NCBI GenBank assembly: GCA_950097015.1
Contig: CATNEN010000001.1
Location: 16,740,001-16,804,000, forward strand
Origin: Macrostomum hystrix
Lineage: Eukaryota > Animalia > Platyhelminthes
Direction: 5' to 3'
Length of the DNA: 64,000 bases
Of the stretch, positions 1 through 64,000 are shown in pieces. How positions within the stretch are numbered: position 1 is the first letter of the stretch; every line of letters begins with the position of its first letter. The notes beneath the pieces were generated by a model. It was given only the letters and a program-made list of their open reading frames with translations, did not search any database and was not told the DNA's origin. Both the position numbers and the translations under genes were made by a program.

Positions 1-2
1 TG

Positions 3-1798
3 GCCTATCTAACAGCCGAACAAGCGCTGGCTGATTTCGCATTCTTTCTTAGCAATCTAAAAAACATTGAGCCTAAACTCGCTGTTAAACGATCGCCAGT
101 GATTGCTATTGGTGGCTCCTATGGCGGTATGCTGGCTGCTTGGATGCGACACAAATATCCACATTTGGTGCAGGGCGCCCTTGCCTCATCGGCTCCTGTG
201 CAACAATTCATCAACGTTACTAGCTGCTTTGCATTCTCCGCAGCTGTTACAAATGCTTTCGCTAGGGCTTCGCCAAAGTGCTCAGTGAGTAGCTCTAGGG
301 TGCTTGTTGTTATAAGAGTCAGAAAGTGTGGTAAATGCATTTTTACGGTGCTGGGAACATCAAAGATTGTTCTAGGACGCGTAAATAGAAGCGGCTGTTC
401 TTGTGGGGCGCTCAGAAATGGGGTGGCTGTCCTATGGTGGGATAGGAAATGGGGTGGCTGTTCTATGGTGGGATAGGAAATGGGGTGGCTGTTCTATGGT
501 GGGATAGGAAATGGGGTGTGCGTGTGCCTTTTCTAGGATGAGAAATGGGGTGGCTGTTCTATGGTGTGATAAGAACTGGGGTGGCTGTTCTAGGATGAGA
601 TAAGAAATGGGTAGGCTGTTATAGGGTGTGATAAGAAATTGGGTGGCTGTTCTAGGATGAGATAAGAACTGGGGTGGCTGTTCTAGGATGAGATAAGAAA
701 TGGGTAGGCTGTTATAGGGTGTGATAAGAAATTGGGTGGCTGTTCTAGGATGAGATAAGAAATGGGGCTATTTTTGGGTGTGATCTTAATGGGGTGGCCG
801 TTCTAGTCTAAGGTTCTGTTTTGGCTGAGAATTGCGTGGCTGTTCTAGCGTTCTATGTGGCAGAAAATGGGGTGGCTGTTCTTGGGGGAAGAAAAAATGG
901 GGTTGGTGGTGTTTAATGGCCAATCAACGCCCTCCCACCCGGCCAGGCGAACATCCGCAAGTCGTGGGACGCCATGGACCGCCTGTCGGCCTCAGGCCAA
1001 TCCGGACTCTCCCGCCTGTCCACAATATTCTCCACCTGTGCTCCTCTGGCCAACCAGACTGACGTGGCTGTTCTGAAAGCTTGGATCAATGGAGCCTACG
1101 TCACGGTTGCAATGGTGAATTATCCCTATCCGGCTAATTTCCTGCTTCCCCTACCTGGTTGGCCAGTGTCGGCCATGTGTCGGTCAATCTCGCCCGCCGG
1201 TGCCGATGTCAATGACGATGTCAGCCTGCTGACAGGCATAGCTTCAGCACTAAACCAGTCCTACTACAACTACACCGGCGATGTTGCCTGCCTGAACCTG
1301 ACTGCAGATCCCAGCTCGGTTACTCTGGACGATCGCGGCTGGTCTGTACAGTCCTGCAACGAGATGATCATGCCGGACTCGTGCTCAAATGGCATAACTG
1401 ACATGTTCCCACCTACTGATGATTTCAACCTCACAGCCTACACTGAGGGCTGCCTTGCTCAGTTCGGTGTGAGGCCGAGACCCAACTGGGTGATGACCCA
1501 GTTCTCAGGTGCCATTGACCCCATCGCCTGTTCCAACATATTCTACACCAATGGCGACCTAGATCCCTGGGCTCCGGGTGGAGTTTTGAAATCTCCCAAT
1601 GCCGACTGTCCGGCTGTGCTGATGAAAGATGCGGCGCATCATTTGGATCTGCGATCGGCCGACAACAGAGACCCGCCGGATGTGACTCGAGTGCGCAAAC
1701 TACAATGGGACTCTGTGCGGAAATGGTGCAACCAGTTTGCTTATAGTGCACAGCCGAAATCTCTGCTGGACCTTGACCGAGGGCGTGGCATTCTATAA
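3..1798 (+). CDS. PRCP: Lysosomal Pro-X carboxypeptidase-like serine peptidase (family S28), 3' part; exons <3-284 and 947-1798
   Basis: Translation gives YLTAEQALADFA, the nucleophile motif GGSYGGMLAAW, NGDLDPW (Asp) and AHHLDLR (His). The GT at 285 and AG at 945-946 join in phase 0 to give KCS-ANIRKSWDAM. The 5' end lies outside the window. The paralog DPP7 is not fully excluded. Confidence 0.9.
405..800. repeat. Degenerate ~30-bp minisatellite in the PRCP intron (gaaatggggtggctgttctatggtgggatag-like)
   Basis: Repeated units read directly from the sequence. Confidence 0.8.
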
Positions 1799-1931
1799 AT
1801 CAATTACGAGCTATAAACAGTAGTAAGGCCACGATATTATGGGGTATTTCAAATACTAACAGCCTATTTCCCAATAGCTCCCAAACCCAGTGAAAGATTT
1901 TCGTGAAAGTCCACCATATGGATCTAAATTT

Positions 1932-2242
1932 ACAGAGGACTGCGGGCAGTGGCACATCATCTAGTGACACTAGCCCCGCAGCCAGCGAGGAGGCAATTCT
2001 GCCCATTTCGCTGACTCCTGAGCACACACGTACGCAGGCACACGCTCACGCAGGTGTGTATATCTGCCCTGACTTTCTCACTGTGCCTTGGAGGTTGGCC
2101 CTCAAAGGTGTAAATTACACGACAGGCCTCCAAGCCTTCTCTCCGCGGCGGCGCCCCAAATGAACGTGGCCTCGCCGCGGAATCGAACATAGGGACCTTG
2201 GTGCGAGAGGCAAACGCGATAACCGTTCTGCCACCGACCCCC
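1932..2242 (-). mobile_element. tRNA-derived SINE, family A copy (PRCP 3' flank)
   Basis: Matches about ten other copies in the window. The reverse complement begins with a Pol III-like head (GGTGGCAGAACGG...GTTCGATTCC). Possible degenerate TSD: ctaaatttaca / ctaaattaaca. Confidence 0.8.
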
Positions 2243-2739
2243 CTAAATTAACATTATAATCAATACATTACATTTGACAATAATAGCCAGCATCGGATCT
2301 GAAGACATATCTGAAGTTGTTTAATTAGATTAAAAGTGAAAAATTTTAGCCGAGTGATCAGCACTTATTTTGATCAAACGGTTAATCGCCACGCATTATA
2401 AAACCGATTTCTTGGAATCTTATAGTAGAATTTTCCAATTTTTTATATTCGATTTTAAATTGTATTAAAAAATAAATTTTGGCTTAATTTTTTGCCAATT
2501 TTATAGTATATTTTTTAAAGATTTTTTCTTTAGAAATTTTTAACACTTTGTTAATTAACACTACAAATAAATGCCATCGAAATGTCACCTTACAGGGTTG
2601 AAAATTTGCATGCACTTGTTCTTGTTCTTGAAGTTTTTTATTTCTAAAATCAAACAGTCAATTTTTTGCTAATGTATCTATTAATCGGTTAGGATACGAG
2701 AACTGAAAACTTACAACGGGTCGTGATCTGACTAACCGG

Positions 2740-3350
2740 ACCCACTTAGAATGGGTCATGACCTGCCTACCCTGACCCACTTAGAATGGGTCATGACCTG
2801 CCTACCCTGACTGACCCACTTAGAATGGCTCATGACCTGCCTACCCTGACCCACTTAGAATGGGTCATGACCTGCCTACCCTGACCCACTTAGAATGGGT
2901 CATGACCTTCCTTCCCTGACCCACTCAGAATGGGTCATGACCTGCCTACCCTGACCCACTCAGAATGGGTCATGACCTGCCTACCCTGACCCACTCAGAA
3001 TGGGTCATGACCTGCCTACCCTGACCCACTCAGAATGGGTCATGACCTGCCTACCCTGACCCACTTAGAATGGGTCATGACCTTCCTACCCTGACCCACT
3101 CAGAATGGGTCATGACCTGCCTACCCTGACCCACTCAGAATGGGTCATGACCTGCCTACCCTGACCCACTTAGAATGGGTCATGACCTTCCTACCCTGAC
3201 CCACTTAGAATGGGTCATGACCTGCCTACCCTGACCCACTTAGAATGGGTCATGACCTGCCTACCCTGACCCACTTAGAATGGGTCATGACCTGCCTACC
3301 CTGACCCACTTAGAATGGGTCATGACCTGCCTTCCCTGACCCACTGACCC
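2740..3350. repeat. 35-bp minisatellite (gacccacttagaatgggtcatgacctgcctaccct), ~17 copies
   Basis: Tandem units read directly. Each unit contains the inverted repeat TGACCCA-N7-TGGGTCA. Confidence 0.95.
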
Positions 3351-3411
3351 ACTGATCAACTAATCAATTATTCAAGAACTCAAATCAGTGCGAACCTGTG
3401 CGAATTTGCAG

Positions 3412-6400
3412 GACAACTTCGTCGGTGTCACAGTGTTCGGTCGTGGCAACGCCTGTATCGATGCCTCCAACCCGGACCAGTTGAGGTTCCATCTTGTCGC
3501 TGACGCACTGACGGCGGCATCAAATGCTACTCCATTCGGTCTCAAACTGGACTGTCTGGCAGTTGAGCACAAATCTCGCCGACTATTTTACCAGGTATAA
3601 AAATAGTAATAGTAATAGTATTCGCATATGGCTATGGGCAATGGCCCATAATTTAGTGGCCTATCGTGACTTTCTCATCGTCAGTCAGTGTACACTCTCA
3701 CTGTGCCTTGGAGATTGGCCCTCAAAATCCACCTTGGTGCGAGAAGCAAACGCATTAGACCTCTCTGCCACTCACCTTCCAGGTATTTCCCAACAGTCAT
3801 TCGTTTCGTCATCCGGCCTGGCTGCCATGGTATACCGCCGAATTCGACGAAGATTACAGCGAGGCTATGATCAACGAACGAGAGCGGGAACTGCCCAGAC
3901 TGTTGCAGGCTGCTCCTGGCTGCAATGCCGATCAGACTCGGTCATCGCTGCACTACAGCCTAGACTGCCTGCCAGCCTGTCTGTTCTCACTGACCCTGCT
4001 GTGTATCTGCGGCGCTGGCGGACAAACTGCTGACGATGAGACTAAACTTGAGCACACTGTTGAAGCACTGCTCAGGGCTCAGCTTTGGCACGATGCTAGA
4101 ATTATATTAGTTGCAGCCGACGATGCTTTTAGTAAGGAATTGAGTGCCGCTGGATTGTCTTTCGTGTCGTTGAGTCGGTTGGATGAAGCTTGCGAGATGC
4201 TTGGCAAATCAGCGTTTAGATTCTGCTTACAGCTACAGGTGAGATGCTTTCCTACTAATGAGATTGGTGTAACAAGTTTTAGGTTTGGATTATTATGTAT
4301 CTAGTAGGTAGAATTTTATTATAAACAGAATTATGTTATATATATTTTCAAATCGGCAGGTTGCTTTCTTAAGAATTAAAAACTAACTTTCTTAGAAATA
4401 AATTCTTGCTTTCTTCGAAAAAAAATCTTGCTTTCTTAGAAATCAAACGCAAGCTTTCTTAGAAATCAAAAGCTAGTTTTCTTAGAAATCAAAAGCTAGT
4501 TTTCTTAGAAATCAAAAGCTAGTTTTCTTAGAAATCAAAAGCTAGTTTTCTTAGAAATCAAAAGCTAGTTTTCTAAGAAACCAAAAGCTGGTTTTCTTAG
4601 AAATCAAAAGCTAGTTTTCTTAGAAATCAAAAGCTAGTTTTCTTAGAAATCAAAAGCTTTAGAAATCAAAAGCCTTGGAAATCAAAAGCTAGTTTTCTTA
4701 GAAATCAAAAGCCTTGGAAATCAAAAGCTAGTTTTCTTAGAAATCAAAAGCCTTAGAAATCAAAAGCCTTGGAAATCAAAAGCCTTGGAAATCAAAAGCT
4801 TGTTTTCTTAGAAATCAAAAGCCTTAAAAATCAAAAGCTAGTTTTCTTAGAAATCAAAAGCTAGTTTTCTTAGAAATCAAAAGCTAGTTTTCTTAATAAT
4901 CAAAAGCTTGTTTTCTTCATCATCTGACAGCTTTTTCTTGGAAATGTAAGGATTGCTCTTCTGAAAATAATCAGGTTTCCTTCTTAGATATCATCAGATA
5001 GTTTTATCTAAAAAGCAACGGGTAGCTTTCCGAAATATCAGAATTTAGGCATTTTCGAAATAAAAAAAACCTACATTTTTTACAAGTCTAGAATTCAGCA
5101 CGCTGGTTAACAGGAAAGTTATAATAACTATATAGTGATAATAAGTCTTGACCTGACTATTTTGGTCAATCTAAGTGGTATATTTATTAGGCCTCAGTAG
5201 GGAGTGTTTTTAATGAAGTCCAAAGAATAGTACGAAAGTTTCTTAGAAATGAATCGGAGTTTTCTTAGAAATGAAATGCAGCAACGGTTTTCCTAGAATT
5301 TTAAAAGATCCAAATTACCTCTCTGCCCTTGTGAATATTGTCAGGCTGGCTCCAACGGCAAGGAGCCCATCGATGACTGCCTGCTAGAGGGCTTCTGCAT
5401 CGAACCAATGAGCGCCGAACAAATTGCTAAGAAACGAAATCAGAAAACTAGAAGTTCTGCTTTTAGTAGTCGCCTGGGTTTGCCAGCCACCCCTATGTTT
5501 GTCCGGTCCGTGTTTACTGTACTTGCCGAATCGCCTCTGACCTCCAGTGTGCCACTGATTCCAGTCGATGATGCCGAATACTCAGTTCGCTGCCTCTGCG
5601 ACCAGTCAAACACTGATTGGGCTAGATTTGTTGATTCTAATCCAACTCTGTTGCTACGGGCCGATGCCTGCCTACCAACTGATAGCGAGCTGGAGGCTCT
5701 GCCCTACACTCACCTGGCTAGCAAGGCTGACGAGAGGAGGCGATCGCTGAGGGCTCTGTCCAAAGCTGCCGAGAATACGGCCATGATGAATACCAGGGTC
5801 AACTGGTCCGAGTGAGTTCTTTTAGTGTGCTATTGACTACACGGATTTCCCTTGTCTGTCTTTACCTAATGATTAAGTTCTGATCTCCGGGATTTCCCTA
5901 ATCTGTGTTTAACTCGGGATTGGGATTTCCGTAATATGTGTTTAACCAAGGAATTCGAGGATTTCCTTGCCCGTCTTAAACTATGCATTGGAATTTCGTT
6001 AATCTGAATTAGGGATTAGAAATTCTCTAATCTGTTTTTAACTTAAGATTTAGGTTTTTCCTAATTTGTCTTAAACCTAGGGACTGGGATTTCTGTAATC
6101 TGTCTTTAACTAAGGATTGGGATGTCCCTAATCTGTCTCTAACCTAAGGATTGGGATTTCCCTAATCTGTCTCTAACCTAAGGATTGGGATTTCCCTAAT
6201 CTGTCTCTAACCTAGGGATTGGGGTTTCCCTAATCTGTCTCTAACCTAGGGATTGGGGTTTCCCTAATCTGTCTCTAACCTAGGGATTGGGGTTTCCCTA
6301 ATCTGTCTCTAACCTAGGGATTGGGATTTCCCTAATCTGTCTCTAACCTAGGGATTGGGATTTCCCTAATCTGTCTCTAACCTAGGGATTGGGGTTTCCC

Positions 6401-9400
6401 TAATCTGTCTCTAACCTAGGGATTGGGGTTTCCCTAATCTGTCTCTAACCTAGGGATTGGGATTTCCCTAATCTGTCTCTAACCTAGGGATTGGGATTTC
6501 CCTAATCTGTCTCTAACCTAGGGATTGGGGTTTCCCTAATCTGTCTCTAACCTAGGGATTGGGATTTCCCTAATCTGTCTCTAACCTTAGGATTGGGATT
6601 TCCCAAATCTATCTGTCTCTAACCTAGGGATTGGGATTTCCCTAATCTGTCTCTAACCTTAGGATTGGGATTTCCCAAATCTATCTGTCTCTAACCTAGG
6701 GATTGGGATTTCCCTAATCTGTCTCTAACCTAGGGATTGGGATTTCCCTAATCTGTCTCTAACCTAGGGATTGGGATTTCCCTAATCTGTCTCTAACCTA
6801 GGGACTGGGATTTCTGTAATCTGTCTTTAACTAAGGATTGGGATGTCCCTAATCTGTCTCTAACCTAGGGATTGGGATTTCCCTAATCTGTCTCTAACCT
6901 TGGGATTGGGATTTCCCTAATCTGTCTCTAACCTAGGGATTGGGTTTCCCTAATCTGTCTCTAACCTAGGGATTGGGTTTTCCCTAATCTGTCTCTAACC
7001 TAGGGATTGGGTTTTCCCTAATCTGTCTCTAACCTAGGGATTGGGTTTTCCCTAATCTGTCTCTAACCTAGGGATTGGGTTTTCCCTAATCTGTCTCTAA
7101 CCTAGGGATTGGGTTTTCCCTAATCTGTCTTTAACCTAGGGACTAGGGTTTTCCTAATCTGACTTATCATGTGTTTCAGAGTTATCAACATTTCACTAAA
7201 CCGTCTGTAGCGGCTGTAGGCTAGGTAGGTGTTCTAGCGTCGGACTCGCCACTTGAAGGTCGGGGGTTCGAGTCCTGACTCCACTGGAAACAAAATTGTA
7301 TCCTTTAGCAAGACTTTAAACTCTGCTTAGCTCCGTGTTTGTGGCGGGTGCTATCAATAATAAATAATAAAATCAACTAGCTCATATTTCCCTAATTCCC
7401 TCTAGGCAGCTGTGCATTCTCGGCCAGCGTTGCGTCAAAGCCAAACGCGACAGAAGCGTGTTTCGTCGCCTCCGAGTAGCTCCGTCTCGCACTGGCGCCT
7501 GCGTATGTCTGCTGTTCGGCTACTGGCCCAAGACTGGCCGGCTGGTGCAGCTGTTGCCTGCGGACTCCAGCGCGGCACTGCTCTCACTGTCCAATTTCTA
7601 CTTGGACTGTTGTTCGGCTAGGTGAGTGGATAGATTTCTGAATAACTGTGTTATTGGGATTTCCCTAAACTGTCTAATCCCAGTGATTTAGAGTTATTGG
7701 GATTTCCCTAAACTGTCTAATCTCAGTGATTCAGAGTAATTGGGATTTCCCTAAACTGTCTAATTCCAGTGATTCAGAGTAATTGGGATTTCCCTAAACT
7801 GTCTAATTCCAGTGATTCAGAGTAATTGGGATTTCCCTAAACTGTCTAATTCCAGTGATTCAGAGTTATTGGGATTTCCCTAAACTGTCTAATTCCAGTG
7901 ATTCAGAGTAATTGGGATTTCCCTAAACTGTCTAATTCCAGTGATTCAGAGTTATTGGGATTTCCCTAAACTGTCTAATTCCAGTGATTCAGAGTAATTG
8001 GGATTTCCCTAAACTGTCTAATTCCAGTGATTCAGAGTAATTGGGATTTCCCTAAACTGTCTAATTCCAGTGATTCAGAGTTATTGGGATTTCCCTAAAC
8101 TGTCTAATTCCAGTGATTCAGAGTAATTGGGATTTCCCTAATCTGTCTTATCCCAGTGATTCAGAGTAATTGGGATTTCCCTAAACTGTCTAATTCCAGT
8201 GATTCAGAGTTATTGGGATTTCCCTAAACTGTCTAATTCCAGTGATTCAGAGTAACTGGGATTTCCCTAAACTGTCTAATTCCAGTGATTCAGAGTAATT
8301 GGGATTTCCCTAAACTGTTTGATCCCAGTGATTTAGAGTTATTGGGATTTCCCTAAACTGTCAAATCCCAGGGATTCAGAGTAATTGGGATTTCCCTAAA
8401 CTGTTTGATCCCAGTGATTTAGAGTTATTGGGATTTCCCTAAACTGTCTTTTACATTCAGTGAAATTCATTCAGAAATTTTTATCTATTCTGATGTACAG
8501 CTACAGCGATTGCGCTGAGCGTCTAAATGCGGTGTACAGCTGTTAAGTTCATGGACTGTTGGTAAAGGACTGTTGGTTGGTCCATGGACTGTTAGTTAAG
8601 AAAATCGAAATCAGACATTTTTCCGAAATCATATCCATACTTCCCGAATCCCCAACTCTCCCCTCCGCAGAGACAACCTGGCTGATAAGAGCGGCACCGG
8701 AGGTCACGGCGCTGGTGGCAGAGTTGGCGAGACGGCTGAAGTCCTGCTCAGACTGCTAGCCAGGCCGCTGCTGCTCATGCCCGCTGATCGGCGGTTTCGC
8801 CTGCGTCAGGACGGAGCTCCCGTCACCGTGGCCAGACTGCTTCGCGTGCTGGCCGATTTTCTGGCAGCTCCTGCCACCAGCGGCTCGCCTGTTGAACATT
8901 TGAGAGGCCTGGCAAAACTGCTTGGCGTAGCCTGCGAACGGACAGTCAACAGGATGTGCAGTTTGGTGAGTAGGATGAAAAATCCTATTGTTCCATTCCC
9001 AGATCCTCAAATTGCCCATTCTTTGTATCCCCAACCATCAAATTGTAGACCCTTGAAATTCCTAATCCATAAACTGTACATCCTTTAAACTCCAGATCCT
9101 AAAGTTGTACATGTTTCTAATCCAACATCTTTAAATTTCCCATCCAAGTTTTCAAACCGTATGTCCCTAAAGTCCCAGATCCTCATATTGTAGATCCCTA
9201 AAGTCCCAGATCCTCATATTGTAGATCTCTAAAATCGCAGATCCTCATATTGTAGATCCTTAAAGTCATAGATCCTCATTTTGAACCTGCCCAAAATCCT
9301 AGATCCCTGAATTTCGCATCCTTCGAATCGCGAATCCTAATCGTATCGAGAGTTCCTCAAATCCCCATCACCAGCTTACATCCTACTGGCCCCCAAATCC

Positions 9401-10179
9401 CTACTCAGACTCTCGGTCAGGCGGCCCAGGACGATATCGGCGCCGTCCTGAGCTGCCTGTCGCCCAGCGGTCGCCCCCGCCGCGGCATCGCCAGCCCACT
9501 GCGTCCCGCCGGCGGCCGTCCGTCGGGTCCTCGCCTGGCCGTGGACCCGAGCATCGGCGTCAGCCTCGCCAGTGTCCGGTCGTTCATGTCTGACTACCTG
9601 ACGGAGCGTCAGGCCAATCCGGCTCTGGCTTTCAAAGCTATGCTCAAGATTCGCTATCACGATGTCTATTACAATCTGACCGCGGCCTCAGAGGCCAGGG
9701 AGCTGCGGCTGGCGCGGATGCAGGCTCGCCTGGTTACCAACGAGACAGCCAGCGCCTTCAGCTGCAGAACCAGCTGCATCCTGCGCCTCCACTCTCGCAC
9801 ACTGGCTAAGCGTAGGAGCTGCAGGCTGTCCGCTGCACCTACTCAGTCTTCTTCTTCTACTACTAGCGTTGCTAGGCGACAATCGGCGACCGTCAAGAAG
9901 CTGCCACTGGCTCCCAGTTTCAACGACGCCAAAGAGAATCAATCGTTGTTCAATGAAGAGGCCGCGTTGAAGCTGGCGGTTTCAACGGCTCTAGCCGGCG
10001 TTGGCTGCGCCGAAGATATCGGCATGGCCGACCAGTTGAAGCTTCTGGCATCGGCTGTGCTCAGCTCCGGCCTGCTGCCGCAGTCTGCCGGGGCGTCGCC
10101 TGGCAAGCGGATTCGTGACGCCGTCAGTATGCAGCTGGCCGCGTTGATGGCTATGAGGGGAGGGCTGCAGCCGCGCTGA
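3412..10179 (+). CDS. MTBP: MTBP (MDM2-binding protein / Sld7-like replication factor) homolog; exons 3412-3594, 3783-4238, 5345-5811, 7406-7621, 8671-8965, 9409-10179
   Basis: Six GT-AG exons join into one open frame (phases 0,0,2,2,0). The N-terminus DNFVGVTVFGRG...FHLVADALTAASN...SRRLFYQV resembles the vertebrate MTBP N-terminus as I recall it (MDRYLLLVIWGEG...YHLLKRSISASIN...KKWFFAV). The C-terminal IRYHDVYYNL...RLARMQARLVTNETAS resembles MTBP CHYHGIEYCL...LQSRLIRYETQT. No in-frame ATG precedes exon 1. Confidence 0.7.
3655..3778 (-). mobile_element. SINE family A fragment in MTBP intron 1, abutting the 3' splice site
   Basis: Shares gactttctcatcgtcag...gtgtacactctcactgtgccttggag...ccttggtgcgaga with the other copies. 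Confidence 0.7.
4430..4915. repeat. 23-bp minisatellite (tcaaaagctagttttcttagaaa), intronic
   Basis: Tandem units read directly. Confidence 0.9.
6070..7165. repeat. 34-bp minisatellite (taatctgtctctaacctagggattgggatttccc), intronic
   Basis: About 30 tandem units read directly. Confidence 0.95.
7210..7372 (+). mobile_element. Second, short tRNA-derived SINE-like element (family B)
   Basis: B box GGTTCGAGTCC at 7265-7275, followed by a CORE-like segment (ttgtatcctttagcaagactttaaactct) and an (AAT)-rich tail. Single copy in this window. Confidence 0.5.
7650..8450. repeat. 43-bp minisatellite (ttgggatttccctaaactgtctaattccagtgattcagagtaa), intronic
   Basis: About 18 tandem units read directly. 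Confidence 0.95.
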
Positions 10180-10212
10180 ACCTCGTGACTGCCGCGACTA
10201 TATTGTACGTAT

Positions 10213-10476
10213 TCAACCATCGGCTTCAAACATCAGCTTCAACCATCAGCTTCAACCATCGGCTTCAACCATCAGCTTCAACCATCAGCTTCAACCATCG
10301 GCTTCAACAATCAGCTTCAACCATCAGCTTCAACCATCAGCTTCAACCATCAGCTTCAACCAATCAGCTTCAACCATCAGCTTCAGCCATTGGCTTCAAC
10401 CATCAGCTTCAACCATCAGCTTCAACCAATCAGCTTCAACCATCAGCTTCAACCAATCAGCTTCAACCATCAGCTT
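10213..10476. repeat. 13-bp minisatellite (cagcttcaaccat) in the MTBP 3' flank/UTR
   Basis: Tandem units read directly. Confidence 0.9.
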
Positions 10477-10530
10477 TCGGTCATCGTCCTAATCAGATTT
10501 TTTAGAGTCTTCTGTAATCGCATTTCAAGA

Positions 10531-10850
10531 TCTAGTTCAGTGTATGACCATTCTAGTTCAGTGTATGATCATTCTAGTTCAGTGTATGATCATTCTAGTT
10601 CAGTGTATGATCATTCTAGTTCAGTGTATGATCATTCAAGTTCAGTGTATGACCATTCTAGTTCAGTTTATGATCATTCTAGTTCAGTGTATGATCATTC
10701 TAGTTCAGTGTATGATCATTCTAGTTCAGTGTATGATCATTCAAGTTCAGTGTATGACCATTCTAGTTCAGTTTATGATCATTCTAGTTCAGTTTATGAT
10801 CATTCTAGTTCAGTGTATGATCATTCTAGTTCAGTGTATGATCATGCTAG
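10531..10850. repeat. 21-bp minisatellite (tctagttcagtgtatgatcat), ~15 copies
   Basis: Tandem units read directly. They explain the SSSVYDH-repeat ORFs. Confidence 0.95.
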
Positions 10851-11037
10851 TTTAATGTGGTCATTCAAGCTACTACTAGTAGTTTAATTTATGAACTAAG
10901 CAATTTTTTAGCAAAATTATTGCTTGTAATTTGTCCTCTATTGTCTATTGTACTAAAATGGTGCTGCTTTTATTTTTAATTGTAAAATTTGTTATAATAA
11001 CTGTAACTTTTTATTGCGCATTTATACAAAATTTACA

Positions 11038-11043
11038 AATAAA
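11038..11043 (+). terminator. Candidate polyadenylation signal (AATAAA) of the MTBP-like gene
   Basis: AATAAA at the end of an AT-rich 3' region, ~100 nt before the next TTTCAG acceptor. Confidence 0.5.
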
Positions 11044-11241
11044 TCTAACTAAAAAACGTGTTGCAGTTAAATTTCTGCTTAGCTAGTTATCAATTGCATA
11101 AATTTGGCGTTGGTTTCAATTGAAGATTTGCTACTTTCAATATTTCAGATTTAGGCACGGTTTATGCTGATGTTGGCAATTTCACAAACACTAAATCTTT
11201 CAGAGGCCAAACTCTTGTTCTAAAGGCAGTGTAGTCTCAGC

Positions 11242-14028
11242 ATGCTTGCACCGGATGTGGCAGATAAGGTTCGCCAGCTGTTGGACACCCTGGACCCATT
11301 GGATCTGGCCGATATTGCAGCTACCTCCTGTGGCAACGCAGTGCAGTGCAATGGAAAAAATGGTTAGACTTTTTGTGTAGATAAAATTTTAGTTGTTATT
11401 TGCCTTACTTGACTACTGAACAACTTATTTTAGTAGTGTTGTAAGGAACTTGCTCCTAATAAAAGTAGGAAAAGTACATATCTTGTTTCTAAGAACTTAG
11501 TGGATATACTGATGAGATTCTTATGTTTTAACCTAACATAATGGTTGATATTCACACGTTTTTCTAATTTTTCGGTGAGATTCTCATGTTTTTCTAATCT
11601 ATAAGTGAGATTCTCATGCCTTTTTTTCTAAATCTATGGGTGAGATTCCTATCTTTTTTCTAAATCTATGGGTGAGATTCCTATCTTTTTTCTAAATCTA
11701 TGGGTGAGATTCATCTCTTTTTCTAAATCTATATGTGCGATTCTTATCTTTTTTCTAAATCTATGGGTGAGATTCCTATCTTTTTTCTAAATCTATGGGT
11801 GAGATTCCTATCTTTTTTCCAAATCTATGGGTGAGATTCTTATCCTTTTTCCAAATCTATGGGTGAGATTCTTATCCTTTTTCCAAATCTATGGGTGAGA
11901 TTCTTATCCTTTTTCCAAATCTATGGGTGACATTCTTATCTCTTTTTTCCAAATCTATGGGTGAGATTCTTATCTCTTTTTTCTAAATCTATATGTGAGA
12001 TTCTTATCTTTTTTTCCAAATCTATGGGTGACATTCTTATCCTTTTTCCAAATCTATGGGTGAGATTCTTATCTCTTTTTTCCAAATCTATGGGTGAGAT
12101 TCTTATCCTTTTTCCAAATCTATGGGTGAGATTCTTATCTCTTTTTTCCAAATCTATGGGTGAGATTCTTATCTCTTTTTTCTAAATCTATGGGTGAGAT
12201 TCTTATCTCTTTTTTCTAAATCTATATGTGAGATTCTTATCTTTTTTTCCAAATCTATGGGTGAGATTCTTATCTCTTTTTTCCAAATCTATGGGTGAGA
12301 TTCTTATCTTTTTTTCCAAATCTATGGGTGAGATTCTTATCCTTTTTCCAAATCTATGGGTGAGATTCTTATCCTTTTTCCAAATCTATGGGTGACATTC
12401 TTATCTCTTTTTTCCAAATCTATGGGTGAGATTCTTATCTCTTTTTTCTAAATCTATGGGTGAGATTCTTATCTCTTTTTTCTAAATCTATATGTGAGAT
12501 TCTTATCTTTTTTTCCAAATCTATGGGTGAGATTCTTATCCTTTTTCCAAATCTATGGGTGAGATTCTTATCTCTTTTTTCCAAATCTATGGGTGAGATT
12601 CTTATCTTTTTTTTCTAAATCTATATGTGAGATTCTTATCTTTTTTTCCAAATCTATGGGTGACATTCTTATCCTTTTTCCAAATCTATGGGTGAGATTC
12701 TTATCTCTTTTTTCCAAATCTATGGGTGAGATTCTTATCCTTTTTCCAAATCTATGGGTGAGATTCTTATCTCTTTTTTCCAAATCTATGGGTGACATTC
12801 TTATCCTTTTTCCAAATCTATGGGTGAGATTCTTATCTCTTTTTTCCAAATCTATGGGTGAGATTCTTATCCTTTTTCCAAATCTATGGGTGAGATTCTT
12901 ATCTCTTTTTTCTAAATCTATATGTGAGATTCTTATCTTTTTTTCCAAATCTATGGGTGAGATTCTTATCTTTTTTCCAAATCTATGGGTGAGATTCTTA
13001 TCTTTTTTTTCCAAATCTATGGGTGAGATTCTTATCTCTTTTTTCCAAATCTATGGGTGAGATTCTTATCTCTTTTTTCCAAATCTATGGGTGAGATTCT
13101 TATCTCTTTTTTCTAAATCTATGGGTGAGATTCTTATCTTTTTTTCCAAATCTATGGGTGAGATTCTTATCTCTTTTTTCCAAATCTATGGGTGAGATTC
13201 TTATCTTTTTTTCCAAATCTATGGGTGAGATTCTTATCTCTTTTTTTAATCTATATGTGAGATTCTTATCTTTTTTTCTAAATCTATGGGTGAGATTCTT
13301 ATCTCTATTTTCTAAATCTATATGTGAGATTCTTATCTCTTTTTTCTAAATCTATATGTGAGATTCTTATCTCTTTTTTCTAAATCTATGGGTGAGATTC
13401 TTATCTCTTTTTCTAAATCTATGGGTGAGATTCTCATGTCTATCTCCGAATCTCTAGGTGAGATTCTCATGTCTATCTCCTAATCTCTAGGTGAGATTCT
13501 CATGTCTATCTCCGAATCTCTAGGTGAGATTCTCATGTCTATCTCCTAATCTCTGAGTGAGATTCTCATGTTTTACTCCGAACCTATGGATGAGATTCTC
13601 ATCTTTGAGTAAGATTCTTGGATACATTTTTTAATTAGATTCCCAAGGCGAAATTGAGTATATACTCCAGTCTCACAATGTCATTCCCACACCAGACTAC
13701 ATTCGGGTCATTCTGGCCTACCACTCATCGGCGGCTGAAATTTTGGCCAGACGCAAACTGAAACGCGAATACCTGATCAAGTACCTGTGGTCCTGCAACC
13801 TGGCCGTGTCACTGTCCCTGTCCAAAACTGAGGCCGTTGTTAGACTGCTCAACCACTGGCGGCTTGATGAACAGGCTGCAAGGCAGCAGGCAGGAGCGTT
13901 TCCTCAGCTTCAGCAGCCGCAGCAGAGGTTGGAGCAGCAGAGGCGTCATTTAGGGACCTCTCTGCATCAGTCACAAGACCAGGTAAGTAGTTTTGTCCTT
14001 TTGATTTCACTAGCTCTATGTCTTTCTG

Positions 14029-14071
<43 letters not shown>

Positions 14072-14750
14072 TTTCTGGGTGTCTGTCTGTCTGTCTGTCT
14101 GTCTGCTCTGGGTGTCTGTCTCTCTGTCTGTCTGTCTGTCTGTCTGTATGTCTAGCCAATGCACAACCCGCCCGCAGGCCAGCTCGCACTCAGCAGACGA
14201 CTCCTCCCAGCCGGTCGATCCGGAGCTTCGCGACTTCCTCGCCCGCCTGTCGCGCGCCTTCGCCGAGTTCTTTTTCTCGGCCTACCAGTCGCCAACCGGA
14301 GTGCCGCCAGCGGTTTTCGAGCCGAGCTGCGACTTCGTGGTTGAGCTGGGCGGGCCCGCCATGCCGCAGTCCAGTCCGCTCTATCGCGAGTCTCACCAAT
14401 CAGCCGACCTGGCCAGTCGCGGCCTTGCCGAGCTCCGGCGAGTCCACGACTTCCTCCTGCAGCCGAATCTTGTCAACGGCCTGAGCGCCGAGATGAGCAG
14501 CTTCGGTCTGGTTCGATTCCAGGCCGACTGCTCGCTGCACCAGTCGGCTGGGAACCGCATTGGCCTGGCCAGACTGCACTGCCTGCTGGCGCCTCGGCTG
14601 GCCGACGCTTCTGCCCCGGCAGCCACCGTCGGTCACGACTGCTACGCCGTCAGAGCGCTGAGGCTGCTGCTGTACTTGGAGAGCGCCGGTGTGCCCAGAT
14701 TTCTTAGTCGAGGCCTGCCGCCACAGGAGACTAGGCCGGCCATTCAATGA
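11242..14750 (+). CDS. C3orf38: C3orf38-like (DUF4518-type) conserved protein; exons 11242-11362, 13696-13982, 14178-14750
   Basis: The spliced product MLAPDVADKVRQLLDTLDPLDLADIA...DYIRVILAYHSSAAEILARRKLKREYLIKYL...LLQPNLVNGLSAEMSSFGLV resembles human C3orf38 as recalled (CRNLLGLLD...[27 protein letters not shown]...FLSPNLDSHGL...SSPHGLV). GT-AG junctions are in phases 1 and 0. Confidence 0.75.
11630..13570. repeat. ~31-34-bp minisatellite (aaatctatgggtgagattcttatc(t/c)ttttttcc), ~1.9 kb, intronic
   Basis: Tandem units with variable T-tract length, grading into a related variant at 13430-13570. Confidence 0.95.
14020..14150. repeat. (TCTG)n microsatellite in C3orf38-like intron 2
   Basis: Read directly. 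Confidence 0.9.
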
Positions 14751-14842
14751 GCTGGGCCCAGGATCGTTAAAAGTTTAGTCCGTTAACTTTCCGTTACTTT
14801 TAATAGTTAATTTTTTATTTTTCTATTTTTCGCAAAAGCATA

Positions 14843-15215
14843 ATAATAATCATAATAATGATAATAATAATTGCAGGAGGGCTGCGGGCAATGACACATA
14901 ATTTGGTGACACTGGACCCGCAGCCAGCGAGGCGGCAATTCTGCCCCTTTCGCTGAGCACACACGCAGACAGATGCCGTACGCAGGCACACGCTCACACA
15001 GGTGTGTACATCTGCCCTGACTTTCTCATCGTCAGGCAGTGTACACTCTCACTGTGCCTTGGAGGTTGGCCCTCAAGGGCGTAAATTGCACGACAAGCCC
15101 CCAAGCCTTCTCTCCGCGGCTGCGCCCCAAATACGAAATCTGGCCTCGCCTTGGAATCGAACTTAGGGACCTTGGTGCGAGAGGCAACCGCGATAACCGC
15201 TCTGCCACGGACCCC
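14843..15215 (-). mobile_element. Full-length tRNA-derived SINE (family A) with a 15-bp target-site duplication
   Basis: TTTCGCAAAAGCATA occurs at 14828-14842 and 15216-15230. A/B-box head at the right end, (ATT)n tail at the left end. Confidence 0.9.
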
Positions 15216-15609
15216 TTTCGCAAAAGCATAGTTTCCTGTCTTCTTTTTTAACGTTTAAAAAGTTAACGATTTACGATTTCCTTCCAAGGTGACGATTAAC
15301 TTTAACGTACTTGAAAAGTTAAGATTTTTAACGATGGCCCATTACTATTATCATTTAGATATATTGATTGACTCGCACCGATGTACAAAATATATTTAAT
15401 GAAATGGTTTACATTGTATTTTGTGATGCAGTTAAACTGTTTAGATACGTTTAGATATCTGTTTAACGTATTAAACTGTTTTTAAGAGTCAAGTCAAGTC
15501 ATATAGATTTCTCTAGCTTCTACGAGTTGTACATTTAAACTCGATACGCGATCGATATAATGCTGTGTCAATGTGTATGTTTGTGCCTGGCTGCTGTCAA
15601 TTGTCTCGG

Positions 15610-17460
15610 GTCTAGGGTGTATGTAAGAGTGTCTAGGGAGTATGTAAGAGTGTCTAGGGAGTATGTAAGAGTGTCTAGGGAGTATGTAAGAGTTTCTAGG
15701 GAGTATGTAAGAGTTTCTAGGGAGTATGTAAGAGTTTCTAGGGAATATGTAAGAGTTTCTAGGGAGTATGTAAGAGTGTCTAGGGAGTATGTAAGAGTTT
15801 CTAGGGAGTATGTAAGAGTGTCTAGGGAGTATGTAAGAGTGTCTAGGGAGTATGTAAGAGTGTCTAGGGAGTATGTAAGAGTAAGAGTGTCTAGGGAGTA
15901 TGTAAGAGTGTCTAGGGAGTATGTAAGAGTGTCTAGGGAGTATGTAAGAGTGTCTAGGGAGTATGTAAGAGTGTCTAGGGAGTATGTAAGAGTGTCTAAG
16001 ATGTATGTAAGAGTGTCTAAGATGTATGTAAGAGTGTCTAAGGTGTATGTAAGAGAGTGTCTAAGATGTATGTAAAAGTGTCTAAGGTGTATGTAAGAGA
16101 GTGTCTAAGGTGTATGTAGAGAGTGTCTAAGGTGTATGTAAGAGAGTGTCTAAGGTGTATGTAAGAGAGTGTCTAAGATGTATGTAAGAGTGTCTAAGAT
16201 GTATGTAAGAGAGTGTCTAAGGTGTATTTAAGAGAGTGTCTAAGGTGTATGTAGAGAGTGTCTAAGGTGTATGTAAGAGAGTGTCTAAGGTGTATGTAAG
16301 AGAGTGTCTAAGATGTATGTAAGAGTGTCTAAGATGTATGTAAGAGAGTGTCTAAGGTGTATTTAAGAGAGTGTCTAAGATGTATGTAAGAGAGTGTCTA
16401 AGGTGTATGTAGAGAGTGTCTAAGGTGTATGTAAGAGAGTGTCTAAGGTGTATGTAAGAGAGTGTCTAAGATGTATGTAAGAGTGTCTAAGATGTATGTA
16501 AGAGAGTGTCTAAGGTGTATTTAAGAGAGTGTCTAAGGTGTATGTAGAGAGTGTCTAAGGTGTATGTAAGAGAGTGTCTAAGGTGTATGTAGAGAGTGTC
16601 TAAGGTGTATGTAAGAGAGTGTCTAAGGTGTATGTAAGAGAGTGTCTAAGATGTATGTAAGAGTGTCTAAGATGTATGTAAGAGAGTGTCTAAGGTGTAT
16701 GTAAGAGAGTGTCTAAGGTGTATGTAAGAGTGTCTAAGGTGTATGTAAGAGAGTGTCTAAGGTGTATGTAAGAGAGTGTCTAAGATGTATGTAAAAATGT
16801 CTAAGGTGTATGTAAGAGAGTGTCTAAGGTGTATGTAGAGAGTGTCTAAGGTGTATGTAAGAGAGTTTCTAAGGTGTATGTAAGAGAGTGTCTAAGGTGT
16901 ATGTAGAGAGTGTCTAAGGTGTATGTAAGAGAGTTTCTAAGGTGTATGTAAGAGAGTGTCTAAGATGTATGTAAAAGTGTCTAAGGTGTATGTAAGAGAG
17001 TGTCTAAGGTGTATGTAAGAGAGAGTCTAAGGTGTATGTAGAGAGTGTCTAAGGTGTATGTAAGAGAGTTTCTAAGGTGTATGTAAGAGAGTGTCTAAGA
17101 TGTATGTAAGAGTGTCTAAGATGTATGTAAGAGTGTCTAAGATGTATGTAAGAGTGTCTAAGATGTATGTAAGAGTGTCTAAGATGTATGTAAGAGTCTC
17201 TAAGATGTATGTAAGAGTGTCTAAGATGTATGTAAGAGTGTCTAAGATGTATGTAAGAGTGTCTAAGATGTATGTAAGAGAGTGTCTAAGATGTATGTAA
17301 GAGTGTCTAAGATGTATGTAAGAGAGTGTCTAAGGTGTATGTAAGAGAGTGTCTAAGATATATGTAAGAGAGTGTCTAAGGTGTATGTAAGAGAGTGTCT
17401 AAGGTGTATGTAAGAGAGTGTCTAAGATGTATGTAAGAGAGTGTCTAGGGTGTATGTAAG
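15610..17460. repeat. 21/23-bp minisatellite (gtatgtaaga(ga)gtgtctaag(g/a)t-like), ~1.85 kb, between convergent genes
   Basis: Tandem units read directly. They explain the YVRVSRE-repeat ORFs. Confidence 0.95.
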
Positions 17461-17534
17461 AATTTCTAGGCTATAAGCTAGTGTATCTATCTCTATTGGA
17501 TGTCAAAGTGTTGTCTAGTTGGTAACTCGAGTGT

Positions 17535-19764
17535 CTAAGTGGCCGGGGTGTCCAGGCGGTATGACACTGGATTCCTGCCAGTTGGTGTTATGCTGTCAGC
17601 ACTAGTACTTCTCTCCCTGCAGCGAGCGCAGCAGAACCTGTCCACAGTTGTTCGCACAAACGGCACATCCCTGGCGTAGATGATCCAATTGAAGCCGTAG
17701 AACACAGCGTACATGATGTTGAATAGCAAACCCAGATTAGTCCAGTAAGTGACATTCAGATAGTAGGCCACTGTGTCTGTGCGCCTCAGATCAGAGGACT
17801 GGGCGTACACGGTTCCCACTCCTAGCACAGCAGCTGCCGGCGTCAGCGTAGCCGTATAGAACAGACTCAAACTGAAGATGGTGAGAGTGACTCTGGTTGA
17901 GTTTTTCTGCTCATCTCTACTCGGGCCAGCGTCTGTCGAGCCCTTCAGAGCTCCTTTGCCAAGTTGAATTAAGCGAACTCTGTAAGCTAGGAAGGCGTTG
18001 AACAGTAGCATGAGAACGGACACTAGTCCTCCCCTGTGTACAGTTGTGATGTACACAGCCATAATGTCGCGCTGCTCTGAATCAACGGCGAAACAATTGA
18101 GAAACAGCGCGTTGGAGTCCAAGAATATGAGATTGCGGCTGAGTCGATAGATTGGCAGAATTGGACAGGACAGGGCCAATGAGAGCAGACCTGTCGAAAT
18201 CAGTATGAAGCATCTGTTAGCACTGTGGCACATTGCTCTTTTATTAGAAACTATAGGGAGCTGGCCAAATCAATATCCTCAATCCTCAATCTGTATATAG
18301 ATTCACCGATTTACTAACCTTAACTTTGTTGTCTTACCTGTGTGGGGAATTTTAATTTAGCTCTTCACTTCCTTATCAGATCCGCAGCATGTTCTGCATG
18401 TCAGATTCGACTGAATTTTATAGTTATAAAATACTCGTTTTCGACGACGACTAGAGATAACAGAATGATCACCAGATAAGCTATTCGTACAACTGCGAGA
18501 AAAATGTTATTTTAGGGAACTAAAAATGGTCTAGTCCATGCTCTGACCCAATTTTTAAAAGTTTAAATATTTACAAAAAATTTTCCTTTAGCTATGGCCA
18601 ATAGGTCATCAGGTGTATCAGGAATAAGTCATCAGGTGTATCAGGAATAGGTCATCAGGTGTGTCAGGTATTGGGTCATCATGTGTTTCAGGAATAAGTC
18701 ATCAGGTATGTCAGGTATTGGGTCATCAGGTGTGTCAGTAATAAGATCATCAGGTGTGTCAGGAATAAGTCATCAGGTGTGTCAGGAATAGGTCATCAGG
18801 TGTGTCAGATATTGGTTATCAGGTGTGTCAGGTATAGGTCATCAGGTGTGTCAGATATTGGTTATCAGGTGTGTCAGGTATAGGTCATCAGGTGTGTCAG
18901 ATATTGGTTATCAGGTGTGTCAGGTATAGGTCATCAGGTGTGTCAGATATTGGTTATCAGGTGTGTCAGGTATAGGTCATCAGGTGTGTCAGATATTGGT
19001 TATCAGGTGTGTCAGGTATAGGTCATCAGGTGTGTCAGGTATTGGGATATCAGGTGTGTCAGGTATTGGGATATCAGGTGTGTCAGGTATTGGGATATCA
19101 GGTGTGTCAGGTATAGGTCATCAGGAGTGTCAGCTAAGGGGCAATATCAATGTCAACAATGGGTCAGCAAAGCATGTCCCTTACCCAGTCCAGCTGCCAC
19201 ACGCCTGCTGAACCTCAGCCCGTAGGTCCTGTAGTTGAAGGGCCAGGTTAGCGCGTGCAGCCTGTCAATCATGAGGGCCAGCATGAGCAGCAGGGCAAAG
19301 GCTCCAGCGGAGGACATTGTGAAGCTCCAAGCCACGCAGAACCAATCAGTTGGGTACAGTGGGAACTCGAAATCGCCTTTGCTATAGCTGAACAGGCCTC
19401 TATGAATTGTCTGTGAGAAGAACTGGTGCGTGACAATCACAGCATTCACAGGTAGGAGGCAGGCGATGTACACGTGCGGCTTGGACCATCTGCTGGTGGA
19501 TCGCAGCATCAGAACTAGGGTAGCCAGGTTGCCTAATAGGCCAGCAACCAGGCAAACAGGTACTAGTGTTAGTGAAGCCCAGCAGGTGATAGTCTCCAGG
19601 GTGAGGGTGCGGTGGTACAGGCTAGATAGCTCAGGATTTCTGTGCAGAGCCGATTTGAGCTGACCAAAGAAGGCTGCATACCTGCTACTGCTGCCGCTCG
19701 ATTTGATCAGGCTTGTCGGTGTGACGTCATTGTCCGTAATTGTTGCTAGCCAAGTAGAGTTCAT
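17535..19764 (-). CDS. Orphan class A (rhodopsin-like), peptide-receptor-like GPCR; exons 19764-19185 and 18250-17535
   Basis: Seven hydrophobic segments. TM1 GLLGNLATL, Cys in DWFCVAW, DRY-like MIDRLHALTWP, TM6 FYTATLTP and TM7 NPxxY-like GFNWIIY. Phase-1 GT-AG junction. Confidence 0.8.
18600..19130. repeat. ~23-24-bp minisatellite (tcatcaggtgtgtcaggtatagg-like) in the GPCR intron
   Basis: Tandem units read directly. Confidence 0.9.
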
Positions 19765-22700
19765 ATTTGAATTGATGTTGGATGCTGCTGTTGCTGATTA
19801 GATTGCCAAAACTTATATTTTATCTTTCCTTGCAAGCTCATCGTTCAACTGCTTGATTCTCAGTGGTTGGACCATTTGGTCCAATCAGGGGAGCTAAAAT
19901 GCTGTTTTTCACATGTTTCAGATCTACAGTAAAGAAACTTTTATATTGGCTTTTAACTGTTTAACAAGAAAAAAAGCTTTTTAGGCAGATTAATCATGAG
20001 AAAAATCATGCATTCGAATTTAAAATCATCGATCAATTTGCTCTCGGCGAATTAATCGATTGTTTTGCTTCCCCCGCAGAAATTCTTAGGGTCAATGAAT
20101 TTTAGCAGCTCAAACAACTCCTACTTCCTCTATACTTTTTGTGCTCTCAATTTTATCACCATATTTGGTCGCATTCCATTATGCGAAAAAAAATGCTACC
20201 TTTGTTCCCGTGATTCTGAACCTCTTTCGTTGATTTTGTAAATGCGTGGCTTTCATCAGATCTGCATCGATTTACAGGAAATGGCAGCTACAAGGCTGTC
20301 ATAAAAATTGTCTCTGAAGTCTGTTGCAAGTTTTTGTCGACACTGATTTTATTATTTGGTGTGACACGAGCGAAACGAGTAAACTGCACGCGTTCAACTT
20401 GAGAACTATGCTGACATAAATAATTTTTTAATTCAGAAAAAAAAATTATTTCTCTTTGCGAAACAGCTTTTTTAGATTAGTGAGATTTTTTAAGAAAGTA
20501 TGGACCGATTTGGCTTCTAAATTAGGAGTTGAAAGACTTCGTGACTGCTTTGGGAAATCACAATTGTTTTCTCGGTTTTTCGGCTAAGCTATTTTTAACA
20601 AATGATTCGGGGTGCTTTGAGAATGCGAAGATCAATTTGTCATTATTTAACTACCTCTTCTTAGTTTATAAAATTTTGTTTCTTTTATGATTACACGAAG
20701 ATGCAACTTCAGTGTTCAAAAACAGAAGCAACCGTTTCAGGTTTTAACTACCGTTTTTACGTTCCGGTTTTGTAATTACCCAGACACAAAACCAAGCCTG
20801 CAAGGTCGTCAAAAGTGGTGGCTTGTTAGTGCACATTAAAGTCCTTTTGAACTTTTTTTTCTGTTGTCCAGTTGAATTACTAATCACATTCTGGAGAAAC
20901 CTTTCAGTTTTCAAACAAATAGTTTCTTGTTTTCTTTAGAAATTAAAAACACTGGCGAGATGGAACAATTATTTTTATTTAGCGTATATAAACTTAATAG
21001 TTTGTCACTAATGTGAGCATCTAATATTATCCTGATTTTGTACTAATAAAATTGTAGCAATTGTGTAAATATATATTTAGAATGTCTGCTCACTTGTTGC
21101 TTGGTACCGAAGCTTAACGCTTCGATGTATGTCTACGTTCAAATGTTGAAAAATGTCAAATGAAATGTCGGTGTATGGACAAACAAAAAATATAATGAAT
21201 AAACTTATAATTCATAAAATGATAATTAGAGAATGACTCTATCATGCATTTCACTAAAAATCAAGATTCTGAAGTAACAGCGAAATTTGAGTAAGTCGAT
21301 TGTGTGTATTCTACCTCGTAAAAGCAGTTTTTTTGCTTACGGACACTAATTGTTCTTAAGTGGCAGAAAGAGGACAAATTAAAGAAATCCGAAAAGAAAA
21401 CCTAACATCAAAAGGGGAGAAACGCTTTTCATGTCAACTACGGTAAAAAAATTGTTTGAAGGAAATAAAACTTTCACTAAACCGTTAAAAACTATTGCAG
21501 AAAATTAGATTTCCATTTTTATTGGACAATAAAGACACTATAAATATAGCTGGGTCGAAAAAATGGTCTGTATAGCTACTGCATGCTCTTTCGTTATTGT
21601 GATGAAACTAATTATTAATTTTTCACATCTTAGGAAAAGCAAGTAAAGCTCTTTTCTCAATTCAATTTATAACAATTATCTGTCTATCTTTACTTTAAAA
21701 TAAAGAGTTAGGCCTATTCGTTTGTTAAAATGTCGATTGCTCTCAGTATTGAATTTTCTAATGCATGCCGATTTTTTCAGTCGAAAAATAAAACAATTGT
21801 AAATAATTATCACAGCTATTGCAAAAATTCATTTATCTAGGAAAAAAACTACGAAAAATTATAATATTAAAAAATAAAAACTGCGCCGTGTAACAAACGT
21901 GATATACAAACGTAGTACTAAAAGTATTATTTTGGGCAAGAGTGTTTAGACGTAAGATTTTAATGAGTCTCGGCAGCATTAATTTTCTTGTCAGTGCGTT
22001 AAATAGTATTTGATTATAGTTAATTAATAGAAAATTAGTGATAAAAAGAGAAATATATAATTAGAATAAAAATTGTAATCTAAGTCACTTATATCTACAG
22101 TAACTTTTCTACTCGCATAAATCACGAATAAGACAGTTTTCAATCAAAAGTCTAAGGAAATAATTCATAAGAATTCATCGTTTTACGCAAAGAAATATTG
22201 TTCAGCAGAGCTAAACTTTTCGACAACCATTTTTGAAGAGGGTTTTACTGAATATGGACAGTACAGACAAAAAGAAATGAGTGCAAGTAACATATACCCA
22301 GTAAAAATGTAGCATTTTCTAATATTGTTGTTACTCCAACTTTTTTCTGTTGAAGGTACTTACAAAGTGTAAAATAAAAATATTTATTATCTGCAGTATT
22401 TAACGAGCAAACTTATGTAGTAACTTGGACTATCAAATACTAGTTGATATATGCTTCCAATAAAAATGCTACTGTAGCTGACTAGACTAGCTCTATAAAC
22501 GATGTGCAATTTTCTCACGGATGGACAATTTCACCTACTGCAAAAAAATCCGAAAGTGAACGTAAAAATCTGAAACTGAAGTGAGCCTACAATAATTGGA
22601 TGGTTTTCAACAAAGATTTGTCGATACGCAAGAGCGAGATGATTTACAAGTTAATTACTCGTACAAAAATAAAATATCGTTTTTAACGACAAAAATGTTC

Positions 22701-23020
22701 TACGTCAGCAACTAAAGAATAAATGGCGAAGAAGTAAAACAAAAAACTAAACAAAGTATTTTAATGAATATTATGCTTTTTGTTAACATTTATGGCGTAA
22801 GTTTCACCTTTCTGGTGTTCTTGTGTCCGTATAGAAAATGTTCATTTAAAAATAGTTCCCTAAATAAAAGCTGTGTGGCAAAAAATTTTCTTTTCTGAAT
22901 CTCTTCTCATCAAAAGAATCAGGTTGAACTTTTTTATTTAATTTAGCCGGAAAATATTATCCGTTGGACTGATTTTCTAGTTTTGAATAACTCGAATCTG
23001 CTATCTGTTGCCGACTGCTG

Positions 23021-26000
23021 CTATTCTTTCGCGGAAGAGTCAGTCTCGCCGTTCTCCCTCGGTGTTAGCGAGGTCTCCTCAGGAATCTTGGACTCTGTGC
23101 TGACGGTGTTGGTCTTGGCCAGCTCCACGTTGGCTTGAATCATCTCGTGCATGTCTTCGAAAGCCTGACGGAGGGCCTGGCCATACCGGAGAGCTGAGAT
23201 GTCCGGATTAGGGCAATCGCGCCAGCACGAGATGCAGGCCACAATGCTGTCCGTGTGCAGATTGTAGGCGGCACCGTAGCCGTTTGGTACCACAGCGCCG
23301 TAGCAGATCAGGGCGTCCGTTGTGGTGGACACCTGTGCGATTGATGTGGACCGGAGACGCCGGAGAGGGTATCAGTCGAATGTATCTAATAGATATAAGA
23401 TATATATATGATAAGATAATATAATATAATAGATAATCTAATAGATATAAGATATATATATGATAAGATAATATAATATAATAGATAATCTAATAGATAT
23501 AAGATATATATATGATAAGATAATATAATATAATATATAGATAATATATGTATCTGTATCTAACTTGTATCTATTCTGTATCTATTTTGTATCTACTTGA
23601 ACATCAAATCCGTATATAACTATAGTATCTAACTAGTAGTAATGTAGATCACAAACGTCCAGATACAACCGGTATCACGATGTTCAAGCTAACATAATCT
23701 AACAATAAAATGAAGCGTGAATCAAAGCCGGAAAAAGCCGGAAAGTTTGTCTCACCTGACTAGTGGACAATCGGAACTGGTTGCACTCCACGTAGACGGG
23801 GTCCGTGAACAGGTCCGGCATGCTGCCCATCACCGACTGGGCGGTGACACGCAAGCCCAGCATGTGATTGTCGACCCCGTGGCCTAGGATTGTCTTGAGC
23901 ATGTGCTCAGTCTGGTGCTCGATGGCTTCGCGAAGTAGCTTGAGCTTTTGCTCAGCCTGGTATGAAAAAAATGAGTAGTCTTTTAATCAGTAAAATTATT
24001 TATCAATATAAAAGGTATCTCACCGTAGCCTTGACGTCACCCTCCATGGCTTTGACCCACTGAAGTGCGGCCATGGTGGCCGAGTGAATGACGTCCACCC
24101 GACCCAGGTGAAATCGACGAATTGAGGCGCTCTCGTAAGTTGGCACCAGGTATTTGTGCACCCTAATGGTTTTTTGGCAAATTTTTTAGCTGATTATTAA
24201 ACACTATAATCGCAAGAAATTAAAATAAGGCATGACTAATTGATCCAGCTTAGCTGATTGGCTAGAGGACCAACCACCTCACTCCTCTCTAGTCCGGCAT
24301 CCACCCCACTCCAGTTTTGTCCGACACACACCCCAATTTTCCGCGGAGAACGACACCCATCCCACTCCACGTCATCGGCTCCCCACCTCATTCTTCCGCA
24401 GTCTGACACCCACCCCAATTTTCCGCGGAGAATGACACCCACCCCACTCCCCGGCGCATCACAAACACCTCTATCTCGAGCCAATCAACGAATACTGACT
24501 AAAATAGTTCTTTTTGACTGATAATGATAAAAAATGAAAACACTGACTTGTAATGCGCCAACTGCAGTGCCAACTGGACGAACGAGTCGGGGCTCATGTT
24601 CACCGTTTTTGGATACTCTCGGCCAAACATGTCGAAGCGTAAAATGTAGAGATCCAGATCGTCTACTAGCCTGAAAGAGTTTTAAGAATTCGGATTGCAA
24701 TTATAGCTAAGACGTAGGTGGTTATTGTTTGAGATTTCTCGTTCATTCACAGCTTTAAGATATCTTTAAATATATGTTTTCTGCTAGATGTTACTTGTCA
24801 GATATCACTTATTACAAATCGCTTGTTGGATAACACCTGCTAGATATACACATGTTAGATACCATAATACCATATGTTAGATACCACGTTTTAATGCCAT
24901 ATGTTAGATAACACCTGTTAGATAAACAAATTTTAGATAACACCTGTTAGATAACACCTGTCAGATAACACCTGTTAGAAAGCACCTGTTATATAACACC
25001 TGTTGGATTGCACCTGTTAGATAACACCTGCTAGATATACACATGTTAGATACCATAATACCATATGTTAGATACCACGTTTTAATGCCATATGTTAGAT
25101 AACACCTGTTAGATAAACAAATTTTAGATAACACCTGTTAGATAACACCTGTCAGATAACACCTGTTAGATAACACCTGTTGGATAACACCTGTTAGATA
25201 ACACCTGTTGGATAACACCTGTTAGATAGCACCTGTTAGATTGTACCTGTTAGAAAACACCTGTTAGATAAACACATTTTAGATAACACATGTTAGATAG
25301 CACCTTTTAGATAACACCTGTTAGAAAACACATGTTAGATAGCACCTGTTAGATAACACCTGTTGAATAACACCTGTTAGATAACACCTGTTAGATAACA
25401 CCTGTTAGATTGCACCTGTTAGATAGGACCTGTTAGATAAGACCTGCTAGATAGCACCTGTTAGATAACACATGTTAGATAGCACCTGTTAGATAAACAC
25501 ATTTTAGATAACACATGTTAGATAGCACCTTTTAGATAACACCTGTTGGATAACACCTGTTAGATAGCACCTGTTAGATTGCACCTGTTAGAAAACACCT
25601 GTTAGAAAAACCTGTTAGATAGCACCTGTTGGATAACACCTGTTAGATAACACCTGTTGGATAACACCTGTTAGATAACACCTGTTAGATTGCACCTGTT
25701 AGATAGGACCTGTTAGATAACACCTGTTAGATAGCACCTGTTATATAACACCTGTTGGATTGCACCTGTCAGACATTAGAGCATAGCTCACTTGTCAATC
25801 TCTCGCAGGCCATTCTCCACGTGTTCAACGGTCTGCTTGTCGATGTGCCAGTCCAACTTTTGCGGATGCGGCAGATCGCAGATGGACGGAAATCTTCTCA
25901 GCCGTTTTGTCTTCATCTCCTCCCTGGTTTGGTTTGAGGTGGTACGTGTTTTCTGAATCCTTTAAGGGGAAATCTACTAAAATTCACGAGAAAACTGTGA

Positions 26001-29000
26001 CTTTTCAGAGTAATAAAATATGTACGGCTTTAATAAAGCAATATATTTTTAAACATTTTATATTGCAAGCATTGCAGTGATGAGTTCATTTGATAGGCAA
26101 AGTTTTTTGTAACACATTTTGCTGCGAGAAATCAATGTGACAAAGTAGTGACTTTTTTAGGGAATTTTTTAAATATTTTGTTATAAAAAATTGTCACCTT
26201 CTAGTCAACATGTCACCTATTAGACAGAATTTTTTCCTGTTAGACAACAATGTCACTTCACCTGTTAGACAGGAGTGTCACCTGTTAGACTAGAGTGTCA
26301 CCTGTTAGACAGGATTGTGTAATCTGTAAGACAGAAGACATTTCTGTGAGACAGAAATTTCCGATAAAATGTCTTGCCCATCAAAAATTTCAAACAAACT
26401 TGTGACAGTGCCAAAGATTTGTGCCAAAAGCGAATCAGCATAATAACTAAAAGTGAAAAAATTCGTCATCCATAATCATCTCTCTAGGTCGAGAAATTTT
26501 CAAATTTTGTTTAAACCAGCCAAACAAACATGAACTTACGGTATCACTTGGCCGACATTGTGTTGAGCATCACTGCAGCATCATCATGCGAATACAATGC
26601 AGTATATACGATGCATGAGAGTAAATCTTTTAAGGACAATGCATTCTCTGAATCTAAAGACGTACATCATGTACACAAACGTATAATACGTTAAAAACTG
26701 CGTAGAAAAAATACGGTTTTAACACGCCGCATAAACGATTTGCGAAAGAACAGTGCTTTAGATTGCGCAATGTTCAGAGACTATCACATAACTAAGCGCT
26801 TACTAATAGAAAAAAAATATTATTAATGTACGAGTATTATATCGGATCTTTAGACTTTTATGTAGAAATTCACGATTGAAATTTACGGAAAATTGTAATT
26901 TCTAATAATTTTTTGCCAAATCTGGTTTGCTTTAATTAGTGGGAAAGTATATGGATATTAAAAAACAAGGAGTGTATTAAAAATTCTCTCTGATTATTAG
27001 GTCTCAAAAGAAAGTGTTTCCAGAAAGTCTAGTTTTAGAGAAGGTAGGTTGATGGAAAATTGTGATTTCATGTCAATTTATTACTTGAGAAGAAGTGGAT
27101 TTTTTTTAGAGAAAATGAGTCTTAGAAAAAGTGGGACCTAAGAAAATGTAATTCTGCGAAAAAAAAGTGTAATTCTTAAAAGTTGTGAATTAAAATAATA
27201 ATAAAAATAAATAATTAAATAAATTAGAAGGGATTTAATAAAATAATTAAATAGTTAAAAAATAGGGATTTTCAGAAGAAAGAATTTGAAGAAAAAATTA
27301 TATTTTTAGAGAATTGAGATTTTTTATTAGGATTTGTAGATCTTTATAATTCTAGGAGAAAATCGTGACTTTTTGAAAATCGAGAACTTCAGATAAATTG
27401 AAACTTTTAATTTTGTTCGTTTTGTGATTGTTCGGTAATTCGCTAGTATTCTAGTCAACAAACTCAACGGGAACCACATAAATGAGCTCTAAGGCTTACA
27501 TAAACATTACGTTGCCATATCAGCATCATGAAGGGGTCACTAATCAATCGCTGCTGCATGCACTTACTGTTTGCCTGCATCCGCTGGCTGTCCATTGTCA
27601 TCATCGATTGCCGCAGCACTTTGTTTTAACAAAAAATTTAACGATATTTTTTAAGATTACCGCATTGGTGGATTTTAATTGGCAGCAGCAATGAAAAATC
27701 ATTGGGTAAAATTAACACAGTGGTAAAGCATAAAATATTTTTTATTAAAATGAACTTAAATGTCGACTTTGCTACTATAAGCAGTAGCAAATATTTCTAT
27801 ACTAGAAAATAATTTACTTACATGTAAGCCAAGATGTGCTCGATAAGTTTGATCACTGCAATGCCTTCGCTAACCGAATGCTCGTAGTTTAGTCCCGTGT
27901 TGCCATCAGCAGAGACCACGAACTGAAATCACAGTTTTAGAGATGCCAAGTGATACCTGTTGCATATATTAGAGATTGATAACTGTTACAATAGGATTGA
28001 TACCTGTTATTAGGGATGATACCTGTTATTAGGGATGATACCTGTAACAAAAACGATGATACCTGTCGCATACATTAGCTACATTAGGAGTTGTACCAGT
28101 TAATTAAGAGCTGTTTCCTGTTGCACTTATAGGTTTTATACCTGTTAAATACTGAGGTGTTATGCCTGTTCAGCACAGTTCAGAATTGCTAGGATTTAGC
28201 AACAAAAACTAATGGCGATTGAGTGAACTTTAGGCAAAAGTACACAACTATTTTAACGAGTGAACGGATTGAGTCTAGTTGAGTTGTGGCCAGTTAAGCT
28301 AACAAGAAAGGGCTATACTCAAATCAGTTTCTTGGCTTTCTAAATTAGTGCCAAAAATGCTTCGGTTTGGAGATAATTATAGGGAGTTTGTAGCATTGGT
28401 TGGATCGGAAAAAATGAGCTCTTAACGATGTTTCAAATTGTTAAGCCCGTAACTTTGAGCAGGCTACAATGATCTCAAAAAAGTTTTTTCTTAACCTAAA
28501 AACTCTGCACTTTATTATGCCTTAAGCTATTCATTCTACTCGAAAATTATCCCCTAAGCTACTCAATCTACTCAATAATCGTCCTCTCTGAAGCTACTCA
28601 ATCTACTCGAGAATTATCCTCTCTGAAGCTACTCAATCTACTCGAGAATTATCCTTTCTGAAGCTACTCAATCTACTCGAGAATTATCCCCTCTGAAGCT
28701 ACTCAATCTACTCGAGAATTATCCTCTCTGAAGCTACTCAATCTACTCGAGAATTATCCTCTCTGAAGCTACTCAATCTACTCGAGAATTATCCTTTCTG
28801 AAGCTACTCAATCTACTCGAGAATTATCCTCTCTGAAGCTACTCAATCTACTCGAGAATTATCCCCTCTGAAGCTACTCAATCTACTCGAGAATTATCCT
28901 CTCTGAAGCTACTCAATCTAACCCGAAATTCTCAAACCAACCTCAACCTCACATCAGGTCTCACCTGCATTGTCTTGTCGTACCACCTGTTGGCTCCATT

Positions 29001-32000
29001 GTGCTTGCTGCCCATTCCATGGAGCAGTTGCAGCGACCGGTTGGTGTCATCGCGAACGCCAGCAGCAGTCAGCTCCGAGCTGGTCTCGTGGTTGAAGCTG
29101 GCGTCGATTGGCTTGTCCAGACACAAGATGAAACACGAGCGCTCGATTAGGTCCAGGTTCGCTTTGTTCTTCGGGTCTGCATCAAGCAGTTGCGTTTGAT
29201 TTGAGTTGAGGGTTGAGTAGATTTGAGTATGGTAGATTATTTGAATGGGGTAGATTTGAGTTTGAGTAGTTTTGAGTTAGGTAGATTTTGAGTAGATTAG
29301 GGCATTTATGAGATTATAAAGCGAGAATTATGATTAAAGGGCTTGAAACAAGTGACTTTCTTAGATACAACATCTTCTTTGAGTTTGTTGTGAGCAGAAA
29401 ATTGAAGCAGTCTTGCTTGCTTGAGTTGTTAACTTTACTAAGTTGTCGAGAATAAAACATTGCAGCTCAAATTGGTATTTTTTAGTCGGTAGTAGACTTA
29501 AGGCTGACCATTAATTATTGATGACGTGTGGGCGCTTTTTCAACGCTGCTCCACCCACCAGACAACTAGTGAATGTCGATTTATTTCAGCTTAATTTATC
29601 CGATGTCAGCTAAACCAAAACCAGGGACTAAAATTGGGACAAAGTGTTTTAATCGAATTAACAAACTATAAATATACAGAGATAGGGCTTTGCTGAAAAT
29701 ATTTATTCCGAATCTGATCATCTGATCCAAAACTTTCAAACGACTTAAAAACCCAAACCTGGATTTGGCTTCGAGGCTTGTCGTGCAATTTACGACTTCG
29801 AGGGCCAACCTCCAACCCACAGGGCGATTGCCTGACGATGAGATGGTCAGGGCAGATGTACACACCTGTGTGAGCGTATGCCTGCCTACTAGTATGCCTG
29901 CACATTAGTCTGTGAGTGTGCTCAGGAGAAGGGTGAGTGGCAAAGCGGTTAACGCGTCTGCCTCTTGCACCAAGGTCCCTGGGCTCGATTCCATGGCGAG
30001 GCCACATAAAATTGGGGCGCAGCCGCTGAGAGAAGGCTTGGGGGCTTGTCGTGCAATTTGCGCCCTTGAGGGCCAACCTCCAAGGCATTGTGAGAGTGCG
30101 CACTGCCTGACGATGAGAAGGTCAGGGCAGATATACACACCTGTGTGAGTGTGTGCTCAGGAGTCAAGCAAAATGGGCGGAATTGCCTTCTCGTCGGCTG
30201 AGGGTCTAGTGCCACCAAATAATGCATTGCATTGTACGCTCGTGAGCAGAGGAAGCGGCTGCAGCTGCAATGATCTCAAACCTTTGCTCAGATGCTCCCT
30301 GGCCTCGGCCCACTGCTTTCGCCTGTCAGAGGTGAGCACACCTAGCCTGGTCGGATTCGGACAGGTGTTCGCGTCCTTGGCTATGCGGCGCAGCTGATTG
30401 TAGATATCTTCCTCGCTTAGAAGCTCCTTGCTGCTTGTCATCACATTCATCACGTAGAACTGTGAAAATGGTTTGGAGGTCAATTAGAGAACTTGAAGTG
30501 ATGGCTTTTGGTACGAGGTAATAAAACAAATAGATTTGATTTGTTAGATTCAAGACAATGAGATTTGGTAGACTCAAGACAATGACATTTGGTAGATTCT
30601 ACGAGCTAGATAATGAGATTTGGTAGACTCAAGACAATGAGATTTGGTAGACTGAAGACAATGCGATTTGGTAGACTCAAGACAATGCGATTTGGTAGAC
30701 TCAAGACAATGAGATTTGGTAGACTCAAGACAATGAGATTTGGTAGACTCAAGACAATGAGATTTGGTAGACTCAAGACAATGAGATTTGGTAGACTCAA
30801 GACAATGATATTTGGTAGATTCTAGGCAATGAGATTTGGTAGACTCAAGACAATGAGATTTGGTAGACTCAAGACAATGAGATTTGGTAGACTCAAGACA
30901 ATGAGATTTGGTAGATTCTAGATAATGAGATTTGGTAGACTCAAGACAATGAGATTTGGTAGACTCAAGACAATGAGATTTGGTAGAATAAAGACGTGAA
31001 TTTTTTTGGTTCAAGACAATGAGACTTATTTATTTAGTTTCTCGTGCTCTTTTAATATTCTTTCTTCCAGGCCTAACAAATCTGCTAACAATGCAACTTT
31101 CACACTCGAGAAAACTTTCTGAGTGCAGACAGCCACACTGGCCCATTGCTCCAATTTGGTACTGGTCATGCGTGTCTCCGCATTGTGCTTAGATGAGTTA
31201 AAATGCATTAACAATGCATGCAGATAGAATACCGGGCTGGCCTCTAGTGGAAATGTGGACATTGTGATGTGGCGAGAGAAGTATTGAAAAAATGTCTAAC
31301 CACTTTGTAAATTCAGGCGCTATTTAATGATGCAACAATGGAGCCGGGTATAGCGCAGAAAAAGTGCAATGGAATTCTCGTGCGCGCAGCGATCAGCATT
31401 TTACCTGATCATTGCAGGCCACAATGACGTACTCGGGATCAAACGGGTCCCGGTCCAGATTGAGGATCTGCTGATCTTTCTCACGCCCGGGACGTCGATA
31501 AGATGAGAACAGGCGATAGTACTGCTCCATGCACAATGGCTGGCCTTTGCGGTGATGTCGAACCCGTTCAACTGGTAGATTGCGGCTGCGGTTGTCAAGA
31601 AACGGATTCTATGCACAAATATTACTTTCGACATAATAATAATAGAGGGTGAGCGGCAGAGCTGTTGAGGGCTGACCTCAAAGGCACAGTGTGAAAGTTA
31701 CTGCCTGACGATGAGAAAGTCACGGGGAGATGTCCACACCTGTGTGCGTGTGCTCAGGAGTCAGCGAAATGGGCAGAATTGCCTCCTCGCTGGCTGCGGG
31801 TCTAGTGTCACCAATTGATGTTCCGTTACCTGCAGCCCTCCTGCAATTATTAATACTGATAAACTTTATAACAATTTGCTTTGTTAGAACACTCCAACGT
31901 AGATCGATAAGGTATGAGAGTCGTCGTGAACATCGACTTTTTGGTGTGAGAGTTAATACTTCAATGAGATTTGATTGGATTAAGGCATGCAATAGTTTTC

Positions 32001-35000
32001 ATTTTAGATGAAGATGATTAACAATTTGTCAGAACTCTGATGAAAGAATTCGGCTCCTATGAAGTCCACTGGCTCGAAAATAAATTTTCCGCTCAAATAG
32101 AAGACGACCCGTGGCCAACCTTGGTCACACCGACTGACTGACCAATTAAGCGGCGAGTTTTCTAGGACTTTGAAAGATGGGGACTAGAGGACGAACCCGT
32201 GGAGCAATGCAAAGTTCCAGTAGGATGGGAAAAAGCCGAGAAAGCAGCGAGAAAGGAAAATTCCCCCCTCCGCCCCAGTTTTGCAAAGATAATGAAAAGA
32301 CGGACTTTGGGCATTCAAGTTGCAGATTTGAAATAACTCACAGCCAGAACGCATGCCGGCCTCTTAATTAGCGGCCCTGAATTCGCGATTGCCAGAAAAA
32401 AAGGAAAAAATCATAGCAGTGACCTGCTTGAGACTTGAGCACAATTGCTCAGCTGAGATTGGCAAGTTGCAAGGCCTACGGAGAGAAATAGCTTCAGAAG
32501 ATGGAAATATAAAAGAGGATTAATGCTAAGTATATGCGCGCCCAATAGCCGAGAACTCAGAGTCTTAATTAGGAAGTCAAGTCCATATTTGACTGCTCTA
32601 ACTCGAAGCCAGCTCAAGGGGGACCCGAACATTGCAGGCCACTTACTCGTCCAATATGGTTTTGTAGTCAAAGATCCCGGTAATCAGCTGAGCCGCAAAT
32701 CTGCAATGAAGAAAAAGAAAAAGATAAATGAGATCATCAGGTAAAGGTAGCTGGCACTTCATGCTAATGTGAGTTAGGCAAAAAGAAAGTAGCTAGTATC
32801 GTGTCCCGATGGATGGCAATCAGGAGACTTTTTGTCTGACAAATTTCGAAGCAATTATACCGCTGAGAACTTGCTCAATGCTCCGACAGATCTAGAGCCC
32901 TGCCGCCCGCAGTAGGCTTTGATAACTTCACCGTGCAACCCAGTGCATTATTTGCCAGATTGATCCTTCGACTTACAGACTGTCTGGTGGACCAGTTTTG
33001 AGCTAGATTTCTGCTCTGACCAAAAGTTTCTCGGCAAAATTGGCTACACACACTTTGAGAGGCCGAATGGAGCCTCGGTGGAAGAGCAGGAAGTGGCAGC
33101 AATTTTCCGAGTAGCAATTAAGTTTCCAACAAGCTCGGCTTGGCCCCCCAGGGAATCTGGCGGGGAGATTGAGTGACTGACCGTTGTAAAAATCAGAGCT
33201 CACAGGAAATATATTGGCCTCAGCAACAGCTCTTCTCGATCTTGCCAACCTACGATTCTCTGAAAGTCGATCCTGGGATCGAGGATGAACCCCAAGCAGT
33301 GCAATCTGTTATCTAAGCGCGGTCGTATTTGCTCAACTTTCCCCCTTGTATCTGATTGTCTGTTCGCGAGATGGCAAAGAAAATGTTTCAGTTTCAGTTG
33401 TGTCGGGTCTAAGGGATTGGAGTCGTTCAGATACGAAGTAAGCTCACATGGCAACTCAGTTAGATAAATAATTATTGCAGCTTCGAGTTTCGAGCTCTAC
33501 ACATTTCAATGACAGTCGACCATACCGTTGACTCCTGAGCACACGCATACACAAGTGTGTATAAATGACTTTCTGAATTATTCATCTGCCAAGCCTTGTC
33601 TCCGCGGCTGCGCATCAAAAGGATGAAGAGAGTCGCCGCCATGCTACTCACTCCAAGAAAAATCGGCGTTGTTTAATCCGGTAAAATCTTGGCGGATTCT
33701 GAAGGAGTTAGACTTTTACTTTCAAAGCTTCGATAGAAATCGTACTTTTCTGTGTCTTTTAGCCAGTTGAGTCTTTGTCAAGTATGAGGTAACTAAGTCT
33801 TCAATCTTGGACATAAGGGACAGCACATTGTTGATGGATTCCTTGCATATAGTCCGGTGAGTTTGCCAGACGCAAACACGCAGCTCTTGCGGTTCTCCTT
33901 GCAACTTCGAAGTTGTGCCGGGCCTTTCTTCAACTTGTCCCTGAGAGCCAGACAGGAGGTAGACTCAGAAAAAAAGAGAAACTTTCGTTCTGATTTTCGG
34001 CCATAGCATCGTAGAGATATAATCGACAAGCGAAGGCGCCAGAGAATCCGCAATGAGAAATTGGGACGCGAATGAGAAAAAAATCGCAGACATGCCACAT
34101 CGCCGGGTCACGCAAGCGTTGGGCGCATCGATACAGATATAGGGGCGAGTGTGTGAGACCTAGAAAAGGACACTGGAACAACAACAGACACTGGAGAGGG
34201 CCCGCATACACTTGGCAGTGACGGGGCTGGCAGGCTAAGGGACAGCAATCCGGACAGCGTCGAGCAATCAACGCCACAACGCACGCTCAAATGGTTAATG
34301 AAGTTGTCAAGGGCGGAGCATAGTTGGGCTTAGCTCTCGTTTATCTCCGGTGAAGTAGGTCGAGAAAGAGAAGAGTGGAGAGGCCAGCGTTGGTGATGGG
34401 TGGTTAGTCGCACTGTCTTCTGGCGTTGGGTCAATTTACCCGCCGGCCGCATACTTACAGTCACACACGGGGGAGGGTCTGGCTGTGTGTCTTCCCTTGG
34501 AATAGGCCTAGGCCGCTGTGTTCCACTTCATTTGCATTTAATTTCGAGCTCCGAGCTGCCCGAGCGCCGGGTGCGACCGAGAAAACACGAATGGCCACCT
34601 CACTCGGCACCGGTCCGCACTCTCCTTCTCTCTCCTTAATTCACTTATCCCAACGCTCTCGACCAAGTCCGAGGATGGGGCATGGGAACAGGCAGCGGCC
34701 CAGTCGGTGGCATGCATCCCTCGAGTTTGCGCCGCCGTGTAACAGAGACAGACAGCAACGAAGAAAGCGCCGAGTAAAGTGAAAGCCACACGCTGGACTA
34801 AAGGGGGTCATGTGCGGTTTTGCACGAAGGACCTCTTGGTCCCGGGGCTAAGAGTAAGTAAGCATACAGTTAGAGAGCTCAGGTTCGAGAACTGGCGATT
34901 CGTGCCTAGCGACAAATTGTCCGGCCTGCTCTCGAGTTTCGTTGAGCTCATGCATCCCATCCCCCTCATCCTTGCCCGAGCTGTCCTCTTGTTACTTCTT

Positions 35001-38000
35001 CTTCTGTTCGGACAGTTTGTTATTGACTGTATCTTTGTGCGTGTCTGGACCGGCACAACCGAACACGACAGCACAACAGTCCCTAGACTGCCGATCGGGC
35101 ACTTTTGTAGCGAACTCAACCAACCCGCGCCTCAGTAAGCGGCTCGGATCAGGATCTTTTAGGGTTTTTCAAAACAAAATGGCACAACAAAGTAGACGAT
35201 TGATTCAATCCAGACTTTTCTTTTGCTTTGGCTTCTAGATACAATCACCGGGTAGAAAGGCAGGCAGGATTGGAATTTTAATGCTCAGTGTGATTGAAAT
35301 CTTGTGTTTTTGGCTCGCTTCACTTTCAAATAAATTGCTTCAATTCTCTTTTTTGATTAAAAATCTTAGAATTCTTCATCTGATTTCCGCTCACGAAATA
35401 TTTTATCGAGGTCTGACGACGGCAGATATAAACGCATTGTCGCTAGTGCCGAATGATGAAAAGCTAGATTAGGTTTCTGAGCAAATTTAGGCGCAGAAAA
35501 TTTCATGTACAGTGGGAATTAACAAGGCTTGGAAACAATTTAGCTTGAAAGAGTTAAAAAACGAATTCTTTTAATTCGATCAGTAGACTGGCGTCTCTGT
35601 CGCGAAAAACTCGTGTAGCGAAAGTTCTTCCAGATCTGTAATCTGCGGCAAGGCCTCACTATTTCGGGGAGTGAGAATGTACACTGCTTGCCGATTAGAA
35701 AGTCCGAGAAAGGTGTTCACCCCTGTGTGAGTGTGTACATTCCCTGTAAGTGCTGTTGTTTTTCATTACTTGCCATCTTTAGGTAGCTCGTAAACACAAC
35801 AGAAAATTCTCATACAGGCTTGTGATTCTGGTGTGCATTTGACCTGTTTTACTGTGGCTTGATGTTTCTGGCAGCTATAGTTGTCCCTGATCAAGTTTAT
35901 TCGTTAGTTTGCTAATTTCAAAATATTGCTCACAATATGAATGGACAAGGAGTGGCGTACGATGACAAAACTGCAGCACTCCCGAGTGCAGCACTAGCAG
36001 GGTCGTTACCTAGATCCCGTCTCTCTGTCGCATTGCTCATCCTAAGCTTCACTCTACAAATCACTGCTTGATTATAGGCTGGGGTAGGTTGTAACGCTAT
36101 AGAAAATGTTTATAATTTTCTTCCGAACCTCACTATCAGCGAGGTGAATGGCAAACAGCTGTGAAGTTTTGCCGTGCCATTTGAGTCTATACTGCGGCTT
36201 TTGCATGCTTCAAACGTGCTCAACATCCAACGAAGCGGCAACGTGCCTCTGCTCAACCTACCTGCCTAATCATAGACCAGGCAACAGATGCTGTCTTCTA
36301 TTGGTCTAATCTATTCTCCCATCGATTTGTGACGACTGTCCTCGGGATAGGGTCCATCGCAATGTTCGTGTTCTGTCCATATGCAAGCGATGCCGAAATT
36401 ACTTTCCGAGCAAGAAATGTGGATTGAATATTTTCAGAAAACAATCGAAACCGTGTGTGCTTCGGTTAATTAACAAAAGAGATTTCTTCACGGCTGTCGA
36501 AATGACAAAATTACACTTGACGCACTTCGAGCTTCGTGTACTTGCTGCTGCCATTCTGTGTGTTCCCCCAGATTGATATTTTGCATAATTTTAAAAAGCT
36601 TTTGCTGTCATTTTCCAAAAGAACAGAATTGAACATGAGTTTCACAAAGCCAATTTGAGTCACCATTGTACAGCTTCTAAAGGCTGCGTACAGGTGTTCA
36701 GTCCATGGACTGAAGGACCAACCCCAAATTTAATTAACTTGAACCAATTAGGAATAAGACTTTTACGCAAGGATCATTTGAGCTACTTTAGGCGTCTCAC
36801 CGGAGCTGTTCTCGCTCGCTCTCAAAGCTGGTCCTGGGAAACACTAGGCCAGGGTTCGAATTCACAGGCAGGGGTAGCGGATTGCACAGGTACATGTCAT
36901 CAAGCCACCAGTCGCTGACCTGTAAAGTTTAAAGATTTAGTTTTTTATTTGTACACGATTCATTTTCGCACGCCTCCGCAAATTCTCACCGACGAAATTT
37001 CTTCGAGTTCCTGAATGTTTGTAAACACCTGAGTACACAGAATACTTTTTTCGAAAGGCCATTTTAAACTTATACAATAGACATAGACAATAGTCAAAGT
37101 CTCTATGCGCGTTCTGCTCACAGAACTAGGACTTTTATTATCCATTGTGGACAATGCAGCAAATGTTCCGTCTAAAGTGACATTCAGTTCAGAGCATCAT
37201 GCATCAAAAAAAATTTGCCAACCTTAGAGAACACCTTGCTCATGCTGCAGCCACTCTCTGAACAATGTTTGCAAGTGTGGAGGAGCCGGTCTAGACTTTT
37301 TTCTGAAACTTTTCTGTCTTACACTCGCGTGCCGGTGGCAGTCAAAATGAAATTAATTCAGCAATTACGAATTGTGCAACCCGATTCATGATTGAAAATA
37401 AAATGCTTATTTCGCTTCTTAAGCTTATTACCAACCCAACTCTCTCAGATAAAAATATTATGCAAAAAGCGTATTTAAAAAGTAATAATAATTGCAGCAG
37501 GGCTGCGGGAGTGGCACATCATTTGGTGACACTAGACCTGCAGCTAGCGAGGAGGCAATTCTGCCCATTCCGCTGACTCCTGAGCACACACGCACAAAGA
37601 TACTGTACGCAGGCATACACTCACACAGGGTGTGTACATCTGCCCTGACTTTCTCATCGTCTTGGAGGTTGGCCCTTAAGGGCGTAAATTGCTCGACAAG
37701 CCCCCGAGCCTTCTCTCCGCGGCTGTGCCCCAAATGAATGTGGCCTCACCACGGAATCGAGCTCAGGGACCTTGGTGCGAGAGCCAAACTCGTTAGACGC
37801 TCGGCCAGTCAACCCCTTATAAAGCATGGTTTGTTTGAATAATAGATTTTCTAAATGGCATTTGAATCTTTCCATTCGATAGCCTCCAGTTAGCCAGTTA
37901 TGCTTTTGTTCAAGGTAGGGTACTTCTCTTTCTGTCTACCAGTTTTAACAGAACATTTATTTATTCCAGAAATCAAATTGAAGCTGTCTTATCAGCTCGT

Positions 38001-39502
38001 ATTTCCCGTCCTGAGTAGTCAGTGAAACACGAGACAGCCGATGAGAAAGTCAAACTAAGAGAAACTGAAGGAGGCGACCCCATCGGGGTGCGAACACAGA
38101 AGTTAGCTCAAGCTGACTGACTGCCTCAATGGATCGAGTCGGAGTCTTCAAACATTCCGGCAAAATTGTTTATTCTCGCAGCCTGCCATTGCTCGGACTC
38201 CAGAAAAAATGTTGACCAAGCGTAGTCCGGCAGGGAAGGGGAAAATTTGGCGGGAATTGCGGGAGGAGCGGCGGAAGAAAAGTATTAGAAACGAACAGAG
38301 AAAACATTGGAGTGGGTCCAACTCGATCGATAGCTTCCCTTGGATAATTAACGATGGACTCAAATGGGGCAGCGGCAATGATTTGGAACTAGAGAGAAGA
38401 AATAGCTACTCCGGGATAAATAAACTGTTGATATACGGCCGAATATCTGAATAGCTAAGTGAGCGCGTGGGTGTGAGCAGAATTTTCTGCAGTCACATTG
38501 TTCAGCTTTCCTGCAGTGGCATCAAGTCAGAACTTATTCCAGACATTATACTCTATATAAATCCGTACAATGAATGTTTTTATGACTTTTTATTTGCTTA
38601 AGTGTGACCAAGTAGACATCGGCCTTCACCGTCGCTCCATCAGTGTTCACCGTCTGGCTAATACCGTCACTCCATCAGCTTTCAACGACACTCCATCAGA
38701 CTACACCGTCACTCCACCAGCATCACCGTCATTCCACCAGCATCACCGTCACTCCACCAGCATCACCATCACTCCACCAGCATCACCGTCACTCCACCAG
38801 CCATCACCGTCACTCCATCAGACTAAACCATCACTGGACCCAACGTGACTCCATCAGACCAAAACGAAACAGCAGCAAGTTGTGGGCCCGCTCACCCAGT
38901 TGTCCTTAGTCTTGGCAATCTCCAACAGTTGCTTCTGCAGCTGCTCGCCGACACCACCCGGCCGTTGAAAGTCCTGCACTATTCGAGCCGTGTTGGCAAA
39001 CTTCTCTTCGGAAACAACCGGCTCAACCAGCTTCAGGTACATGCTAAGGGTGCTGTGCAGGTCTGGCACTGGCAGCTTGGGTAGTGGACGCTGTCAAGTG
39101 GCGGAAAGAAGTTATAATTAGACAATCGATGAATGCCAGGCATCTTCAGTACAGGAACCTATTGTTTGGCTTGCCAAATTTAGAACTGGCAGAAAAATCT
39201 TTAACTAAATTTTCTTTTACCCACCCCAGCCACGATGAAATCTTTTTCACATTACCCGAACGAAACTTTGAGGACCCGACTTGGAATTGGATCAACTCCA
39301 CTGGTCTGAGAAATCTTTCTCTACCTCTCTCTCCATGTAAAATTAGTCCAAGGCTGGTTAGCTTCAACTAACTGAGTTCGCAGACCAAAGAAAAATATCG
39401 ACCAACAGCGAGGAAACTCACCGACAAGTCCCAGTTTGGATACTCGTCCAAGTCTTTCGAGGAAATGCGTCGCACAAACTCCTTGACAGGGTGTACAGGC
39501 AT
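23021..39502 (-). CDS. ChAT: Choline O-acetyltransferase, ~675 aa; core exons 39502-39422, 39090-38896, 36919-36801, 32700-32647, 31585-31405, 30459-30282, 29176-28965, 27922-27822, 25923-25792, 24670-24548, 24162-24024, 23956-23756, 23332-23021
   Basis: Thirteen GT-AG exons join in frame. Motifs include [43 protein letters not shown], the catalytic-His motif [34 protein letters not shown] and [14 protein letters not shown] and GVDNH indicate the choline rather than carnitine type (TET/DRH). VAChT lies directly upstream. Confidence 0.93.
23385..23550. repeat. AT-rich ~52-bp tandem repeat, three copies, ChAT last intron
   Basis: Read directly. Confidence 0.75.
24820..25770. repeat. 14-bp minisatellite (tgttagataacacc), ChAT intron
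   Basis: Tandem units read directly. Confidence 0.9.
28540..28925. repeat. 35-bp minisatellite (ctctgaagctactcaatctactcgagaattatcct), ChAT intron
   Basis: Tandem units read directly. Confidence 0.9.
29773..30225 (+). mobile_element. Two SINE family A copies in tandem: truncated 29773-29927 and near full-length 29930-30225
   Basis: The internal segment gcttgtcgtgcaattt...gtgctcagga occurs twice. The second copy starts with the head gggtgagtggcaaagcggttaacg...gctcgattcc. Confidence 0.8.
30540..31020. repeat. 24-bp minisatellite (gatttggtagactcaagacaatga), ChAT intron
   Basis: Tandem units read directly. Confidence 0.95.
31646..31856 (+). mobile_element. SINE family A copy with an internal deletion
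   Basis: Head gggtgagcggcagagc and 3' end gcagccctcctgcaattattaat match the family. Confidence 0.75.
37480..37815 (-). mobile_element. SINE family A copy, ChAT intron 2
   Basis: Near full-length match to the other copies. Confidence 0.8.
38690..38830. repeat. 20-bp minisatellite (caccgtcactccaccagcat), ChAT intron 2
   Basis: Read directly. Confidence 0.8.
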
Positions 39503-39518
39503 CTTTCTTCGTTTCTGC

Positions 39519-39521
<3 letters not shown>

Positions 39522-39551
<30 letters not shown>
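39522..39551 (-). repeat. (CAG)10 tract at the 3' splice site of the first ChAT coding exon
   Basis: The minus strand reads CTTT(CAG)10 CAAGCAGAAACGAAGAAAG ATG. Confidence 0.85.
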
Positions 39552-42543
39552 AAAGGTCTGAAGGGTGAGCAAAACTTCGTGAATAAACTGGTGAATCTTG
39601 GCTCTGCTATTTTTAGCTTTCGCAAAATAAACTAAAACACTTTTAGGGGGAGGAAAAGAGAGAAGCAGAGTTAAATGAGTGGACACTTCAGGGCCCGCGG
39701 GCTGTGGTTACATAAACTCTCTTTCCCTTCTTCTCCTTCTCTCTCCCCGCCGCTCTCAAACTCCAGCTCCAACTTGATGACGGTGACTTAATCGAACAGG
39801 CCAGCAAAATGTGCCTGCGGACTGTTAAAGTTTGGAATCCATAATTTCTCCGTCTCTTCTCATCCTGGAGTTGGGGTTGGGTAGGTCCTTGAGATCCTGA
39901 CTGAGAACTTGCGTCCCGGTTTGCAAATCAAACTCACCCGCTTCCGCGGCGATGAGAACCTGATCGCATATTTATGGAAAAAATATTTGATTTTTGTCTA
40001 GTTCGATTTTTTGTCGGTCGGAGAAGGCTGGGAACCGTTTCGTTATAGTTTGGGCAAGCGTTGATAATTTTTGTATCTACGCATGCTACTCAATTTAATA
40101 GATATATTTTATTCCAAGAGCTTGTTGCAATGAGATGCGAGATAGAGAGAGAGATGGGAGCAGAGAGCAGGCGATGGAATGCTGTACTTTGCCACGCTTT
40201 AGCAGCATCGCCAACCCATTGTTTTCGGGTCAGGTTTGGACGGTATTGATTTGAAGTATTGAAGCTAACTAATGACAGAAGTCACTAAATTTCAAAGTTT
40301 TCCAGCAATAAATGCCGTCTCCTTGTTGGGGAGACGGGGACAGAGGACAGCCAATTTAGGGCAGCGGATGGTTAAGTGCAAAAGGCGCATTCTCAGCTAA
40401 GCTTTGGTTAGCCTAACTAACTAGCTGGGCCTTCTGCCAAATCAAGTCGCTGATTGATTCCCAATCTGCCCGTCTCTCTGGGTCGCCAAATGGGAGAATT
40501 TCTTAGCAGGCCACTCCAGAGAAAGTTGGGCTCGCATATTCTGTGTGGGCCCGATGCGCCTTGACGATGTGCGTCGCTTCACAAATCGAAAGAAACAACA
40601 GAAAATGTGAATGGAAACATCTGTGACAGGCAGTAAATGCCCTGAGTTGCTTCTGTCCTTCCATTTAAGCCTGAGTAGATTCTGAGCTCCCTGTCGTCAC
40701 TCCTAAGTCCACTCGTCAGCGCCATCAGCCGAATCAGCAGCCAAGACGATAAAAGTGGGCTGGCAAAGTGGCAAAAATGAGGCAGAAATCAATGCCCCAT
40801 CCCTGTCTGTCAGGGCCACCACCACACGAGAATGCGGGTCCCAGGAAAGCACTGTTTTGGTGGACGGCAGGGCGAAAGCAGTCCCTAATCAGGCCTCTCT
40901 TGTTGCATCAATTTGCTGGCTGAGCAACAATATACTACTAGGACAGGCCGGCAAAGAGGCCTTCGTCAATTGAGAATCGAGGCAGTCAGAAGGACAGAGC
41001 AGCTCGGCCCTTCCCGTTGCTCTGAACGGCAGCAAATTCATTTAAGCTTCTAGTCAACCCCTTCTACTGTCGTACAAAGAGCCAGTAAATTGGCTCAATA
41101 ACTCTGCTCTCCCTAGCCACGAGTCCCACCTTAGCTTATTCTTCCCAAGCTGATGACAGTCTTTCCCTTCCCCCGCCACAGACTGTTCCCAGCGCGGCAG
41201 GATCGAGGAAAATGAGCCCAATTCCGCGCAGCCGCACGAAGCCCTTAGGGGGGAGGGCTGGCTGAGAATGAAGTAGGGCGCGGACAGTCGATGGCCCGAT
41301 GAGGGAGCGTTGAAGGCCGGACACGGTCTGACTGCTTGATACGCTGGTCACGCCGGGTCCTGATCAAGGCAGAGAGCGCCGTCATTAGATAAAATTTCCA
41401 CTTTCTCTTTTCTCAATTTAAGAGCGGGCCATCTGGGCGACTCAAATGGGGACCCTGAGCTCGTCGAATCAGTCAGATTATCTCCCATTTTCCACAGAAT
41501 TCCCACGTGACAGCTGGGGAGGGCTTGGGATCACAGGGATTTGCGCTTCCATTTTCATCGACTTGGTTCTGGTGGCCTGAATTTTGAAGCGATACGTCAA
41601 CGCGAAGCCTAGCCTCAGGAAACGCGACAATACCTACCGTCTACGAGCTAAACGCTTACGCTGTTGAAAGCAAAATCAACAAGTGCAAAGTCGTTTTTCA
41701 CCCGAAAATGAGGGTGTAATTTTTATTTGATCACTTCAAAGCCATCCACAATCTGCACAACGAATATGCAGTGCAACAAACAAACGGTTGCACATAGGAG
41801 TCTAAATCTTATTAAATTCTGTGCCAAAAACTGCTACGGTGCAGATCGCTATACGTGACAAAACTTTGCTAAATAGCCAAACAAATTAATACTAAATATT
41901 ATTAAAGTGCAATAAATATAGTGATTTTAATCATACTAGTCAAAACTTTCTAGCAAAAAGAACAATGGACAAAAGAAAAGTTTTAAAACATTTTCTAATT
42001 CATACTTCAATGGAAAGCAAACATAAATACTTAAGTACTAAGGTAGGTCTAGACAAGATGCGCCAAAGGCTTCTTGGAAGCTAATTAAAACAAAAGACGT
42101 TTCTAAAGCCTAAATCGTTTATGACAACGAGGCAACTAGATAAATAAATAATTTGTTTTTTTAATAGCATTCACTGCCACAGGAAAAAGTTTGCATAGAA
42201 ATATATATTCGACAACCATTTTGAATGATGAGGGCTTAAGAGCTCTTTTAAGCGTACAAAACGCCAAATACAGCAATGAGAAGCGAGTTTGCAAAGCAGT
42301 GTATCAACAAAATCTGCATCAAAGCATAAGGTTCTAGCGCGCGTGTCTGAGCTGAGAACACAGAGGCAGCGATAGCGTCATATCGTCCGATGCTAAACAT
42401 AACGCCGAAACAGCGCGGGACAAGTCTTCGAGACAACAGCAATAACAAAAGCTATAGAAGGGAGTTTTAGCGTTAGAAAATGGTTCATAGTTTGCAGACA
42501 CTAGTGCGGAATTTTCTTAATCTTGATAATAATCTCCAACGCT

Positions 42544-44214
42544 TTACTCCAGTGGCCCTTTATTCCTCCAAGCCGACTGGGACTCATTGTAGGGCGGCGG
42601 AGGTGGCGGCCTCGGAGGGGCGAAGTCCCTGCCACCGCTGGGGCCGAAGGCGCTAGAGAAGTCAGTCTGGAAGGCCTGGCCTCCCACATCTGGCTGCTGC
42701 ATGTCAGCATAGGGATCTTCCTTGCCATCAAGAGGCTTGGCCTCGATCCGATCTGCTCCGTTAATCATGTAGGTGCGCATGTGCGGCTGAGGTGCGTTCT
42801 GAATCGCCAGGCCGTCACCGGCGATTTGTTCTCCGCCCTCCACCAGATTTCCACCGTACTTATAGACGTTGCGCAGGATTAGAAGCACAGGTGCATAAAG
42901 TATGTTGCTTAGAAAGATGACAACGTTCATTCCTGTGAAGCTCAGCGACTTGACTAGCCCAGCAGCCACCACCGGCCCGAAAGCATAAGCCATACTGTAC
43001 GAGATGTCAGCAATAGCGTACACGGACCCATACACAGATGAGTAGTGGTGATCGACCACAAAGCCCAGAGTCGGCAGAAGAGCAGTGTCAACAAGAGCGA
43101 TGCCATAACATAGCAGACAAATTGGTATCATCAGAGTCTCATAGCTCTTGCAGAACGGCACGCAGAGACAGGAGAACCCTTCAAGGGAGAGTCCCACTGC
43201 TGCCATTAGCCACTGGTATTTTGGAAAGCGGCGAGCCAGGTACACTGTGCTGTAGACTCCCAGGACGTGGGGAAAAAATGACGGCAGCCACACCAAACCC
43301 ACCTGTGTGTTCGTCGAATTCAAAGTCTCTATCATCCAAATTGAGATGGTGGGCTCCAGAAATGCCAGAGAGACGTTGGACATAGCCAGGGCGCCGGCGC
43401 AGGTGACGATGTAAGGGTCTTTGAGCAGGCGCCAAATTGGGGTCCCCTTGGGCAAGTCTCCGGTTGCCTTCTGAGTTCGACGTTCGATTCGAACCGGCTT
43501 CATAACCACCAGCATGAGGCAGCCGTCAATCAGAGCGATGCCAGACAAGACCATGAAGGGCAGCACTTTGCCAAAGTGGTCGTAGAGAATGCCACCGAAT
43601 GGCGGCGCCACCAGAGATCCGAACGAGATGAAGGCAAGAGCGATGCCGAGTGCCGTGGTCCGCTCAGTCTCCTCAGTGTACCGGTCGGCAATCATCGCCA
43701 AGCCGGATGTGTCGGCGAAAGCGGAGCCGACGCCTTGCAGACTGCGAGCCAGCATCATCACCGAGTAGGAGTGTCCGAACGCAAATACAACCGTGGAAAG
43801 GCAAATTACTGTCAAGCCGAACATCATGGGTCTATCATAACCAACCTTGTCAATAATTGTGCCGCTGATTGGGTTGATAAGAAGCTGCACAAAGGCTTTG
43901 CTGGCAAACAGCAAACCGATTTTTCTCTCGGCAGAATCCGAACGTCTCCAATAGTCGTTAGTGTGACTACTGTGGTTTGTGTGATAAGACGAGTGCGTAG
44001 CGTTATAAATGGTCGTGTAGTTCTTTGTGGTGTTGCTGACTCTGCTGTAGGGGTCGCTCAGCTCTTTAGTGACGTTGGTGAGGTAGTGCGGAATGATAGG
44101 CACAATGACCATGTACAGCATGTTGTCTAACAGCAGTGCGATGCAAACGATTACCAGGACCAACTTTCGCTGCGACCTCGGGTCCTCAATTAGAGACTGC
44201 AGATAGCTCAGCAT
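42544..44214 (-). CDS. VAChT: Vesicular acetylcholine transporter (SLC18A3/unc-17), intronless, 556 aa
   Basis: MFS transporter with SLC18A3-type motifs RKLVLVIVCIALLLDNMLYMVIVPIIP, GLLFASKA, ARSLQGVGSAFADTSG, LAFLEPTI and SVYGSVYAIADISYS. It lies on the same strand immediately upstream of the ChAT coding exons. Confidence 0.96.
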   Translation of the reverse strand: MLSYLQSLIEDPRSQRKLVLVIVCIALLLDNMLYMVIVPIIPHYLTNVTKELSDPYSRVSNTTKNYTTIYNATHSSYHTNHSSHTNDYWRRSDSAERKIGLLFASKAFVQLLINPISGTIIDKVGYDRPMMFGLTVICLSTVVFAFGHSYSVMMLARSLQGVGSAFADTSGLAMIADRYTEETERTTALGIALAFISFGSLVAPPFGGILYDHFGKVLPFMVLSGIALIDGCLMLVVMKPVRIERRTQKATGDLPKGTPIWRLLKDPYIVTCAGALAMSNVSLAFLEPTISIWMIETLNSTNTQVGLVWLPSFFPHVLGVYSTVYLARRFPKYQWLMAAVGLSLEGFSCLCVPFCKSYETLMIPICLLCYGIALVDTALLPTLGFVVDHHYSSVYGSVYAIADISYSMAYAFGPVVAAGLVKSLSFTGMNVVIFLSNILYAPVLLILRNVYKYGGNLVEGGEQIAGDGLAIQNAPQPHMRTYMINGADRIEAKPLDGKEDPYADMQQPDVGGQAFQTDFSSAFGPSGGRDFAPPRPPPPPPYNESQSAWRNKGPLE

Positions 44215-46154
44215 TGTTCTAATATCTTTGATTACTTAAATGCCAGAAGTGAAAAGCTAAACAAAAAATATTATCTTGTTTCTATTATCTTTATTGTCGG
44301 CTTCAAAAGCAGCTGAAAAGACACTAAAGCAGTTTTTTATCTCACCAAAGGCGCTTCTATCCGAGTCAGTTCTTGTCTGTTTGTAAAAAGCGGTTCAAAT
44401 CTAAAAATTTAATAAAAAAATTAATTTCTTTTCATCTTTTATAAGTGACTAAAAAAGGCCCGCAAACATTTTTGTGAATTTTACGCAAATGAACTTATTT
44501 TAAATGAATTGAAAGCTTTCTCAGCTCGCAAGATAAGTTGGTGCCACAATAACCTCATTGTCATGTTTCCTGTTGTCCATTTCCTAAAAAAACAACTTTC
44601 TACCCTTACTTTACTTTCCCATGAAGAGGCGCGGCCAGAACAGGAAAGCAAGAGGAAACGGCAACGCGGGCTGAGATGCAGTTTCCAGCAGGTTGAGCTC
44701 ATTGAAGCGACGGTGGCGGGCGGAATGAAGCCGGGATGTACCACTCACTAGTTGCAAATCAATAGACTCCGAGTCAGACTTGGGATCTGGTGGGACTGGG
44801 CCACGGTGAAAGGGACAGAGGAAGGTACTGAAGTGCTTGAGACTGGGGGCAGACAGGTTGAAAAGAAAGAACTGTGAGGGGAGGAGGCGGGGTTGAAGAA
44901 ATTGGAACCCCTTCTTTTCTTGTTTTTCTCTTTCTTCAAAACTGCATCCTAGCGCGCGTCGCTGAAGGCAGCTGAAGGGCAGCTCAACCCGCTTTGTCAC
45001 ACTTCCAAATAGCCTCTCTCCTCTGCGCGTGTTTCTTCTTGCATCTCGCACTCGCAACTTCACCTGCCTGCCTGCCTTCATCCTCACATGGGTTTGTTCT
45101 CGGGTGCAGTGTCCTACTCCCAATGTTCCCCTAACACCATTGAATACGTTTGCGCCTTTTTACCTCGCCTCGGCCATTGGATTCACGAGCCCCTTTCTCC
45201 CCCCCGTGCCCAGCTTCTTAATCTTGCCCGCGCGGTGTCAGGTTGCCCACTGACAGATGGCGAGCACCTCCTTTAGCTATTTTACCTCTTCGTTATAAGC
45301 TATGATTCTCACGCTTATCTTTTACCATCAAGGCCCTAGGTCGTGTGCCTATGCTCATGAATATGCGGATGAATTTTACACTTTTCGACTAACAAAATAG
45401 TTTTACAAGAAAAATACATTATTGAAAACCAGTTTCAAGAATCTTACACCTACCAGAGATTTGATGCACTCAGCTTCTACCAGAAAATTGATCGTCAGCA
45501 ACACTAATTCGACGCGCTGTGTTCCTCCGTCAGCCAGGAAGCGCCGGAAGTTTGAAGACTTTTGCCCAGCGATTTTCTAGGATTTTCGCCTTATCCGGTC
45601 CCAATGAATGGGGTGGTTGGAAGGTGATCCGCGAATGGCGAGCCGTGCCTGAGTGGCGTCGGCGGCCGGTCTGGCTTTTCTGTGGCCGGCCGGGGGGGGA
45701 GTTTGAGGATCTATTCAGCGCCGCCGAGACACTGGGATTCGGCTGCCAGTCCTCTCTCCCCGTGTCCTTATTAGGAAGAGCGACTGTGGAATAAGAGGAT
45801 GAGAGACCGTAGTTGGGATTCAGACGCAGAGGAAATAGGAGCAAGTTCTCAGCCAATCGCAAATGCCCAATGAGCCTCACAAACCAATGCTGTTGGCGAT
45901 TCACAAGACGTCTGGAGGAAAAATTGCCAAAATTTTCAGATTTTTAATTCTTCATTTCTTAAGTCACGTATTCATGGGGGACATTATTGGTTCGCTGCTA
46001 TAGGGGATGTATTGTTATCTGGTAAAACAGGGAACATTGTTGAGAAGGAGATTTTGTTAGGGCCTCTCGGAGGGGGCTAAATAGCTAGTTTGTATCTAAA
46101 CTGAATCTAAAGCTGTAATTATACTCTTGTTATTGGATATGATGCTCTGATTTT

Positions 46155-46465
46155 ATTGCAAATATTGCAGGAGGGCTGCGGGCAATGGCAGATTATTTGG
46201 TGACACTAGACCCGCAGCCAGCGAGGAGGCAATTCTGCCCATTCCGCTGAATCCTGAGCACACACGCACACAGATACTGTTTGCAGGCACACGCTCACAC
46301 AGGTGTGTACATCTGCCCTGACTTTCATTCTTCGTCAGGCAGTGTACACTCTCACTGTGTCTTCGAGGTTGGCATTCGAGGGCATAAATTGCACGACAAG
46401 CCCCAAAGCCTTCTCTCCGCGGCTGCGCACCAAATAAATGTGGCCTCACCGCGGAATCGAGCTGA
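46155..46465 (-). mobile_element. SINE family A copy (5'-truncated)
   Basis: Match to the family; the extreme head is missing. Confidence 0.8.
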
Positions 46466-46594
46466 AGGCACCAATTGTTAAACGAATTCAAATTACAAAT
46501 AATTTCGAGAACAGAACTGCATTATCGCTAACTTTATTAGCCATGAAATACTAAGTTGAATTTCATTAAATTACTTTCGTAAAAAAATTATTTC

Positions 46595-46925
46595 GGGGGT
46601 GGGGGGCAGAGCGGTTGACGCGCTTGCCTCTCGCACCAAGGTCCCTGAGCTCGATTCCACGGCGAGGCCACATTAAATTGGGGCGCGGCCGCGGAGAAAA
46701 GGCTTGGGGGCTTGTCGTGCAATTTACGCCCTCGAGAGCCAACCTCCAAGACACAGTGAGAGTGTACACTGCCTGACGATGAGAAAGTCAGGGCAGGTGT
46801 ACACACCTGTGCGCGTGTGTGCTCAGGAGTCAGCGCAATGGGCAGAAATGGGCCTCCTCGCTGGCTGCGGGTCTCGTGTCACCAAATGATGTGCTCGCAG
46901 CCCTCCTGCAGTTATTCTTATTTTT
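46595..46925 (+). mobile_element. SINE family A copy, sense orientation
   Basis: Head ggggtggggggcagagcggttgacgcg...gagctcgattcc and tail gcagccctcctgcagttattctta. Confidence 0.85.
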
Positions 46926-47619
46926 TTATAATTACCATTTTTTCGAATAACATAATTAAAGTATTGAGTATTAATTAATCAATAAACTTCATGAAACTAG
47001 TCCTGAAAGAAAGTTTTCGAAACTGTAGCAATAATGTTAGTGTGTACCGAATCGCTTACCTAATCGGATATAAAGAAAATTCTTTAAAAAAACACGGTAC
47101 GCCACTTGGATGGTGCAATTGCTCACCACAAATTAAAGCAAAATGAAATTTTCATTTCCTAGGACCACCCTGAAGCTAAGTGAAGAATAGGAGCTGAAAA
47201 ACTGAAATTATATAAAACAAGTCAACACGAAAGAAACAAAGAGTCTTTCGTGGATTATAATTTATATTGAAAGGCTGAATAGCCAAGTCTGGAAGCAAAT
47301 ACCTCGAATTCGTATATGAAATATTACGACAAAATTCCTACTTGCTTGCAATTTATGGAAATTGTTAGCACTTTTTAGTTTGAACGTTGAAATATCAAAG
47401 AAAGACATAAAAACTAAATAAATTATGAATCCGATATTCCCAAAAATTTCGGTTGTGCGAGTCTGATCTCAATCCACCTAAATTTCGACATACATTTTTA
47501 CTGGGAAGCTCTTAACTAGGACCTGCATTCGTCTTGTATGCTGCCTGGTGTGATCAGCAGACCGCGTTTGCGATATGGTCTGCTTACCGTTTGTAATCTA
47601 GACTATCTACCTGGCCTTC

Positions 47620-47862
47620 GATATGAAGAGCTCTGAGAGCACGTCACGTGGATTGAAAAGCCCAGCATTAACTTTTAAACAGTTTCTCACTGCCCATCAA
47701 CGCCTGGCCATGAGGGCATTCCCAGATCCTGAAGCCCACGAATTTCAGCAGCAGGCAGTACTAGAACAGTTTTTACAAGGCATTAATGACACCTTTGTGA
47801 CAGAGAAGCTGCTCAACATGACGACACCAATTGCACACATTGCTGCAAGCTCAGCAGCTTAA
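47620..47862 (+). mobile_element. Degenerate LTR-retrotransposon gag-like fragment
   Basis: RLAMRAFPD...VLEQFLQGINDTFVTEKLL resembles the C-terminal capsid region of Ty3/gypsy Gag. No LTR or pol is seen. Confidence 0.45.
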
Positions 47863-49175
47863 ATAAACCTATCAGTTTTTGCAATGCCGAGGTTACCACG
47901 GGCAACCAGGCGCAGCACATTCTACTACAATGGCAGCACCATTGGAATCAACGGCTAATCAGCGGCGACAGCCACACCAGCACCAGCATGAGATAGTCTA
48001 AAACCTGAGTGGGGACCGCCAGCTAGTCAAATATACTAGAAATGAGAATCTCGTTGTTTGTATTTTGTCACATACAAAAAATTTTTGTGCTTGTTTTTCC
48101 ACTCGCCTATTAACAGTTATCACTGGTCACTGAAAATAACTTTCTGCTAGAATAACATTGGAAGAATAGTTTTGTAACTTCGAAAGGCGGTGCATTGTGC
48201 AAAGCGTCTGATAATATTGTATCCATGAAAAAACATTTAATTCATTTAAACTTTTTAATAGCTTCGATAAAAAATACCAAAAATACTTTTTTCTTGCGAG
48301 CCCGTACAGGAAAATTTACAAGTTTACAAAGTTAAAATAAAAAGAACATATTTCACCTCTGCTACTTAAAACCGTACGTGTTGAAAGTGAGTAAAAACCG
48401 AGTCCTCTTTATCAGTACTGGAAGTAGTACATGAGGTAGCGTGGAATCTACAGTGCTCTTGTCATGCTTATGTAATTAATGTACGTTGCACGTTTCATTG
48501 TACGTGTGTGCAGAGTGTGTGATATAAAATCACAGCCACCCCGCCTCTAACAATAAACAAGAGCGCCCTGCCTTGGAGACGGAAATGTTGAGTCCTCACT
48601 ACATTGAGGAAGAAGACATTCTTACTGTCTTCCATTTGGAAAAAAGAGATTTGGGGAAATTGAGAATGGGAAAATTCCAGAAAAAACTGGTGGTTGTAAT
48701 AAGAAACAAAAGCATATCATGACTAATTTCATGTGGAGACATCTCTTTACGAGTGACACTAACTCAAACAAAAGGCTATGATGATACACAATAAAAGTAC
48801 ACTTCAGGCCACATACATTACAACAAAGAGCAACCACTAGGTTTCATAAAAATGATGAAATCGTCATTGACTAACAGCTATTTTTAGAGGTTTGTCAAAC
48901 TTATAGTAAACTGTTCAAACAAGAGTTGATATCAGAAAAAATCTAACGAAAGCTATAAAATTTCATGTTTGTTACGCTATCAGTCATTAGGGAGAAGCAG
49001 CAAACAAAGGTCATACGTTGAGCATTTAAAACAAATCTTAGAAATTACATTGTAAACACCACACAAGCAGTAAAGCCATTGAATTCTTCAACAAAAAATA
49101 CTGAAAATAAAAACTCATGCCTTTTTTAAAGCTCAGCTGCAAGTCACAGATGGCTTGATCAGTTTTTAACCTTGT

Positions 49176-52100
49176 CTAAATCCTACTGAAATCAGCTTGC
49201 CGAATGCGCTCCAGCTTTTCCGACACCCAGCAGATTTTTTCCTCATCCTGCGTCTCCACGGCAAATCGTCTCATGCTCGTGATTAAATCGATTTGCTGCT
49301 TGCAAAAAGAAAGCTGATAAAGTTGATTGCTGTAGTGAGCCAGGGTGAGCAGCTCCTCCAAGTCCGGGTCCTCTTGCAGCTCTGAGAGCCAGGCACCGAA
49401 GTCGATTGCTGTGCGATTGCGGAGCAGCTCAGCTTGCAGACTCCAGCTCAGGCAGCGGAAGTTCACGTACAGGTGTTCAGAGCGAGGCTTCGACAGTCTG
49501 GCCGTGAACAGAGTCTGCGTGAACTCTGGAAGAAACGGCAAGCTCGGCGGTGTGTCTGCGGGAAAGCAGAACCTCCACGCCCAGTCGGAGTCAACGGGAG
49601 CCTCCCAATCCATCGCTAGGCCTCTTAAGAACTGCTCCGGTTTCCATGCCCCTTGCGGCGCGTGAGCCATGAGGTCAGTCAGAACTACTTCAGCCTGTTG
49701 AACTTCATCGAACTTCCAGTGCACCATGGCTGTCAGGCAGGATACAGTGCACCTGCACCACTGCAGCTGATCGATGAGACTGAGCTGCCTCATCAGGTCG
49801 TCTCTGCTGCAGTCCTTTGACTGCAGGCCTTGCAAGCACTGATGTACCACGCAGTAAACGTCGCAAAGATGCATATATTGATCCTGGCGCCTTGATCGTA
49901 CTGCAGTAGCAGTGCTTAGTGGTGTCAGCGGCAGCAAGGTGAATGGGTGAAAGTAGAACTTTTCTGTCTGCAGAGGCTTCATGTGTCCTTTAATCTGCTC
50001 GATAAATTCGTCGATGTCGCACCTCAGCTCAAAGAGTCGCTCTCGAACCCTCGTCTTCGTATTGTCAAAGGAGCCGCCAAGACCAGCGTTCTTGAAGTAG
50101 AGCGGAGCGTCGGGCATGAAGAAGTGCGGCATGCACTCGTCGGGAGAGCTGTTTGGGTCGTCGATGAAGCTGAGCATCATGTCGAGAGACTCCTTGAGAC
50201 GTGCGATGAGGTTCTGCGGCTGCCAAGCCTCTCTCCATTCTTCCACGCCGTGTTTCTGCAGCATGAATAAGAGCAGCGTCTTTGCGTGGTAGGTCTTGAG
50301 TCCGGGAGTCTTTAGAGTGACTGGCAAATATCTCTTGAAGCAGAATTTGATGATCGTGAACAACTGGCCCTGAGTTTCGGATAGGTTGCGCATTACAACG
50401 AATTCATGGGCACTGAAGCTAATCCTGAACTCATTGAGCGATTGAGCACTTGTTGCCTGTACAAGATGAACATGGAGCAAATGATCATTGCTAATATTTA
50501 ATTTTTTTATTCTGCTGCCGAAGGTACTGCAGCACGGGATCGCAAAGCATAAGTCCTGCCTAGGCCGCACCCCGCACGCTTTTTCAGTCGCTGCTGGCTC
50601 GCTTCCTGCGGCAAGTGAATTTAAACTTTGAGTTTGACTTTGACATTGACTTGATGACTGCCTGCGTGGATCTTGATCTTTCGCTAGTCACACATTTTTT
50701 GGCGTATTGATGAAAAAGTAGAAGAGAAATGAAGAAGTCTAAACTAGTTTTAAGTCCCGTTACAAATAAAAGGTGAGCTTAGATAGCTATCCATCGCCAA
50801 ATGCCGTAATCAAGCTACATGGCTTGCTAGACGTAATGGCATTATTATAATCTAGAGACGGCCACTGATTATTTCCAATAGAACTTTCCAAGAAAAAATT
50901 AACGGTACTCGCACTTGCATCAGGATATCCCGCTGAAAACATGGATATCAGAACCTCAACTCACCTGATCCTACAGGCACCTGTGCGTGACCTTTTGTGA
51001 CGGCCACCTGGTTGGTAGTTGCGCACTCATGTCTTAACCTTTTGCAGCCGCCCTCCAGATGAAACTGTATGCCTCTAAGCAGCACCGTCCAGTCGATGTC
51101 CGAGTCAGCGCCTGTCCTTCCGTTCACCCGCACAAGACTGTTGGCCCAGCCCTCCGCGTAGCTGCCTGAAATCTGCCTGTCATCACGGCATAACACAATC
51201 CACATTCTCTGAAGGATGTCGGCCATCACCTGCTGACATTTGGCTCTCTGTCGGGTGAAGCCAGATTTTCTGAGCAGTTCACGCAGATCCATGCTGAGCA
51301 TTTTGTCGCGTGAGACGTCTTCAGTCCTGAAAATTTGTAGGATTTCATATAAGGTTTATTGCAATATTGGGCGAAAATGCATTCACACTAGTAGGAGTTC
51401 TAGGACTTGAGTTTGATGACCCCAAGTCTCGTTAATTTTTTTAGATCTTACCTTAAGCACTCTGAAAGTAGCATTAGCGACAGTTGCAAGTGTCCACGCT
51501 TCTTCGCTAGCTGTGCACACGTCCTACCGCTAGCGTCTCGATGACTAGCATACGATTTTCCCTGCAGCAGGCTCTTGGCTGCTTTAACATGCCCCGCTTC
51601 ACACGCTCGGCTCAGGGCTGTCTTACCCTTGCTGTCTTCAGCACTCACTGACGCACCCAGGTTTAGTAGTTTTTCTATGAGCTCCTCATAACCTGCGTCA
51701 GCAGCCAGCATGAGAGCGGTGGAACCGCTAGGACCGTAAGGAAGGTCAACGAAATCCTTGACGATTCGCTTGCTTTCGAGTATCGTGAAAGCCAGTGCGA
51801 GATGGCGGTGCGAAATCGAAAGATAAAGAAGCTTTGAGCACTGAACTGGCTCAATGCTTTCCAAAGTTTTGTTTAGAATAGAATTTCTAGAGTCGAGCGC
51901 CATCGTGAACAGGAATTTAATGAACTCTGGAAATTCAACTAGGTGTCTAAGTTCGATGTCACTTCGGTGAACGACTTCTTCATGTCCAAAAGATGCTCCT
52001 GCAATCGCACATTTTAACTTGCACTCCTTTTTCAATGCTTCATCCTCGATTAACATTAAAGATGAAGACATTAGTAGATCACTTCCTGACTGAGCTGCAG

Positions 52101-54051
52101 ATTCAGCGGCTGCGATGTGCAGCTCATCTTTCATTTTTGCATTATCCAGAGTCTCTGACAAATACGAAATGACTCTGCTGTGACCTCGTCGTGCAGCAGA
52201 TATTGCAGCTTTTAGACGACACTGCTGCTTCATTGACGGCTCAACTACAGCTTGAATAATATATTTTATCACTTTCGTATGGTTGTGCAATGCAGCAGTC
52301 TCAATAGTTGTTAGGCAGCATTGGCTATTTAGCTTTTCGTCAGATATTGTCGAAACAAGAAATTTCGTAAACTCAAGATATCGGTTTTGCTTGAAATGCT
52401 TAGCAGCTACTAAGCAGCACTGCTCCTTTTGCTGTTGACTGGAAGCTTCGTGAAGTAACAATGCTACAACCTGCACTTTTAGATTTTCTGCTGCGGATTC
52501 AACTGACCTCAGGAAGGCACGATCCTTTACAGAGATATCCACTATGTTTTTCAAAAAAATGAGTGTCTGCTCGCAGTCACCGTTCCATGCAGCTGACTCT
52601 GCAGCGCTAGCATTAAACTCATCCTTCATGCTCGCGTCCTGAACAAACTCAATGAGAAATTTCACAACTTCCCACGCGCTAGAAGCCGAAGCTGCCTTTG
52701 CAGCCGTCTTGCCACACTGATCCTTCATATTTTGATCTAGAATATTTCGTACTAGATCCTCGACTGCTTCTTTGTCGACATTCCTGGCTGCGGGTTCCGA
52801 AGCTTTTGCACAACAAGCGTACTTGATTCTGTCATCTAAAATAAAATCAGCGATGAACTTCATTGTAGTAATATGTCTATCGGCTGCAGCTGCTTCCGCT
52901 ACTGTTAAACAGCACTCATTTCTTGTTTCCAAATCATCTATTGATTGAATAGACGACTTTGCGAGGTCAAAGTAGCCACAGGAGGCGGCCACCTCAGCGA
53001 CTCTTTTGCAGCACGTGTGTTTAAACGTCTTGTCGAAACTGCATTCCTCCAGCAGAAAATGCACAACGTTTGGGCGACAAAATCTAGCCGCTGACTTCAC
53101 ACATATCATACAGAATTCGCGTCTGTTGCTTTCGTCAGTGACTTTTTTCAGAAAGCGCTTGACTTCCACGTCATAGCCCTTCATGCTAGCATACCTAGCT
53201 GCCATGATGCAGGTCGAATAACTGAACTCTTCATGCTCTACTGGCTCTGTAAGAGTGCGAAGTTTTCGCTGTTCAGCTTCCTTCAGTCCCATCTCATTTT
53301 CAAGGCACAGTTTTCTGCACTGCTCTCTCGCAATACTATCAGCTAAACTACGCTCGAGAAATTTGAAAACTTCATACAGACGTGTCTCCGAGGCGTCAGA
53401 CGGTAATGTGCTCTTCATAACAACAGATTTCAATGCTGGCCAGCAACTGCTGCTTTCCATACAGCACTTCTCACTGAAAAACTTGTCAGACACTTGTTCA
53501 ATCAGAAACTTCACCACTTTCCATTCCTTATGATTAGCGGCTAGCACTGCCAGTTCCATGCAGCATTCATTCTTGACAACACTATTCGTGACTGCATCGA
53601 TATACTTTTTTACTAATTTCCAATCGCGACAATGCGCAGCCGCTTTAGCCGTGGAAATACGCAAATCCTGAGCCAGATTTTCATCGCAAACGTTTTCTAG
53701 AAAAAATTGAAACATTTCCAATTGTACTTTCCTTTGCAATTCGTTTTTAGCCCCTTTGGCAGCCTGGACGCAGCATGAATCTCTGGAGCTTGGCTTTGAG
53801 CATAAATGCAGAATCACAAATTTCACGACATCCCAATTATGCCCACAGGAAGCCAGCTTTACAGCTTTGATGCAGCAGTTATCCCTTGCCGTTGATTCAT
53901 CACACCCCTGTACAATCCGTCTTAACTCTTCGAATTGATTTCTACTCACTGCTTCCTCGATTCTGGACTGACACTCCACACTAGGATAGTAGCATGGCTC
54001 TTCGTGATTTGTTTTTTCTTCAAAAGAATCACACCTAGCCTTATCGGACAT
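49176..54051 (-). CDS. Ankyrin-like solenoid plus Mab-21/cGAS-like nucleotidyltransferase (cGLR-like), copy A, ~1463 aa; exons 54051-51452, 51326-50965, 50605-49176
   Basis: GT-AG junctions in phases 2 and 1 give one frame. Canonical ankyrins (GSTALMLAADAGY, GKTALSRACEAGH). NTase motif ISGSYAEG...DSDID and third acid QDLCFAIPC. Mab-21 motifs VHLV, FRISFSAHE, LKTYHAKTLLL, WQPQNL and CMPHFFMP. Confidence 0.85.
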
Positions 54052-56065
54052 CGTCCACCTGACCCTTTATTGCGGTCCTCTTTGCTGCCTCGCAGATGTA
54101 TTTTTGTCTTGCGACTGGATCATTGGCTCCCATCACTTGCAGTCTTCATCACGCCTGAAGAACATTTGTTACGTTGGATGCATAAAGTTGTATTCTTATA
54201 CTTTGAAAAGCTTGAAAGGTTTAAAAGCTTGAGTAAGCATAACTAATTATTATTGCCCTTGGTAGTGGCTATTCGGTACCTACATGAAATTGATGCTATT
54301 CATACGCCAATTAAAAAAGGTATTTAACACACTGTGTAAAGCCAAGCTTTTATGAACCGATTTGAAAGCCTACATAGCTTTTTTTTATTTTTGAAAAAGC
54401 GATGTGGCATAATTTCATATGTTTGATTTTGCTATTTAAAATTGCATTTGCTATCGAAAATTGCTGTTTTGCCGTTTGTAACTGCATTTGCAATTGGATA
54501 TATTGCATAATATTGCATTAAAAATGCAATAAACTTCAAATAAACTTAAAATAAGTTTATAATAATTATAAGTTTAAAATAAAATAAACAAATAAACATT
54601 ATTATTGGGCATAGACTTAGATTGAGTTAATTTCGTCTACAGTTACGTCTATTATTTAAGCAGCATCTGGGTAATTCTCGCTTCATTGGCAGGTAAACTA
54701 CCGAATGAGGGGGGTTTACTGTCTGCCCCAGACAGGTCTAAGCCGGGGTACCCGTCCTGACGTTTTAAATATATAATTGTTCGCGCAGGCCTTTCAAGCC
54801 TTGCGTTCTTTTTCACCCTCTCAATTATTACTGCAACGTTTTTCATTTGACCACGCTGCCTCAGCACAACAATTCCCACCTCGTGAAGGACCACTACTTC
54901 GCGACAGCTTTTAAACCAAACATAAATTTTCTGCCCTTCTGATGTTTTGTGATTTTGGGAGTTGTTGCATCCCACATTTTTAGCTTGTGTTCTGAATTAT
55001 CAAAGCGACTGGTTGATAAATGTGCATGTTTGAAATACCCACGAGGTCTTTGTACTGTTACAAATGATGGCAAAAGCTGCTCTATTTTAAACCAGACTTT
55101 AAACCATTTCACAAAGTTGACGTTGTTTGTCCTCAACATTCAACAAAGCGTTTCGGGTGTCTTTTCTGTTGAAAATAAGGCTCTGCTGAATGCGTAAATG
55201 CGAGTTAAACTGACAAAAAGAATTGTGGCACAACAGAGAATATTTTTACTTACTTAATACTAAAGGTATCCATATAGCAAAAACGTGATTTTGAAGTAGA
55301 AGTGAACGCACTTTTTGTCTTCAGATTTTCAAAAAAGAGCGAAAAGTGAACCAGCTTCTCGAAATAAAGAGCTAATATATAAATTGCAGACAACGGATCT
55401 GCAATCTTAGGTACAACCCGCAAAGTTTTCTATCAAAGTACCTTTTTTCAGTGCTCTTGCTGCGCAAGTATAGTTTCGCGTACTTTGTAAAATCCAGAAG
55501 AAACTGACAAACACTGATATGACTATTTTAACCATTCTTCATGATGGAAGAAAAAGGGGGTTTCGCACACACATACAAACATAAAGCCAATGCGAATCTA
55601 AAGCCAGGATTTAAAATAACAATAGAAAGCAGCGACCAGACGTAAAGAAAAAAAGATGGAAAACCACGGAAAAAACGTGGAAAATCCGTGGTAAAGCCGC
55701 GAAAAGGTCGTGCTGAAAGACAAGATCTGCATTTTGCGTTATAAGTTGGCACTTTTACGCTCGTAAAACACATTTATTGAGCCATCTGCAGAAGCAATCG
55801 TGTAATTTTTATTTTCGCAAACAGAATACAATCCATATTTTACTCGTAAAATTTAGGCGTTTCTCAAATTTATCGCAGCATATCAAACTCCATCGCGCAA
55901 TATTTCTCATCTTTCGTCCCATCGTCACATCTTTCGTCTAATTACATCCTAAAAGTATTACAATGTGTATGCAATCCTACTACCACAGATACAAAAAATG
56001 TAAACTCATGTTTTTTTAAAGTTCAGCAGCAAGTCACAGATAGCTTGATCAGTTTTTTACTTTGT

Positions 56066-58641
56066 CTAAATCCTACTGAAATCAGCTTGCCGAATGCGCT
56101 CCAGCTTTTCCGACACCCAGCGGATTTTTTCCTCATCCTGCGTCTCCACGGCAAATCGTCTCATGCTCGTGATTAAATCGATTTGCTGCTTGCAAAAAGA
56201 AAGCTGATAAAGTTGATTGCTGTAGTGAGCCAGGGTGAGCAGCTCCTCCAAGTCCGGGTCCTCTTGCAGCTCTGAGAGCCAGGCATCGAAGTCGATTGCT
56301 GTGCGATTGCGGAGCAGCTCAGCTTGCAGACTCCAGCTCAGGCAGCGGAAGTTCACGTACAGGTGTTCAGAGCGAGGCTTCGACAGTCTGGCCGTGAACA
56401 GAGTCTGCGTGAACTCTGGAAGAAACGGCAAGCTCGGCGGTGTGTCTGCGGGAAAGCAGAACCTCCACGCCCAGTCGGAGTCAACGGGAGCCTCCCAATC
56501 CATCGCTAGGCCTCTTAAGAACTGCTCCGGTTTCCATGCCCCTTGCGGCGCGTGAGCCATGAGGTCAGTCAGAACTACTTCAGCCTGTTGAACTTCATCG
56601 AACTTCAAGTGCACCATGGCTGTCAGGCAGGATACAGTGCACCTGCACCACTGCAGCTGATCGATGAGACTGAGCTGCCTCATCAGGTCGTCTCTGCTCC
56701 AGTCCTTTGACTGCAGGCCTTGCAAGCACTGATGTACCACGCAGTAAACGTCGCAAAGATGCATATATTGATCCTGGCGCCTTGATCGTACTGCAGTAGC
56801 AGTGCTTAGTGGTGTCAGCGGCAGCAAGGTGAATGGGTGAAAGTAGAACTTTTCTGTCTGCAGAGGCTTCATGTGTCCTTTAATCTGCTCGATAAATTCG
56901 TCGATGTCGCACCTCAGCTCAAAGAGTCGCTCTCGAACCCTCGTCTTCGTATTGTCAAAGGAGCCGCCAAGACCAGCGTTCTTGAAGTAGAGCGGAGCGT
57001 CGGGCATGAAGAAGTGCGGCATGCACTCGTCGGGAGAGCTGTTTGGGTCGTCGATGAAGCTGAGCATCATGTCGAGAGACTCCTTGAGACGTGCGATGAG
57101 GTTCTGCGGCTGCCAAGCCTCTCTCCATTCTTCCACGCCGTGTTTCTGCAGCATGAATAAGAGCAGCGTCTTTGCGTGGTAGGTCTTGAGTCCGGGAGTC
57201 TTTAGAGTGACTGGCAAATATCTCTTGAAGCAGAATTTGATGATTGTGAACAACTGGCCCTGAATTTCGGATAGGTTGCGCATGGCAAACTTCTCGTGAA
57301 AGCTGAAGCTGACTCTCAGTTCATTTGGAAAGTCTGGCTGCGGCCTTGTCGCATTCACTAGATGAACTTGGAGGGGCAGATTGAGTTTTGAATTATAGAG
57401 TTTTTCGACACTGTTTCCCAATCCGCTGCAGCACTGGATGGCAATGCACAAGTCATGGGCCGGCCGTATACCGCATGCGGCTGCCGTATTTGCCGGCTGA
57501 CTTCCTGGAAATTAAATTGGTTGTTTTAGTTTCGAAAGCCGCGTCAATTTACTTAAATAATGCGCATAGTGCTCACTACAGTAACAGTAACAATAACCAA
57601 TAACAATTTCGCCATTCCACTGAACTGAGCAGAATGAGCGGATGTTTTGTGCCTAACAGACGTAACTCACCTGATCCCACAGGCACCTGTGCGTGACCTT
57701 TTTTGACGGCCACCTGGTTGGCAGTTGCGCACTCATGTCTTAACCTTTTGCAGCCGCCATCCAGATGAAGCTCTAAGCCTTCTAGCAGCACAGTACAGTC
57801 GATGTCCGAGTCAGCGCCTGTCCTTCCGTTCACCCGCACAAGACTGTTGGCCCAGCCCTCCGCGTAGCTGCCTGAAATCTGCCTGTCATCACGGCATAAC
57901 ACAATCCACATTCTCTGAAGGATGTCGGCCATCACCTGCTGACATTTGGCTCTCTGTAGGGTGAAGCCAGATTTTCTGAGCAGTTCACGCAGATCCATGC
58001 TGAGCATTTTGGCGCGTGAGACGTCTTCAGTCCTGTGTAAATTTTGTGTGCAAATTTAAAGAACAAAACTATATTATAATCTATAATAATATAGCTCGTA
58101 CTAAAATAAATATGAAGAAAACTTCATTCAAGTGTGACAGGCAAAAAGGTGCACGATGTAATCTTTCAAACCTTTTACTCGGTAAGAATTCACAGAGAAT
58201 TTCTCCCATCAGCGATAACATTGAACCTATTCAATCAAATGGTTGATGATCTGTCGTGGACTCAAGACCTACCACTCAAAGACACTGATCTTATTCATGC
58301 TGTAGAAACACGGCGGGGAAGAATGGGGAGAGGCTGCGCCCGACAGCACCTTAGCGTCGCTCTGCACTACCTGCTTGATCAGCCCGCGATGCAATTGACA
58401 AGTCCGAGCGTCACCTGCCGCGCTGCGGTCGCGCCACACCTCTGCAGGCACCTCAGGACCTACCAACACCAAGCAAAGATCGACCTGAAGATGCAACGAC
58501 ACCGAGGACACCGTGGCGCAGCTCTTCACCTGTCGCGTTCACCCCACCGACCGGCCCCATCGATCTCTAAGGCAACCCTTACAGCGTCGTGGGCCTCCTG
58601 CAAGCTGTCTTCCCTGGAGCCGGGACACCCATGATTGACTA

Positions 58642-58692
<51 letters not shown>

Positions 58693-61396
58693 AAAGCACA
58701 GTGAGACTTTGAACTCCCTGACAATTAGGAGGACAGAGCATATGTGTGAGTGTGTGATGGTCAGTGTAACGATAAAGTTTGGTAGAAGTGTATGTCATGC
58801 AGAAGTTACGCATTGCTTGTATAAAAATAGAACCGAGCTCTGACCTCAGACTGAGAGGATATAGAAGCAGCAGCAGTTGAGTGTGGCCGAATCTCTTCGC
58901 CAGCTGCGCGCACGTCAGAACTCTGTGGTCCCGATGGTTTGGATTGGCTCCTTTGTCTAGCAGCGTCTTGGCAGCTCGCATGTGGCCCGCTTCGCAAGCT
59001 CTCGTCAGAGCAGTCCGACCTTGATCGTCCACCGCACTCACCGACGCACCGACGTCCAACAATAGGTCAATGATCTCGTGATGACCCGCTTCGGCCGCGA
59101 GTATGAGGGCAGTGGCTCCATTTTCTACTTTAGCATCGACCAGCTCTCTATTGAATCTATGATTAATGATCAGTTTGAGAGCGAGTGCAACATCTCCAAG
59201 AGAGATGGTCAGACACAGCAGCTGCATGACCTGGATGTCCTGCAATGCATCCAGTAGATCGACAAGTATGGAGTTCTTATCCTTTAGTGCCATGGCAGAC
59301 AGAAATCGAACGAACTGTTGTGATTCGAAGACCCATTGTGGTTGGATTTTGCACAGCTGAACGACGTTTTCGTTACAAAGTGAAGCTCCAATGAGAGCGC
59401 AACTGCGTTGGCACTCATCTCTCCGAGCTTTGTCTGCTATGCAACCTAGGAATGCACTCATCGCCTCGACTCTTCCTGCTTCGGCTGACGCCCTCGCCGC
59501 TGATATTCGAAGCTTATCAGACATTACTGGGTCCACTTCACTCGCTAATAAATTGTTCACGACTTCGGGGTGACCACCTTGGGCTGAAAACTCAGCGGCC
59601 TTCAAGCGGCACTGTTGCCTCACTGATGGCTCGTCAACACGGTCAACAAGAAACTCCACCACTTTGGTGTGATTGTGCAATGCCGCTAGCTCTATGGCAC
59701 TGAGGCAGCATTGGTTCCGACTTTCTCTGTCACTTATAGCAGAAACAAGAAATTTAATAAAATCCAAATACTCATCATTGACAAAGTACTTTGCCACCCT
59801 TGAACTGCACCGGTCTTTTAAAGTTTCGTTAGACACCGCCATAACCAGAGATTTCACAACTTTGTCTTGTAAATTGCTGGCTGCGGATTCCACAGCACGA
59901 ATGTGAGCTTGATTTTTAACGTGCTCGTTAACAATGTTGTTTAGAAATTCCAGAGTCTCCTCTGAGTCGCCGCTCCACGCAGCAGACTCTGCGGCTGTTG
60001 CACAGCATTTATCCTTCAGCTTTTGGCTCCTGATACAATCCAACAGATACTTGACCACCGGCCAAGCCCGAGTATAAGAGGCTGACTTTGCTGCAGTCGT
60101 ACAGCACTCATCTTTCAGCATCTGATCCCGGATTCTCTGCACTAGAAATTCCACCACCTCTAGCCACTTGTTTCTCGCCGCAGGCTCGGTGAGGCTCGCA
60201 CAGCACTGCTCTCTCTGCTTTTCACAATGAATTGACTCCACAATGAATTCTATTGTTGCTTTGTGGCGGTGTACAGTGGAAAGCTTGGCTACAGTTAAGC
60301 AGCATTGGTCCCTAACCACTGCATCGTCTATTGTCTTGATGGCTAATTTAGTCAGATCAAAGTGTCCACAGCAGACAGCAATTTCTGCCACTTTCATGCA
60401 GCATGCATGCTTCAAACTTTCAACTGCGCTGCATCGCTGCAGCAACGACTTTACCACTTCTATTCTGGCGAATCTGGCCGACCATTCTGCACAGACCATG
60501 CAACCTTCGCGTCTTTTCTCTCCGCAAACTATTCGGTCTAGAAAAAAAATTACCTCATTTAAGTAGCCTTTGGCGCTAGCGAATTTCACTGCTTGGACAT
60601 ATGTGAGATCATCCGGCTTTTCAGCATTTAATATCTCTGATAAACGAGACTTTTCAGAGCCCTCCGCTTTTTCTAGTGCCTCAGACATGGAACTCAACCT
60701 TCTGCAGTCATCACGAACAATGCCGTGAGAAGCTTCCACCGCTAGGAACTTGAAAACTACAGTGAGTCGAGACCCAGCTTGTGTACTACTGTCGACCAGA
60801 TTTCTGAGCGATGCCACTTCATTCGAGAAGCCATTTGTTGAAGCAGCTTCAGATGCTTCAATGGAGCATAGATCTCTGACAGATGAGTCGGTGATTACTT
60901 CAATTATGATAAAAACGACTTTCCATTCTTTCGAACCGATTGCTAATCTAGCAACTTCTAGGCAACTCGAATCCTTGAAGTCTTGGTTCGATATTCGTTC
61001 TAATAAAGATGGCACGATTTCCCATTGGCGTCTCTCCGCAGCACACATTGCTAATTTGAGACGAAGCGAATCCTGACTAGTCTGGTCTGCAACTTGATGC
61101 AACAGAAAATTCACCGACTCAAACTGACCCTTTGAGGCCGCCTGTTTTGCTGCCTCGATGCAGCATTGGTCCCTGTCCTGTCGATCAGCGATACTCTGGA
61201 TCATAATTTCAGCAGCTTTTAACTGCCGTGCTTCAATGACAGCCGCTACATCATGAGCCAGCTGTACAGCGTCTTTGTTTGACTCGATGCCGCGCTGATC
61301 CTCAGTACCTAGCTCTACCTGACTCTGGATTAAAGTCTCATTTACTTCCACCTCCGCTGCAGCTGTACCTGGCTCTTGACCACTCTGATTAGTCAT
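56066..61396 (-). CDS. Ankyrin-like solenoid plus Mab-21/cGAS-like nucleotidyltransferase (cGLR-like), copy B, ~1450 aa; exons 61396-58845, 58032-57671, 57504-56066
   Basis: Same exon structure and phases as copy A (exon 2 is 362 nt in both). Ankyrins GATALILAAEAGH and GRTALTRACEAGH. Motifs ISGSYAEG...DSDID, HDLCIAIQC, LRVSFSFHE and LKTYHAKT. Confidence 0.85.
58300..58692 (+). mobile_element. Degenerate 3' fragment of a non-LTR retrotransposon ending in a (CA)n tract, in copy B intron 1
   Basis: A frameshifted translation RCNDTEDTVAQLFTCRVHPTD...PIDL*GNPY resembles the C-terminal Cys/His knuckle of LINE ORF2. A (CA)n tract follows directly at 58653-58692. Confidence 0.5.
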
Positions 61397-61934
61397 TCCA
61401 CTCAGTGACTTAGGCAGGCAAAATCTTAAACTTCGGACTCACCAAATAGCTGGGGTGCTGGGGTCAATTTTTTTTCAGGATCTTAGATATAAATTTTTGT
61501 TCAGTACTTTCTGTCTGGCCACGTATAAGATTTTTTTCTTTAATACTAGAATTTGCTTGACTATTATCGCTGGAGTTTCGCTAATGTAGATAAACGAGAT
61601 TGAACTGTAATTTGAGGCAAATTTCAACAATAAAATTGGACTAGTCTTTATATTTGTGATAAGAAAGTTCATTTTCAAAGTTCAAAGTTCACTTTCAATA
61701 TCCAACTCTGCATGAAGGTTCTAAATTATCTAGGTAATGAGGTAATTAATATTTATATGAACTCAAATGAATCATAAAAAATATCAATAAACTTATAGAG
61801 GGCAACACAAGCTCGATGAGCACTCGATGAGCGTTTCTTTCCTGGCTGCTCCGAACTGCCAACAGCACAAGCAACGCTAATTTTATCTCTTAGGCGGGGG
61901 TGAATCTTATCTATGACGCAAAGTTTAACAAAAT

Positions 61935-62556
61935 TGCCAGTTGTGTGGAGTGCCAGTTGTGTGGAGTGCCAGTTGTGTGGAGTGCCAGTTGTGTGGAGTG
62001 CCAGTTGTGTGGAGTGCCAGTTGTGTCGAGTGCCAGTTGTGTGGAGTGCCAGTTGTGTGGAGTGCCAGTTGTGTGGAGTGCCAGTTGTGTGGAGTGCCAG
62101 TTGTGTGGAGTGCCAGTTGTGTGGAGTGCCAGTTGTGTGGAGTGCCAGTTGTGTGGAGTGCCAGTTGTGTGGAGTGCCAGTTGTGTGGAGTGCCAGTTGT
62201 GTGGAGTGCCAGTTGTGTGGAGTGCCAGTTGTGTGGAGTGCCAGTTGTGTGGAGTGCCAGTTGTGTGGAGTGCCAGTTGTGTGGAGTGCCAGTTGTGTGG
62301 AGTGCCAGTTGTGTGGAGTGCCAGTTGTGTGGAGTGCCAGTTGTGTGGAGTGCCAGTTGTGTGGAGTGCCAGTTGTGTGGAGTGCCAGTTGTGTGGAGTG
62401 CCAGTTGTGTGGAGTGCCAGTTGTGTGGAGTGCCAGTTGTGTGGAGTGCCAGTTGTGTGGAGTGCCAGTTGTGTGGAGTGCCAGTTGTGTGGAGTGCCAG
62501 TTGTGTGGAGTGCCAGTTGTGTGGAGTGCCAGTTGTGTGGAGTGCCAGTTGTGTGA
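61935..62556. repeat. Near-perfect 16-bp minisatellite (tgccagttgtgtggag), ~39 copies
   Basis: Tandem units read directly, with one variant unit seen. They explain the four overlapping repetitive ORFs. Confidence 0.97.
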
Positions 62557-62597
62557 GTTGTGAGCTGGCTTGCTTGGAGGAATACTAATACGAGCGT

Positions 62598-62903
62598 AAC
62601 TGCAGGAGGGCTGCGGGCAGTGGCACATCATTTGGTGACGCTAGACCCGCAGCCAGCGAGGAGGCAATTCTGCCCGTTTCGCTGACTCCTGAGCACACAC
62701 GCACACAGATACTGTACGCAGGCATACGCTCACACATGTGTTTACAAAATCTGTCCTGACTTTCTCATTGTAAAATGTCGGACGAGCCCAAGCCTTATCT
62801 TCACGGCTGCGCCCCAAATAATTGTGGCATCGCAGCGGAATCGAGCTCAGGGACCTTATCAGTGTGTGAGGCAAACGCGATAGCCGCTCTGCCAATTCCT
62901 CCC
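62598..62903 (-). mobile_element. SINE family A copy
   Basis: Match to the family. Confidence 0.8.
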
Positions 62904-63328
62904 CGTGGCTAATTCTAGCCAGAGAGTGATGAGAATGCCACGTTGTGACCGGAAGGTAAGAAATTTAAGAAGCAAGTGAAATGATTAATAAAAAAATAAA
63001 TATCCGGACACATTCTGCAGTCGGTTTCACGTCGCCCCAGTGTCACCACTTCAGTTATAATGTTCTAGACAGCAGTACATTCCACCCAAAAGCACGTGAT
63101 AATCCCGCAAACAAACGTATACTCGGTTGTATTAAAATTAATCAAGAAAAATGTTCGGACGGTTAAGGAATGATAAGGAAACAGACATTTCTATGGCAAC
63201 ATCAGCTCTGGAGCATTGCTAGCGACATCAGTGAGTGACGCATAGAAGGCACAGACGTTTAGGGAATGTAAAATAAAAGTTGTGTAAAAGCTTTGCGCGA
63301 GTTAATAGTGAGATTTGAGACACTTCAT

Positions 63329-64000
63329 TCATTCCTGGCTGCAAGTGTCATAGTTCGGCACGTTGGCGACCCCGGTGGTGGCGCGAACACCGCTGAGCAT
63401 CTCCTGGCGGTAGAACTCGTACAGCTCATCGATGAGGTCCTTGGTGACAATGTGCAGCTTGCGAGCTTCGAGGTCACGCAGCTCCTTGCGCACCTCAACC
63501 TTGGGCCCGTCAACTTCGACCACCTTGCAGTCGTCGCTGCCAGCAGTCTTGTGGAAGTCGTTTATACGCTCTGACGTCTTGCTGCGCACCTCAAACAGAT
63601 CTGGCAGCATCTTGGCGGTCTGCTCGGCGCCCTTGCACACGATCAAGTACTTGTAGTCGGGAAAGAGGCTCTCCACAATGGTGTCTTCATCGGTGTCGCG
63701 GCTAAACAGGACGCACTCGCCTGAGCGAACGCTCGCGACGAAGTCGCAAACACCCAAGTTGACAGCCGGGTTGGTCTCCAGCACCCGACGGAACTGCAGC
63801 CAAGCCAACCGCTCGGCTTCGACCTGCAGCGACGGAGCGCAGGGTGACAGGGCGGTGCAGTCGGCAGCGGCATGGTTGTACAGCTGCTTCAGGGCTAGCT
63901 GCGTCTCGGGCATGCGGCTGAGGATGGCCGAGCAGCGCTTCAGCGCCTCCACCGGCGAAACTTCGTCAGCTTCGATCGTTTCACCGCCGGGCGTTGTCAT
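63329..64000 (-). CDS. Uncharacterised protein; ORF reaches the window edge and may be a last exon
   Basis: 223-codon non-repetitive ORF with GC-rich, coding-like composition, followed by an AT-richer 3' flank. No confident family call. Confidence 0.65.
   Translation of the reverse strand: MTTPGGETIEADEVSPVEALKRCSAILSRMPETQLALKQLYNHAAADCTALSPCAPSLQVEAERLAWLQFRRVLETNPAVNLGVCDFVASVRSGECVLFSRDTDEDTIVESLFPDYKYLIVCKGAEQTAKMLPDLFEVRSKTSERINDFHKTAGSDDCKVVEVDGPKVEVRKELRDLEARKLHIVTKDLIDELYEFYRQEMLSGVRATTGVANVPNYDTCSQE

Follow-up and report, generated by a model that had tools for sequence, protein, structure and literature searches.

The characterised cGAS-like receptors (cGLRs) and cGAS are single-domain enzymes or carry short extensions; dsDNA or dsRNA activates them by binding to the surface of the nucleotidyltransferase (NTase) domain. 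To our knowledge, the activating ligand of most animal cGLRs is not known, and the role of the repeat domains found on a minority of them has not yet been tested. Ankyrin-cGLR fusions (ANK-cGLRs) are a named category in the survey of Li et al. (2023), whose Table S2 includes Macrostomum lignano members of the subfamily described below. Five M. lignano members were cloned for the screen (Table S3), including two of this subfamily that lacked the repeats; PAA93208.1 and PAA68676.1 are clones nos. 92 and 93, and no activity or ligand was reported (Li et al. 2023). A full-length M. lignano model of 1,374 aa with the same architecture, P0016 (BOX15_Mlig013042g1), is present in public databases.

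We analysed a 64,000-nucleotide stretch of the Macrostomum hystrix genome (the window), which carries a tandem pair of minus-strand genes, A (49176-54154) and B (56066-61396). Both encode an array of about 17 degenerate repeats of 33 aa, followed by three canonical ankyrins, a Mab-21/cGAS-like NTase and finally a helical tail (about 260 aa). The preliminary description of this DNA, made from the letters alone, had suggested that the architecture might be new. This does not hold: it is already catalogued in the sister species M. lignano, where it has never been characterised, and A and B are no new kind of system. The M. lignano ANK-cGLRs (P0016, PAA93208.1, PAA68676.1) share with A and B the CC-type repeats, the three canonical ankyrins, an NTase with GSYAEG...SDID...D, Mab-21_C and the helical tail. 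The exon-junction residues are also the same, as in gene models P0001 and P0003; identity amounts to 39% in the repeat exon and rises to about 61% in exon 3. These proteins of another species are paralogues of A and B rather than clear orthologues, and neither homogenised enzyme halves nor candidate repeat-skipping isoforms have been described for them.

Coral and mollusc ANK- and TPR-fused cGLRs (Li et al. 2023, Fig. 1C, Fig. 4C, Table S2) likewise join a cGLR core to a helical-repeat protein-interaction module, in genomes which, like this one, combine an extreme cGLR radiation with several STING genes. In contrast to these fusions, the flatworm arrays are built from a distinctive variant of the ankyrin repeat with a Cys pair, in exons with open frames of up to 1,600-1,800 aa, and the two sets of fusions may have arisen independently. 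By analogy only, A and B also resemble the NLR/STAND proteins, whose conserved signalling module is coupled to a variable solenoid (LRR or, among bacterial Avs and fungal NLRs, ANK, TPR or WD40) and which form large, tandemly arrayed, fast-diversifying families, and RNase L, in which ankyrin repeats gate an effector. Unlike NLR/STAND proteins, A and B are without NACHT or NB-ARC (at E values up to 1, none of the six exon products has a Pfam match to these ATPases), and their output would be a diffusible nucleotide instead of oligomerisation-driven signalling.

Gene structure and transcripts

The six minus-strand open reading frames are linked by canonical GT..AG sites into genes A and B; in each gene the first intron is in phase 2 and the second in phase 1. 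The predicted products of about 1,463 aa (A) and 1,450 aa (B) agree with the size of about 1,450 aa given previously. The features are as follows.

Gene A, minus strand
55254..55282, minus: exon 0, 3' end of an upstream 5' exon; donor gtaagt next, at 55253
51452..54154, minus: exon 1; acceptor ttcttcag/g at 54154, upstream ATGs in the 5' UTR, ATG at 54051 (CDS 54051-51452), phase-2 donor after 51452; 866 aa, solenoid and canonical ankyrins
52084..53892, minus: about 17 degenerate 33-aa CC-type ankyrin-like repeats, aa ~54-656; autocorrelation, repeat HMM, Pfam Ank_2 in six stretches
51472..51834, minus: three canonical ankyrins, aa ~740-860; Pfam Ank, Ank_2, Ank_3, Ank_4, Ank_5, best stretches aa 763-831
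50965..51326, minus: exon 2 (CDS 51326-50965), NTase N-lobe core; both junctions confirmed by contigs; in-frame ATG at 51301
49176..50605, minus: exon 3 (CDS 50605-49176); third catalytic Asp, Mab-21_C ~50100-50333, helical tail of ~260 aa 49179-49961, stop 49176-49178; domain limits from the homologue model
51166-51161, 51100-51092 and 50555-50553, minus: catalytic G-S, D-I-D and third Asp (sequence)

Gene B, minus strand
61443..61470, minus: upstream 5' segment; alternative donor g/gtgagt after 61443, ATG 45 nt downstream
58845..61396, minus: exon 1 CDS, 850 aa, solenoid and three canonical ankyrins; phase-2 donor ctgag/gtcaga
57671..58032, minus: exon 2, NTase core
56066..57504, minus: exon 3; third Asp, Mab-21_C, tail
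57872-57867, 57806-57798 and 57454-57452, minus: catalytic G-S, D-I-D and third Asp (sequence)

Transcript evidence came from contigs of four public runs, all of one study. In gene A, the joint between 50605 and 50965 was found in contigs of four runs and that between 51326 and 51452 in contigs of three, in each case exactly at the predicted GT..AG ends; contig depth in intron 2 was zero. The predicted junctions, which join the ankyrin exon to the NTase exons, were borne out. Continuity of exons 1-2 and 2-3 of gene B was seen from contig loose ends and a replaced-segment joint, the end of exon 1 being a loose end attached to exon 2 in runs X2 and X3. Both genes are expressed.

Contigs of all four runs carried a 29-nt loose end at the exon-1 acceptor 54154 of gene A, and the same sequence was met at acceptor 51326. 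A trans-spliced leader was considered and ruled out: the sequence is unique in the genome, maps 1.1 kb upstream to 55254..55282 and has its own gtaagt donor, and is therefore a cis 5' exon. Thus, of the two three-exon genes with identical phases described earlier, the coding exons and the phases stand, but gene A has a fourth, upstream exon ending at 55254. In gene B, a 28-nt loose end at the exon-2 acceptor, found in one X4 contig, maps to 61443..61470. The contigs that carry these ends at the exon-2 acceptors, one in a single run for each gene, suggest repeat-exon-skipping isoforms of both A and B.

The two genes are unevenly diverged. Identity between A and B is 58% over the repeat exon (exon 1), 96% at the nucleotide level over exon 2 and 99.7% over distal exon 3; within exon 3, identity is about 62% for the first ~230 nt, against 99.7% for the last ~1,190.

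Repeat solenoid and nucleotidyltransferase

The degenerate 33-aa repeats reported earlier are well supported, with a periodicity in both genes of z 14-15 against shuffles (in gene A, autocorrelation peaks at 33/66/99, z 14.2) and about 16-18 repeats per gene by repeat HMM. The consensus of the CC-type repeat is x3[RK]DxCCxxAAxxAAxxGxxxVVKFLxxxVxD. Pfam ankyrin families match both genes (Ank_2, E 4.6e-29 and 1.6e-33 across 5-6 stretches), which places the solenoid among the ankyrins at the sequence level; as first proposed, only the last three repeats are canonical, and the rest are the degenerate Cys-pair variant. Repeat exons of paralogues have open frames from about 300 to 1,810 aa.

Mab-21_C scores 27.4 and 29.6 bits in the two genes against a curated Pfam cut-off of 24.1. 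The motifs GSYAEG, SDID, QDLC, R[IV]SFS, KTYHAKT and MPHFF were all found, as originally read, and most are near-invariant across the family. The catalytic G-S, D-x-D and third Asp are intact in A and B, and an alignment of about 65 sequences, comprising family members and distant Mab-21 proteins, shows the corresponding G65, S66, D87, D89 and D148 in 61-64 of them. A phmmer search of exon 3 against PDB sequences gave no meaningful match, so that the fold was approached through a homologue: the AF2 model of P0002, a contiguous M. lignano protein with 61% identity, stood in for the NTase of the window (pLDDT 88.7, pTM 0.88). In this model the G-S follows strand 60-64, the D-x-D opens strand 87-93 and the third Asp lies within strand 146-155. 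The cGAS/cGLR fold anticipated in the preliminary description was recovered: the best 50 Foldseek matches were all cGAS, and VIA-align gave Z values of 18.2 for Cv-cGLR1, 17.3 for mouse cGAS and 16.7 for Sp-cGLR1, compared with 11-13.7 for bacterial CD-NTases and 11.2 for OAS1. Cv-cGLR1 (8gjw), Sp-cGLR1 (8gjy), the Tribolium cGLR (7lt2) and cGAS (7bum, 4k9b) share the bilobed fold at Z 16.5-18.2 on the homologue model. They also share the G-S, D-x-D, D active site with A and B at a sequence identity of just 15-20%. Judged from this close homologue, the NTase of A and B is predicted to have the bilobed Mab-21/cGAS nucleotidyltransferase fold. Splice evidence, Pfam, the catalytic residues and the fold match concur that an ankyrin-type solenoid is joined to a cGAS-like NTase in one polypeptide, as first described; unlike the characterised cGLRs, in A and B the domain is flanked by a solenoid of about 850 aa on its N-terminal side and by a C-terminal tail of about 260 aa. 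For the tail, acidic in the family, the searches gave only a weak TPR-like structural match (3k9i, Z 8.5) and, in the protein atlas, mollusc Mab-21_C clusters scoring 0.83-0.84.

MiD49 and MAB21L1 were also good structural matches (Z 14.5). A and B could in principle be non-enzymatic Mab-21-type adaptors, like MiD49/51 or MAB21L1, using the NTase fold for binding and the ankyrins for protein interactions; loss of the motifs in 16 of 142 paralogous cores and the M. lignano clones without reported activity (Li et al. 2023) would suit such a role. However, active cGLRs match the structure more closely than MiD or MAB21L1. Moreover, the G-S and acidic triad, degenerate in non-catalytic Mab-21 proteins such as MAB21L1/2 and MiD49/51, are complete in both window genes and in 126 of 142 paralogues, a retention hard to explain without selection for catalysis. 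We consider an adaptor function very improbable.

The Macrostomum family and STING-like candidates

A genome-wide count of paralogues and a search for STING had both been proposed from the sequence. The genome contains at least 142 NTase-core exons, 126 of them with an intact G-S...D-x-D, and many lie next to a repeat exon of the ankyrin type; a single separate gene of canonical Mab-21 type lies elsewhere (C24). A and B are tandem duplicates within a very large Macrostomum-specific cGLR family. A 1,192-aa open frame at C2:3.32 Mb, considered as an intron-free paralogue with both ankyrins and NTase, proved to be exon 3 only, extended by an 11-aa repeat array, and P0014, a "kinase" with the same tail, was set aside as it looks like a chimeric fragment model.

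At least 11 divergent loci resembling the STING ligand-binding domain (LBD) were found. Pfam STING_LBD scores these genes at 20-25 bits, under its cut-off of 27. A profile built from the paralogues was compared with the PDB, and all 60 matches listed were STING (best E 2.5e-4). In their AF2 model (LBD pLDDT ~80), the structural matches were STING only, at TM 0.63-0.67. Only the two profiles (Pfam and paralogue) and the fold search recognised the candidate; a word-based homologue search, phmmer against the PDB and the protein atlas returned nothing. On this profile and model evidence the same genome holds a candidate cognate nucleotide receptor, with putative nucleotide binding.

The divergence of this family and its sub-threshold Pfam scores would also fit an active enzyme that catalyses another nucleotidyl transfer (OAS-type linear oligonucleotides, RNA tailing or protein nucleotidylation) and is read by a receptor other than STING. 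OAS and TUTase folds were indeed matched by the P0002 model (Z 10-11), but cGLR and cGAS lie 5-7 Z units above them. The relatives outside flatworms are Mab-21 family proteins, with Pfam Mab-21 and Mab-21_C present, and the co-expanded STING-like family itself speaks for a STING-type readout. A different reaction thus appears very improbable.

A putative repeat-gated second-messenger synthase

A plausible reading of A and B is that of a putative repeat-gated second-messenger synthase. The solenoid would be the variable module, recognising a trigger or holding the enzyme off until a trigger is bound; the activated NTase would make a cyclic or linear nucleotide second messenger, which STING-like proteins would read. 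Gene conversion may keep the enzyme halves of A and B near-identical while the solenoid exons remain far apart, so that two receptors would share an output but differ in their inputs, and the solenoid-skipping isoform may provide a repeat-free enzyme. This sensor-gates-synthase reading fits the diverged repeat halves of A and B, the variable repeat-exon length among paralogues and the STING-like family in the genome. Counting against it are the sub-cut-off Pfam scores of the STING-like genes and the empty word-based search for their homologues. Also, none of the five M. lignano clones is named among the 15 active enzymes of Li et al. (2023). Taken as a whole (expressed tandem cGLRs, a solenoid-controlled putative synthase, STING-like readout and gene-converted enzyme halves), we hold this explanation to be probable, with considerable room for doubt.

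Alternatively, the NTase itself may sense nucleic acid, as do cGAS, Drosophila cGLR1, Cv-cGLR1 and Sp-cGLR1, in which case the solenoid would be a scaffold that serves to localise or oligomerise the protein, to recruit partners or to impose autoinhibition. The cGLRs that match best in structure are switched on by dsDNA or dsRNA, and the mildly basic NTase pieces (pI 8.2-9.1) make direct sensing by the enzyme domain possible. The repeat-free isoforms suggested by the contigs, together with the repeat-free M. lignano models P0002 and P0061, indicate that the enzyme may work without a solenoid. However, neither a Zn-thumb nor any other insertion known to bind nucleic acid was found. The solenoid half is also the most diverged part of A and B, the enzyme half being homogenised, and repeat number varies widely among paralogues, the pattern expected for a specificity module and not for a common scaffold. 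Sensing by the NTase itself therefore seems rather unlikely. A more specific form of the sensor-gates-synthase reading is similarly doubtful: the Cys-pair solenoid might sense ligands other than nucleic acids, such as a pathogen protein, and allosterically free the cGLR, with an output shared through conversion, a sensor-free splice isoform and co-expanded STING-like readers with a C-terminal alpha/beta domain.

The A/B pair is a natural experiment, with near-identical enzyme halves and very different repeat arrays, so that whether the solenoid sets specificity is directly testable. Tools for RNAi and transgenesis exist for the genus. New here are the family of at least 142 cores, the at least 11 STING-like genes, the mosaic identity of A and B, the upstream non-coding exon of gene A and the candidate repeat-skipping isoforms. 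The cGLR radiation of this free-living flatworm genus, with at least 126 intact-motif cores, is one of the larger ones, and a divergent STING-like family accompanies it. If the more specific form of the sensor-gates-synthase reading is true, these genes would amount to an NLR-like recognition repertoire that runs on cGLR-STING chemistry, which the phylum is thought to be largely without.

Splicing and transcripts of genes A and B

Six minus-strand ORFs were found where the preliminary description had placed them, three in gene A (49176-54154) and three in gene B (56066-61396). Both genes have canonical splice sites when the minus strand is read, and exon 2 (362 nt) and the intron phases (2, then 1) are identical in the two. 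The predicted products are ~1,463 aa (gene A) and ~1,450 aa (gene B).

Splice sites of genes A and B (a slash marks the junction)
After 51452, minus strand: end of gene A exon 1, donor ...TTAAG/GTAAGA
51326-50965, minus strand: gene A exon 2, TTTTCAG/GACTGAAG ... GGATCAG/GTGAGT
50605 to the stop at 49176, minus strand: gene A exon 3, acceptor CCGCAG/GAAGCG
58845, 58032-57671 (exon 2) and 57504-56066 (exon 3), minus strand: equivalent sites of gene B, same splice sites as gene A

The mechanical ORF of gene B exon 1 overruns the donor site because of a (GT)n microsatellite in intron 1 (~58650-58700). The other genes of the window, encoding an MFS transporter, an S28 peptidase and a DUF4518 protein, are ordinary.

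About 80% of the words of the window are present in four public sequencing runs of one 2020 study (X2-X5), whose contigs were compared with positions 48700-54500. The predicted joints of gene A were recovered: joint 50605/50965, skipping 359 nt, in four runs, and joint 51326/51452, skipping 125 nt, in three. Both have CT..AC ends on the plus strand, that is, GT..AG on the gene strand, and contig depth is zero in intron 2. Since the contig joints are exactly the predicted junctions, the contigs are RNA-derived, and the exon 1-2 joint supports the reading of the ankyrin and NTase parts as one gene. In X2 and X3, contigs show a loose end at 51328 that reads, in reverse complement, as the end of gene B exon 1, and a 570-nt replaced joint (50393/50964) is that expected from a gene-B transcript aligned on gene A. 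Transcripts of gene B are thus present too, with the same splicing pattern as those of gene A.

At 54154 the contigs of all four runs end in a foreign 29-nt sequence, which occurs once in the genome, at 55254-55282 of the window on the minus strand, directly followed by GTAAGT. A spliced leader was rejected, as the sequence is unique and has its own GTAAGT. A further 5' exon (exon 0) thus precedes exon 1 of gene A, and exon 1 itself starts at the acceptor at 54154. Thus the coding exons, GT-AG sites and identical phases of the two 3-exon genes first described stand, but gene A has an additional exon. Its leader within exon 1 (54052-54154, minus strand) is 103 nt long and contains three uATGs. 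One leader uORF of 30 codons (MGANDPVARQKYICEAAKRTAIKGQVDDVR*) resembles a CC-type repeat in another frame, and may be a trace of an older N-terminus lost through a frameshift.

In one X5 contig, exon 0 of gene A (55254-55282) leads straight into exon 2 and the repeat exon is missing; the frame set by an ATG within exon 0 carries through this join (MDTFSIK/TEDV...). Similarly, in one X4 contig a segment upstream of gene B (61443-61470, minus strand), whose donor follows 61443 and lies 45 nt upstream of the ATG, is joined to exon 2, so that the repeat exon is left out entirely. These observations, each a single contig of a single run, suggest repeat-free isoforms for both genes. Such candidate isoforms would suit an NTase that itself senses nucleic acid, with the solenoid as a scaffold, as would the mildly basic character of the NTase pieces (pI 8.2-9.1); we consider this explanation rather unlikely.

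Domain architecture and predicted fold

Sequence searches were run exon by exon, contiguous Macrostomum lignano proteins standing in for the whole spliced chain. The exon-1 products of both genes match ankyrin families (Pfam Ank_2, E 4.6e-29 and 1.6e-33). Over the first ~750 aa, BLOSUM autocorrelation peaks at offsets 33, 66 and 99 (z 14-15 versus shuffles); a repeat HMM and Pfam delineate ~16-18 units that share a conserved Cys pair, and after them three canonical ankyrins. In both genes exon 2 carries GSYAEG and SDID, and exon 3 the third Asp (QDLC / HDLC) plus Mab-21 motifs. The exon-3 products score 27.4 and 29.6 bits against Mab-21_C, above the curated Pfam cut-off of 24.1. The degenerate 33-aa repeats, the approximately three ankyrins, the NTase core with its third Asp and the Mab-21 identity, all first read from the sequence alone, were thus borne out.

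Matches to exon 3 were only M. lignano proteins (~61% identity), several of them contiguous ANK-NTase-Mab-21_C-tail models whose junction residues fit the splice joins of A and B. Exon 1 is 39% identical across 96% of its length to P0016 (BOX15_Mlig013042g1), an M. lignano protein of 1,374 aa that has the entire architecture. A full HMMER scan with P0002, a contiguous M. lignano homologue (61% identical), gave 180 matches. Those sampled down to ~E 1e-18 were paralogues from M. lignano, and many of them measured 1,100-1,400 aa and contained ankyrin regions; the weaker ENA matches scanned all had Pfam Mab-21_C, mostly plus Mab-21 and some plus TPR.

The fold was modelled on P0002, rather than on the window proteins themselves, with a 72-sequence alignment. 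The model is confident (pLDDT 88.7, pTM 0.88). The NTase comprises residues ~15-340, in which G-S comes after strand 60-64, D-x-D opens strand 87-93 and strand 146-155 contains the third Asp. G65, S66, D87, D89 and D148 are conserved in 61-64 of ~65 sequences of the alignment; that the proteins are non-catalytic adaptors is, in our judgement, very improbable. The best 50 Foldseek matches in the PDB were cGAS throughout (probability 1.0, target TM 0.5-0.58). The proposed cGAS/Mab-21 fold was also recovered by VIA-align, in which cGLRs and cGAS scored Z 16.5-18.2. Residues 356-640 form the mostly helical tail that had been anticipated at ~250 aa; comparison with representative chains gave no clear structural match for it.

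VIA-align ranking of the P0002 model over 48,161 representative chains (Z)
Cv-cGLR1: 18.2
Mouse cGAS: 17.3
Sp-cGLR1: 16.7
Tribolium cGLR: 16.5
MB21D2: 16.1
MiD49, MAB21L1: 14.5
Bacterial CD-NTases: 11-13.7
OAS1: 11.2

The gene family and the mosaic A/B pair

The genome (220,453,370 bases, 42 contigs) contains at least 92 places matching exon 3, most without stops, and at least 149 matching exon 2. The paralogue count proposed in the preliminary description was made on 142 NTase cores, namely 140 fetched exon-2 matches and the two of the window. The motif G-[ST]...[DE]-x-[DE] is kept in 126 and altered in 16. A subgroup (L069, L105, L108 and L116; C3:11.17-11.72 Mb and C38:3.64-3.69 Mb) has [RQ]-V in place of G-S and A-x-Q for D-x-D, and probably consists of non-catalytic members, judging from these residues. 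Many paralogues adjoin repeat exons, with open frames of ~300 to 1,810 aa. Two such exons (C1:13854374-13859767 and C1:11413975-11418354; frames of 1,810 and 1,607 aa) are about twice the size of the window solenoids. In another paralogue (L002:2333-5878, minus strand; C2:3.317-3.321 Mb) exon 3 does not end with the tail but continues into an extended array of 11-aa units (NHPSKLRASSV or variants of it).

Exons 1 of A and B share 58% nucleotide and 44% amino-acid identity, yet are mutual closest relatives. Exon 2 is 96% identical; in exon 3, identity is ~62% over the first ~230 nt and 99.7% (four differences) over the last ~1,190 nt. The two genes resemble each other neither in their introns nor in their flanks. 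These identities are most simply read as an old duplication after which the enzyme and tail parts underwent recent gene conversion.

The suggested novelty of the architecture was not upheld, as ankyrin-cGLR fusions are already catalogued: single-domain proteins make up 87% of cGLRs, fusions to TPR or ankyrin modules occur in some, and M. lignano proteins with Ank_2 domains are listed in Table S2 (Li et al. 2023, PMC9980059). The same survey found that cGLR numbers in bivalves can exceed 200, and its 140-enzyme screen included five cloned M. lignano enzymes (Table S3), which are absent from the main text and from the 15 named active enzymes. Two of the five, PAA93208.1 and PAA68676.1, are clear members of the subfamily of the window genes; their clones lacked the repeats.

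STING-like genes and a possible signalling axis

In species whose cGLRs have radiated, the number of STING genes is 3-10 (Li et al. 2023, PMC9980059). The search for STING that had also been proposed gave one genomic Pfam match to STING_LBD, below threshold (25.6 bits versus 27). The matching ORF has at least 11 divergent paralogues, in a cluster at C2:8.97-9.10 Mb (L001, L005-L010, L012) and on C7, C38 and C39 (L011, L013-L017). STING_LBD was the sole Pfam match in six of ten scanned paralogues (20-24 bits), and two more matched much more weakly (~13 bits). Compared with the PDB, the family profile retrieved STING chains only among the 60 matches listed (best E 2.5e-4), the alignment spanning the alpha-1 helix motif (FAWNF..FLRLILPNLE versus LAWSYY..YLRLILP). 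An AF2 model from this family (mean pLDDT 70, LBD ~80) matched STING structures only (C. gigas 8ydn, E 3.9e-8; Nematostella 5cfp, TM 0.67). Behind the LBD it has a C-terminal alpha/beta domain of ~130 aa. One locus (L017:685-2346, plus strand) differs by an N-terminal extension of ~160 aa. This divergent family makes a cGLR-STING axis plausible in the worm, with nucleotide binding putative.

Together, these data establish that a repeat array, a cGLR-type active site with its residues intact and a tail are joined in a single chain, that the family is large, and that the genome also has STING-like genes. The explanation we favour, and think reasonably probable, is that the enzyme half would synthesise a nucleotide second messenger, the solenoid would determine its activity or specificity, and the STING-like receptors would act downstream. 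Least probable of all, in our view, is that the enzyme carries out another nucleotidyl-transfer chemistry. The A/B pair is real and expressed, and is a new member of an already catalogued class. Four points give the finding its value: the census of the family, the STING-like genes, the mosaic identity of the pair and the candidate isoforms without the putative sensor.
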